64,000 nt of DNA from contig NC_088855.1 of NCBI RefSeq assembly GCF_963853765.1, positions 7,874,001 through 7,938,000 on the forward strand, written 5' to 3'. Below are positions 1-64,000 of this stretch, piece after piece. The stretch is from Magallana gigas. Lineage: Eukaryota. Every line of letters begins with the position of its first letter. The stretch's first letter is position 1. The notes beneath the pieces were generated by a model that had not been told where the DNA came from, did no database searches, and worked only from the letters and a program-made list of their open reading frames with translations. The position numbers and the translations under genes were made by a program.

Positions 1-3000
1 AAATGATTGACACATTACTAATTTTATAAAAAAAATTATTTGTCATATAAGAAAAAAGAAAAAGATATTTAAAAATATTTGTTTAAATTTTACAGGGCTT
101 TTTATTAGATGAAGTTAACTTAACTTGAGTACACATTCCTTGGAAACGGTAGAATGGGAAATGAAATATATCTGAGTTACATTTATATTTTAAAACCACA
201 ATGAATAGATGATAAAAGTTCCGCCCTTCTAATTTATTACAGACTATTGTAATAAGTCGTGTAGTCTAATATACTGTGATTAGAGAAATTAAAATTCATA
301 TCTATGTTCGCGCAACATTTACAATTAGATGGGATTTAGAGTTGATATGTCTCGAAAAGTATTTTGCATGAGTGAACGTATTTACGTTTCTTACATGAAG
401 AAATCCTTCAAAATAAGGCTTATGCGAAACCTTGAACCATTGGGCTCCCAAACGCAAAAAATAAGCTGGAGGGATGACGATGGAGTCATCAACAAGAGAA
501 ACATTTGCGAAACTTGATTACATAATAACTGATTCCATATTTGATGGACATTCACTAAACAAAAACGGTTTTCGTTTTCAATTTCAGTTGAACAAACACA
601 GGCAGTTCATAAAAACAAAGCTCTATGACTGAAACTTTCTACAATTTGCTGGGAATCTTTTTGCCTCAGTTTTTGGGACTTTCTTGGTTGCACGTTTCAG
701 GCAATTGCGCAGTAGAAAGTAGCATGATTTATTTGTCTGTGGTTCTTCTCCCAGACAAAATTCCCCACTACAGTAAACAACAGACATATCGAATGTAAAA
801 AAAAAATTATAAACCGCTTTCGAGTAAATAAAACATTAGACAAAATAGATATTAAGAGCTACTCACATCACTGCATGCTTCAACTGATAAACGAGATTGC
901 GAATTATAATTTTTGGAATTTTGAATGAACATACAGTGCATAGATAAATTATGAATATATTGTCGTTATATTATCTATGAAAACCATTCCTTTTGCACAT
1001 TAGTACGGTTATTTGATTGACAAAGAGACAAATGAAATGGCCAAAATTAATGTGGAATATCTTATTCAAGTACATATAGATATATGAAAGATGAGTAAGA
1101 ACAAGAAAATCTTGGCTTAGAAGTCTGGAAAATACCACGTGTGTCTTATGTAAGGCATGTCAGTTTAGATTAAAAAAGAAAATTGTTTATACTTTCACAC
1201 CAAGCTGATCTAAATACATATTGACTAGTTTTAGAGAACAGCTTCATGAGTTTCGTAGAAATATCTGATATTTGATACATGCATGCAGTGCATATAAAAT
1301 GATTGTTACAAATATATCTGAAAAAAGTGCACATCAAAACTGATTTAAAATCTCAAAATCGTTAGTATGATCAGGTAATAACAATTTTACTTCGTAAATG
1401 TCTTATTAAAATACAAAAAAAAAACCCCAAAAACCAAAAACGTGAGTGCTATTTCTTTGAAAAGTCCGTAAAAATATCTTTATTTTCATCTGAGAGTTAA
1501 GTTGATAATTTCAGATTGCATGGTACTGTTCTCCGAGTTCAGCATCTGTCGGCGCCATTGCACTGATGACATGGCGGTACACAGTCACATCCAATCATCA
1601 CAGTAGAGCACCTTGCTAAGAATGACACGACCCTAAGAGCCTCACGTACGGATATATCCTTCAACATTTTTAGGGTATTTTTTTTTTAATTTTCATAAGC
1701 TGTGTACAATTAAGTCATATGATTATCGGAAAAGCAATCATCTTGCAGCTGGTAAATAGCAGGTATATGGGGGCTCTTGTTATTTTGTTTCAAAATAAGT
1801 GCATTGCATCATGCTTTTTGGGATTTTCCTCAGTTTCAGAACAATAATGAAACGAAACACTCCCATCCTTTTCCCTTTTGTCTCTAAGAACATACTACGA
1901 GGGTTGTTCGGAAATAAGTGAGACAACACAAATATTTCCCTTTCTTAGTGACGAATTTAGATGAAAATTGGCATTTATAAACATTGAAGAAATTCAAACA
2001 AATAATTGAACAAATTAATATGATTTTTTTTAATATTTCGTTTACGACGGTACATAAATTTATTAAGTCGATGGTCGGGGTACTCGGAGCAGGCATAAAC
2101 TCGGAGATTAAAAAACTTAAACATCTACATGTACTTCTTAAGTGTCGGTAGACCAACACTTCATTACAAAGGAAATCAAATTTTATATATCTTCATTTTG
2201 CTTTTATTGTGACTAACTTTTGTGCAAGTTTCACTAGTAGTTTGTCTGATTCTGTTTTTGTTGATATTTCTTAATCCATTCTGTCACGAGTCTGATATTT
2301 TTGTAATGGCTTTTCATGTGACGATGCAGAGATGCGACCGATTTTCTAGAAATGTTCTTCTTCTGTGAAAACTATTTCCATATGTGGTTTAGAAACGTCA
2401 TGTTAAAGTTCTTCAGACTATTTCATTATTAATTTTGGAGGGTCTTTTGTTAACTGATTGTTTTTGTCAGCTTGATCAGCTTAAATTATGAATATAGAGA
2501 ACCATTACCGTTCAGTCATTTGTCGGAAGTCGTACACTCGAAGAAAAGAATAATTACAATAGTAAAAATTAACATCATCGAGATAGAATCTAACCTTATT
2601 TGTTTTAATTAGTCTGTTTTTTTAAAAATTAACTCGAGAATGTGTGCTAAGAGAGAAAATCGATACTTTTCAAAATTTTAGCACGTATAATGATAAAAGT
2701 TATTTCCCTTGGGACATCGCAATAGTTTACGTTCAGCCCACGGCACGAGGCAGATCCGTAATTTTAAATAAGAATGGTAAAACAAAAACATTATAAATAA
2801 ATTACCACGATTTATTCATCTCCTCTTATATCCGGCCCATTAATAATTTATGTACCGGTATTTCATCAGAACTTCCAGAGAAAACACTGCGAACACGGAT
2901 GCTAGGTTTACCAAGAGAAGACAATGCTAAGAACTAGATAACTGAATATCGAGGTAGGGATTCTGTGGTTACAACAGCGTGTCACCAAGTACTGTCGGGA

Positions 3001-3565
3001 AATCTCTAGTAGTCCTATTGACTCAGAGACAAAAGACGATTGATCTATTCACAGAAGACAATCAAGTGCGTGAAACGTTTAACCAACCCAGTGGGTTTAA
3101 AATACACCATCTTAAATAAATTCATAAACAGATACATCCCTTGTTTGTGTTAGAATAAGGCAATCAGCGATACCCAATAACAATCTAAATTCATGAAGCG
3201 TTCAACACGATAAGTATGGAGACAATGCGATACAGAGAGAATGTAAATGAATGTCGTGCGAGGACATTGTTTCGGGGCTAATCTAGAGGTTCGCCTGCTA
3301 ATCTAGCACTACCCGAGCTGGTCTCAGGCCACGGTTCCTCCACTGCTTGGGGTGTGATTGAATGGAAAGAAAGATCCATAAATTGCTTAAACTATCAACA
3401 AGTTATCTTTTGGCTACGGTTTATCTGACGAATTCTATTAAGTACTTGGTCCATTAATTGACCTTTTCCTCAATGTATTGAAGCTTTTTGAGATTGGAAA
3501 ACGATTTGTTATGTAAACGGTACCCGTTTTGAGTTTTGTAGAATGGCTACCTCTCCAACCTCTAG

Positions 3566-3581
3566 ATGAATGTCGCCGATG
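3566..3581 (+). CDS. Possible first coding micro-exon (MNVAD-G) of the SH3 gene
   Basis: ATG AAT GTC GCC GAT G|GTAAGT is a consensus donor in phase 1, matching the phase-1 acceptor at 7230. An in-frame TAG lies immediately upstream of the ATG. No transcript evidence. Confidence 0.35.
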
Positions 3582-6235
3582 GTAAGTCTAAATTTATTAC
3601 ATTGAATTTACACCTTTGCAGCATGTTTATCATCTTCATAAAGTTTCATTTTGACTTTTTACTCATCTATAGTACCTTAATGTTAATTTCACTATCCATA
3701 TTCCAATTGCTTATGGTAAAAATAACATTGCATTGCTTACACTAAGCATATAAGCAATTGCCGATAGTATAGCAATGAAACTATTGGCCATTTAGCATGA
3801 GTTGTAGTTTAAAGCAATATGAGCTGCAATTTTTATGCTGAATTTATTTAAGAAAAATGTTATTTTGTACTAAATGACAAAAAAATCATTGGTTTAAATT
3901 TCTGTTACACAAATTGTTGTGGGAAATGCCGTTAAGAAGCCTTAATTGAAGCAAAATTGCATCACTAGAATTGTCGTCCTATACTAAAATTGAATTGCTA
4001 TATATTCTCTAGAAGAGAAATCTTACTTCTGACAAAAATTAATGATTTTTTCAAATCTTATTTATCAGAAAAGCTTAAGTTACATGCAGACTTAGCATAC
4101 AAGTAGGTTTTTGCAGCAAAATAAAATTATAGAAAATACAGCTCATAAATAATTCATCATCATTACTCATCATAATACATGTACGTACCAGGGTACACTG
4201 CAACAATTCGTCATGTAAAATATGTAACATGATATCTTTTGTTCTAAAATACTTGCTATTTGGATAGAATATAAATATAATTCATACACTTTACGCCATA
4301 AGAACTCCAATATCCATTTTCCTCGATGAACCGCTTTTTGAAGATTTAATACAAGTAATTTGAATTTAGAATTAAAAAAATTATGTATCTACTGATGTAA
4401 CTTGTTCTCACTCTTGAATTGGCTGACAACTGTGGAAGATTAACCTCGCATATTTCTTTACTGGTTGACTTGTTAATCAAATCGTAAAAATCGTTAATTA
4501 GTGCCCCCCTCCCTCTACTTTAAAAAGCCAGAAGAAGAAAAGGAAAGAAAACGTTATTTGATACATGTATTTCATACACAGACCGTTATGCAAATACATA
4601 AATGATATGATATAATTATATTGAAAACAATAGTATAAGACGACTTCATAGAAAAGGTATATATATACATGCAAAATATTTATACATATATCTACTTGTA
4701 GTTATAGTAGATCCGAGCCAAAACCTGCCCCCCCCCCAAAAAAAAAAATGGGGATGGGGGAGGGGGGGGGGGTTCTCGTGTCTTACCATAGCCTTACTAA
4801 TAATTCCAATATACTGACTTGTACTAAAATGTAGTTGTATCACACTGCGTTTAAATTGTATCTTAGCTAGATGATTATTAATTTAAATTAATGGTAAATC
4901 TAACTTTCAAGGAGTTTTAAAGTCAGCAAAGGGTGGTCCGCCCTTCTTTAGGGGTATAGTGACGTGTAGTATCAACAGGTGATCGTTCACCTGTGGTTTA
5001 CTGTCCCCCAACATCGGAGATCGATATTGATTTTGGGCACCCTAATTTGGGCGTATATGTGATGAGTCAATGTTTGTTTTAATGGGGAGGAGTGTGTACA
5101 GAATATATGTAAAGGTAACACAAGAACTGTGAAATGTATTCAAAAGTTGTGACATAATACGTTTATTGAATTTAAAATCACGCAATTGATCTTGCAATTA
5201 CGGATCTTAAATCCTGTTATATCTATAGACATACTTCTGTAAAATGAAATTGAAGTCTAAATGATTTACATTACAACAAAAGTTTTTATTTCTGACATAA
5301 GAGAGGGTGCTTTAAAAAATCTGCTCATTTGCATTTGCACAAAACAATTTGATGAATGTGGATAGGTTTTCTAAATAACGGATAAAGAAAATACGTTTAA
5401 ATATACCTTATTTTTTATTTAACATTCCAAGAGATCCCGTGAAATTCTAATTCAGTGTATATTTAAGGGTGTATAGAAAATAAATTTTAAAAGCACTTTA
5501 AACAGGAGATTCGGTGTTTTTTATATCTTGTATTGAAATGATAAATAGTGATGTACTGAAGTCTGACCGATAGAAGTGCCTGATACGTGTTAAATTAATT
5601 TCAGCGAAAGTGAAAAGTGTGTATATATATATAAACACATGAGCGCCCACTTAATGAAATGTCACCACTGATGGAATTTCCCCCAATGTTTAAAAATTCA
5701 TTGAAACAAGTACATGTATCTCACATCTCAGAATGCTTTCATTAGCATTGAAATAGTATATTCTAATTTGCGTGGTTAGGTTTTGTTTATTATAAATATA
5801 ACGCAAAGAAAACAAGCCAGCATATACTATCTTACACAGTCACTGAAAGAGATGTCAGCCACGGCTAGGAAAAAAACACAGAATCAATGTCACAATTCTT
5901 GACGGAATGACCTTGACAGTGCCAGTAGCCTTGGCATAACCTTGAAATTTCTACTTCCAGTGACCTACGCAATAAACTCTAAGGGTTCAGTTTGATGTAT
6001 CTATTCCAAGAGACGTGTAGTTACAATCTAAATACAAGTTACCAGTAAAGTAATATATGAACATGTAATGTGACAACATTTTGGATTTTGTAGTCTTATT
6101 ATATTATTTTTTAAATTTAATTATTTGATTAATGGATTATTTAACTAATCAAAGAATCAAAGATATATGAAAAAGTCACTTAGTCATCACTTGATCTTAA
6201 TGTTTGACTTGATTAATAGAAAACTATTTTAAACA

Positions 6236-6307
<72 letters not shown>
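6236..6307. repeat. (GA)n microsatellite
   Basis: Directly visible, slightly interrupted. Confidence 0.95.
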
Positions 6308-6310
<3 letters not shown>

Positions 6311-7237
6311 TCACCGAAGAACATTGTCAGAAAGTATTGAATACATAGTATCCTATAAAGATGATTTAAAAGCCTTCAGGTGTCTGTTAAAAGATTAGCC
6401 TCCAACGTTCTGACTGTAGCATTAATATTGGATGAAAAAGAGTCAACTCTTTACTTCATAATTGACTTCATAGTATAATTGTGCTGGGGGACGAAAAAAA
6501 AAGATAATATATAGAAATTTAATCTTGTGGTAGGTCGATATCAAACGCCAGTATGCACAATAATTCTCATCCACCTAATACTGTTCATCCCAGCCTAAAG
6601 AGTTGGTTTTATTCAATATAAAAACAACAGCGGGTTGTAAAATTATCACTTCGACGATCAATACAACAGCCTTAGATCCCCTATTTTTTCTATCATTCAA
6701 AATAAGAAAACATTGCCTTTTACAACCAAGCAAAAAATTTTCATTTTATTTATCCCAAAAGAAAAAAAAAGATATTTCCCTTCAAGTTTAAAGACAGAAG
6801 TGAAAATAAAATGACAATTAAATGAGTGGGATATTTTAGCCGCTGCACTAGTTCACTCTGCAAGATTTAAAATCCAATAACCATTTAGTTTCGATTGGCT
6901 TTAATTACTCTAACGGTGTGTTTGAAAATTAATAATACAATGCGCTCATTTTTTTTTCAAACTTGTTATCGTTGCAACAGCACATAACTCAAGCTTTTGT
7001 AATTCTTCCCATTTTAATTTCACTTTATCGATATCTGTTTCATTTTCAGCGCTAGTCCTGCTCATCTGAAAAAGCTCCAGGCTGGGTTGAAATCACCGAG
7101 CCAGCGCCGATCAATTATGCTCTGTTTGTTTGTGTATTCATTTATCACCCCCTGTTTTGATACATTTCTTGACATAATGTATAGGTAAAATAAAACGTCA
7201 TTCAAAACTATTGATCTTGATATTTGCAGGTTTAAAA

Positions 7238-10200
7238 ATGTCGTCTGCTTATAAGTCACGTGATTTAAATCCTCCCGGCAAAGTGCCAACGATAGAACTT
7301 GGCTACCCTGCAGTCGTACTTTTTACCTTCAGTCCAAGTGAGAAAGAATCTAGCGAGATCCCCGTTTTAGAGGGAGACATCGTGCAACTTCTATACAGCG
7401 TTGGAGGATGGGTGTTTATTCAAACTTATGAAGGAAATGTAGGGTATATTCCCCTTGACTTTTGTGGGCAGTTGGAAAGTTCCAAAGAGGTCGGATCTGT
7501 GTTCAAAAAAGATTTTCAGAAGGATTGCTACCCTGGACCCACTCACCCAGGCCACGAAGATGTGACTGATTTCCGCTTTAGGTTAGATCAAACTCGGGAA
7601 GCTTTCCCACCAAGAAAAAATTCTGAGAGTTTAAATGACAAATTAAGTTGTATACATGAAAGTTTAATAAATCGTGACGACCGCGTAAACAGAGAGTCAA
7701 AACATTGGAGTTTTTATACAGAACACGGGTTCAATACAACGGTCTTTGGAACAAGACAGCTAAACTCCTATAGTTCTGACAATGAGCTATCCTGTTTGAC
7801 GCAGTCGCTGTCGTGTGACATATGTAATGCATTTCTGTCTCGGTTGATCTCCGGAGTTCACAGTTTGGCCATAACTGATAAAGAAAAAGCGGATTTGAAA
7901 TCTCGAAAGCTACTTAAGCTATTGCAAAGAGCGACACAAGAAGGTCTGAATTTGATTTCCAATATAAGATATTTAACTGGATACGGACAGAAGTGTTGTG
8001 TTGGATTTAAAGAGAATGGAATTAGCTCTGGTAATGACCTGGACCACGAGCCGGTGCCAGAGTTTGGTGCGCAATGCATGCAATGTGAAATTTTAAGGGA
8101 ATATTTTAAATTGTCGGAAAAATACTCCATGACGGATTTATACGCTACGATTCGGGATCTGCATATCCACGCTTTAAGTGATTCAGATTCCGATCCCGAC
8201 TCTGGAACTCATATCAAATCTGCATCGTCGAAGAATGACTCGTCTAAAACGTGGGCCTCAAAACACGAAGAACCAAAATCAAGAAACGCTGAACTATTCT
8301 TAGCTTCGAAATCTCCCAATGAAATAAAGAGAAGCGTTTCGTTTCAACTGGAAGATAGGACTATGATTAAGTCGGAGATCATAAGAAACAATTCTTTTTC
8401 GGGGGAAATTCATTTTGCAAAGCCGAGTGAAGAGAAAACCGACGGAACGCAGAACAGAGAGTCCTTGCATTCGGGATATTCTCAAAAGACTGTAGACTCG
8501 GGCATAGCGGATGTTCACGATGACCTTGATTCGAGTTTTCACTTCGAGCACAGGTCGGAGTCTGTGGAAGATAAGGACGAGAATTGCAATGACAGAAAGG
8601 ACACCGCCTCGCCTGTGATCCAGTCAGACTCTAGTAAGACCCCTGACACGTTTGAAGGTTCCGGTGTGTATGGGTTTCAGGCATTGCTTCACTCGAAATC
8701 GTCCCTCTCACCGCGCATTTCCTCCACTAAACCTGGTGCTCAAAGAACACCACGAAATGAGGCTACTGTGAAAAGACAAGATGCATTTAAGCAAAAAACA
8801 ACCCCCTTTCTCGGGAAACCTTCCGCGAGGGAGAGTTTTCCTGCTCCTATTGTCGAACATAAAGCTTCCTTTCAACCATCTGTGTCCAAAATGTCGTTCT
8901 CACAACGAACATTTGACAAATCAAAAACACTTTCTGAAATGGAGCTTACGGTGTCTGGCGCTGGACCGCCCTTAGTTAAACTAGACGAGGCTGTCACAAA
9001 GACGGAGGGGGATCAATTGAAGCTTCCTGTCATGCGCAGTAGTGGGGAGGAGGCTGGGGCTGCTGACAAACGGAAAATATTAGCTCGACGTTTCCAGTCC
9101 ATGAAAAGCCCTCCGGATCTGCGCCAATCAGCAGGTATCAGAGATGCCGTGCATTGTTGCTAATCTAGTGCACTGATATTTGGCATCGTAGTTTTAATAA
9201 GCAATATGAGCTGCATTTTGAAGTCGATTTCTTTGAGCTTAATTGATTGACTTAGATGACAAATATAAAATGGCTTGAAAACTTCTATTAGTCGAATTGT
9301 AGTATGAATATGATTATGAATCTATCATTAAAGCAAAACTACGCCGTTGACGTCCTCTTTAAAATTGGATTGCTGTAACATTAAAGTTTAATAGTTCAGA
9401 GAATTTTACAACTATATATGGCCTTATAATATTTGGTTTTAATAGTATGTATTATTGGGGATTATGTTACATGCAGAATTATCACAAAATCATTTTTTTG
9501 GACAAAATAAAATTCTGAAAAATACGCCTCATATTGCTTTATATGAAAAGTGAACGTAAAAGTGTTGTTTGGTTTGCTCGAGTTCTAAATACCCACTAAA
9601 TTATTTGAATACTGGATATATCAAATACCTAACCTTCCAAAGTCAAATATCTTTATTCATTTTAGGGTCAAATATTTGTTTTCTAAAGCCAACAAGTGAT
9701 CATCGGAGAGAATAGGCTAGTGAGGTTATGTAAGAAGTCTTGCCAATATTTGGCGGATTTTTCCTTGAGTGCTCTCTTCCTTGGGCCTGTTTACTTTCCT
9801 CCTTTACATGACCAAAGTGTATCTTTAAACAATATTTATTTGGCAGAGGGAACAATTAAACGCCCAAAATGACAGCTTGCTACCCAAGTCACCCGCTTCA
9901 GTGACTTCTAGTTCCATATTTTTTTGTCTTTAAAGGCAAAAGGTTGGAAATGTTTAGACGATTAATACGAGCTTAACCTAATTCAAAATGATAAGTTTTG
10001 TAAAAATAGAGGAAAGAAAATCTTTCAAAAAAATATTTTCAGATGAGTTATCTTTTTGAAAAATGTTGTGTTTTCGAATAAAACTCATGGCAAGCCCACA
10101 TAGTTCAATTTGTATTGTGTGATTGAATTCCATCGCAAGCTTGCATTGGTAAAAAAAAAAAATCTTAAACCGTTATTTATATCGGATGTCCCAAAGTGTG

Positions 10201-10758
10201 TAGAAACTTTCACCTATCTGCTAATAATAAATAATCCCTGAAATACAACCCAATATCGATCTTCATAACCACTTGTTTGCTCTTCTAAAGGGTCTTGTCA
10301 TAAAATTAAGTAAATATTCGAGTATTCTGTCAAATGTAGGAGAGTCCCCTTTCTGTCACATAAAACAGGCACATTTGCAACAGGTGCTCTAACGAAATGG
10401 GTTAATGCTGTACAAAACACTCCGTACAATGGTTTACAAATTCAAATGTTTGATTTCAGATTTCACACGGAGGGACGATAAAGACATCAGGAAATCGTTG
10501 CACGATCTCTCCCAAGTCAAAAGAACATCTAGTGTAAAACCAGCTCCCATGCGCGCGCAGCATTCGATACCAATTCAAACTCCACAAAAAGACGGTACCA
10601 CCGCAAAAACAGTGCTAGTGAAAAAGTTCAACAAACAAATGTGGCGACCCCCCGTGGGAAGCCCCGAGGGTTCCGATCAAAGACCCTTCTCCCCATTTGG
10701 AGGAACTCTGCCACCGTCAAAAATAAATAAAAAGAAAGTCCACGAAGTGTTTGTTTGA
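7238..10758 (+). CDS. SH3-domain protein, join(7238..9134,10460..10758), 731 aa from ATG 7238; may be extended by an upstream micro-exon
   Basis: N-terminal sequence YPAVVLFTFSPSEKESSEIPVLEGDIVQLLYSVGGWVFIQTYEGNVGYIPLDF fits the SH3 pattern (W, G-Y-I-P). Acceptor TTTGCAG ends at 7229. Donor GCAG|GTATCA after 9134 (phase 1) joins acceptor TTTCAG|AT at 10460 in frame, giving GAT. Stop TGA at 10756-10758. Confidence 0.8.
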
Positions 10759-11414
10759 GGAGAATGGCGGCACCTTGTGAAATATTCTAACCCTCAAGGC
10801 CACGGAATTTTCAGTTTGGGTCAAAGTCATCATTGATGTGTTGAACAATAAACCAATGACTGAACAAATGATTTTCATTTGGCAGGGACTTCATAATGAC
10901 ATTTATACATAGTATGAGGATATCGTTCTACATGGACTTTACTAAGCCATATTTCTTTGTAGTGCCAATGCAACTCGTGTGTGATACATTTACTCCGTCC
11001 ACTCATTCATGCAGTGAGATGTCCATCTTAATTATAATATATTTTTTAAAATACTGATATAACTGGTTATGCACATGTATTTGTATTTCATAGCTGGTTT
11101 TTAGTGTAGAACGAACTGTTCGTCGAGAGATTCTACCATATAAGGTTACCAATGATCAGTGATGTTCAATGAACAACTGTTATTGTGATTGCATTTGCTG
11201 GTGATGTTATTGCATCGAAAATAACCAAAAAGGATACTACATAGATAGCTTTAGACGGTAAACAAAAAAAACTGGAATATAGGTAAAAAAAAAGAAAAGA
11301 AAAGAAAAGAAAAGTTTATAAGACATGATGTAATGGAATTCAGTTTTACCGAATCAGCCGTTGGTCTGGTTGGTTTTAAGATTTGCTGATTTACCGCTTG
11401 TGACAGGTTTTGAG

Positions 11415-11615
11415 ATCTGACCGATTTACCGGTCTCGTGACTGGTATTGATATCGTATCGATATATCGGTCGTGGGACCGGTGTACGATCGTATCGATAT
11501 ACCAGTCGTGTGACCGATGTAGGATCGTATTAATGAATCGGTCTTGTGTCTTTTTTAAGATCGTATCGACTAACCGGTCGTGGGACGTGATTAAGATCGA
11601 TCCGATTAATCGATT
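11415..11615. repeat. Degenerate ~35-bp CpG/GATC-rich tandem repeat downstream of the SH3 stop codon
   Basis: Recurrent GATCGTATCGA...CCGGTCGTGGGAC motif. Confidence 0.65.
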
Positions 11616-14031
11616 GTTTGTTACTCTGTGATAACGAATGGATTTTTACATTGTGATATTGTTGGTTATTTATTATACTTCATCCTCTTGGAGGAGATGG
11701 TTATTGTACATATGGTTTTAATTTATGTTAACATATTTATTGCATTAAATTGTTAGTTATTCTAATCTATTTTTATTTCTTTTAAGAGACCCCCACATTC
11801 GACAGCCTTTATAAGTTGTTCATGCAATTATTCATGTAATTATAATATGGCTCAGCAAAGTGGATGGTTTTTAATTATCCTACATACCTTGCTTGTAGAT
11901 GCATGCACTTTATACAAAGCATTTTATTCAGTGATAATTGAAAGCGAAATCTACTTTACATCTGAGTGAACGATTATAAAACATACCATTGAAATTAGAA
12001 GTACGAACATATATATTCTATGAGAAAGATTATTTTGACAACTGAGACTTTTAATCAAAAATATAAACGACTGATAATGACGTCGCTAGTCTAGCTGCTG
12101 TTGTGTACTTTCTAAAGAACAAGGGCTAAAAAGCAATAAAGCGCTCTCTTTAAGGATCTCCATCTCAGACAACGGTTTAAGCAGTTGAACCCGAGGGACG
12201 GACCAAGTTCTCTAATGTCGCTTTCAATGGGTCTTTGTTGGAAACGATTTTACTTGCTTAGTATTAACTGTTTTGAGGAGAGATTTATGAACTACATGCA
12301 CATAATGGTTCTATATAAAAATACACTTGGGTCTGTTAAATTACTTATCGCTGATATTTATATTGAGAGGAGCCCTGGAATCCTGGTCCTTTATAATTGC
12401 CTATCCAATAATTCCGTATTAATAAAACCTTTCAAAGATAGCCGTGCATTATATCGGTATTGGGGGACAATTTGAAATAAAATGAATATCATTGATTAAT
12501 GGATTTTTTCCCCAGTACAGCTACACTATAAGTTATGTAAATATTTCTTTGAAATACTGATAGTGCCATTTAGATTTAAAAGAACAAACGTTTTCGTACT
12601 TTGACCAGATCATACATCTAAGACGTGAACGGGTGACGATTAAAATAGTTGAAAAGAAGTTCGGTACAAATTTACATATAACTGGATGCACCATAGTGCA
12701 TGGTGAGGCACCCAGTAAGTCTAAATAACGAACATATATAAGGCTAAGTAGATTGTGGTATACATGTATATGTATCTTTATAGCGAAAATATCTGGAGAT
12801 ATTCGAGTACCAAGCGTATGATATCTCATATGTTAGACTAAAATTATTGCTTAACTGGTATCTCAGAATCTAAATTGTTTTGATTTTTGTATATTATTAG
12901 GGTATCCAATAATATCCAGGGCATGAAATGAGACTAGGATGGGTTTCAGATGATCTATAGACACACGTATTTTATTCAAATCAGGCCATAGTATCTGAGT
13001 TGCTGAAATGTCTTCAGCCTGAGAAATAAGACTTGCTACAGCATAGTATCGATACAGCTATTTCTTCTAATTTTTTCATGCAATTAGAGACATAAACTTA
13101 TCGTATCTCAATGGTCAAATTGAAGACACTGGACAGGCTAGTGGATTGTATCTCAAAATTTGATTTGACAAGCCACAGAACAAACCAATGTGTGTTATCA
13201 AAATCACAGTAACGTATTCCGATTGATAATGATACGGGTAGTAGTTGTATATTTTCTTTGTTTAGCTTCCAGATTAACAGATTATCGGCTCACGTTAATT
13301 CCAAGTGTCTGGTTGGGCTTTGTGCCGACTAATCGGGAATAGATTATCAAATCGGGGATGTGAGCCAGTGACCATGTGCAATATTTTACCCGGCATTCAT
13401 TGGAGCGGTGAACACCGAGCTCTGAGGGACTTGTCAAGGCCATGTTGTTGTAGGACGTGGTTGGCTTAGCTTGTTTATTTGCTTTAGTAGATTTTTGTAC
13501 ACGTATAAAGTTATACAATAATGGTAGTAGTAGTGAATTTAAACAAATTAAACAGACTCGATTGTTAAAAGATAATTCTTAATTTCAAATCCCTGTCTTC
13601 GAATATTTTAAAGTTGATTATGTAGTGAAACTAAATTAACGCGAAATTGTATTGATTTGCACACAAACTGAAACTTGTGAGATGTAAATCTGTATTATAA
13701 ATACAAATGTACTATATATGTTTTTAAAAAATAGAAAAAAAGGCGATATCTCAAGAAAAAATATATATACAGCTCCGTATTCATATAAATCACCTCTCTA
13801 CGAAAAAAGTGATAAACCTCCCGGCCGGTATTCGTTGGACAGACGTACAACCATGTTTGGATCTTTACCAAAATTTTTAATCTTGTAACCCCAATAGTCG
13901 AGTAAAGTGGTTTGTCGATGGATTTAAGTAATGTGCTTATATGCTTAAAGAATTTGAATTTACAATGATGTGTGGCGATAGTCGGTTAATCTCGGTTTGA
14001 ACCCTTTTGTTGTTTCGCTTCATGATTGGTG

Positions 14032-14036
<5 letters not shown>

Positions 14037-14082
<46 letters not shown>
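14037..14082. repeat. (GA)n microsatellite
   Basis: Directly visible. Confidence 0.95.
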
Positions 14083-14087
<5 letters not shown>

Positions 14088-15054
14088 CGAGCTTGAGCTG
14101 TCTCATAGATTTGTTAAGCTATAATCTATTTTTTAGTAAGGAAACTTCAATAATTACATGTATACTAGTATTTTACCTTTTAAAATTGGTTATTTTCTAT
14201 AACTTAATATAGAGCTCTTCTTTTCAAGGAGATCAATACATGCTAAAAAAGGCCACGACAATCAAGTCCTCTTAAGTAATTGAGACAGTCATAAGATGGG
14301 GAATTCATTGAGGGGACGATTCAACATGGACCCTTGTCCAGTGTGAGAAAAAGAACATGATTTTATAGCATACTGGGCATTAAAACCTTTATTTCTTTAT
14401 TTATTTATTCATTTATTTATTAACACAAATATATGTAATTGTTTGACATAGGACATTTGAAAGAAACTGAAAACCATATAAAACTTAATAAAAACATTTG
14501 CCGGATACTTGTTGATAGACATTATAGTTCACTTAAGACTGATATTTATGGAGGCTGGGTGCTCAACAAACTCATCATATCTAACTTAAAATTTATTTGA
14601 TAATTTTTTTTAGCCATGCATCAACAATATTATTAGTAAAGAGAGAATCCACATATTTTAAGTTTAGAATTGAATAATAAAAGAAGTAATTAATGTAGTC
14701 TAAAAATCGCTACGACCATCCAGCCGACATGAACATGGAAATGTACACACACGTGCACAAATGTAAGATTTCTAACTTCATATGACTTGATATTCATTTT
14801 TTAAAGCAATTTGATAGCAAAGACGCAATGATTAGAAAACGACGTTATAGTACGGTATGGTAAAGAAATTAAAAGATAATGCTTCGTGAATACTCTGGTT
14901 ACGACAACGGTGGCTTAAATGGGGGTAAGGATATCGCAACGACTTTTTTTTTTTATTCAAACGCACTCCTTGTTTTTGACCTTCAGGCAATGACAAGGGA
15001 AACAACACGCACAGCAATCTAAACAAACATACGATACTTATACATTCTTATTAT

Positions 15055-15425
15055 ATAAATAGTGCCTGTTTGGGAGGGTAACAGTTGAAATTGACACCCC
15101 GAGAAAACCATTGTCAACCGACGCGAAGCGGAGGTTGACAATGGTTTTCGAGGGGTGTCAATTTCAACTGTTATCCTCCCAAACAGGCACTATTTATTTT
15201 GTTATACTGAATGTCTTTTTTAAAATTTTTAAGAAAATTTTACTGCTTTTATATAGGAATAACGTGAATTCTACAGCGAACCGTACGCGCATAATTTTCG
15301 CGCATGTAACATTTTTTAATGTTACCCGTTGCCAAGTGCGTTGCTAACGCTGAGGGTAATAGTAAATATTATTAACTGCGTCTTAACCAATCAGATTTCA
15401 GTATTTAACATGAAAGTATAACAAT
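15055..15425. mobile_element. Hairpin-plus-tail interspersed element; a partial second copy lies at about 38695-38950
   Basis: About 144-bp palindrome (15055-15198) with a GCGAAGC centre, then a non-palindromic tail ending AACCAATCAGATTTCAGT. The right arm and tail recur in the intron of peptide gene B. Confidence 0.8.
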
Positions 15426-15649
15426 AATTTAATTTGAACAGACGTTGAGTCGTTTTGATTTTGTAAAAAAATTATCATCGTAATATTTATAGATGAAGGG
15501 TAATAGGTTGTGTAATCGCTTTGATTGCACTGGGGTACTTAAACAATACATTCATTCATTCTTTATTTCTTTAAGCTTTGCGGCTCATCAGATTATACAA
15601 ATTATACATTGTAAAGAACAGAAGTGGGTGTTTTACAGGAGACCTAGTG

Positions 15650-15792
15650 CATGCGCGGATCTAGAGGGGGGGGGGGTCGGGGGGGGGGGGGGTCCCGACC
15701 CCCCCTGGAAAATGAAAATTTATTAAATTTACATAGTAAAATTATCGCGAAATTATGCCTCGGACCCCCCCTGGCAAACACAATTATCCTTC

Positions 15793-15826
<34 letters not shown>

Positions 15827-15829
15827 ATG
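15650..15829. mobile_element. 180-bp MITE with CATGCGCGGATC TIRs and a 5-bp target duplication
   Basis: TAGTG|CATGCGCGGATC ... GATCCGCGCATG|TAGTG, with internal G/C tracts and GGACCCCCCCTGG subrepeats. Confidence 0.85.
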
Positions 15830-16526
15830 TAGTGCATACATAAATATGAAATATGACATAAGTAAAGGGGAAAAAATCAAAAGAACAACATTTAAAGTTA
15901 ATTACAAACATCAGTTCTTAATTTCATGCTACACAAAATATATTTGCCGAGGATACGCATATCTTTAAAATTTTCGTTATTAAACAATTGCAACAGTTTG
16001 AACATCGATGGTTTCTCATAAAAAAATACCTTTTTAATATATTTTTACGGTATTTAATATATACTGGACATACTTCAATAAAATAGAATTCATCTTCAAC
16101 ATACTTTTTACATGAAAAGCAGTTCCTTTGGGCTCTTTGTGAATTATTGTACCTTCGAGTTTCGATGGCTAAACAAGAAGACAATCCAATTTCGATATAA
16201 CTGTTGAAATTTTACAGGAACTGACTTTCTAAGGCACATTGGAGATAAAATCCATCAACTAAAATATATTCATTGGTTGTTTACCGGGTATGAAGGAAGT
16301 CAGCATTGAAGCATTGAATAAAAAATACGAACATAACCCGCGTCAGTGATTTCTTCTGTTCATCTTATATTCATTTTACATGAGAACTCTCAAAGAAGGC
16401 AAAGTATTGTTTACAAAAATTAATTTAATACCTGTCCATTTTGGGTTTTTTAAAATCAGTATTTTAAGTGAAAAAAAACCCGAGCAATTTTTCCATATAT
16501 CGACTATTTAGAAATCCGACATCAGC

Positions 16527-16622
16527 CCGTGCAGGCTGTGCTCCGTGCAGTCTGTGCTCCGTGCAGGCTGTGCTCCGTGCAGTCTGTGCTCAGTGCAGTC
16601 TGTGCACCTTGAAGTCTGTGCT
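16527..16622. repeat. 6 x 16-bp tandem repeat (CCGTGCAGKCTGTGCT)
   Basis: Six consecutive units, the last two diverged. Confidence 0.9.
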
Positions 16623-16971
16623 GTTAATCGAATGTTCACGAGTTTCGATCAGTCTCGAAAATACTACGAGTACAATCGAATTTCTTTATATACAATGGAG
16701 AAAATACCCAATGTCGATTCAATTTGTACCAATTCAGTTAGACTTTTAACTCAATTTTGAACATATTCAGTACATTTCAGTCTTTACTTACAGTGTGGCA
16801 AATGAGTAATACTCAAAGCGTCGACAGTAGAAGTTAAAGCCGTGGTTTTTTCGGTTAAAAATAAGACGTTGCCTTAAAATATGTAAAATATGACATGTAC
16901 ATTATCTACTGAATTGTACAACTAATGTAAATTAGTTGATTTTTGTTATCATCTGAAATTCAGTTGTTCTT

Positions 16972-17091
16972 AGCTGCAATAATCTAGCCCTCTCCCATTT
17001 TTGGGGGGGGGGGGGGGGGGGGGGGGTGGGGGTAAACATCTTCAGTAAACATGAAATTAAAAAAATCGGAGAGGGCTACATTATTGCACCT
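16972..17091. mobile_element. 120-bp MITE with a 10-bp target duplication (MuDR-like by TSD length)
   Basis: AGTTGTTCTT|AGCTGCAATAATCTAGCCCTCTCC ... GGAGAGGGCTACATTATTGCACCT|AGTTGTTCTT. Confidence 0.8.
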
Positions 17092-20000
17092 AGTTGTTCT
17101 TGACCCTTTTAATTTTTTTTTACTTCAATGTTCCTTATTTAGCTTTGTCCTTCTTTATAATGACCATCGGGATTTTAATTTGCAAAAACAAAACGTTTTA
17201 GTGGATTGTCTCCACTAAAAAATAGGTAAAAAAGGACAAAAAATTGCGTAATGTGGGACGCAAGTTCTTGTTAAAAATGTACGAAGAGCACTAACCAAAT
17301 TATTATGTAGCTTTAAAAAGGTTCGCCCCACTAACCGCATCCCTAACTCGACTGGAAGCTGAGATATGAAGGACATCGGAAATTGCTGCTGATAATAACC
17401 ATACTCAGTCTGAGGAAATATTGTCCATATACACGGCGTTTTTTTCTATCTTCCCTCAGACACTTATTATCATTATCACAAATAGTTCAAGCATACAGAA
17501 ATTAAATCATAGTTCTAAGTATTGTTCCCCCCCCCTCCTCGGGGGGGGGGGGGGGGGTAAGGGGTTGAAAATACACCCCAGGGGGTGTTAAAAATACAGT
17601 ACATTGGGACGACCGAACATAACCATTTCTTTTGGACTCTTTCGGACCCTCCCTTAGAAGAGGTATTATGCAGGAAAGACAACCCTCGCTTAAAATAAAA
17701 TAACTGTAGTTCGTTAAATAACAGTTATTCCTCCAATTCTCTACCTCTCAGAATGTTTACACATCGTATCATCTTAGGAGGGTTAAACATGCATCAGTTA
17801 TTCGGCTGTATATAAGAAGAAAAAAAATCGAATTATCGTTATACTGTAGATTAATACTACATGTATAATCACTTTAAAAAGGTGAAAAAAGGCAACTAAT
17901 ACGATTTTCTACATCAATAACTCACACGAAATTAATTTGAATTGCAACATGAAGCGTGTTTCATTCCGTTATAACGCTTTCTTTCCAGCATTGGTGAGCT
18001 TAACAACACTTGATGCGCTATCACCGCTGATAAAGCCAAACTCCGAGTCAAAATACTAATATAACGACACATCGATCGGCGAAAAAATCCCACAAAAACA
18101 AAGTATTTCATCACAGGACTAATATAATGTAATTCAGTAACGGCCCTGAACTCCAGTCAACCCCTGTAATTGTTTTTTAAGTCACAGTAAACAATAACAT
18201 CTATGATCATGGCAGTAGCATATTCAGGAATTGCATTTTAACTTCTAAAAATTATTTTAAAAAAAATAATATTAACAAAAACGCATGACAAATTATCGAT
18301 CTATTTCGAGTCTTTTTAATCGCAGGGGAAAAAGCGGTTCAAATATGATTTTGTAACACGACCTTGAGACCTGTTGCATTAAAAATCCGAGGACGAAATC
18401 GAAAGGTTTTTATTATAGGTATAGTTCAAATTCCAACTGATATAATCCAAGGCCTTGCTTAGTTAAATACCTCCCATGTTGACTACGGTTGATAAAGAGA
18501 CAACCAGTTGTCAGTGCCTGCAGTGTGCTTGCTCCCACAACATATCAACAGCACCACTGCGCCATGGCGACAACCCACCGGTCAGGGCCGCGAGATCCGA
18601 GGAGCTGGGACAGGATAATCCCGATAGTCCCATGTTTGTCAATCAGCATCTACCTGTCTGATAATCCAATCAAGTCTATATCAACAGGATTTTATCCGTG
18701 TGTTGCTATCCCCTCCTTTCCCAGACATAACAAAAAGACCGTAATCAATAATCAATAACTGATATGCATGCATGTCAGCAGTAGGAATCAATTTTTAAAG
18801 AATCCAGGTAGTACCATGGTATCAAAATCTGATAATCCAAATCTGTCAATCGAAGATCTGTCGAGGCAAAGATTGATCGCGAAACACAAACTATAACAAA
18901 TGTAAATTATTTAGTATTTATTGAAGCCTCTCAACCATAAGGCGTGACAATATATAAATAATATTGACAACAAAAAGAAAGCAAGTAACAAACATAGCAC
19001 TATATGAAAATCTCCAAACACAGTCGATTACAGGATTTGGATGGTCAAGCATACACTTATACATGTACATAGGTGATACACGACCAGTCAGAAATACAGG
19101 GCTCCCATTCAATCCATAAGTGGTGAATTCATTGTGTGATGAAAATGTTTCACTTCCGGGTTACAGATTCAAATGGTCAGTTGTTTTTTTGACTGCTTAA
19201 CAGTGTCAGAGGAAATCAAACAACACTGTGTTATATTTATCATATAATGGTACTTTGTGGATTAATTAATCCAATTCCAACAAAATAAATATTTGAAAAA
19301 AACTATTTCAATACAATGGCAATTTCATGGGGGTGAAAAAAATATGTGTTAAAAAATGATTTTTAACAATTTGAAAGACATTGGATAAGTTTTATATGAA
19401 ATATCCCCTACAATTTACACATGTTATGAGATGAATTGATAAAGGTAAGTGCATTGACAAGTGTTCCACACATACATACATACACACATGTATTTACAAC
19501 AGGTACTGACACCCAGGTATTCTACAAATCTATCAAAATATGTTAGCAAAGAAATGTAACAACAAAATGACTCAACCTCCATATTCTAATCACTAATTCA
19601 AATGTATTGTGTCAAAAAAAGCAAACCAAATTGAAAGATACAGATAACACACCTGAAAGACAGAAACCACGTTTACAAAATACATAGCAAATTAGGAGTT
19701 ATCTCTCTTGATTTGAAAGTGCTCGTACAAGCAACACGTACATGAAATCATTTTTAAAGTATCCTCTTGATAGTTCATACAAAAGAGGGTCAAAGGCAAG
19801 GAATCAAACTATGAACACAGCAAAACCTGGTAAAATTTCTGAAAATATTGATGGGTTTAGATATGAAGTGCTTAAAAACTGCATTACAGGGAATTGTCAT
19901 TTAACATTACATGCCCTGTTCAATGTAACAGCCGATAAAGACTCATTCATTCTGGTGTTTTTCTCAACCTCCAAAAACTTTTTCAGTGGTTTGTTATTTT

Positions 20001-20563
20001 TCTCCTTTTTTCATAGTTATGTATTACCTGAGATAAGCTTATCTTGTGCTTCTACCAAAACACATACTCAGTGTACAAAATCTTATAGAATTAAGTTTGT
20101 CCATCCACAAACTGAGAAGTGTGCTGCATCACACTCTGACAGACATATTTACTTATATAATCGGAGGCATTGACAGATATATCACAGATGTGTTCTGTCT
20201 GGATTGAATGCCAAGGCCTTGTTCTTTAAATGGAAAGTTTAGCCTCTCTTCATCAAGACTGAGTGTGTGTGTGTGTGTGTGTGGCTTAGAATTCCATTCA
20301 GATCAAGCTTCCGATGAATTCTGATGAGTTGGTCCATAGAGAGACTTTTCCTGAGAGAAATGAATGAGAGAGACATGAACACTGTTCTACAGCCTACCCA
20401 AACACACAGAGAGAGAAGCCCAAGTCTACAGCAATGGCACAGCTTCCCTGGCCCTAAGTCAACCTTGCCCTCATCATCATAAGGGAGAACACATCACATT
20501 CTGCAGTGGTCAGTAAAAAACGGTCAAAATCCAAGAGCATTGTCTGTTTGTTTGTCATCCTAG

Positions 20564-23500
20564 TCAGGCCCAGCCATTGTCCTTGATCATGTGAGCAAGT
20601 TCAATGATGAATTTTCCTTCCTTGTATTTTTGACTAGATTCAAAAGCGTGCTCCTGAAAGTTGAAAAGAAAATGTTGAAATAAATTTCCTTCTTTAACTT
20701 TGCAACATTGCACACAGTTGTACATATTTTGCATGTGCAGAAAAATTAAATGACTGGATAGATTATTGGTTCACTTTTGGCAGGTATAAAACAGTTAGAA
20801 TACAATGATGGCTCTATAGGTATACATCTCATTTATTTGTTTACAACATGCTGGCTTTGTTTTGAACCATTTGTACAATGTAACAAGCTCTTACATATTT
20901 CCATCCTAGTGTTGTTTTACAGCATTCACAGAATATGTCAGCCACAGCATGGAGTCCCGTTAATAAAACCCTCTCTTCTGCCGGGCCACAACCAACATTA
21001 ACCCTGAAAAAAAAATCATTTCCCCAATTAACACACAAATATTATCTACACTGTAAACATTGCTAGAGTTCACCTCAGCCATTATCTTCAGCTTCTGTAC
21101 TCTAAGTAATATCTATCATCATAATATTCTCTGATTCTAGTACATTCTCTGAGAGTTTTTGCAATTTTCTGTAGTTCTTTAGATGCAGTAACTTGATGAT
21201 AAGAATTCATATCTTCCCAACAAACCCAAAACTACATTCTGGCACATCATTTGCTATCGCTAAGATTAATTTAGATTTGTCATTTTGAGAGCAAACACCT
21301 GAACAGAATAGGTATCAATGCCTTCTGATGGATTGAACCTCATCTAGGTTTGACCCCTGACCTACATCTGTCAATCACATGTTGATGTGTGGGAGATCTG
21401 GGACAGTCCTGTAATTAGAGGCACCAGGGATCATCAGGCTAATGGGTCGATCCAATCAATGCCCCCAAGGTCATCATTATTCTACATATATGTCCTATTC
21501 TACTCTGAAATAAGCCCATCATTCTATTTCTAGTCTAGCATTAACATGAAGAGAAAAATCAGAGGGAAAAACAATTTTTTGTGCAGGAATATTTTTTGAC
21601 AGCAGATGCATACATCTATATCCTTTTTAAGGTTGAGTCATCAATATGCATATAGTTTCCTAACTGGATAGTCATCAAAAGCAAAACTTAATGTCTGAAG
21701 CAGTGAAACTTGGTTGCGTCTGAATATAAAATAAGGAGGATGCCTACATCTTGTTCAACGCAAACGATTCCTAAGGGACCTGATGTTTTTATAAGTGTTA
21801 TATTGATTTTCACTCAATGCCAGGACCAATTTTCTGCTTCCATGTTAGTCACCACAAACTTGTTTTTAAGCCTGCCTGCCCTGTCAACTTTCAATCATAA
21901 CCCAGTTATTCCTGGGTTATATAATTTCCTGTCTCGCTTTAAGAGACAAGGGGAGATAATTTGCTGTCAGTATACCACACTGACTTAAACAGATAAGACA
22001 AGGGGAGATAATTTGCTGTCAGGATACTTACACTGAGTTTAACAGACAAGGGGAGATAATTTGCTGTCAGGATACTCACATTGAGTTAAACAGACAAGGG
22101 GAGGTAATTTTGATGTCAGGATACTCACACTGAATTAGGGGAGATAATTTGCTGTCAGGATACTCACATTGAGTTAAGGGAGATATTAAGCTATCAGGAT
22201 ACTTACACCGAGTTAAATAGATAAGCTCTTCCTTGACTTCCCTGGAAAGACTGAAAGATAAAAGAAATAAGGGTAAATTTCTATGTCAGTACAAGTACTG
22301 CATGATTACAAGATGTTAGCTAAGGACTGAATTCTAATTAAAAGATTCATATATATACATATAAAGTTTAGATGGTAATTCTTTGGATTCAAATTGCATA
22401 AAGGGTAATTCAAAACATTAAGAAATTTGAGAAATTCAGGACATCTGTTGGAAAAAGAAAATGTCGATTTGATTAAATATGAATTGGTTGGGTTGATATT
22501 CTAATTTATTGAAAGATTCTTAATGAGTGATTTAAATTACATTTATTTAATTCTAATGCATTGCTCTTTTTAATTACAAATAGAAAACTAAATGATTTTG
22601 AATATATTAACAAGGAAAAATCTTCATATTGCATATATTTTATGCCTTAAATAGATTATGTGATCCTTATCATAGAAACCTTTATATTTTTTCAATCCCT
22701 TATATAATGTGATCATTATCATCAAAGAACAAGAATCTATTAAGATAAATTTCATCATGCTACAACCCAGCGGGATAACTATCTCACTGTTGACAAAAAG
22801 GACCATAAGGACTATAAATATCACCTTAACATTAAGCTTGCATGACTTCTGGCTTTGCTCTTTATGTTGTGAGGACCTAACAGCAAACTTATAGGGCAGC
22901 ATAAATTTTGTAGTATCTTTATACTTGTATCCTGTAATAAGATAAGTTTGATATTCCTATCTCATATAGCATTGGGTCTGACCGATTTTGACCCCGAGGT
23001 TGTGTTGATGTTACTTATATTTCAGATAAAACAAAGCAATGATGGTCATATACTGGTCTTGTTTATATGGCCTTGTTTAAACTGTGGGTATAACCCTGGT
23101 GACTTTGAGGGGTGGGTAAGGTTGCATGACTAAAGCTGGGATCCCCAGGTTCAGCTAGGTCATGTTTTGACTTGTATAATATTACGCCTGACTCAAACTG
23201 AAACCAACACTGGTGAACTTGTTGTGTACAATTTTAAAGATTGTAAAAAATACATTATACATGTAGTAGAATAAAATTAGTAAACATAAAAATGATTTAT
23301 ATGATAATCAAAAATCCAAATTTTTATTCAAGTTGAAATACTGATCTACATCCATAAACAAAACAATCATTACCCATTTAGTGATAAATTATATTAAAGG
23401 TCTTTATATGATTTAAAGCATACTGACATCAGGTAGAAACATGCTGGGCTGGAATCTGACTCATTTCTATTTAACATGTATTATTTTCACTTGACTAAAT

Positions 23501-25022
23501 TCTAACAAGGATTTCATATCCTTTTTGCGGTAGTTTTATCATTTAAGCCACATATACATGTATACTCATGTACATGTTAACCAAACCTTCTTATGCCCAA
23601 ATTCAGCGGTAAAACAAATCACAAAATAAATACGATGACACAATCTATTGGTATCCCACAATTTATGATGCTACTTATCTATATGAAAAATAAATTGCAG
23701 GTAAGCTCGTCAGTGATGAAAGGTAGTGCATTTATTACACAACAACATACGTCTGCTAAAGTCACGTTGTTCACCTGTCTCTGAGCTATTATCACCGAGT
23801 CCCTTGCCAATTAACTGTATCAAAATACATCTGTCCATACTTATATTGATAGGAAGGACTATCAGTCTTAATGACCAAGGCTCGTAATGACCGTCATTGC
23901 TGAGTACAACAAGGTCCTACAATCATATTGATTTTGGCATAAAAGGGAAATATGATATACATGTAACAGTAGTCCTATAGTTAATAGCTGAGGGGATCAC
24001 TTCTACTTTGATAAATGTATAATTATTAAAACTTTGCTATTTTTTACAAGTCCTGTGTACTAGTTATATGTAAATACAGCTATTTTGTTTTACGTGAGCT
24101 AGTCTCCAATGACTAACAGTCGGATACCGTGATAAATTCCGTCCCCAGGATTTGGTGACTAGGAAACAAGTGCCCGAGTTATCATAAATAGCTCTCTGTT
24201 AAACCAGGAAACACCACTTATGTATATATTTCCTTTCCTTACCGCATATCGCTATCACTTAATCCTACTGTTAACAAACTTTCACTACTACACAGAAAAC
24301 TTAAGATTTCGTGACATAATTCCACACAGTACTACAGTGGCAACTCTTGTTTAATTGGGACAGGACCTAAGTAGCAGTAAGTGGCAGTGACAAACACTTG
24401 CTACTTTTGAATGTCACATATACATGTATTTCTGAAGAACACACTGGATATAATTCTGGCTTTTAAAAATGAATTAATTTTTCCTGCATGTCTAACTTCA
24501 TTTACAATGAAATTTAACGGTGCAATTTTTTTTACAAATACCTCAACTCATCTTTCTTTTTTTACTTTTTGGTGCAGGATACGGTAAAACATGCTTATCA
24601 TGCTCATAGCAAAGTGTCTGATAAACAATGTAGCATAAACTGTTATATCTGATAAACATATAATACATTATAAAGACTTAGGGGAATGAAAATGAGTTAG
24701 CTGTAAGCTTGAATTCATTATAAGTATGTATGCTGTAACCAAGCTTTATTGTAAACTACAGGCTCTGCTGATAGCTTACCTTTGTGATAAGTTCGTCGTG
24801 ATTGGCCAGGTGAGCCCGGCAGTGAACACAACTATATTTATAGCTTACCTTTGAGATAAGTTCGTCGTGATTGGCCAGGTGAGCCCGGCAGTGAACACAA
24901 CTATATTTATAGCTTACCTTTGAGATAAGTTCGTCGTGATTGGCCAGGTGAGCCCGGCAGTGAACACAACTATATTTTCGGTGGCACTCGTTTGGCAAAT
25001 ACGCTTGAAAGGTTTTCACCAT
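20564..25022 (-). CDS. YPEL: Yippee-like protein (YPEL1/2/3 type), complement(join(25022..24918,22250..22207,21003..20895,20653..20564)), 115 aa
   Basis: Exons of 105, 44, 109 and 90 nt with GT/AG boundaries translate to [115 protein letters not shown], the recognisable YPEL sequence with two CxxC zinc motifs. Confidence 0.95.
21942..22222 (-). repeat. Degenerate 39-53-bp tandem repeat spanning the 3' end and splice donor of YPEL coding exon 2
   Basis: Minus-strand units of the form (TT)TAACTCAGT|GTRAGTATCCTGACAGCAAATTATCTCCCC. Donor G positions are 22206, 22167, 22128, 22079, 22031 and a degenerate copy at 21978. Confidence 0.9.
24771..24977 (-). repeat. 3 x 69-bp near-perfect tandem repeat spanning the 3' end and splice donor of YPEL coding exon 1
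   Basis: Units 24771-24839, 24840-24908 and 24909-24977, with one substitution. Each carries AAAG|GTAAGC on the minus strand. Confidence 0.95.
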
Positions 25023-28000
25023 CTTGGAAAATCTTAGACATTAAAACTCGGTGCGCCAGTTTCTGTGATCCCAGAATCCCCCTCAGTCTTGCTCTTTTTG
25101 CCTAGATCAGCCTGTGTGTTTGTCCTGTTGATCAACTGCTCACTTCTCTTTGGTCATCTAATAAGCCTGCTAGATTTTCTCACCTGGAAACAAAATCAAT
25201 ATTGAGTCTAACTTGTTATATACAGCTTCATACTGGATGTGGAAAGTTCCGCAAGACAAAGTTCATGACTCGGCTCTCCAATGGAAGTGAGTACGATTAG
25301 GCAGTCTTCTGTCAGGTTTAATCAACTGCTACGACAAAAACAAATACTCCAATGCCAGTAGTAGAGGTAACTGTCACTGAATCATCTCCTACTGAATGAA
25401 GAGTGTTAATGTACGGTAGCATGGTAACTTGGTCTGTCAATACTTAACAGGTGTTCTACGAGTTGCCATGCAAGAACAGCCGTCTGCTAGAGAAGTCTTA
25501 TTCAATACCGCTCAATATACATATATGTATCAGATTGTCCCATGGTATAAGCATGGGCCTAGCCTGTTATCCGATATAAATTGTCTAACATGATTGACAG
25601 TATAACAGATCAGCTAGTACCGGAAGTTTACAATCACAAAAATATCAAAAAGAAGGAAAACAATAAATTCTTAAAATTCTACCGGCAAATTTTAAATTCT
25701 TGAAAATAATAAAAAGAAGCATGTACTGAATTGCATGAATGTCTGCAGCAAACTTAACATGCATGACAACAAAAGGGATTGATAAGTGGTCTCCCCTGAA
25801 ACTCCCCTCATTTATGAGTTGTCTGCCTTAAACCTGTTTTGTCTGATGTTTTTAACACCAATATCAAGAAACTGCACCTTAAGATCAAGCACCCACAATT
25901 ACCAAGCAGCAACCAATTGCCAATACCAGTGCTGTTGAGAGCTGAACTGACAGCTTTAAATTAGCAACATGTGATTATTCTTAAAATGATAGAGCATTCT
26001 CCAAACTAAAATGAATACAAGACTCTGGCATTCCTCTTTCTAGAAAAAGCATGTACAGTGCAAAAAATAAAAAGTTATGAAAGTCATATAGAAATACAAT
26101 GAAAAAATTATAAATAAATGATGTTAGAGTTTCAACACAAATAATCTATTTTGCTTATATTTTGTCCAAATTCAAATTGCTTGCCAAGAAAGTGGACATA
26201 ATTATCCTGATTTCCTAGATGCAGCACATTCTATGTTCGCAGTGGGATAGTGATAGGAAGACACACAAACATTGCCAGAAAGCTCTGATGATAAAGATTA
26301 TATATACCCAAGGAAAACAAGACACAATATTAAAGAGGGCAATAAACCTCACGATATTACAGTCCGCTGTGTCAATTACATCATTGGCCATCCTGTCCAT
26401 GCACGATAACACTGGGTAATCCTCTTAAAAATAGGACCTACAGACCAAACAACACCTCCCTATCTCTCTAATAACCGTCTACATACCTCTAGACTCTGAA
26501 CCAGTGTGTGTATATTCCTCGATTCAAGCAGATTATAGACTTAATAATGATACAAACAAGACACCCTTCATTGGTAAAGACATTAATTAAAATATTGAAC
26601 ACTATCAAAGTGTTCTGTCCCTTAAACCAATAGTTTTATATGACCCTTATGTTTGACCTTTACATCCTTTGATGACACCCCTCTTCTTAAGACTGGTGGG
26701 AGGGGGTGTAAAAGTCACATAGAGGTTTATAAGGATGGATTCCTTTGTACTTTAAATTGTCTCATCTTTCAAAGGCAATCTGCCTATTGTATGCAGTGAT
26801 CCCAGATAGAACTGGTTGTTGATCACATTTAATTTGCTGTAGTGAGGATTCTTAATGATTTTGTACTGAACTCTTGCAAAGGTTAACGACATAGGTGAAC
26901 AATATATGGTTGTGCCTTTGTCTGTTAAAACAAAACACAAGATATTTAATTCATTAACGTGTGGGCTCAATAAAAAAGCCTGGGAATCAATAGGGAACAA
27001 AACAACAATCTGACACATCAATGCATGGAGACTGAAGACATTGGGTTTTGGTTGTTTATGCCAAGCTGGAACAAAGACCACCTATCTGATATGCCATGCA
27101 ACCTAAATCAAATAATTCTGGGCTTATACTCATCAACCAAACTACCCTGTATACCTTTTTTGCCAAAGCCATTAAATTTTCCACCAATCATATTTTGTTA
27201 CTGAAATTGATGTCTTTCTGTTTCCTTGTGCCATTTATTGGTATGAGTCAGAGGTAGCAACAGTTACTGGACGAGGGTATAAATGGGTCAGATGTGTCAT
27301 TGGTCCTGGGATTCCCTCAGCCTCACTTAATTCAAGCAATTGTCAACCCTGTTCTTTCATGGATGTTGACCGTTTTATATCAAAATCTTTCACGCTGATG
27401 CAGAGTCAATCCCAAATAATTCTGTTCCAATTCCTTCTAGCCTCCTTTTTAGCGATAAAACAAGATTTATGGGACAACCCTTGAAACAAAAAGACAAGTC
27501 TTAATTGGATCTGTATCTTATTTTCAATGCCAGTTTTGTATTGTCCGGGGGTTATTTCTTATGGAGAAATCTGTAATCACTCATTTAAAAATAGCTGGCT
27601 TGGACTGGGGGCATTCAGACGGAAACAGATTGTTGTGGTTATTGATTGGAAAACTCTCGCTTTACCTGATCAATAAGCAATAGAAATTGGTTGTGTGGTC
27701 CTTGTGAAATTTACAGATGTATATACTTAAACAAACACAGCCAGATCAATTAGAAATTCAAATAAACGATGCTAGCTTTGAATAACAAACTGCATGGATT
27801 TTTAAATTTTGAAAAACAGGTATTTCAAAACAACTATACTGCGCGTGATACACCAAAATAACGATATCATCAGTGAACCTAATCTGTATAAAAACAACTT
27901 GTTGGAATATGTGCATGGGTAATAATACCTCATTAAAAGAACGGATAAAAATAAGTCTCTGTGCCTGCTCTTATTTCCTCCCCCAAATTATATTACATGT

Positions 28001-30772
28001 ATATATAAAGGTATTATAATGCTACTGAATAGAAACCCCTTACTCTCAATCTGTAGACATAATCTAACCTTAATTTACACTGAGTAACTTTCTTTTTTGC
28101 CATTGGTATAATGGTATCAGCTAGGTTTGTGTAAGTAGGTTTGAACCGATGCCAAGAAATCTTTACACTGGCAAAACACAAAATCAGTCTTTACTCTTTA
28201 GTAATAAGGTTTCTCTACCTGCTTTCTGTCATTAAAGCAATTATGCCCCTACATTACAAAGAAATATTGCACCTGCATTCACTTTGCTTCCCTATCCCCC
28301 ATCCACCCCATTCACCCTTACAAATGTATGATGCACTTTACACAACAGCCTAATAAACAGTCAAAAATACAGTTTTTAATAATCATGTAGATAAGGACAC
28401 TAATGTGTACCCAAAAAGGAGAACAGACAAGTACACGAGATATATAGTTTATCGATAGGCAAAAAATTGGTCAGTGCACTCAGCTGTTGACTCATTACTT
28501 TCCTTGTCGAGATATTAATAGATCCCACCACAATAAATAAGATACCAGCCTTAGTATCACTTGATTTCCTTCTTCCTGCTGTACAAGTTTTGATTATATC
28601 TCTATCTTTTTTTTTTTTGCATTAACAGGAAAATGTTAAACATAATAAAGTGCTGATATTTCACAAACTGCCATTATGATGCTTATGCTGAAGATATTAA
28701 CATGATAAACAGCTGACCTTGCTTTTTTCACCTTGTGACCCTTTGTAATGAATTACCTTGATCAATTAGGGAGAGACTTGTTCACCAGTTTAATGAACTT
28801 GTCCAGATCATTAACCAGCCCTGAATGTGCAAAAACATTACCTGGTGTAAGAAGAAAACAATATAAAGCTTGTATCTGATGCTCCAGTTATTCTAAGGGT
28901 TACTTCAGGAAGGCATTTTGCAGAGATCAACAGTTCAAGATCAACAGTTCAATATTAGTATGCCTTTATTTGACCAACTCTTCTAACAGTTAAAAAACAA
29001 AAAACCAAAACAGACAAATAATTAAACAAAAATGAAAAAGTACTTTGGTGATACATGTATTTACTGCAAGCATGAATTAAGTTGCAATGTACACAAAATA
29101 ACCTTGTCTGTCATTTTAGTAGGTAACTTGGTATAATCTGTCTTCAATCTGTGAACGTTCTCATGGTTGTTAACTACTATCATATTTATCAGCAAAGATT
29201 CGTGAACAACTTTAGTACCCCTGTGTACATGACACAACTGCTAGGAATAGATTGTGTTAAAAAATAATAAAATTTTCATCATGATGCATTTAAATGCATA
29301 TCGATCAATTCATAATCAAACTAATTTTTACATGAATCAATACAATTAAGATTATAATGAAATAATTTTGTATTGCCATGCTAAATCACAATGATCTGCT
29401 CATACATAGCTAACACTTTCATCTTCATTTGTTTTTATTTCCTGTTTAATTATCTTAAATGATTAAACAAAAAATACTCCAATATCCATTGATCCAAGTA
29501 ATATGTAATATATGAAAACATATTTCCATTGCTAGTAAATATTCACTATAAGACTGGAGGAACTGCGCAATAAGAAAGTAATAACACTGCCACATTTAAA
29601 CCAATCGCATCGCAATATGTTGACCTAAATCTGCGATGTAAACAAACTACAGCTGATTTCATGTTCTATAAATAGCACCTGCAGGTTAAACGATTTCTTT
29701 GTTAAAGAAAAAAGCTTGAGGAAACGAAACCAGAATTCCCATTTTTTTTAAAAGCCCTGTTCATGATTTCCTTTCCAGTTAGGTTTTGCTGAAAAAAACT
29801 GATCTATATTCTGATCAGTGATCAGTAACCAGAACAACTTACTTAGCAATGAATAACAAAAACATTAGCAACAAAGGATCAGGACTGCATATTGAAAATC
29901 AATGGGCAGTTTGTCATCAGCATTGTCTCTGACTGCAGGACTGAGGTAACACATTGGTGTTAATTATTCATATGAGACTTCCAAGATCACCTGCTCGAGT
30001 CTGTGGTTTTTTGTATAGTGCACTGTTTAAGATAAAACTTTTGGCCTTTCAAGTTCAACTTAAAAGATCTTTCATTACTTATGTATGTATACTTGTTAAA
30101 ACCTGTATAACAAAACAAATGACTACATGCATATGGGTCTAAGTGAATTCAATGAGAAATTATAATTATATTTTAATATTTAAATTGATGTTTGGAAATT
30201 TACATTAAAAGAACATACATGTAAATTGAAATTAACATCAACACACCACATCAAAGACGACAAACAATAGACATCAGACTATTATCAGAATACACAGCAG
30301 CTGTACACAGCTGATCAATATGACGTTTTCTTCCCAAACAAAGAAAGTAAGCATTTCTTCTTGATTTTTCTTTCATGAGACGCCACATATTCAAATATGT
30401 CATAAAAATCGTGCTTAAATGATTCACATTCACCTAACATATTGTGCTTAATTTAGTGAGTGCCCGTGGTTCTTTGTTTATATACATCGACTGTCACATG
30501 GCCTATTTTTGATCAAAGGGGTTTCTTTGTTTGCAGGATTTTATTAATCTAATAAACATGTTAACATTTAAACAGTACAAAAACTTCGAATAAATCATTT
30601 ATCTGTCCATGTGGACGAAGATCCTAGACGAAATCAAACAACAAATGTTTTAGCGCCATTTCAATGCAATACACAAATGGTCGACATGTCTGCTCCAAAA
30701 CAAAACAAAAACAGCGAACTGAAAGGAAACTACACATCGACTCATTAATAGTATAAATTATGCAGTACTCAC

Positions 30773-30960
30773 GGTGAATAAGTCACTGTCAACACTTGCC
30801 AGTGGACTGGACTGTCTTTAATTTCAGTTTGTTGTCCTGCAATCCTCGAGCCGTCAACACATTCAAGGATAATACACCGTCTGTGTTTATCTTCTTACTG
30901 CGGAAAATTATGACGTAGCGAAGATCACGTGTCTCAACACAGCAACGTAAACATTGCCAT
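30773..30960 (-). other. Possible non-coding first exon and promoter region of the YPEL gene
   Basis: Minus-strand donor GTGAGT at 30772-30767 in a locally more CpG-rich stretch. An acceptor (TTCCAG|G) at 25184/25183 shows that coding exon 1 is preceded by an intron. The upstream boundary given is approximate. Confidence 0.3.
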
Positions 30961-31230
30961 GTGACTGGGAACATTGAGCACTGTACACATAATGTCAAAC
31001 AGTTGCAACAAATCCTACACAGAGTAGATAATATGTAAATAAAAAAAATGTTGTAAGTTATGTGAACTAATGTCGAGACGAGTACTACACGTACATGTAT
31101 TTAAATGGCATGCATATGTTGTTGCGTAAATATAATACCTTCGAATTCTGTTATATCGTTCTGAAGGTATATTGCTGCATGAGGGATAAGGTATGTAAAA
31201 CAAAACAAACATATTTTTAATGTACCACCG

Positions 31231-31231
<1 letters not shown>

Positions 31232-31294
<63 letters not shown>
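31232..31294. repeat. (GA)n microsatellite
   Basis: Directly visible. Confidence 0.95.
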
Positions 31295-31296
<2 letters not shown>

Positions 31297-32333
31297 CGTG
31301 GTTGCTATACACTTTCCTTCTTCAGTGCATTTCAAGTGCATTAAATTCAGCACCTCAAGTGACATTTACTTCCTTCTTTAATTCTTTCAAATACCAGTAA
31401 AACCACCTAGTTACAGCCTATTCAGGTGTCTTAAATAGGTAGAAGCATGCAGTTACTTACAATAATGAATATCATGGAATCGAAACCAATTTTTTTTATT
31501 CAAAATTACATGTATTTTCAAAATTTTTGGTAATTGAAAATAGACTTACAAAGTATTTTGTCTTATATATATAGGTACACATCTAAATGGCGCGTAATAC
31601 GACGTGGACGTTAGTTAATTAAAAAAAAAATGTTACAATCCAGATATAGCTGATATTTCTAAGATTTTGATTTACAACTAGTTATTGTCTAGTTAATGTT
31701 TAAATTAAATTTAAACCATTCACCAATGTACACCAGCTGCAATAAAATATAAAGTCTTTCCATTTTTTACAGCATTCGTTTCAATCGTATGCATACTTGC
31801 TGAAAACCGCCATGTTCTGCATCATTTTTTTTTTTGAAAATCAAGAAAAGAATTTTTAGAAAATAGTGTTAAGAACATCAAATATAAGTTAAAGGTGAAA
31901 AAAATCTCGTTCGTTGCATCATATTTTGCAAGTGTGTATGTGAGTGCATGGAACGTTTCTATAACCATGCGTGCAGTCTGTTCGCTAAGAATAGCACATT
32001 TTGGATGCGGGTTAACTATGATTCTGCACATTATAGCTGAGTTATTGGTACTTTTATATCACAATTTCTTCCCCGTACCATAAATATCAGATAACTTGAA
32101 TGTTCTGATAATCGCTAAGCGATTAAGGCGCTATTATCTAAATATATACCCCAATATTATGGTATAAGTTTAGTTTTGATCGAATTAGGTGGGGAATGCC
32201 TATTAATCGACCAAAAAGGATGTCTTGTTCCGATCTTCAACCTTTCACGAATGCGGACACCCTTATGCATGCATACTAAAATCTTAAAATTTCTTTCGAG
32301 TGGTATTCCGTAAGGCGTGTCTTTCCGTCACGG

Positions 32334-32572
32334 ATGAATGGATGCTGTAATACCGTGGCGCCCCACCCCCAGGAGACCTGGTGAATGGATGCTGTAATAC
32401 CGTGGCGCCCCACCCCCAGGAGACCTGGTGAATGGATGCTGTAATACCGTGGCGCCCCACCCCAAGAGACCTGGTGAATGGATGCTGTAATACCATGGCG
32501 CCCCACCCCCAAGAGACCTGGGGAATGGATGCTGTACGTAATACCGTGGCGTCCCACCTCTAGGAGACCTGG
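32334..32572. repeat. GC-rich 47-bp minisatellite, 5 copies
   Basis: GATGCTG recurs at 32341, 32388, 32435, 32481 and 32528. Confidence 0.9.
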
Positions 32573-33066
32573 CGTTGGTGAACACCTTTTGATGGTTTGA
32601 CGGATACATGTAATAGTGCAACATGCATATCTGTGACCATGTTTACAACGGATTTATACAGCGCATTCTTAAAATAAAATTATGAGGAAAAACCACTTTT
32701 GTTTTTTCTTTCTCCCAACAACATTCAAAATTCAAAATATTATAGGAGCCACTATATAATCAAAATATTTATCTGAAGCTATTTAATGCATCAAAGCCAA
32801 CAGTCCTGATATGAAATATGGCGGTAAAGCTTGTACTTATTAGATAAATATTTATATGATTTTGTTTTCACATAAAATTATAAAACGCATGGTTGTATGA
32901 ATAACTTTCTCACATTCAAGTCAACGTGTTATCTGGACGAGGCATAACAATTTTTTTTTCGATTAATGATGTCGATGTTTGAAGAACACCTGAGCTGAAG
33001 TGGTTTCTTGAACTTCCTGGTGTATTAAAGAGTTTGCTAGTGTATTAAAGAGCTTCCTGGTGTATT

Positions 33067-33459
33067 CACAGGTGCATGCTTGTTGACTAGACCCCCCCCC
33101 CCCCGACCAAATTTTACAGAATAACCCAGATAATTTATTTCCATGTTAATATATTTAATTTAATCTTTAAAAACTGTTACAAAATATATCCAAGTGTATG
33201 AAGTAAAAAAGGAATTAAAAAACATTTTAAAAAACCCCACCCTTTCCCCCTCTGCACATAAAAAAGTGTATAGAGGGGAGAAAGGGGGTTTAAAAATGTT
33301 CTTGGTATTTAAAAAAAAAATTATTCGCTGGATATATTTTGTAACATTTTTTTTTTAGATTATTTATTAATATGGGAGTAGATCCCTTGGGTTATTCTGT
33401 AAAATTCGATAGGTGGGGGGGGGGGGGGGGGGGGGTCAGTCAACAATTAAGCACCTGTT
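33067..33459. mobile_element. About 390-bp fold-back element with an 8-bp flanking duplication
   Basis: Imperfect inverted arms over the whole length (CAGGTGC...GCACCTG, TTTTACAGAATAACCCA/TGGGTTATTCTGTAAAA, GTTACAAAATATATCC/GGATATATTTTGTAAC). GGTGTATT at 33059-33066 and 33460-33467. Confidence 0.75.
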
Positions 33460-34628
33460 GGTGTATTAAAAGAAAAGTAAATTACCGATAAGAACGAGAG
33501 GATCATTGGTCCACAAGGATCGGACTCGAATTGGTTAATAAACGAAATTCTACCGAGTTTCCAAAATTTACAATATTTTCCACTAAATAATTGGTAAATG
33601 ATAAGTCAAAAAATTTTATGGAAGTAATTAATTAGGATTAAGCAAATACCTATGTACATGTGTATCAATTTTATATTTAATTAATATTTTTTAGCCCCTA
33701 TTTCGAAGTAATCCGATTTATAACGCTGCGGGCTGCTTGGACTAACGGTGGACTTATGAATGCAACGTACAGATATATACTTTCTACCTTATGGGAGATA
33801 ACTTCAAAACCCAAACATGCATGTTCACTATGGTAGGTAATGTCCTTGTCATGCATTTAAAATATGTGTCATATTGTAAATTTTGTATTTACATACACCC
33901 AGTAAATTCAAAGACATATACATGTACATGTATACACGTACATTGTATGTAAACGCCCAGTTGGACTAGTACCATATTTACTCTATCAAATTTTGATAGA
34001 ACAATAAAATAAAAAAAATAATTGGATGAAATGAAATAATTTTTCACTTTCGAATTGATTTGGCCAGCAAAATGTCAAATGTGAAAAATGTTGAACACCC
34101 GGAAAACAGAATGCAGTAAGTGAATTAATGAAAAATAATTTGAGTTTAAAATCAATCGAAAAACACAAAGTGTTTGATGTTTGTTTCTGATCGTTTCAGC
34201 CTTTGGTGCTCTATATAAGGAGTAGATATATACATGTAAGTCAGAACCAACACAAATAATTAAAAATATCAGAGGTACATATTGAATTAAATAAACATAA
34301 ACTTATATCAAACCTTGTACCCCAATGAGATCATGCAAATACCGCCAGGCGTTAGATTGTTCCAGACTGAGTTCAAAACGTTGTATTGAATGGCTTAGGA
34401 CTATCTGTCAACCCAATCCTTTTCTTGTCCAAAATTCTGTCATTTTGTAAATTTACTGGGTGGCAGTTAATAAAAAAATCACATTTACTGATATCCGGTA
34501 AAATCAAAGTATGTAAAGAAGGTGCTGCACTTCCTATGCTATTTTCCCCTAAAGACGTTGCAGATAAAACGAAAAAAATTAAAGTTTTGTCATTCGATGT
34601 AAACCTTTTCTTTTTACATGCAATGTAA

Positions 34629-34792
34629 AAAACAATAAAATGCTTTCTTTGGTGATTCATGCGGGATATAAAGGTAGCGACATTGCAGAAAAAAATACAT
34701 AACCTGCCTTTAGCGGGTTATGCAAATTTTTCCGTAATGATCGCTACCTTCATAACCGGCATGAATCATCAAAGAAAGCATTTTATTGTTTA
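34629..34792. repeat. Long palindrome; a related partial copy lies at about 62634-62750
   Basis: AAACAATAAAATGCTTTCTTTGGTGATTCATGC ... GCATGAATCATCAAAGAAAGCATTTTATTGTTT. Confidence 0.8.
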
Positions 34793-35350
34793 TATAAACG
34801 TCTTTCTTTTAACTAATTAATTAATTGAATATAAAAAATTATTAAAATTCACTAAATTACTCTTAATGTACATAAGTACGTAAGCTAAAAGAAACAGCGA
34901 AACCGTCTCATGTGAGACTTCGAGTCTGACATTATCATGATTATTTCGTGTAGTCCGTGATTTTACCTAGGTCACAGGTTTCGACCAACTGATAAACAGG
35001 GCGTGTCAAGTTCAGTCCTGTCAGTTTTAGCCGCTGTAGACTTCGACCAATCGATAAACGGGGCGTGTAGATTTCAGTCTTGCTGTTTCTATAGAGCTAT
35101 TAATTAACTATAAGTGAGGAAATAATACTTGGTTGATGTTAATATAATGCAATGTAGAGTTTTATCTAAAAACTTCATACCAAATTTGAAAAGACCATGA
35201 ACAAATTTTTAAAATGAGTACACGGAAAAATGTGACAGATTACATGATTTTTTTTTTAATGAAAATTAAAACAAATCAAAACAGGAAGTAAATGTTCTTG
35301 TTGTTGCAACAGTTCTCGCTGTCGTATAGGATAACTTTCTGCGTTAAGCG

Positions 35351-36177
35351 TTAGAGAGACATGGGGTGACAGTGGCACAGGTGGTTATCACACGTGGCGT
35401 GGTGACCAGGATCACAGCCACACTCCTCGGGGTGGTTACACTCGTGTGTGCTGTGGTGACAGTAACACTTGCCGTGGTGGCAATGGGCAATCGTCCCATC
35501 TGCGCATGTGCAATCGCCATCGGTTACGCAAGTTTCCTTTGCTGCCCAAACTAGAAAATCAATTATAAAAAGTTTAAGGTACATGTTCCTATAATTTTTA
35601 ATGTTAGGAATTACTTGTCTAAAATTGGCATTCCACTTGGTTTAATTTATTGCATGAACTTCAGCAAATCGAATTGAGTACGATCAAATTAAGATAAAGT
35701 TTACTACGATACATCGTTTTACACGCATGCATTCTCAAAAGGTTTCAGGGTTATTTCAACGAATCATAATTACATGTAACTTCCATGTTGAAGGACTGGA
35801 CACACTAAGTATATAAACTATATACTTATATGTCATATGATGTAAATTTATTTTCAAATAATACTTATAATACAGATGAATAAGCTACTTTAGAAACATT
35901 AGTCAAGAATTTGTTCAAGTTTTAAAGACCGTGGCTTCTTATAATCTATAAATGAATACTAGTATCCCAAACGATTATATATAATAATTATATTTGGATA
36001 TATTAGACAATGTACGTGCAATGTTATTCGTGTATACTTTAGCGTGTCACAAAATATCGTACTTAAATTGCAAATCTGTCTCAAATTATTCATTATACAT
36101 TTAATCTTTACAAAACTAAGCATTGAACACTCACCAATGGCAAAGAATAAAATGCAAAAAGTGATCAATATCTTCAT
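35351..36177 (-). CDS. Secreted 12-Cys His-rich peptide A (I84/Cvsi-like), complement(join(36177..36135,35550..35351)), 80 aa
   Basis: Signal-peptide exon MKILITFCILFFAI with phase-1 donor GTGAGT, acceptor TTTTCTAG. Remainder VWAAKETCVTDGDCTCADGTIAHCHHGKCYCHHSTHECNHPEECGCDPGHHATCDNHLCHCHPMSL*. The family assignment is from recalled 12-Cys spacing, not a database search. Confidence 0.85.
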
Positions 36178-37037
36178 GCTTGTTGTCTGGATAGGGATGT
36201 GTGAAAACCTGACCACAAGCTCTGTCAGTTCCAAAATAGATGAACTGCAAAAGATAAGAACAAGCATAATGTACAAACACATGGGTCATATTTAAGTATG
36301 AGAAGTCTTTCACGTGGTGTCAAAATCAAGAATACAGCAAGAATTAGCCATCAGAACGAGAAAAAATCAGCGAGTTGGTCCTCAGTCAATAGGTGTGCGA
36401 GACTGACCGTTGGTTTCCATCGACGATCTACTAAAAGTATGAAAAGTATCTTTATAGCGAAATTCAACTCTCGTTTTAAAAGGTGCAGGTCCGTAGCTCT
36501 ACACCAAAATGAAATATAATCTAAAAACCGCCAGACCCCTCCCTCCCCCCCTCCCGGGAAAGATATTTCTGCATTAGCGCATGCATATGACATGGAAATA
36601 ATACAGCAACATTGAATAAAAATGTCATGCTTACATTGTCAAAAATGAGCATTGATGCATTGGCACATTTTCGTACGTTTCCGGCAGGATACTGATTTTT
36701 TGTCGTGTCGGAAAGACCCAAGAAATGGCATTCAATGATTGCCTTCTTTATTTCTGTTGACATCAACATACATGTAATAACGGAAACTTTATTTCATTTT
36801 AATTCATTACGTAATATACATGTTTTACATGTATATATACACACAACGTTTTTATCGTCCGCGAAAATTGTAAACTTTATTTTGCCTCACCTGCAAACAT
36901 TTTTCGATGATAATAAAAAATCCAACAATTCATAATCAAAATATATCTATGATTATTGACAGTTTACTGCGCTGCATGTAGCTTTCTAATCTTGTTCAAA
37001 CCAAGACTTGTATACGGTGATATATCTATAAGGAATA

Positions 37038-37178
37038 AGGAATCATTCTTTGAGTATTATGAGGTGATAATTTCGGTCGGGGCGTGATCAAATCCAATAA
37101 AGCCCGAAGGGCATTATGATAGATTTGATCACGCCCCGACCGAAATTATCACCTCATAATATTCAAAGATTGATTCCT
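37038..37178. repeat. Long palindrome with a GCCCGAAGGGC centre; a decayed relative lies at about 46105-46250
   Basis: TTATGAGGTGATAATTTCGGTCGGGGCGTGATCAAATC and its reverse complement. Confidence 0.85.
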
Positions 37179-37998
37179 CATTACTTATGTTTATATAATT
37201 TTAAGCCATCGTACGATTAAATATTTAGATATAAATAAGCAAACTCCGCTGGCGCCTCAATTTGGAGTCATTTGTATTATGGGTTATATAGTACAAAATC
37301 GATACGTAGTGTTATCATAGGCAAAGACACTGGAAAATGTAAATATAAGGTAATAAGGCTATAAAATTTTGGATCAGTGGTATATATCTCCTTTGTTTTG
37401 ATAATTTGGAAATCAAGGATAGAAAAAATTAAGATTTTGATAAAATCTAATCAAATATTCAAGATATGATCTTGACATTCTCAATAGAGAATTTTTGTTC
37501 ACTAATCAACGAAAAACAAGAAAAAAAACCCCCAAAATAAATGCAAGATCAAAGATGTCGACATCGACCGGGGAAAAATGAACGCGCTTCCGTAACTTGT
37601 ATTTTAAACACGCTATAATATTCAGACAATTCCGCATCAACAACTTTTTTGTAGAGTCAGTATTCAATATCTTACCGCATTCCTGATTTGAGCGATGATC
37701 ATAGATATTAACAGTACTCTTCGTTTCATTTCGTTTTATGACAGTTTTGAGCAGATCTTTGTTTATATACTTTCTCTATTTCTTGCAAATCTTTATTAAA
37801 AATGCTCCAACCAGAACATAAATACAAACGTTTATCTATACATGCACATATTTATTTTCAGAATGAATTTATTTGAACAATATATACACTCTTTGTCTTT
37901 GATAACTGCAAAACAACAAAAACACGATATTGAATATAGTATGAATAACTATAACTTAAATAAGAATAACTATTATAGTAATTTAAGTAATTTGCATT

Positions 37999-38001
<3 letters not shown>

Positions 38002-38049
<48 letters not shown>
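38002..38049. repeat. (GA)n microsatellite just 3' of the peptide gene B stop codon
   Basis: Directly visible, 16 bp past the stop on the minus strand. Confidence 0.95.
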
Positions 38050-38050
<1 letters not shown>

Positions 38051-38065
38051 GCACTATTTCACGGT

Positions 38066-39077
38066 TTAGTGGGGTGTTGTGGGGTGGCAGTGACAGAGGT
38101 GATGGTCACAGGTGGGATAGTGGTCAACATCACAGGCCGCGCACTCGTCCGGGTGGTGACATTCGTGGGTACTATGGTGACAGTAGCACTTCCCGTGGTG
38201 ACAGTGCGGGAACGTCCCCGCGGCGCATTGACAGTCGGCGTCCACCGTGCAGTCGTCTTTCAGGGCACCGGCTACAAAATCTGATAAATATGACCCGGAT
38301 ACGTTGTAGACATAGTCAAACTTAAAAACTCTGGTATCATCGTCACCAAAATTTTCAGACTTCCATATTGTAGATGTGTTAAACAATAATAGCCAAAAGT
38401 ACAAAGCGGTACATGAACGTAATACGATGAGGACATGGTCAAAAATTGAGATAGCGACCACAAAATGTGATTTAAAAACGTGAAATGTGGTAGACATAGT
38501 CAGACTTGAAGGACTCAACTACACATTGTAAAACATGAACGCAAAATGTTGTATTTTAACGTGAAACGTTTTAGACACAGTCACATATAACCTTTTATGA
38601 CTCGACTAAAAGTAAATGGACGTGAAGTTTATGTGTGGCAGTCAAACATGAAGACTCAGTCTGACAATATATTCATGTAAATATATGTAAATAACAGGTG
38701 TCAATTTCAACTGTTACCCTCCCAAACAGGCACAATTTATTTTATCATACTAAATGTCTTAATATTAGAGAAAATTTTACTGCTTTAATGTAGAAATGAC
38801 ATGAATTCTACAGCGAACTGTACGCACATAATTTACGCGCATGTAACAATGCGTTGTGTTACCCGTTGCCAACTGTGTTGCTAACGCTGAGGGTGATAGA
38901 AGGGATAATCAACTGCGTCTAAACCATCAGATTTCAGTGTTTAACGTGAACAAATATAAAGCAATGCAGACATATACTTCTAGACAGCGACAGCATGAAT
39001 TAAAATGTATCATTATTATACATAAGATGCTTACCCAATGTCAAACACAAAACACAGAAAATAACTAAATTCTTCAT
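38066..39077 (-). CDS. Secreted 12-Cys His-rich peptide B (I84/Cvsi-like), complement(join(39077..39035,38271..38066)), 82 aa
   Basis: Exon 1 MKNLVIFCVLCLTL with phase-1 donor GTAAGC, acceptor TTTTGTAG. Remainder AGALKDDCTVDADCQCAAGTFPHCHHGKCYCHHSTHECHHPDECAACDVDHYPTCDHHLCHCHPTTPH*. Confidence 0.85.
38695..38950. mobile_element. Partial copy of the 15055-15425 element, inside the intron of peptide gene B
   Basis: GGTGTCAATTTCAACTGTTACCCTCCCAAACAGGCAC...GCTAACGCTGAGGGT...CAGATTTCAGT is colinear with about 15163-15410. Confidence 0.8.
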
Positions 39078-40238
39078 TGCTTTCAGACAGCTAGGAGAGA
39101 ATGAGACTAAGTGGATCAAGGAACACGATAGCACAGGAAACAACAAGACAAGATAAGACTGACGTTTTCATTAAGTACATAAATCTGACTTTGGGGACTC
39201 ATACGAATGATTCTGTTCCTTAATTGATGAAATAAATGTGGCTGAGAAGTGCGTGTACCACTATTTCCTAATAAACCATAATTAGCTCCTTACATACCAC
39301 TGTACTTAAACCTTTAGAGTTTTGAGGAAAAAATCCGAAATAAATGAAATTCATCTTTTATGTACAACATTTTCAACAAGCTTCATAGTAACCCTACCGA
39401 GTTCTTTCCTTGATATATCATTCTAAAAGTCCAGCAATTTTCACGAGGTTAAACTCATGTTGAAACCCAGTGGATTGAATTATATATGTAACTGTTATGA
39501 AAACAGTTTAAACAGCACAGCGGATATGCTGTTTTTAATTGGAAACATGAAGACCCAGAGAAAGGAGAAATCTTGCCCCATTATCATAGGACCATAGTCG
39601 GCGCAAGCGCTGTACCTTGCGGAAATACCGAGCGACTGGATACAAGTCCGAGTTGCTGAAGATCTAAAACATTTATACGGAAACGAAATGTTCTTCTCCT
39701 GCATAACTCAGCGTCAGATTAGCAGAAAGCATTCATGTAATGACTCAATGTTCAATTTGATTTGAGCGTCGGGCAACTCTGTACTCTTGAACAACAACCG
39801 ATCTTTCGAGGAGAAAGGAAAGGGAGAATTAATAATTTTGTTATAAATAATCTCTTGGTTTTTACATATTAACTCATACTGAGACCTCAAGCTCCCAGGG
39901 ACTCTAACTTTGAAGAACGTTGACCAATCGAGACGAGACATCACCTTCTATTTTATAGATCTTGAAAAAGAACCACTTTACATCGCACCTTCGTAAGGTT
40001 CGAACCATAACCAAAAGATCTCTTTCTAAGCCTGGAGTCCGTTAAGTAAAAAACCGCGTCACAGATTACGCAAAAAGTTAGTGCTGGGAAAATAACACAA
40101 AAAACCAATCACACACACTGACATTCCAAGTTATTTATTTTAGCATGACTTACTTATAATGTACAATTGACAATTTCACGAACATTTAATTATGTTTTGT
40201 TGCACCATTTGCTGATTGATGATCCACGTATTGGAAAA

Positions 40239-40585
40239 TCAAGCGTGATGTAAGCAGTGACACAAATGGTTATCACATGAGGGGGTACGATTGTGATCGC
40301 ATGTGCAGTCGTTGTCAAAGTTACACTCGTGTCCACTCATTTGATGACAGTAGCACTGTCCCATGTGACAGTGTGGCATAGTATTAGCAGCACATGTGCA
40401 GTCGACTGTAGTTGTGCACGTGTTTTGTGCAGCAATAAGTGTGCATGCTGTAGCAAATAGTAAAATAGGTTCTATTGCAATATGTTTCAAAAATATTAAT
40501 ATTCAATGAAAAATAAATCACAAAAACACAGCTGGTGGAACTTACTTAAAGAAAAAATCAAACATAGACCAAAAAGCTGCTTCAT
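40239..40585 (-). CDS. Secreted 12-Cys His-rich peptide C (I84/Cvsi-like), complement(join(40585..40546,40447..40239)), 82 aa
   Basis: Exon 1 MKQLFGLCLIFSL with phase-1 donor GTAAGT, 98-bp intron, acceptor CTACAG. Remainder TCTLIAAQNTCTTTVDCTCAANTMPHCHMGQCYCHQMSGHECNFDNDCTCDHNRTPSCDNHLCHCLHHA*. Confidence 0.85.
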
Positions 40586-40640
40586 ATTGATGACAACAAG
40601 ACAACTGCAGAGAGAATCCACATGTAAATGTGCCCTTTGA

Positions 40641-40648
40641 TTTATATA
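40641..40648 (-). promoter_or_regulatory. TATA box of peptide gene C
   Basis: TATATAAA on the minus strand, about 55 bp upstream of the ATG. Confidence 0.55.
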
Positions 40649-42277
40649 TAAGCAACTTTAGAGATAACATATATAAACCATTTTGAGGATAAGATCAAGG
40701 ACATAACATTCGCTGTTAATGCTAACTTGTGCAACTATCGTGATATTTAGATTCGGTTGTGTCCTATATTAATTCTGTATTTCTTCATGTTGTTTCTTGC
40801 ATATGGCATATATACACTGTAGAAGGCAATGTCTTTTGAAATACATGTAGATTGCTGTCAAATAAAAATTAAACAATTCTTCACTTTATTGCAGAACAAA
40901 TTCAGAGATAAAAAAAACCCTTTGGAGAGAATATTGCATAAACTAAGTAAACCTATTTTTTAGGCACACTAAACAGCTTGTTTTCCATTGAGAGTTTTTA
41001 AGAAATATAAAACATTGGTCAACAATATAAAAAAAAAATATTTTGCACATTTTGTAGATAATGTTTTGTTCGCCAAAATGTCGGTAGTTCGTTCGGTTTC
41101 TCTTGGCTTATCGCGTTAGACACAGTGTACGTGAAGTCTGTCTTTATCTCAAGGTGACCTCCAGAGATTATCCTTCGAAGAGTTCACTGAACCTGGGACT
41201 TGTCCGCCTTGACCTGTGCAGTAGTCTTGAATGTCGTCATAAGAACTGCATGTGTCAAAGTATTGTATTCCGATGCTTTTTGTATACTGTGAGTAATTTT
41301 GATATGTTTTCTTTGGTGTTTCAGGTGGGTATGAAGGTTGCAATCACAGCAGGACACGGGTTATGTGAATATTTTGCAAGATCACAACCTTCATAGCCCG
41401 TATGAAGCATCAAATAGCATTTTGATGTTTTAAATCACGTTAAATTAAATTTTTCTTTGAACCTCTCCTCAATTATCCATGTATGTGAGTACAATTTATT
41501 GTTGTATCTGTAACCCAAGGGGAAGGGGTATTCCTAATTTATATCGGATTTTTTGCTAAAAAAATTATGGAAAGTGTGGAATCAACATTGATAATGTAAT
41601 ATGAATTTTTAGGCATTTTTATGTGAAGGGCATACAATGAGGTTTAAGTTTGTGTCTTTATAAATACATACAATGAAGCGCATTGAAGTGGTAAAAATTT
41701 TCGTTCGAATGGAATGTTCTAAACTTTGTATCGAACGTCAATTGTTACATAAGACACGCCCATTTCTTTTGAAACGAGGAAAACAGTATTCGTCACAATG
41801 CTTTCGGAACCGCCACTCTTCTAAACAGCACAAGCAGGAATTTCACACACGTGCATTATACACAAAAACACACATAAACACACTTTTTTCTTTTGAAATA
41901 TATGTTCAGAAACAGTGATATTGTTCAAAATAAAGAGTGAAGAATATTTTTAGTAACAAATTTATTATTGTGACGAATACTATTTTCCTCGTTTCAAAAG
42001 AAATGGGCGTGACTTATGTAGCAATTGACATTCGATACTTTAGAACATTCCATTCAAACGTAAAATTTTACCACTTCAATGCGCTTCATTGTAGAAAAAT
42101 ACAGCTGCAAAATACGATGGCTGTTTCTGGTACGTAAATTTGTATTAAAAAGCATGAACCTATTTTAATGTGTGGGGTATCAATATAATGTTAATTATGT
42201 GAACCTGAAATAGTTATTATACAATAAAAATATAATCTTGTCGATATACATTGTTGCTCAGGTAAGCGCATCTTCCC

Positions 42278-42347
42278 AAGTCAAGGGTTTCTGATCCGCT
42301 CCGCTCTACATAAACATAGAGCGGAGCGGATCAAAAACTCTTGACTT
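42278..42347. repeat. 70-bp palindrome
   Basis: AAGTCAAGGGTTTCTGATCCGCTCCGCTCTA ... TAGAGCGGAGCGGATCAAAAACTCTTGACTT. Confidence 0.8.
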
Positions 42348-42723
42348 AGCAATACGGGGTAAGAGATGTGCTTGAAAATAGTATAAAGGTTTTGATAGTC
42401 TTTTATTTGTGATTGTCATTTATCTCACCATAGAGTCATGAGATTTAAATCAATACCTTATAGAAACACATCTGTGAGACAGATGAATCCCCTGTATCGG
42501 ACACAAATTCTTTGTACGATTACTGGAAAACAAACAATTGCATGTAATTAATTGTTTTTTCTTGAGAGAACGTATCATTACACAACAGTTAGATACTCAT
42601 CGAGAATGAACAAACGTTGTAGCTAAGACACGGAATATACTGATAATGTATTTATAGCCAAACGTCTGTCTAGAAAATAAATGTATATATTTAGGGAGAA
42701 AAAGACCACCAAAATTATATAAT

Positions 42724-44346
42724 ATAATGTAAAGATGTTGTGAGTTATATCATATAGTATACTGTAAAGGTGTTGTGAGTTATCTCATATAGTATACTGT
42801 AAAGGTGTTGTGAGTTATATAGTATACTGTAAAGGTGTCGTGAGTTATATAGTATACTGTAAAAGTGTCGTGAGTTATATAGTATACTGTAAAGGTGTTG
42901 TGAGTTATATTGTATACTGTAAAGGTGTCGTGAGTTATATCATATAGTATACTGTAAAGGTGTCGTGAGTTATATAGTATACTGTGAAGGTGTTGTGAGT
43001 TATATCCTATAGTATACTGTAAAGGTGTTGTGAGTTATATAGTATACTGTAAAGGTGTTGTGAGTTATATAGTATACTGTAAAAGTGTCGTGAGTTATAT
43101 AGTATACTGTAAAGATGTTGTGAGTTATATTATATTGTATACTGTAAAGGTGTCGTGAGTTATATCATATAGTATACTGTAAAGGTGTTGTGAGTTATAT
43201 CACATAGTATACTGTGAAGGTGTTGTGAGTTATATCATATAGTATACTGTAAAGGTGTCGTGAGTTATATTATATAGTATACTGTAAAGGTGTTGTGAGT
43301 TATATCCTATAGTATACTGTAAAGGTGTTGTGAGTTATATCCTATAGTATACTGTAAAGGTGTTGTGAGTTATATAGTATACTGTAAAAGTGTCGTGAGT
43401 TATATAGTATACTGTAAAGGTGTTGTGAGTTATATTGTATACTGTAAAGGTGTCGTGAGTTATATTATATTGTATACTGTAAAGGTGTTGTGAGTTATCT
43501 CATATAGTATACTGTAAAGGTGTTGTGAGTTATATAGTATACTGTAAAGGTGTTGTGAGTTATATAGTATACTGTAAAAGTGTCGTGAGTTATATAGTAT
43601 ACTGTAAAGGTGTTGTGAGTTATATTGTATACTGTAAAGGTGTCGTGAGTTATATCATATAGTATACTGTAAAGGTGTCGTGAGTTATATAGTATACTGT
43701 GAAGGTGTTGTGAGTTATATCCTATAGTATACTGTAAAGGTGTTGTGAGTTATATAGTATACTGTAAAGGTGTTGTGAGTTATATAGTATACTGTAAAAG
43801 TGTCGTGAGTTATATAGTATACTGTAAAGATGTTGTGAGTTATATTATATTGTATACTGTAAAGGTGTCGTGAGTTATATCATATAGTATACTGTAAAGG
43901 TGTTGTGAGTTATATCACATAGTATACTGTGAAGGTGTTGTGAGTTATATCATATAGTATACTGTAAAGGTGTCGTGAGTTATATTATATAGTATACTGT
44001 AAAGGTGTTGTGAGTTATATCCTATAGTATACTGTAAAGGTGTTGTGAGTTATATCCTATAGTATACTGTAAAGGTGTTGTGAGTTATATAGTATACTGT
44101 AAAAGTGTCGTGAGTTATATAGTATACTGTAAAGGTGTTGTGAGTTATATTGTATACTGTAAAGGTGTCGTGAGTTATATTATATTGTATACTGTAAAGG
44201 TGTTGTGAGTTATATTATATAGTATACTGTACAGGTGTCGTGAGTTATATAGTATACTGTAAAGGTGTTGTGAGTTATATCATATAGTATACTGTAAAGA
44301 TGTTGTGAGTTATATTATATAGTTTACTCTAAAGGTGTTGTGAGTT
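42724..44346. repeat. About 1.6-kb minisatellite of 30/35-bp units (AGTATACTGTAAAGGTGTTGTGAGTTATAT with or without a 5-nt insert), roughly 50 copies
   Basis: 30-bp period is directly visible (e.g. 43021-43080). Longer units carry CATAT, CCTAT, TATAT or CACAT inserts. Confidence 0.95.
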
Positions 44347-45071
44347 TTACTTCACCACATCTCAATTTTTATGGTCTGAACTTATACTGCGTTTAAATCT
44401 CTGTTTTTCAATCATTTGTGAACATGAATGATAACATAACAATAAGAAATTATGATGGTGACGAAATATATCCTGCCATACAGTCATGTATATAAAAAGT
44501 GTGTATTCTTTTATTTATTTGATGGTTTAAAAATTAAAGAAGTATAAAAAAAATGGCGTGGTTAATTACTGCACTTGTTTGCATATCATGATGGGGTTCG
44601 ATAGGGTAGACATTTATTCCCTTCTTAGTTTTTTAAATGTAAACACTTAATTAATTTGGAGGGCGTTATGTCAGGCAAATGTGTTTGTAAAGTATTACAT
44701 GTGAAGTTGTTTTATTCAGATCTCTGTTGATGATATAGCTTTATAACCAAAAGTACATGTACTGATACTGATGGCCAACAAAACGCATTGAAGGATTTTG
44801 TGTATACTTGTTAGGAACTGAATGTTAATGATGACAATACAAAGACTATTTAGTATTTTCTAGAGGGTTAATATCTATGCATTTATTTAAAAACAAATTG
44901 GGCATCTGATCGCAGCACTTTGCTCAAGGATATCGTTGGACGATATGTCGTCAAAACAAAGCCAATATACCGACTGAGAGTCATATTGGCCAAGAATTAA
45001 TTAAGGCTTGTCAATATATCGATACAAAAAGAAAAAAAGACAAATTGCCTTGTAATGTAACATTTATAGGA

Positions 45072-45797
45072 TTACGCCGGGTTACAATGGCAATGATGGT
45101 GGTCACAAGATGGCGTCTCATTGTCAGCACACGTGCATTCGTTGGCATGGTTGCATTCGTGGACATGGTGACAGTGACATGAGCCGCCATGACAGACGGC
45201 GCTCTGGCCTTCATGGCAATTCATTGCTGCGCAGTCTGTGTCTGATGTGCAGGACTGGCTGAGGGCAACTCCTATGAATTAAGATGGCCACGTCGAAAAC
45301 TTAAATCTTATAAAACTTAAATTAAGGGGGCTGAATGGTCGAAAGCATATTTTTGGCTACTTAAATCTCCTTAGAGGAAGAGCTTTGTATGTTAAACGAT
45401 GTTATAGGAAAACATTCACATTTTGAAGACTTAATATTTAGATTTTTCTTCAATAAACAATAATTTAGACTTAAAATATCTTAAACTAGATCTGATGGAT
45501 AATTTTGTCAACCATCCAGCCTCCTTAAATTTGACATTCCAATTCATGAAGCTGTAGAATAGAAGCTTTCCAGGAATAGGTTTGGTATCGAGCTCGTCTT
45601 CCATTCTTTGTCTGGAGAGCAACGGTTCTACAGCTTTATAACAATGTAAATACTTGTACAAAATATAAAATACATGCATACATACTGTATTTACCTAAAC
45701 ATTAAAAAAATATAATCATAACCAATTAAAATATATCGAATTTGTTAAATTACGTACCCAGCATACAAATTATACTTAAAACGACAAAGGTTCTCAT
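45072..45797 (-). CDS. Secreted 12-Cys His-rich peptide D (I84/Cvsi-like), complement(join(45797..45758,45271..45072)), 79 aa
   Basis: Not captured in this frame by the ORF track. Exon 1 MRTFVVLSIICML with phase-1 donor GTACGT, acceptor TTCATAG. Remainder GVALSQSCTSDTDCAAMNCHEGQSAVCHGGSCHCHHVHECNHANECTCADNETPSCDHHHCHCNPA*. Confidence 0.85.
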
Positions 45798-45846
45798 GAT
45801 TGCGGTAAGTAATAATACATGTACTTATCTATTTAAGATTCCAACT

Positions 45847-45854
45847 CTTATATA
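45847..45854 (-). promoter_or_regulatory. TATA box of peptide gene D
   Basis: TATATAAG on the minus strand, about 50 bp upstream of the ATG. Confidence 0.5.
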
Positions 45855-46722
45855 TCAGGCAATGTACTCGTGATCAAAGCATTGATAAGGCGGTTAATTT
45901 CCCCGACCACGTTTCGTAATAATGATCCGTTGTTTCACCTTTTAACTAGGTTACCTCAAATCTATTATATTTACATTTTCAGTGTCTTTGTCTACGATAA
46001 AAGTACAAATCGATGTTGTAATTGAAGGTTTAATACATTTCACCAATGACTATTTTCATATTTAATCGTATAATTACTGAAAATTATTTAAATAGAAGAA
46101 ACAAGGAATCGTTCTTTGAATATAATAAGGTGATCAAATAAGATCGGACTTGATCAAATCTATCAAAAAGCCCTTCAGGCTTTATTAGTTTTGATCACTT
46201 CCGATCACCCCATAATTACACTCTAAGAATTATTATCCATTAATATTCCTTACTTAATGCATCAGTTCACTAGTCTAGAGTCGAAATTTGCCAAATATTT
46301 CTTTCATCAGTTCAAGTTTCAAGTTCATTTATTCTCTCCAACCACACAAAGATTGCACATGAGGTACAAAACGTAATAACGTGACGTCAGAGGAGGGCAT
46401 GTATACAAAATAAAAGGGGGGGGGGAATGATGACATATACAAACATAAAACAGAAAGATTTATGGAGGTGTGACGGTGTCATTGCTTTTTGAAATAAAAA
46501 TACAGTTTTTGGGAGTTGATTTTAATGGACCTAAGCACAAATCATCACCGCTGACAAGACTTAGTTCTTGAAAATAATAGAAAAATCCGATGTAATGTAT
46601 GCTGAAGCATTGTTTTTTAAGGAAACTTTTTATAAACACTTTGAAAATAGTCAGATTTTATATAATACGAACAATTTAGATATTTTGTAGTCTTCTGTGT
46701 TCCTACGCCAGAGTTTAATAAA

Positions 46723-46912
46723 CAACCAGACGCTCGGCTGTCTCCGTAAATCTCCGACAAGCAGAGAGGCTCTCTTGCCAATCGCAACTTCTCGGGCGTT
46801 TCTGGCAAGCTCGGAGACAATGTGTTTTTTCGAGCTTGCCGGAAGGTCCGAGAAGCTGCGATTGGCTCTCTTGCTTGTCGGAGATTAACGGAGACAGCTG
46901 AGCGTCTGGTTG
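46723..46912. repeat. 190-bp GC-rich palindrome
   Basis: CAACCAGACGCTCGGCTGTCTCCGTAAATCTCCGACAAGC ... GCTTGTCGGAGATTAACGGAGACAGCTGAGCGTCTGGTTG. Confidence 0.85.
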
Positions 46913-47541
46913 AACGAGACTAGAGTTCGATATCAATAGTGCCTGGATCCATACGATTCTTAGAATTGTTTCAATTACTAATACATAGATTGAAATCTAT
47001 CTTTAAATATTACACAACATGATTCATATGGGGTTTCTTGAAATTCTTGTCGGTAAAGTCTGAAAATTCATAATAAAAAAAGCGTAATTCAAATAAAGAC
47101 TAGAAACTAATTGCCATGCAAGATAAGTTGATTTTAAAATAAATGATAATCGATAAAATCAACTCCCGTCAGTACTTCAGTACTTTGATTTAAAAGTGTT
47201 TCTACATTTCTTGAGGTCATAATTTCGTGAAATTAAAAAAAAATTGGTCTGGTACAGTATTTACTATAATGGAACTCTTTCCTAATATTCATCTATATGA
47301 TATATATTCTAATAAATAATGACATTCATCTATAATTCTATGTTCATTACAAAGTTTAACCTTCCATTTTGAGGAATATTTAAACATCTGTCTCTATCGG
47401 GGGGCGATGATTAGTTGTACGAAATTTTGAAAATACATCACTAAAATGTTTTGGTATTTTTTCTATATATGTTTCTAGACCCAACTTTGTCTAAAAAAAT
47501 CCATATGCGTATTGATATAATATATTCACAATTTCGTCTCC

Positions 47542-50500
47542 GTGACAACTTTGGACGATCAGATATCTCTAGCCCCAAGTGATAGAGAACCACGGGAATT
47601 ACTATTAGATGACGAAGTGTTTTTTTCTGATGATCTTGAAAGAAATATACTGTTAGAGTCTGATCAGAATCAGATGAGAGTAGACTTTAATAATAATAAT
47701 AATAATAGAACTAGTTTAACAAGACCTTGGACTTTCGGTAGGACGTAATTATCTATTTCTTGCGTCATAAAAAGTGATAAATGACGCTGGTTTCAAGCGA
47801 AATATACACCGATTGCCAGACAGACAGATCTTGTTGATTTCAGAAAGACATATCTGAGTGGCCAGCAATGAAATAAACAGATCTACGTCACATTGCTGTT
47901 TGACGCAACTACCCAAAGTCCAAGCTCGTGTTAAAATGGTTCTAATAATCGTTTTCAGAATTTGCTGAATAAGAACAGATTCTAATCAAACAAAAACTTC
48001 TCTGAATGACATTTTTGGAAATGTTTCTTCTACAGAGGAAGAAAAAGTTAAGACACGGCACAAAAAAGAAATCTTGATGAAGTCATGAAGATCATCTGAT
48101 CCAGGGAAGTTAACAGCTTACAGAGATGAATACATACAGTGTTTTCCTATACACAAAATTCTTCAGATTTTCTTAAAGAACCAAGCTCGGATGATTTTTT
48201 AGAATCAGTGCCTCGGAAAAAGCATGGAAGCAAGGCTTAGACTAATAAAGGTTGGGGTAAAAATAGAAATTAAGTTACACAACCTTTGAAGAGCATTGAA
48301 ACTTAAGCTTATTAAGGACAGATACCCGTATGGGTATAATTGCCATAAGATGTATGCAACAAGCTCTTGGAACTTTGTTAAACTCTATTTCTAGTCAAGA
48401 AGTTGATACAGTACAGTCAATCAAAGATGCATGCATTGTATTTTCTCCATGTCCACAAAAGCTATAGATCAGATGGGCAGAACTGGAGCTCTTCATCATC
48501 TGATAAGAAGGATGCAGCGGCTCAAGACACTGGTTTGATCACATTTAAAGACATCCATATTAAAATTGAAAGTCTGCTGCTGACTAATGATGGTGTTTTT
48601 GGTAAGAAATTAGAAGAAAAGCTCAAAGAACGCAAAGAACAGAAAGACTCTTTGAAAGATTTAATTCCAGAATGGAATGAAAGAAATCAAAAAAGAAAAT
48701 TTCCAGAAACTACACGTGACTACTCAGGAACCTTCAAAAGAGAAAAAACATTTGTGTCCATAATAGAGGACAAACATTTCAAAGATCAAATTTCATTCGA
48801 CGATCTTATGATTACAAACAAAGAGATGGCAATTCTAGAGCCACTTCAGCGGCCACATCTGTTGACAGAATGAATTCCTTTCGAATCCCAAAGAAGACAA
48901 GTAAAAGACTGGAATCTAGAACAGGTAAATATATCAGCAATGTTTCCCGAGAGACCCGTTGGAGGTCGTCTGAAATTTTCTGGGAAAATTGGAATCAAAT
49001 TACTCAGGAAGAATAGATACGCTTGAATCTTCTGTTTCACTAGGTTACATAGTCAACAAAAAGAAATCTTGTCTAAAACCTGTCAATCAATTGTTTATCT
49101 AGGAGTTTTGTTTCTGTTCAAACAAAAAATAGTACTTCCATCTCAAGACAGAATGGTACACACAACCAAAACGTTAATGAATGGTCAGAAAACAGCCAGA
49201 GATATTCTTCAGTGGTTAGGAATAGTTTCCTCATTTATAGATCTAATTCCCGATGCACGTCTATATATGAGACCAATACAATTCTATCTTTTAACTTTTT
49301 GGAAACAAGTTCATTAGATTTGGAGAAGGTAAATTCTTTACTCAACATCTCAAACTGCACCTACAGTGGTGGTTAAATACAGCAAACATTTCCAGTGGCA
49401 AATCTCTGCAATTGGAAGAGGTAGGAATGACCATAACAACAGATGCATATCTAACAGGGTATTGGGATCACCTCAACAATCAAATAGTTCAAGGACTATA
49501 TATGTGACAGTTGTCGCCAGAATTGGCAAATCAACTGTCTAGAGATGGAAGCAGTATTTTTGACTTGGAAACGTTTTCAAAGACAAATTCAAAACAAAAC
49601 AATGTTAATCAGATGCAACAACACAACAGTAGTCCAGTATAAAAACCAAAACGAGGGGGAACGAAGTTTCATTGTCTTTGTTATCAAATTTAGGGCTTTG
49701 GAATTGGGCAATAAATCAGAATATCATATTGAAGGCTGCATATATCTGGGAAGTTGAATGTTTTAGCAGATCACTTGAGCAGGGTCAACATCAGACAAAC
49801 GGAGTGGATGTTGAACAAAGAAATAGTTCAGAAAATGTTTCAAATTTGGGGGCAACCATTGATAGACATGTTTGCATCAGTTCACAATCGTCAAACTCAA
49901 ATATTGTGTACATGGTACCTATGCACTAGATGCTTTGACAATTCCTTGGAAAAGGGACGTTTCTCTATGCATATCCCCTATTTTGGTGGATCCCCAAAGT
50001 TCTTCATCATATCAGACAGTACACTTATTGGGTAATTCTGATAGGAAAGTGCAAGGAAAATCAATCCCTATTCAGATCAATGTTGTCATCAGTTTTACTG
50101 TCAGTGGGGAAATTTTCAGTAGATTAACATCCATATATCATTAGACTTTTGAAAGGGGTGTTTAACTCTAGACCACCTAAAGTTAAGCGAGTTCCTAAGT
50201 GGGACTTTCCTAAAGTTCTACAAATGTTACAAAGTGCACCTATTGCTAATGCATCTTTGAAACATATGACTTTCAAAACAATTTTTTTAATAGCAATTAC
50301 TACTTTCCGAAGATGCAGTGATCTACAAGCTCTCAAACTTCGAAGGATGGGTTAATAATCAGAAAAAGGGAGTAACTTTCATTGGACAAGGTTTGGCAAA
50401 ACAAGATCGACCTAATCATTATGGAACAAAGATATTTGTGCTGCTTTTCCAGAAAATAAAATGTTGGATCCCAAGAGATGCCTTTATTTCTATTTGAAAA

Positions 50501-50592
50501 AAAAATTGAGGATTTTAGGAAAAAAATTGAAAGACGGCAACAGTTTATTTTTGAGTTTACTTACACCACATCAACCAGTATCTTCACAGACT
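47542..50592 (+). mobile_element. Decayed DIRS-type (tyrosine-recombinase) retroelement: gag-like ORF1, RT/RNase H and YR fragments with frameshifts, stops and deletions
   Basis: RNase H-region text NVLADHLSR...EWML...WGQPLIDMFAS matches the DIRS1 pattern as recalled. YR-region text KGVFNSRPP...PKWD...LK..T.KT.FLIAITT.RR.SDLQAL and LFLS...PHQPVSSQT. RT thumb-like LQWLGIVSS...ARLYMRPIQ. Fragments are colinear on one strand and truncated within the YR. Confidence 0.85.
47707..47943. mobile_element. 237-bp MITE inserted in the DIRS ORF1 region
   Basis: Imperfect TIRs AGAACTAGTTTAACAAGACCTTGGACTTTCGGTAG / CTACCCAAAGTCCAAGCTCGTGTTAAAATGGTTCT, flanked by AATAAT on both sides within an (AAT)n tract. 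Related sequence occurs at about 62363-62595. Confidence 0.75.
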
Positions 50593-50697
50593 ATGAAGAA
50601 TTATTTCTTCGTGATATTATTACTTATTGAATGAAACAATAAGCATATGAATGTTATTCTTTTCCATAACATAAACTTTTTACAAGCATATATTATT

Positions 50698-50724
50698 ACT
50701 TATTAGGTTAGTTACTGACTCACT

Positions 50725-50761
<37 letters not shown>

Positions 50762-51390
50762 GAGGCGAAGCCGAGCCGTCTATGAGATTGAACAACCCAA
50801 TATATTTCCGTAGTGAGTCAGTAACAAACCTAATAAGTGTTTTGTTTTCCCGAGGACTATCAAGCGACACATTTATTCACAAATAGCGAAGATCAACACT
50901 AAGCCATGTACAAGATGCCTAACATCTCGTCCAATTTATAAATTAACTCATTTAAACTCTTCAAAATTTTCAATCTCACCTTTCACATACTCTTTAAAAA
51001 TCTTTGCTTCACCCATGTTTACTTACAATGTGTTTTTGCTATTCAATTTTAAATGTTTTCTCCCTTTCCTCTGCAGAAATTTGAGCAAATATCGACGCTG
51101 CCATTTTGTTCTGCTCCAGACAAAACAATGTGACGTCAATATTCCAAGGGCAACTACTCTAATTTTAAAGAATTTCAAAGGGCAACTACTCCAAATACTA
51201 TAAGAACTTACGGCATGCGGTTTATGTATTAAATACTATGAAATGTCGAAATGAGTAAGCGAAGCGTCGACCAATGACGGCCATATTGCCTAATATTATT
51301 TCTCACCGAACAAATATAGAGATATATGAGGCAATCACGTGCCCTGTTTAAACCAATGAAAATGTGACATTTCAGTCCAAGGGAAAATAT
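50698..51390. mobile_element. Hairpin-plus-tail element directly after the DIRS truncation
   Basis: Palindrome 50698-50838 with a GGCGAAGCC centre. The tail ends AAACCAATGAAAATGTGACATTTCAGT, the same layout as the 15055 element. Confidence 0.65.
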
Positions 51391-51409
51391 AGTGTATACT
51401 ATGGCATTG

Positions 51410-51552
51410 AATCATGATTTTTTGAAGTATACACTCTCATAACTGCAGCGGTGTGTGCGTACAAATTGAGTAACGCGCGTTAGCGCGTTATGACAATTTG
51501 TATGAAAACACCGCTGCAGTTATGAGAGTGTATACTTCAAAAAATCATGATT
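51410..51552. repeat. 143-bp palindrome with an AACGCGCGTTAGCGCGTT centre
   Basis: AATCATGATTTTTTGAAGTATACACTCTCATAACTGCAGCGGTG and its reverse complement. Confidence 0.85.
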
Positions 51553-53746
51553 TAATGCTTATATATTTACATTTTTTAACTTCTTGCCTTGTCTGCAAAT
51601 GTGATTCATACCTTAAAATTCCTATCTTATCCTAAGGGTAAGTTAATATTAATGGAAGAGCCACAGTAACAGCCACAAGCGTGAACTTTGATTTTCGCTT
51701 GTGACGTTGCAGTTTACAGCGTTCAACGTTTGTGACGTCATAATAAAACTCGTCAATTTGACCTTTGACTACTTGTTGCATTTAGAGGCATTTGAAGATC
51801 ACAGAATTTAATGGAAAAACACAGTAGAATGTAAATATATCTATATGAAGCCTAGATGCTATTGGGAGAAATACCGGAACTCTTAAAAGTTTTTGAGGTA
51901 AGAAAAAAAATTCTTTTTCTCAATTTTTGTTTAGATTGCTTTAGAATATAATTCATCCATATGTATATAATGACTGGTAAGTATATTGGTGTCTCATAAT
52001 ATCGCGGTACTTATTTTTTTCCCTAAAAAAAGATCGATATACCAAGTTATCATTTTCACATGTCATTAGTGCTGTTCAAAAAGCTTGCATTAGACTAGCT
52101 TTTTTGAGGAACATCAATTTCCCAACTTACGTAGTTTATTTTGTATGCTATTTTTAAATCAGAAGTCTTATTCACCTTCAAAATTAGAGAGTTCCATTGT
52201 GAAATCTGGAAGCCTGATTCAGTTATAGCGGACAGTTTTTATTTTTTAAAAATAAAATATGATTCTTTGTGAAAACAAAGTCACTTAAACTGGTTAGGGG
52301 ATGAAATATACATTCTATTATGCGTTTTATTTAGTTTTTTTCATCAGATACATTGTGGACTTTTAAACTTGCTTTCTCTCCGGAAAAAATTTTATTTGTG
52401 AGAAAAATTTTATTTGCCAATATATTTGACAACCTTCTTTGCATTCATCCTGAAGTTGGTGCATAAACTCATTGTGAAAAATCGCGGGAAAAATTCCCTA
52501 TTTTTTGGAACATACCGCGATACAACGGAACCCGCGATATAATGAGAAGAGAGTATATATAACGAACAAAATAAAATTGGAAAATTTGTTTTCAAGTTTC
52601 ACTTTTATGAGTGAGTTATACTTACGAGTCAACTTTCCCACCTTCAACCCAAAAGAAAATTTTTTAAGAGTGAAGGTGATTTTCTATGCAGTTGGGAATG
52701 TTTGTTTAAATTGTTGCCCGCCTATATGAACTGATTTGGGAGAGGTTTAAAGCGCTTGAGTCTTATTCTTTAAAATGCTTGCCCGCGAGTTAGGAACGTT
52801 TGTTCTGGAAAGATATCATTACGTATATAATGACTGGTGAGTATAACTCATTCTATTATTTCTTGTGAAGTGCAGATCACGAGTATGAATCGCTCGAGAC
52901 TTTTTTTTTATATTTACGTATACTGATATAAATTTTAGAAATCCATTTTTTAAAATCCAAAAACTGCTTTTGTTCGCCCATTTGACTTACTTACTTTTCA
53001 TGTATCATGCTATCTTTCACAATCAAATGATTTTCTGCTGATTTGAAAAACTATTTCAATGTGTAGTGAACCACTTTAAATGCAGTTATATTCCTGAAAT
53101 ACTTGCTACCGCATGAAGTACCAAAGAAACCATTATAAAAATTTAACACGATTATCACAGACATTAAATATTGAGATCTATATGCCATTTCTTTTACCAG
53201 AGCAACAGTGTCCAAATCTAAACAAAATCTGGCATAAGTATCTTTATAATCTAGAATACAAAACTCAACCATAGATTCCATTCCTAAATATTATTCTGTA
53301 TTTATTCATACCATATAATGGATAGTTTGATCCATATCAGTTTTATTAATTCTATATACTCTCTAGCTGTTCTTCACAAGAAGCTGTTTTGTGTTATATG
53401 TTAAACTGCACTGCAGTTTGAAAAAAAAGTAGCAATGTTTCATATTCTAGCTTGCTTCGATATCACTTGTAAAATTAATGACTCTGACACGTGAGCTAAA
53501 TCTTGGATTATCTGTTGCTTTTTTGTTTTGAAAATTTAAAACTGTTAATATTAAATAGTTCAGAATTTCATGAAAGTTATACTAAATGTATATCACTGTT
53601 ACATATATTCTTTCAATCTTCAGAAAGTCAAATGAAACATATGAGTACACTTGTTCTAATTCACTCTCTAAACCTCACACATGTTGGATAACATCTTTTC
53701 AAAAATAAAAAGATATCCAAACAAAGTCTTGGGTAAGAAATCAAAG

Positions 53747-56700
53747 TCAGAAAGAAGCTTGTTGGATTCTACTTTGTGGAACTTCCTCGATAAAATAACC
53801 TGGGCAGAAATACAAGTCCTTAGACAAGGTGTAGCTGCTCTCAGAAATCGCCACAAATTCTTTGTTCTGTTTGTTGTCTTTTGCCCTTCCTCGTGATACC
53901 AGCTGATTAACCTAAAATATCAAAAACATTGTCTTATAAACCTTAGTTCACATACACATAACAATCCAATGTAAACCTTTAAGTGCATGTTATAAATAAA
54001 TTTTCAATCTTTTTTTATCCAGTCCATGCAAGGAGCTTTTTAACAGATCAGGAGTAAAAGAACTCTCCAATTATTTTAATTCATTGAAATGTTTGCTATT
54101 TATTGCATTAGTTTTATATTTTTACAGGAAAAACTCAGATCCATAATGATATTTAATCATAAAACACAGTGAACAAATTGACAATTCATGTTACACAATA
54201 TATGGTGTATGTGTACCACAGATCTGGATCTCTGCTCTAAGTCTCACACTTAAATCTACTATGGTAAATGAGTAGCATTTATCTAACCACCTTATAACAA
54301 TAAGAGGAACATGAGGCAAAAGCCCAGTTGGAGACCTGGAAAATTCTTACCTTTGTAAGCATCTGATGAATGTCATTTGTATGAGAATATTTGGCAAAAA
54401 CGTAAGCTACAGCTGTCAGAAACCAGGACCCGTATATTTTGTTCCGATAGGAAACCATGCCTGTTCAAATTTCACATGTACAATTAAATGGAAAAATTTG
54501 ATGATGATGATTATGAAGATGATGATGATGATGATAATGACTATGATTTCAGCCCTGTCAGTTTTTATAGAGTACAGTAGTGAAGCACAATCGGTTTTCT
54601 TAAAGAGATATTACAATGCATAAGTAAATATTATGTGATGATAATGCTGTAGGTAATTATAAATATGAAGGTTGAGAAGATTTCACTATGAGAGGATTTT
54701 GGTTTTCATGATAAATAATGATGATGTGATGATTATTTTACAATGATGATAATTAAATATGGATGATGCATATATTATACTATTTAATATAAAAAAAATG
54801 AAAAAGCATGATGATGATGATAATGATGAAATAGGATGATCTGATAATCATATTATAATGATGGTTATACTATGATGATAATGATGATGATACAATGATG
54901 ACAATGAAGAAGTTAAAATTATTCAATTGTAACACATGACGTTGGGTGACAATGTATGAAAAACCAGTTGCAATAGCTCACCTGAGTCACTAATGTGATC
55001 TGAAATTTAACTTAACAGGAAACCTGAAGGATGAAAAATAAGGAATGATTCTAAGCAAAACTTACCTAAAGTTGATGCCATGGCAACAACCATGTGACTC
55101 ATTGTAGCTGTGACACTCTCACTTTTGGAATCTGAGACAGTGTTTAAGGACAAGTCCTTTAGTATTTCTCCTGTGGATTTTATTTCCTTTTCAATATCTG
55201 CAGCTGTCTCTTTCACACCTTCGTCTTTTGTTTCTAAATTCATATATAAGTAAAGCTAATCAATTTATTATCATTGATAAATTTCCTTTGCATACATATC
55301 TGACAATTCAATTCAAAATCAAACAATTAAATTCCAGGAACATATCTATGAATTTGTGACTATGGCCTAATGACTAAAAATCAGTTAGGGTCTACACATG
55401 TAGCTTCAAGTTTTAGAGTTACCATGAATGGCATGATATAAAGTTTTATTTTAAAGGCTCTACAAAAATGAAGTAAATTCATTAAATTACTGTAAAATCT
55501 GGAAACCATTTCAAATATTGAATTTCTGAACTTGATTTTTTTACTTCAAAATTAACAGCCCTATTCTCTAAGCCTTAGATATGCAACAAAAGGCTAAAGG
55601 GAGGACGGAAGTTGACATTATTGCGACATACTTTGGGTAATCCCTTCCAAATACTAGTACATGTATAGCATTCAAAGGCATCAGTTTTAATTTGATCAAC
55701 GTACAAGTTTGAAAACTGATGTTTTAACTTTTATCACACAAAGTTTATATAAACATGTTTATAAAGGCATACATTTTGAAAAATTGACACAAACACACAG
55801 AGCAGGGAAATCTCAGACCATTTACATAAATGTGACATTTTCCGTCCTCCCTTCAGCCTTTGTCACATATCTTAGGTAGTAGAAGCCAATTGAGGGGTGA
55901 TTATTAATAATGACAGGTGTAATACACTGTTCTGGTTGAATCAGATGTATGCTTAGGTGCTGAAGGACCGATCGGAAGATAGAGATGATCACAAAGTAAT
56001 TTTACTGATGAGTTTTAAGCAAAAATTCCACATGATGTGACAGTTTTAAACAAATCAAATATGGCGGCGATGTGTACCTTGTGTATTTTTTAGGGTATAG
56101 AGTGTATATATTAATACATATAAATGTCATGAGCCTGTGTAAAAGATGCATCATTTTATGAACGTTTAAATCCTTTAATATTTTCATTGTAGGCCTGAAA
56201 AGGGCTGTGTAGGCAGACAGACAGACTGGTGGACAGACAGATGGACAGACAGATGTACCTCCTCTACATGCTTGAATAAGAAGGACTTTGGGTTTGTCGG
56301 CCATTGCAGGGAAGTTCTCTCCATTCAACAGCATTTTGATTTCTTCTATGGAGACCGTTTTGCCGTCCACACCATATATCGCTCCTGACGTTCCATGAGT
56401 CATTATCACCAAAACAAAACAATCTGCTTTATGATGAAAATCTTTTTTCACCTCCTCTTTTAGTAACGCCTTGATTTCCTTGAATGAGAAAATTTACTTT
56501 CCAAAACTTTTTAATTGAATTAAATTTAATTAAATTTCTACATGTGATTCGATCATAAAGGGACCTACATATCAGTAATATGTAGGTGACATTATTACAC
56601 TAAGACCCACAACCATTTTCACATTAATTGACCCATTTAACCTCCACACTTAACTTTTGCCATTTTCATGAATCTTTCACTATTCTTATAAACATTTATC

Positions 56701-58479
56701 TTATTTTAGCACCTTTCACACTAAGTACTTAGTCTTGCCACTAAAAAAGTACAACACATATACACTACATCACATTATACAAGTATTATAATAGTTTAAA
56801 CATACTCATGTACTAGATTTGGAAATTGTCTGGTTAATGCAATGTCAAATACATGTATTAGCTAACACATCTGACAAATCGTTTTACATATACCAAATAA
56901 CCTTACAAGGAATGACTTGTATTTAAATTTGTAGCATAATGTGTTATGATAAAAAATCCTTCATCTCAGGAGTCATCTTAAGTCTATTTTTAGTAGCATT
57001 GCCATTTGCATTTTTTTCCACTCAATTGGTTTACCGGTACATGTACTTACTTCACCCTTTTTGTCCATATGTACATCAACAACAAAGAACATTTGTTCGA
57101 AGACCTCCTGAATTTTTCTCTCATCTTGTTCTGTTCCCTCGCGTGTTGCTAAGGTAACCCTTTTTTTACCATTTTCATCTTCTTCCAAAGGTCCGAAAAA
57201 AATCTTATTATTGATGATGAGGACCCTGCCTCTAGGTCTCCTACCCATTTTGTAACACTGTTAAAGTAAAACAAAAAATATATTGAGCTAAAAAAACAAT
57301 AACAAACCATGGACAACATCTGTCCGTCTGTCTGATGGACAACAAACAGAATAAGAATTGCACACATAATAAATGAGATTATTACTTTTCATTCTAATAC
57401 AGAAAATGTTAACTTAATGTAATAAATTGTGTAAAAGCCTCTGATATGTGCGATACAATAAAAATAATTAAAAACATTGATACCCCAGTTTTTTGGAACC
57501 TTGAAGCAGGGCATGTAAGAGGTTTGACAGTCAATCGTCCCTCTAAACTCAATGGATCTGGCCACGCTGAAAATAGAAAGAGTTTATTACACAAGGTACT
57601 GTAAAACTATTAAATTATATTGAGGTGTACGATATTTGGTAGATGATTTTTCAACAAGTTAGCATAGATTTGAATTTGCATATTAATTAATAATAAGTGT
57701 TTCAATTCTTATTCTAATATGTATGGCATTTAGCTATGAACTTGATTTAGCCACTTTTCTCCAATAAACACTAAATACCAAAAATAAACAGCCAAAAATA
57801 AGACCTTTTTATCTCCCTATTTGTTTATCTGTTTAGGTTTGTGAAGGATCGACTACCGTAAAGATAAACAAAGAGCAAGATAAAAGGTACCTATACATTT
57901 AATCAGGTTAGTTAACTGGTCTATATGTTAAAAAGATCATAATAAAGTCTCCGTGTACTTTGTGGGAGATCATCTTCTCCGTCTTCCTGCCGATGATGGG
58001 AATTGTTCTGTGGTGAGATTCCGGATTTCAGTTTAAGTGCAACATGATCATTATTTGTGTCCTGTAGTACTTTTATAAATATCTGGAATGCTTCGGGACC
58101 ACGTCTTGGTAATATGTCTAAAAGTTTTCTCACTTTCTTTTCTTTAAGTTTTTCAACCTAAAACAAGTACACACATGCATTTAAGACTCAGAGCAAAATA
58201 TATCTAATTTTGAGCTGTTCATAATCATGTTAGGCCTAACAATAAATTGTGCATTCATAGAATCTATGAAAAACAGACATGTAAAGTATCATAATGCCAT
58301 ATTTTATATATTTTGATTATTTAAAAAGTTTATTTGATCCATACTTCTACTTCATCTTTCATTCCTTCGGTGAAAATTTCATTTGAAAACAACTCGTTTG
58401 CAACATCATCAGGGTTGGCTATGTTTTTCACGAGGAACGTCCGATTTACTTGTAAGACCCTTCTGTCCGCATCCTCCAT
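53747..58479 (-). CDS. CARD-containing initiator-type caspase (caspase-2/9/CED-3-like), complement(join(58479..58345,58157..57959,57566..57484,57257..57051,56478..56259,55233..55066,54460..54351,53911..53747)), 428 aa
   Basis: All eight exons have GT/AG ends and compatible phases (1287 nt total). CARD-like N-terminus MEDADRRVLQVNRTFLVKNI...LLDILPRRGPEAFQIFIKVL. Catalytic motifs MTHG and QACRG. Substrate-pocket motifs R-x-GT-x2-D and VSYRN...GSWF. Confidence 0.93.
54499..54905. repeat. Degenerate (ATG/GAT)n low-complexity tract in caspase intron 6
   Basis: Repeated GATGATGAT and GATAAT runs. Confidence 0.85.
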
Positions 58480-58758
58480 TATCCAAGAGTTACGTGGACT
58501 TCAACACAACAACATTGGATTTAGAATACCATAAAAATATCAAAATTACCAGGATGTGTAACGTATTAAAAATAATACATGTATCATTGAATTGAACAGT
58601 TGAACATTTTGGAATCCGAATGAATCCTACATTGATCAATATGATCAAGCTGTCGAGATATGAATCAGAATTGAACCAATATAATAACATATATTGTATA
58701 AACTATTTGCTCTTTAACCCAAAAGCATATAAAACAGAAGGCAGATAAAAATACTCAC

Positions 58759-58834
58759 GCGATTCTAAATCTATCTCATATCGAAAGTGGAATTCCTTGG
58801 TCTATATTTAGATCAGAGTGAGGTGTCCGGAAGT
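58759..58834 (-). promoter_or_regulatory. Putative non-coding first exon and promoter of the caspase, with an ETS-type motif
   Basis: Minus-strand donor GTGAGT at 58758-58753. CCGGAAGT at 58827-58834. Inference only. Confidence 0.3.
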
Positions 58835-59004
58835 TTCGCCTCACAGAGAACTCGGCCTAAAGACACTTTGACCCAAGTTTTACGAATGGGCACTTTGGCC
58901 ATAATTTTTTTTTTTATCATTAAGGTCACTTAGTATTGAAGAAGTCAAAAAGTATTATGTTGCATGACTTGACCCGTTTAATTTGCCCACGATGGGGACT
59001 TGTA

Positions 59005-59141
59005 CAGCTGTATTCTCTTTTGAGAAGTGGACAGGCATAGCCTACATATGTATGTAGGCTATGCCTTTCCACTTCTCAAAAGAGAATAGATTTACATGTA
59101 GGCTATGCCTGTCCACTTTTCAAAAGAGAATAATACAGCTG
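59005..59141. repeat. Inverted repeat with one left arm and two right arms
   Basis: Left arm 59005-59046. Right arms 59053-59089 and 59093-59141. Confidence 0.85.
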
Positions 59142-59665
59142 TTGTACGTAAACTGATTGATAATTATTTCATTTAAAACAAATTTTAATTAAAAAATACT
59201 GCTGAGACCCTATATAATACGGAAAAGAACTCGTAAGTTGTTTTAAGTTGTTTCTAATTCTTCTGTTTATGTTGTATACAATAAAATATGTTCAATTGAA
59301 TTCATACAATACGTACACTTTCGTACTTTAATTTAATTGGTATTGTGAGACTTAATTATTAACGTTAGGCGTCTCTGGTTTGATGAAATTGTACTAATCA
59401 TACTGGGCTGACCTTCTAGCCTTTTTTCAACTTTATTTGTACACAGGTGATTTTACCCTTTTTATGCGGACTGGGTGGTCTTGGCCATTTTTAGACTATA
59501 TGAATCTCCTTCAAATGAAGAGCTCTGTATGGAGATATACGAAAATGTTAAAGATATTTTTTCTTTACTAACGTTAAATTATTATTCAATTTCGACCAAA
59601 AATTCATCCTAGTACATGATTTGTTTAAAGGTAGATCTGATGGTTAATTTGTTGATCATCCAACC

Positions 59666-60216
59666 TATGGCACGCCAAATTCACAAAAATGAGCTAAACA
59701 TGGTTTCACATTTGATAAAATAGGTTTATCGACTGTTAACTATATTTTGAGAACCGCAAACTGTAGTTAACAATTCGTTAACTATAGTTTTCATCTGTAA
59801 AACTATATTTAACGGTTGTAAACTATAGTTAACGAATGATAATCTAATTAAGTTTATCTTGACAGGTAATGATATATTTTGCTGATAAATATAGATTCAC
59901 ATCTGTAAACTATAATTTACATTCGTTAACTATAGGTAAAGTTGTTAATCATAGTTTCACAATCGGGAAACTATATTTATCAGATAAATCATGTTTTGCA
60001 ATTGCAAATGGTTGTTTTCAGTGTTAATATTAGTTTTACACTTCTGTAACATATATGATCGCGTTAACCATGGTTTACATATGTGAAATATAGATTAACG
60101 GCGTTAACTATAGTTTTCTGTCCGTAAACTAATATAATAGTTTACAACCGTTAAACCTAGTTTATCGACTGTGAAACTATATGATTATCTCATTTTTGTG
60201 AATTTGGCGTGCCATA
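59666..60216. mobile_element. About 550-bp MITE with 28-bp TIRs (including terminal TA) and internal AACTATAGTT subrepeats
   Basis: TATGGCACGCCAAATTCACAAAAATGAG ... CTCATTTTTGTGAATTTGGCGTGCCATA. Confidence 0.85.
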
Positions 60217-62362
60217 CCATCCTCCCTTACGTGTTGGGTTCAATGTTCAACACACACTATAAATGTTGTCTGTTTAGATATTGTTTGTGACAGTGTGTGT
60301 TTAATATTTTTGATTCTGCCTCAAACATTCTCTGACAAACGTCGTCACCATTTGAGTTGTTTGTTTGAGTAAGAATTATTGGTGACACTAATTAAAATCG
60401 AACAGTCACCCTGCAATACTATATTGATCACCATGTCATTCACACTAATGCAAATACAACGCCAATCCTTTTGTAAAGAACCTTTGTTACACTCCCTTAT
60501 TTTTACATTTACATGGTACAGTCTGTATGGTCAAAGGAGAGGGGATTAATTAGTCCAAACATGATATAACAACATCTAATTACAGACACAATGAACAGGT
60601 ATCATTTCAAATGAATGTACATGTACAATGTATCATTGTGTAAAGGCGCTAACCGACTGGAAAGCACAATGGATGCGGCTGTAGCATAATGAGAGCAAAA
60701 TAATGACTTGATATACTGATACATGTATTTTTGCATGGAATTATCTGTTATTGCAGTATATACTTATGTTTTTTTCAGAAGCAAAGGTAACATTCCTTGC
60801 CTGACGTGATGACGTCAGGCATAAGGCGTATCTTAGGTTTGAAAGTTGCAATTGCAGCCTCCGAAACAGTGCAAGCAAAGGAGATAAGCATAATCAATAT
60901 TTTTCATAAAACAGATTATACGATGCATGTTTCCCGTGTCAATATTTACATTTGTAATTAGGATATAATAAGCATTGGTGAGCAAGAGTAAGGTTCACCA
61001 TGCACGTTAGCCGTGTTTAGTTGGTGAAAGGGAGTTGGGGGGGGGGGTGTCATCGCAATAAGCTGTTACATGTAACCAGACCATTGTCTATTATGGTAGA
61101 GTATAAGTAGTAATTGATGACGGATTATCATTATTGAACAGTCATAAGCCTGAATTGGAGTAAAAAAATAATTCAATTAGTCTTGTACATATTCTTTCGT
61201 CAACAGCTAGGTCGTGCTTTGGATCGCGCGCATACATATATAAAATTACAATCCATTTACGTAAGAAATACAGGAAAACACACTTAGTGATGTAAATATA
61301 CCACAGCAGGCAACAACCATTTTATTTGTCTTATTGCAATTCGAAAAAACCAACCAAAAAAATCGATAATTGATATGCCCTTACAGAAAATGCTAGTCCG
61401 ATATTACAAAAATCCTTGTACTCCCTGCCTCGTCAAAATAAAGGAAGCAAAATAGGTGTCGAAATTTTCATCTAGATAGCAAGATAATTTTGCTTCGTTA
61501 TTTTCCCGAAAAACGGATTCATTGGGTAATAGGAAAAAAACTAGTTTTGCATAAATAGTAACTTTATTTTGCTTAAAATACTTCAATTCAAACAATGTAA
61601 ATAAGTTAATGATATTGCAACCAGATCGTCAATCATTGAATAAAAGATCATAACTCACATCGTGACACTGGTTTGGTCATACACACAGTGACTGATCATG
61701 ATGTTTTTGTATATATAATCGATAAAACAACAATGTAAATACTTTGGCAGTTAATTATATTATCAATGTACATGCATACATTATCATAGAAACAAATCAA
61801 CACAGAACTGAAATCCACATTTGGTATTCATATCTGCCTAAATACTAGTATTCTTTATAATACGTATAATTATACGGATGCTTCTCACAATGCAGGTAAA
61901 CGCCATAATACAATATAATTTAACATATATGTAATATCACTATTAAAAATTGTTTTTAAAGCACTTATGCTTTTTTAAAGATAGTATCGGTCCTATGACA
62001 CTCTAGGCTGTGCAGAGGTATGATAATTTGTCTGCACAGCCTGGTGTGCTATGGGGCCGACGATATCCAAAAATTAGCATACAATGCTTATATTTCCTTT
62101 GGCGTTTTTTGTATAAAATGCTTTTGTATCGTCGCTTTAAGTCATTATATATATCGTCTTTGTCAAGAATATGAATAATCGATGGAACAGCCATGAAACA
62201 CGCCATTTAGTGCGCTTCTGCGGCTATAAACATATACTTAGGAGTGTTAGAGACTTTGCAGGAAAAACTGTTTTGATATAAGTATATATCAAATTGTTAA
62301 GGTAGCTTTGAACGTTTCATTGACCCTAACGATAGTGTATCTATTCAACACGCATGATGACG

Positions 62363-62750
62363 TTTTACGACCTTGGGCTTTAGGTAAGATGTAACTATCT
62401 TTTTCTTGCATTAAAACATGTTAAAAATTGCACTGGTTTCAAGAAGTAAAATATGCACACATAGTCTTAGTCCAAAACCCAGACAAATCTTCCTGATTTC
62501 AAAGAGCTAGGCTGATTGGCTAGCAATGAAATAGACAGGACAACGTCACACTGATGTTTGACACTACCCAAAGTCCAAGCTCTTGTTAAAATGGCCTGGT
62601 GCTCTTACGCCGTGATCAGCTATGTCGTTATTTAAACAATAAAATGCTTTCTTTCGTGATTCATGAGGATATGAAGGTAGCGACATTGCAGAAAAAAATT
62701 GCATAAGCGGGTTATTTGTAATTTTTCTGCAAACATAGCTACCTCCCTAG
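62363..62750. mobile_element. Composite interspersed repeat related to the 47707 MITE and the 34629 palindrome
   Basis: Shares CTACCCAAAGTCCAAGCTC-TGTTAAAATGG with about 47908-47940 and AAACAATAAAATGCTTTCTTT-GTGATTCATG with 34629 onward. Confidence 0.7.
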
Positions 62751-63131
62751 TATGGAGAGGGATTACCGCCAAAAGTCTACGTATCTTGCTTTTTTCTTAT
62801 TATGCTTACTTCTTTATTCTTCAGTTTATCGTTTTATTGTTTTCATATCCATGACTAAAACAAAGAAATAAAAAGATAAATTGATGTCCCTGATTAATGA
62901 GTAGTAAACAATTAATGAATATGAATTTTACCGATATTGCCATACTAGTAAAGGATAGACGTATTATTTATGAAGAAGCAAACAAGTCAGCGACAGTCAA
63001 AAAGAATGAAACAATCAACCAATAGGAATTTTTAATACAAAACTCGTATTGGGACTAAGCGATGCATCAACGACATAAAAAGTAAGTGGTGACAGTGATG
63101 AATGGTCAGACAGACAGACACACTGACGACG

Positions 63132-63326
63132 TCAAACAATTAAATCCTCCATCGGATTGACGTCCGTGGTTGACGATTGGGATTTGGAGATCAGGGTGCT
63201 GCTAGAATCTGTCAATAAGGTTCCAGTCCTTTTCTTCTTTGGCACAAATTTGCAAACCATGCTATCGTTGAATTCGTCCATATCATCTCGGCCTTTCAAC
63301 CAATAGGTCACCATTTTCCCCTTTCC
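63132..63326 (-). CDS. Terminal coding exon of a class III nucleotide cyclase, probably a guanylate cyclase; upstream exons were not found here and probably lie beyond the window end
   Basis: Acceptor TTTTTAAG followed by GKGKMVTYWLKG, the conserved (V)KGKG-x-M-x-TYWL end of the cyclase catalytic domain, then a Ser/Thr-rich tail and stop. Confidence 0.75.
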   Translation of the reverse strand, partial: GKGKMVTYWLKGRDDMDEFNDSMVCKFVPKKKRTGTLLTDSSSTLISKSQSSTTDVNPMEDLIV

Positions 63327-64000
63327 CTTAAAAAGGATAGAAGTTGTAAAAAATAGTTTGATGGGAAAGAGGAGAACGAAACATATTTGATGGAAATCTG
63401 TTTACAATCTTGAATAAGTAAAGAAATAATTAAAATCCATATTTATGTAAATAGGAGATATAAATAAACCAAACGACAACGAAGTTTCTGTACCCCAAAC
63501 TACTACTACGGTATTTTTTCCAAAAAGAACATACTAATTTGTTGATGAATGAACTTGCCATGCAGTTAACCGTTTCTTTTACATAATTTGATTAGTGTGT
63601 TACTGCGACTTTCCCCATAACTTTCAGCCTTAAAATGCAATGCTACATGAAGCATTTATAAGCGCATTATCTTATGGCCCTGCCCCTATTGTCACGTATG
63701 ATCTCATGTCCCAACTCTAACATCCACGATGTCTCTCAGGATCCATCTTCATTATTGCAAGTCCATTCAACGTCTCATTATTTGTACTATCTGAAGACAT
63801 ATTGCTTTATACATGTAGTTATCTCAAGACTCAATCATTATTTATTTATCCTCGCGCGGTCTGGTCCATTTTGCTACAAGTTCTCTCTTGGACCCACCCT
63901 CATGGCCCAACCTTTGGCTTTTATGGCCTTATTCTCTATTATCAAGAGTCTTATCATTACGTCAGCCCTAGTGTTACATGTAGATGTCTTTCACGACGGC

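What the first reader, a model, noticed from the sequence alone, without database searches (positions are those of the whole stretch)
35351..45797. Cluster of four secreted twin-module 12-Cys peptides that are unusually His-rich: candidate metal-binding offshoot of the I84 inhibitor family
Seen: four same-strand genes share a signal-peptide exon, a phase-1 intron and a mature exon made of two modules C-x5-C-x(1-4)-C-x(6-7)-C-x4-C-x-C. The ~62-68-aa mature regions hold 12 Cys and 12, 14, 9 and 11 His (A-D), often as HCHH, CHC and DHH, with many Asp/Glu and almost no Lys/Arg. Established: oyster I84 (Cvsi) inhibitors are small secreted 12-Cys proteins, oysters accumulate Zn and Cu, and His/acidic clusters bind these metals. 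Inference: these paralogues may be extracellular Zn/Cu carriers, metal-dependent antimicrobials or adhesive/matrix components rather than, or in addition to, protease inhibitors.
Basis: partly seen in the sequence, partly recalled or inferred. Interest (0 to 1): 0.72.

Follow-up and report, generated by a model that had tools for sequence, protein, structure and literature searches.

The report
Histidine-rich Cvsi/Hic7-like oyster peptide cluster
Four neighbouring Pacific oyster genes make small secreted, disulfide-locked peptides unusually rich in conserved histidines. They are distant kin of mollusc I84 protease inhibitors and closer kin of a pearl-mussel shell protein, and are plausible but untested zinc/copper binders.

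Summary
Four minus-strand genes (A-D, window 35351-45797) each have a signal-peptide exon, a phase-1 GT..AG intron and one exon with two 6-Cys modules. Mature peptides are 61-66 aa with 12 Cys, 9-14 His (14.5-21%), 6-10 Asp/Glu and 0-2 Lys/Arg. RNA contigs and raw reads carry the exact predicted splice joints of A, B and C. D matches a Magallana gigas UniProt model.

Paralogues are old (synonymous sites saturated, dN 0.19-0.46). His is kept better than other residues: 11/12 against 19/39 versus the Ostrea edulis orthologue.

A profile search of 1.84 billion proteins found 17 relatives; every one that a source names is molluscan. They include Hic7, a published Hyriopsis nacre matrix protein. 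The best Swiss-Prot fold matches are Cvsi-2 and Cvsi-1. Profile comparison with canonical I84-like genes of the same genome aligns all 12 Cys (score 36 against 11±2.4 when shuffled).

This branch still differs from canonical I84. It splits off at 99/87 support, has both modules in one exon, has a shortened C2-C3 loop, and carries twice the His.

Verdict: a real, expressed His-rich branch of the I84 superfamily. Metal binding is plausible but untested, and protease inhibition could not be tested.

The parts
36135..36177 (-). Gene A, coding part of exon 1 (14 codons plus 1 base, signal peptide). The transcript reaches at least 36245.
   Evidence: Sequence. Spliced RNA contigs cover 36135-36245 (X5) and 36135-36525 (X2).
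35551..36134 (-). Gene A intron, 584 nt, GTGAGT..TAG, phase 1.
   Evidence: Joint 35550>36135 is seen in X2 (depth 150), X5 (depth 422) and 3 raw reads of X21.
35351..35550 (-). Gene A exon 2 coding part with stop. It holds the end of the signal peptide and the 63-aa twin-module mature peptide (12 Cys, 12 His).
39035..39077 (-). Gene B, coding part of exon 1 (signal peptide). The 5' UTR reaches at least 39124.
   Evidence: Contigs cover 39035-39124 in X1 and X5.
38272..39034 (-). Gene B intron, 763 nt, phase 1. An alternative acceptor at 38280 adds 9 nt (DFV) inside the signal peptide. The intron holds an interspersed repeat at 38558-38919.
   Evidence: Joints 38271>39035 (X5 depth 392, X21 1 read) and 38280>39035 (X1 depth 44).
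38066..38271 (-). Gene B exon 2 coding part with stop. The mature peptide is 65-66 aa with 12 Cys and 14 His.
40546..40585 (-). Gene C, coding part of exon 1 (signal peptide).
   Evidence: Joint.
40448..40545 (-). Gene C intron, 98 nt, GTAAGT..CAG, phase 1.
   Evidence: Joint 40447>40546 in X5 (depth 206).
40239..40447 (-). Gene C exon 2 coding part with stop. The mature peptide is 62 aa with 12 Cys and 9 His. The stop TGA at 40239-40241 is TGG in many public contigs.
45758..45797 (-). Gene D, coding part of exon 1 (signal peptide).
   Evidence: The whole 79-aa product equals UniRef A0A8W8JS14_MAGGI.
45272..45757 (-). Gene D intron, 486 nt, GTACGT..TAG, phase 1.
45072..45271 (-). Gene D exon 2 coding part with stop. 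The mature peptide is 61 aa with 12 Cys and 11 His. Module 1 keeps the canonical x4 C2-C3 loop.

Best explanation
The window is from the Pacific oyster Magallana gigas. It holds a tandem cluster of four old, expressed paralogues.

Each encodes a secreted mini-protein of about 7 kDa. The protein is built from two homologous 6-Cys modules, each a short turn plus a beta-hairpin, presumably locked by three disulfides per module.

The genes belong to a His-rich branch of the mollusc-specific I84/Cvsi superfamily. That branch is separate from the canonical inhibitor genes, and its only characterised member is the nacre matrix protein Hic7.

Shown:
- gene structure;
- splicing and expression of A-C;
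- family relationships;
- purifying selection;
- preferential conservation of His.

Inferred:
- The conserved His lie at i/i+2 positions on the hairpin strands (H20, H22, H27/H29, H33 in module 1; H54, H57, H59 with invariant D52 in module 2). They would form solvent-facing His ladders on an acidic scaffold.
- These ladders would chelate Zn2+ or Cu2+ outside the cell, in plasma, extrapallial fluid or shell matrix.
- Net charge would flip from about -6 to -8 at pH 7.4-8 to about +2 to +5 at pH 5.5.

Whether the ancestral subtilisin-type inhibitory activity is kept is open.

Expression:
- Exact spliced joints of A, B and C occur in RNA contigs of two to three runs each. Stranded raw reads fit a minus-strand RNA.
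- D equals a UniProt M. gigas protein.

Selection:
- Synonymous differences are saturated (28-31 of 31-35 synonymous sites) while dN is 0.19-0.46. The copies are therefore old and constrained.
- His kept against other non-Cys residues: 11/12 against 19/39 for A versus Ostrea edulis and for A versus B (p=0.008).
- H29, D52 and H57 are invariant in 15 family sequences. H22, H27 and H33 are His in 10-11 of 14-15.

Family:
- 17 profile hits were found in 1.84e9 representatives. Every one that a source names is a mollusc. Most are 11-21% His, and Hic7 is among them at E 1.9e-6.
- Hic7 is a published shell and pearl matrix protein. [quoted passage not shown]

Link to I84:
- Foldseek ranks Cvsi-2 first and Cvsi-1 third in Swiss-Prot.
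- hhalign scores 36-38 against 11.0±2.4 for shuffles.
- The tree split has 99/87 support.

Structure and charge:
- AF2 model with pLDDT 83 and two hairpins.
- Charge profile.
Against: - No metal-binding measurement exists, and none can be made here.
- No MRE core (TGCRCNC) lies within 1 kb upstream of any gene. The window holds 13 sites against 20 expected.
- Canonical I84-like paralogues are already moderately His-rich (6.5-9.7%), so enrichment is a matter of degree.
- Hic7 itself has only 12% His.
- His could instead serve pH-dependent binding or inhibition.
- The tissue of expression is unknown.
Confidence: 0.45

Rival explanations
1. They are ordinary I84 serine-protease inhibitors for host defence against subtilisin-like proteases of parasites and bacteria. 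The extra His is incidental, or only tunes the pH dependence of inhibition.
For: - Best Swiss-Prot matches are Cvsi-2 (E 5e-3, 30% identity) and Cvsi-1.
- They share the 12-Cys twin-module scaffold, signal peptide, size and acidic pI described for I84.
- They show a collinear profile match to canonical I84-like genes.
- I84 genes also occur as tandem clusters.
Against: - The branch is separated from canonical genes by a long, well-supported split.
- The profile search of 1.84e9 proteins returned only 17 hits, none carrying a Cvsi or I84 name apart from the Ostrea 'Cvsi-1-like' orthologue.
- Gene structure, the C2-C3 loop and the CTC motif all differ.
- His is conserved better than other residues, which is not expected if it were incidental.
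- The characterised relative Hic7 is a shell matrix protein.
Confidence: 0.25
2. They are shell-matrix or extrapallial-fluid proteins like Hic7. They would be secreted by the mantle and built into, or would regulate, the calcium carbonate shell. The acidic residues would bind Ca2+ or mineral, and His would mediate pH- or metal-dependent assembly. This overlaps with the best explanation.
For: - Hic7 (QAV56621.1) is a family member at whole-library E 1.9e-6 and 44% identity to peptide A.
- It is cited as taking part in shell and pearl formation.
- It was detected by mass spectrometry in nacre.
- Net charge is -4 to -8 at pH 7.4-8.
Against: - No tissue or proteome evidence exists for the oyster genes.
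- Hic7 was a trace component of nacre.
- Protease inhibitors and immune peptides are also commonly trapped in shells, so presence in a shell does not show a mineralising role.
Confidence: 0.3
3. They are pH-switched or metal-starving antimicrobial peptides. They would be anionic and inert in sea-water-like plasma, then become cationic in acidified compartments, or they would withhold Zn/Cu from microbes.
For: - The calculated charge flips between pH 7.4 and 5.5 because of 9-14 His.
- They are secreted, small and disulfide-stabilised.
- From my own knowledge: tick microplusin and hebraein, and tunicate clavanins, are His-rich peptides that work this way.
Against: - They lack the amphipathic or cationic character of membrane-active peptides at body pH.
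- No homology to any known antimicrobial peptide family was found.
- Nothing is known about induction by infection.
Confidence: 0.12

Closest known systems
MEROPS family I84 (cvSI-1, cvSI-2, cvSI-3 of Crassostrea virginica; scSI-1 to scSI-14 of Sinonovacula constricta)
   Same: - Mollusc-only.
- Signal peptide and a mature peptide of about 60-70 aa.
- 12 Cys arranged as two 6-Cys modules, ending in C-x4-C-H-C.
- Acidic pI.
- Tandem gene clusters.
- Best Swiss-Prot fold and sequence matches.
- Collinear profile match to canonical-like genes of the same genome.
   Different: - His is 14.5-21% against 6.5-9.7%.
- The C2-C3 and C8-C9 loops are 1-2 residues instead of 3-6.
- The hallmark C-T-C is replaced by C-(Y/H)-C-H.
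- Both modules lie in one exon instead of one exon each.
- A separate clade at 99/87 support.
- Inhibitory activity is unknown.
Hic7, shell and pearl matrix protein of Hyriopsis (Sinohyriopsis) cumingii (QAV56621.1; Zhang et al. 2021, Comp Biochem Physiol B 256:110640, cited in PMC10969987)
   Same: - Same family by profile search (E 1.9e-6 over the whole library; E 3.4e-13).
- 79-aa precursor.
- All 12 Cys plus the C-H-C-H..H-E-C and C-D..C-H-C motifs are shared.
- Described as Cys/His-rich in the nacre proteome preprint.
   Different: - Hic7 has 12% His and 6 Lys/Arg, so it is less acidic.
- It keeps the long C2-C3 loop.
- It comes from a freshwater unionid.
- Its shell role rests on work I could not read in full.
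- No shell or mantle data exist for the oyster genes.
His-rich poly-module proteins: Lottia gigantea LOTGIDRAFT_177037 and the M. gigas array at G000:C5:55.63-55.66 Mb
   Same: - The same C-x5-C-x-C-x7-C-x4-C-x-C module, 46-59% identical to module 1 of peptide A.
- His-rich C-terminal flank (CHCHP.. against C-HHDGGHHP).
   Different: - Single modules are iterated many times (at least 26 exons in the oyster).
- Modules are separated by His-Pro-rich linkers and preceded by dibasic RR.
- They are not twin-module peptides.
Functional analogues only (from my own knowledge, not tested): tick microplusin/hebraein, histidine-rich glycoprotein GHHPH repeats, mussel foot protein 4 and preCol His-rich flanks
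   Same: Secreted His-rich sequences that bind Cu2+ or Zn2+ outside the cell, for microbial metal starvation or metal cross-linking of materials.
   Different: No sequence or fold relationship was found.

Membership tests
MEROPS I84 (Cvsi-type inhibitors) | N-terminal signal peptide and a secreted mature peptide of about 70 aa and 8 kDa with acidic pI (PMC9198434) | tested here: met
   Hydrophobic 16-20 aa N-termini have small residues at -3 and -1. Mature peptides are 61-66 aa. Calculated pI is 6.1-6.4.
MEROPS I84 (Cvsi-type inhibitors) | 12 conserved Cys in the array CX5-8CX4-5CX7-9CX4CTCX6-23CX5-7CX3-6CX5-8CX4CXC | tested here: inconclusive
   The number and order of Cys fit, as do most spacings. 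C2-C3 (x1 in A-C; x4 in D) and C8-C9 (x1-2) fall outside the published ranges. The linker of D is x5. C-T-C is replaced by C-Y-C or C-H-C.
MEROPS I84 (Cvsi-type inhibitors) | Detectable similarity to the type proteins cvSI-1 and cvSI-2 | tested here: met
   The similarity is distant. Foldseek ranks Cvsi-2 first (E 5e-3, 30% identity, 66 columns) and Cvsi-1 third (E 1e-2) in Swiss-Prot. Scsi-2 appears in the AFDB clusters. hhalign to canonical-like paralogues gives probability 92-94%, about 10 sd above shuffles. However, hmmsearch over 1.84e9 proteins gave no canonical I84 at E<=1e-3. I could not obtain the cvSI sequences for a direct alignment.
MEROPS I84 (Cvsi-type inhibitors) | Typical gene structure: three exons with one 6-Cys module per exon (razor clam; also seen in canonical-like M. 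gigas loci) | tested here: not met
   Both modules lie in one exon in A-D, in the C3:3.598 Mb gene and in the Ostrea edulis orthologue. This feature is typical of the family rather than defining.
MEROPS I84 (Cvsi-type inhibitors) | Tight inhibition of subtilisin-family serine proteases | not testable with these tools
A biochemical assay is needed.
MEROPS I84 (Cvsi-type inhibitors) | Restricted to Mollusca | tested here: met
   All hits that carry an organism name are bivalves or a gastropod.
Hic7-like shell matrix proteins | Sequence similarity to Hic7 over the whole twin-module peptide | tested here: met
   E 1.9e-6 and E 3.4e-13. Hic7 is 44% identical to A, with all 12 Cys, H29, D52 and H57 shared.
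Hic7-like shell matrix proteins | Mantle expression and presence in the shell matrix | not tested
   The tissue of the RNA runs is coded or unknown. No oyster shell proteome could be searched with these sequences.
Metallothionein | Cytosolic protein without a signal peptide, with Cys thiolates as metal ligands and few His or aromatic residues | tested here: not met
   A signal peptide is present. The even, conserved Cys framework is typical of disulfides. The peptides have 9-14 His and contain Tyr and Phe.
CS-alpha/beta defensins | A C-x3-C helix paired to a C-x-C strand, with an alpha-helix packed on a beta-sheet | tested here: not met
   There is no C-x3-C. The AF2 model has no helix of 4 or more residues and only two hairpins. 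Nothing in the PDB matches above noise.

The most novel reading that the evidence does not exclude
A disulfide-locked 'His-ladder' module derived from the I84 inhibitor scaffold is used across molluscs as an extracellular transition-metal handling and cross-linking device. In oysters it would appear as twin-module peptides (this cluster and C3:3.5 Mb) and as giant poly-module proteins with dibasic sites and HHP linkers (C5:55.6 Mb). Together these would form part of the long-sought extracellular Zn/Cu-binding capacity of oyster plasma, extrapallial fluid and shell.
Probability: 0.2. Interest if true: 0.8.

Novelty: new variant of a known kind. Interest (0 to 1): 0.5.

Why it matters
Oysters concentrate zinc and copper to extreme levels, and the extracellular ligands are only partly known. 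A conserved, expressed family of secreted His-rich mini-proteins is a concrete and cheap candidate to test.

The work also ties together two literatures that appear unconnected: the I84 (Cvsi) protease inhibitors of mollusc immunity and the Hic7 shell and pearl matrix protein.

In the protein collections searched, genes A-C appeared only as raw ORFs from sequencing-run contigs, not as spliced models. They would therefore be invisible to proteomics of shell, plasma or mantle secretions unless they are added to the search database.

Tried and rejected
- Pfam gave nothing above cut-off, only weak Nodulin_late, EB and EGF noise.
- PDB sequence search gave nothing.
- Foldseek against the PDB gave no match at E<=1e-3.
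- VIA-align wide gave only the Ascaris carboxypeptidase inhibitor 3fju_B at Z 2.6, which is noise level.
- The ESM Atlas feature search gave only scores below 0.8.
- Three attempts to obtain canonical cvSI/scSI sequences fell short. A family-profile word search returned only family members. A bait made of the published razor-clam motif consensus found no candidates. The same bait on the own genome gave only weak hits (E 0.26-1), though these did lead to canonical-like I84 genes. Those loci are called 'canonical I84-like' from their Cys array, C-T-C motif and exon-per-module structure, not from a named match.
It gives no evidence either way and I did not try again.
- The MRE scan found no site in the four upstream regions.
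- Literature searches for LOC105343973 and for the Lottia protein number found nothing relevant.
- The Hic7 paper itself is not held.
- The look-up of encoding contigs for gene D found no record.
- The Ostrea edulis locus shows only one such gene within ±10 kb, so no tandem cluster is seen there.
- The metallothionein and CS-alpha/beta defensin readings were rejected (see the membership test).

Full report
**What is there**

Reading the minus strand of 35300-46100 and rebuilding the coding sequences by script gives four two-exon genes.
- Each starts with a 40-43 nt coding exon holding 13-14 codons of signal peptide plus one base.
- Each has a GT..AG intron in phase 1, of 584, 763, 98 and 486 nt.
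- Each ends in a 200-209 nt exon that finishes the signal peptide and encodes the whole mature peptide.

Precursors are 80, 82, 82 and 79 aa. Mature peptides are 63, 66, 62 and 61 aa. Each has 12 Cys, and His counts are 12, 14, 9 and 11. D+E is 9/10/6/8 and K+R is 2/2/1/0.

Each peptide is two copies of C-x5-C-x(1,2,4)-C-x7-C-x4-C-x-C joined by 5-7 residues. The paralogues match each other at tblastn E 1e-19 to 1e-35. Module 1 matches module 2 at about E 1e-4, which points to an internal duplication. No further copy lies elsewhere in the window.

**Are the genes real and used?**

One reads call on 35300-40700 covered genes A-C.
- Gene A: joint 35550>36135 appears in contigs of two runs (k-mer depth 150 and 422) and in 3 raw reads.
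- Gene B: joint 38271>39035 appears in one RNA contig (depth 392) and one raw read. An alternative acceptor 9 nt upstream (38280) appears in a third run. It adds three residues inside the signal peptide.
- Gene C: joint 40447>40546 appears in an RNA contig (depth 206).

Introns carry no depth apart from two interspersed repeats. In the stranded poly-A run, all first mates over the exons lie on the + strand, as expected for a minus-strand RNA.

The own-genome search found no intron-less copy that could mimic these joints.

Gene D was outside the stretch laid. Its 79-aa product is identical to UniRef A0A8W8JS14_MAGGI. That match also identifies the organism as Magallana (Crassostrea) gigas.

**Evolutionary state**

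Between paralogues, 28-31 of 31-35 synonymous sites differ, which is saturation. dN is only 0.19-0.46. The copies are therefore old and held by purifying selection.

His is kept better than other non-Cys residues:
- A versus the Ostrea edulis orthologue: 11/12 against 19/39.
- A versus B: the same figures (one-sided Fisher p=0.008).
- Versus D: 7-8 of 12-14 against about 25% (p 0.03-0.04).

In a 15-sequence family alignment, the 12 Cys plus H29, D52 and H57 (peptide A numbering) are invariant. H22, H27 and H33 are His in 10-11 of 14-15 sequences. Variants of A and B in public contigs change no Cys or His.

**Family**

Pfam and PDB sequence searches are empty.

A profile of six sequences, searched by HMMER against 1.84 billion representatives, gave only 17 hits at E<=1e-3. 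The sources give these names:
- M. gigas uncharacterised proteins;
- Ostrea edulis 'serine protease inhibitor Cvsi-1-like';
- a C. virginica protein with two twin units, mis-named integrin beta-5-like;
- two Sinanodonta woodiana hypothetical proteins (21% His);
- Hyriopsis cumingii Hic7;
- a Lottia gigantea poly-module protein with His-rich linkers;
- an Argopecten protein mis-named MEGF10.

Hic7 is cited as a matrix protein that takes part in shell and pearl formation. It was detected by mass spectrometry in nacre, where the authors note its Cys/His-rich low-complexity character.

**Relation to I84**

The published definition of the family was taken from PMC9198434: signal peptide, a mature peptide of about 70 aa, 12 Cys in a given array, pI 5-6, and three exons with one module each.

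An AlphaFold2 model of peptide A (pLDDT 83) shows two hairpins, each preceded by a short turn. Searched against 550,129 Swiss-Prot models, it ranks Cvsi-2 first (E 5e-3, 30% identity over 66 columns) and Cvsi-1 third. Razor-clam Scsi-2 appears among the AFDB clusters. No solved structure matches.

I could not fetch the cvSI sequences. Instead I located canonical-looking I84 genes in the same genome at C2:24.25 Mb (four in tandem), C5:50.77-50.79, C5:30.84 and C5:25.32 Mb. They have the C-T-C motif and one module per exon.

hhalign of the His-rich family profile against six of them aligns all 12 Cys collinearly. The score is 36-38 and the probability 92-94%. One hundred column-shuffled controls gave 11.0±2.4 with a maximum of 18.4.

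A maximum-likelihood tree puts the six canonical genes on one side, and the 15 His-rich/Hic7-like sequences on the other, of a single strongly supported long branch (99/87). There is no resolution inside either group.

The cluster is therefore a distinct branch of the I84 superfamily. Compared with canonical I84 it has:
- roughly twice the His (14.5-21% against 6.5-9.7%);
- C2-C3 and C8-C9 loops shortened to 1-2 residues (D module 1 keeps x4);
- C-(Y/H)-C-H instead of C-T-C;
- no intron between the modules. This last trait is shared by the O. edulis orthologue and by the C3:3.598 Mb gene.

**Mechanism**

This section is inference. In the model, the strands are residues 18-22/25-29 and 47-52/55-60. 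With two-residue turns, the Cys of each strand point to one face. Residues 20, 22, 27, 29 and 48, 50, 52, 55, 57, 59 point to the other. That outer face is where the conserved His and the invariant Asp52 sit. Cross-strand i/i+2 His pairs of this kind are classic Zn2+/Cu2+/Ni2+ sites.

The calculated net charge is -4 to -8 at pH 7.4-8 and +2 to +5 at pH 5.5. The peptides could therefore also act as pH switches.

Taken together with the Hic7 relationship, I favour extracellular metal binding in plasma, extrapallial fluid or shell matrix (confidence 0.45). The main rivals are retention of plain I84 inhibitor function and a shell-matrix role.

Points against the metal reading:
- there is no measurement;
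- no MRE core lies upstream of any gene;
- canonical I84s are already moderately His-rich;
- the tissue of expression is unknown.

**Wider context in the genome**

The same His-rich module recurs at two other places.
- C3:3.546-3.598 Mb holds three genes. One ORF has one module-1 unit followed by four module-2 units separated by HHPRRAV.
- C5:55.63-55.66 Mb holds at least 26 single-module exons. Each is preceded by RR and followed by an HHDGGHHP-type linker. This resembles the Lottia protein.

His-richness is therefore a property of a whole mollusc-wide module family, not an oddity of this one cluster.

**Verdict**

This is a real, expressed and conserved feature: a new variant (a His-rich, Hic7-like branch) of a known kind (I84 twin-module peptides). 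The metal-binding idea is reasonable and cheap to test, but nothing here shows it.

Noticed in passing
G000:C5:55,632,288-55,660,565 (+), loci L007-L025: At least 26 single-module exons (C-x5-C-x-C-x7-C-x4-C-x-C) fall into four module types. Each follows a dibasic RR and ends in an HHDGGHHP-type His/Pro linker. This looks like a giant poly-module His-rich gene or genes, resembling Lottia LOTGIDRAFT_177037. Gene boundaries and expression were not examined.
   Followed up: partly
G000:C3:3.546-3.598 Mb (L004, L006, L008): Three further His-rich genes lie on the same chromosome. One is a twin-module peptide with 12 Cys and 12 His. Another ORF has one module-1 unit and four module-2 units separated by HHPRRAV, which may be convertase sites.
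   Followed up: partly
window 40239-40241 (-): The TGA stop of gene C reads TGG (Trp) in many public contigs (for example P0036, on 74 contigs). That extends the peptide by 34 aa with 3 extra Cys, so this is a stop/read-through polymorphism. The RNA contig of run X2 carries the window's stop.
   Followed up: partly
protein P0008 (library entry matching gene A): This 'protein' is gene A with every His read as Tyr, Ala as Val and Thr as Ile. That is the signature of C-to-T bisulfite-converted reads assembled and translated, so it is a database artefact and not a paralogue.
   Followed up: no
window 42714-44346: A 35-bp minisatellite of about 50 copies (87% matches) lies between genes C and D. 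It causes the strong GC skew of that bin and produces many short repeated ORFs.
   Followed up: no
window 36929-37471 and 38558-38919: These stretches show very high RNA depth on both strands, and 92% of the raw reads laid in this call run on into unlike sequence. They are probably interspersed repeats or transposon fragments. The second lies inside the intron of gene B.
   Followed up: no
window 38002-38049: A perfect (GA)24 microsatellite starts 17 nt after the stop codon of gene B, inside its 3' UTR region.
   Followed up: no
window 42450-42578 (-) and gene D: The older RefSeq model XP_019929154.1 (190 aa) joins gene D, just before its stop, to an exon about 2.5 kb downstream. This is probably a read-through or mis-spliced model. 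The 79-aa UniProt model agrees with the sequence.
   Followed up: partly
window 56002-56451 (-) and 7211-9163 (+): A caspase-like exon with the QACRG active-site motif lies at 56002-56451. A 650-aa open frame lies at 7211-9163. Both are neighbouring genes with no evident link to the cluster.
   Followed up: no
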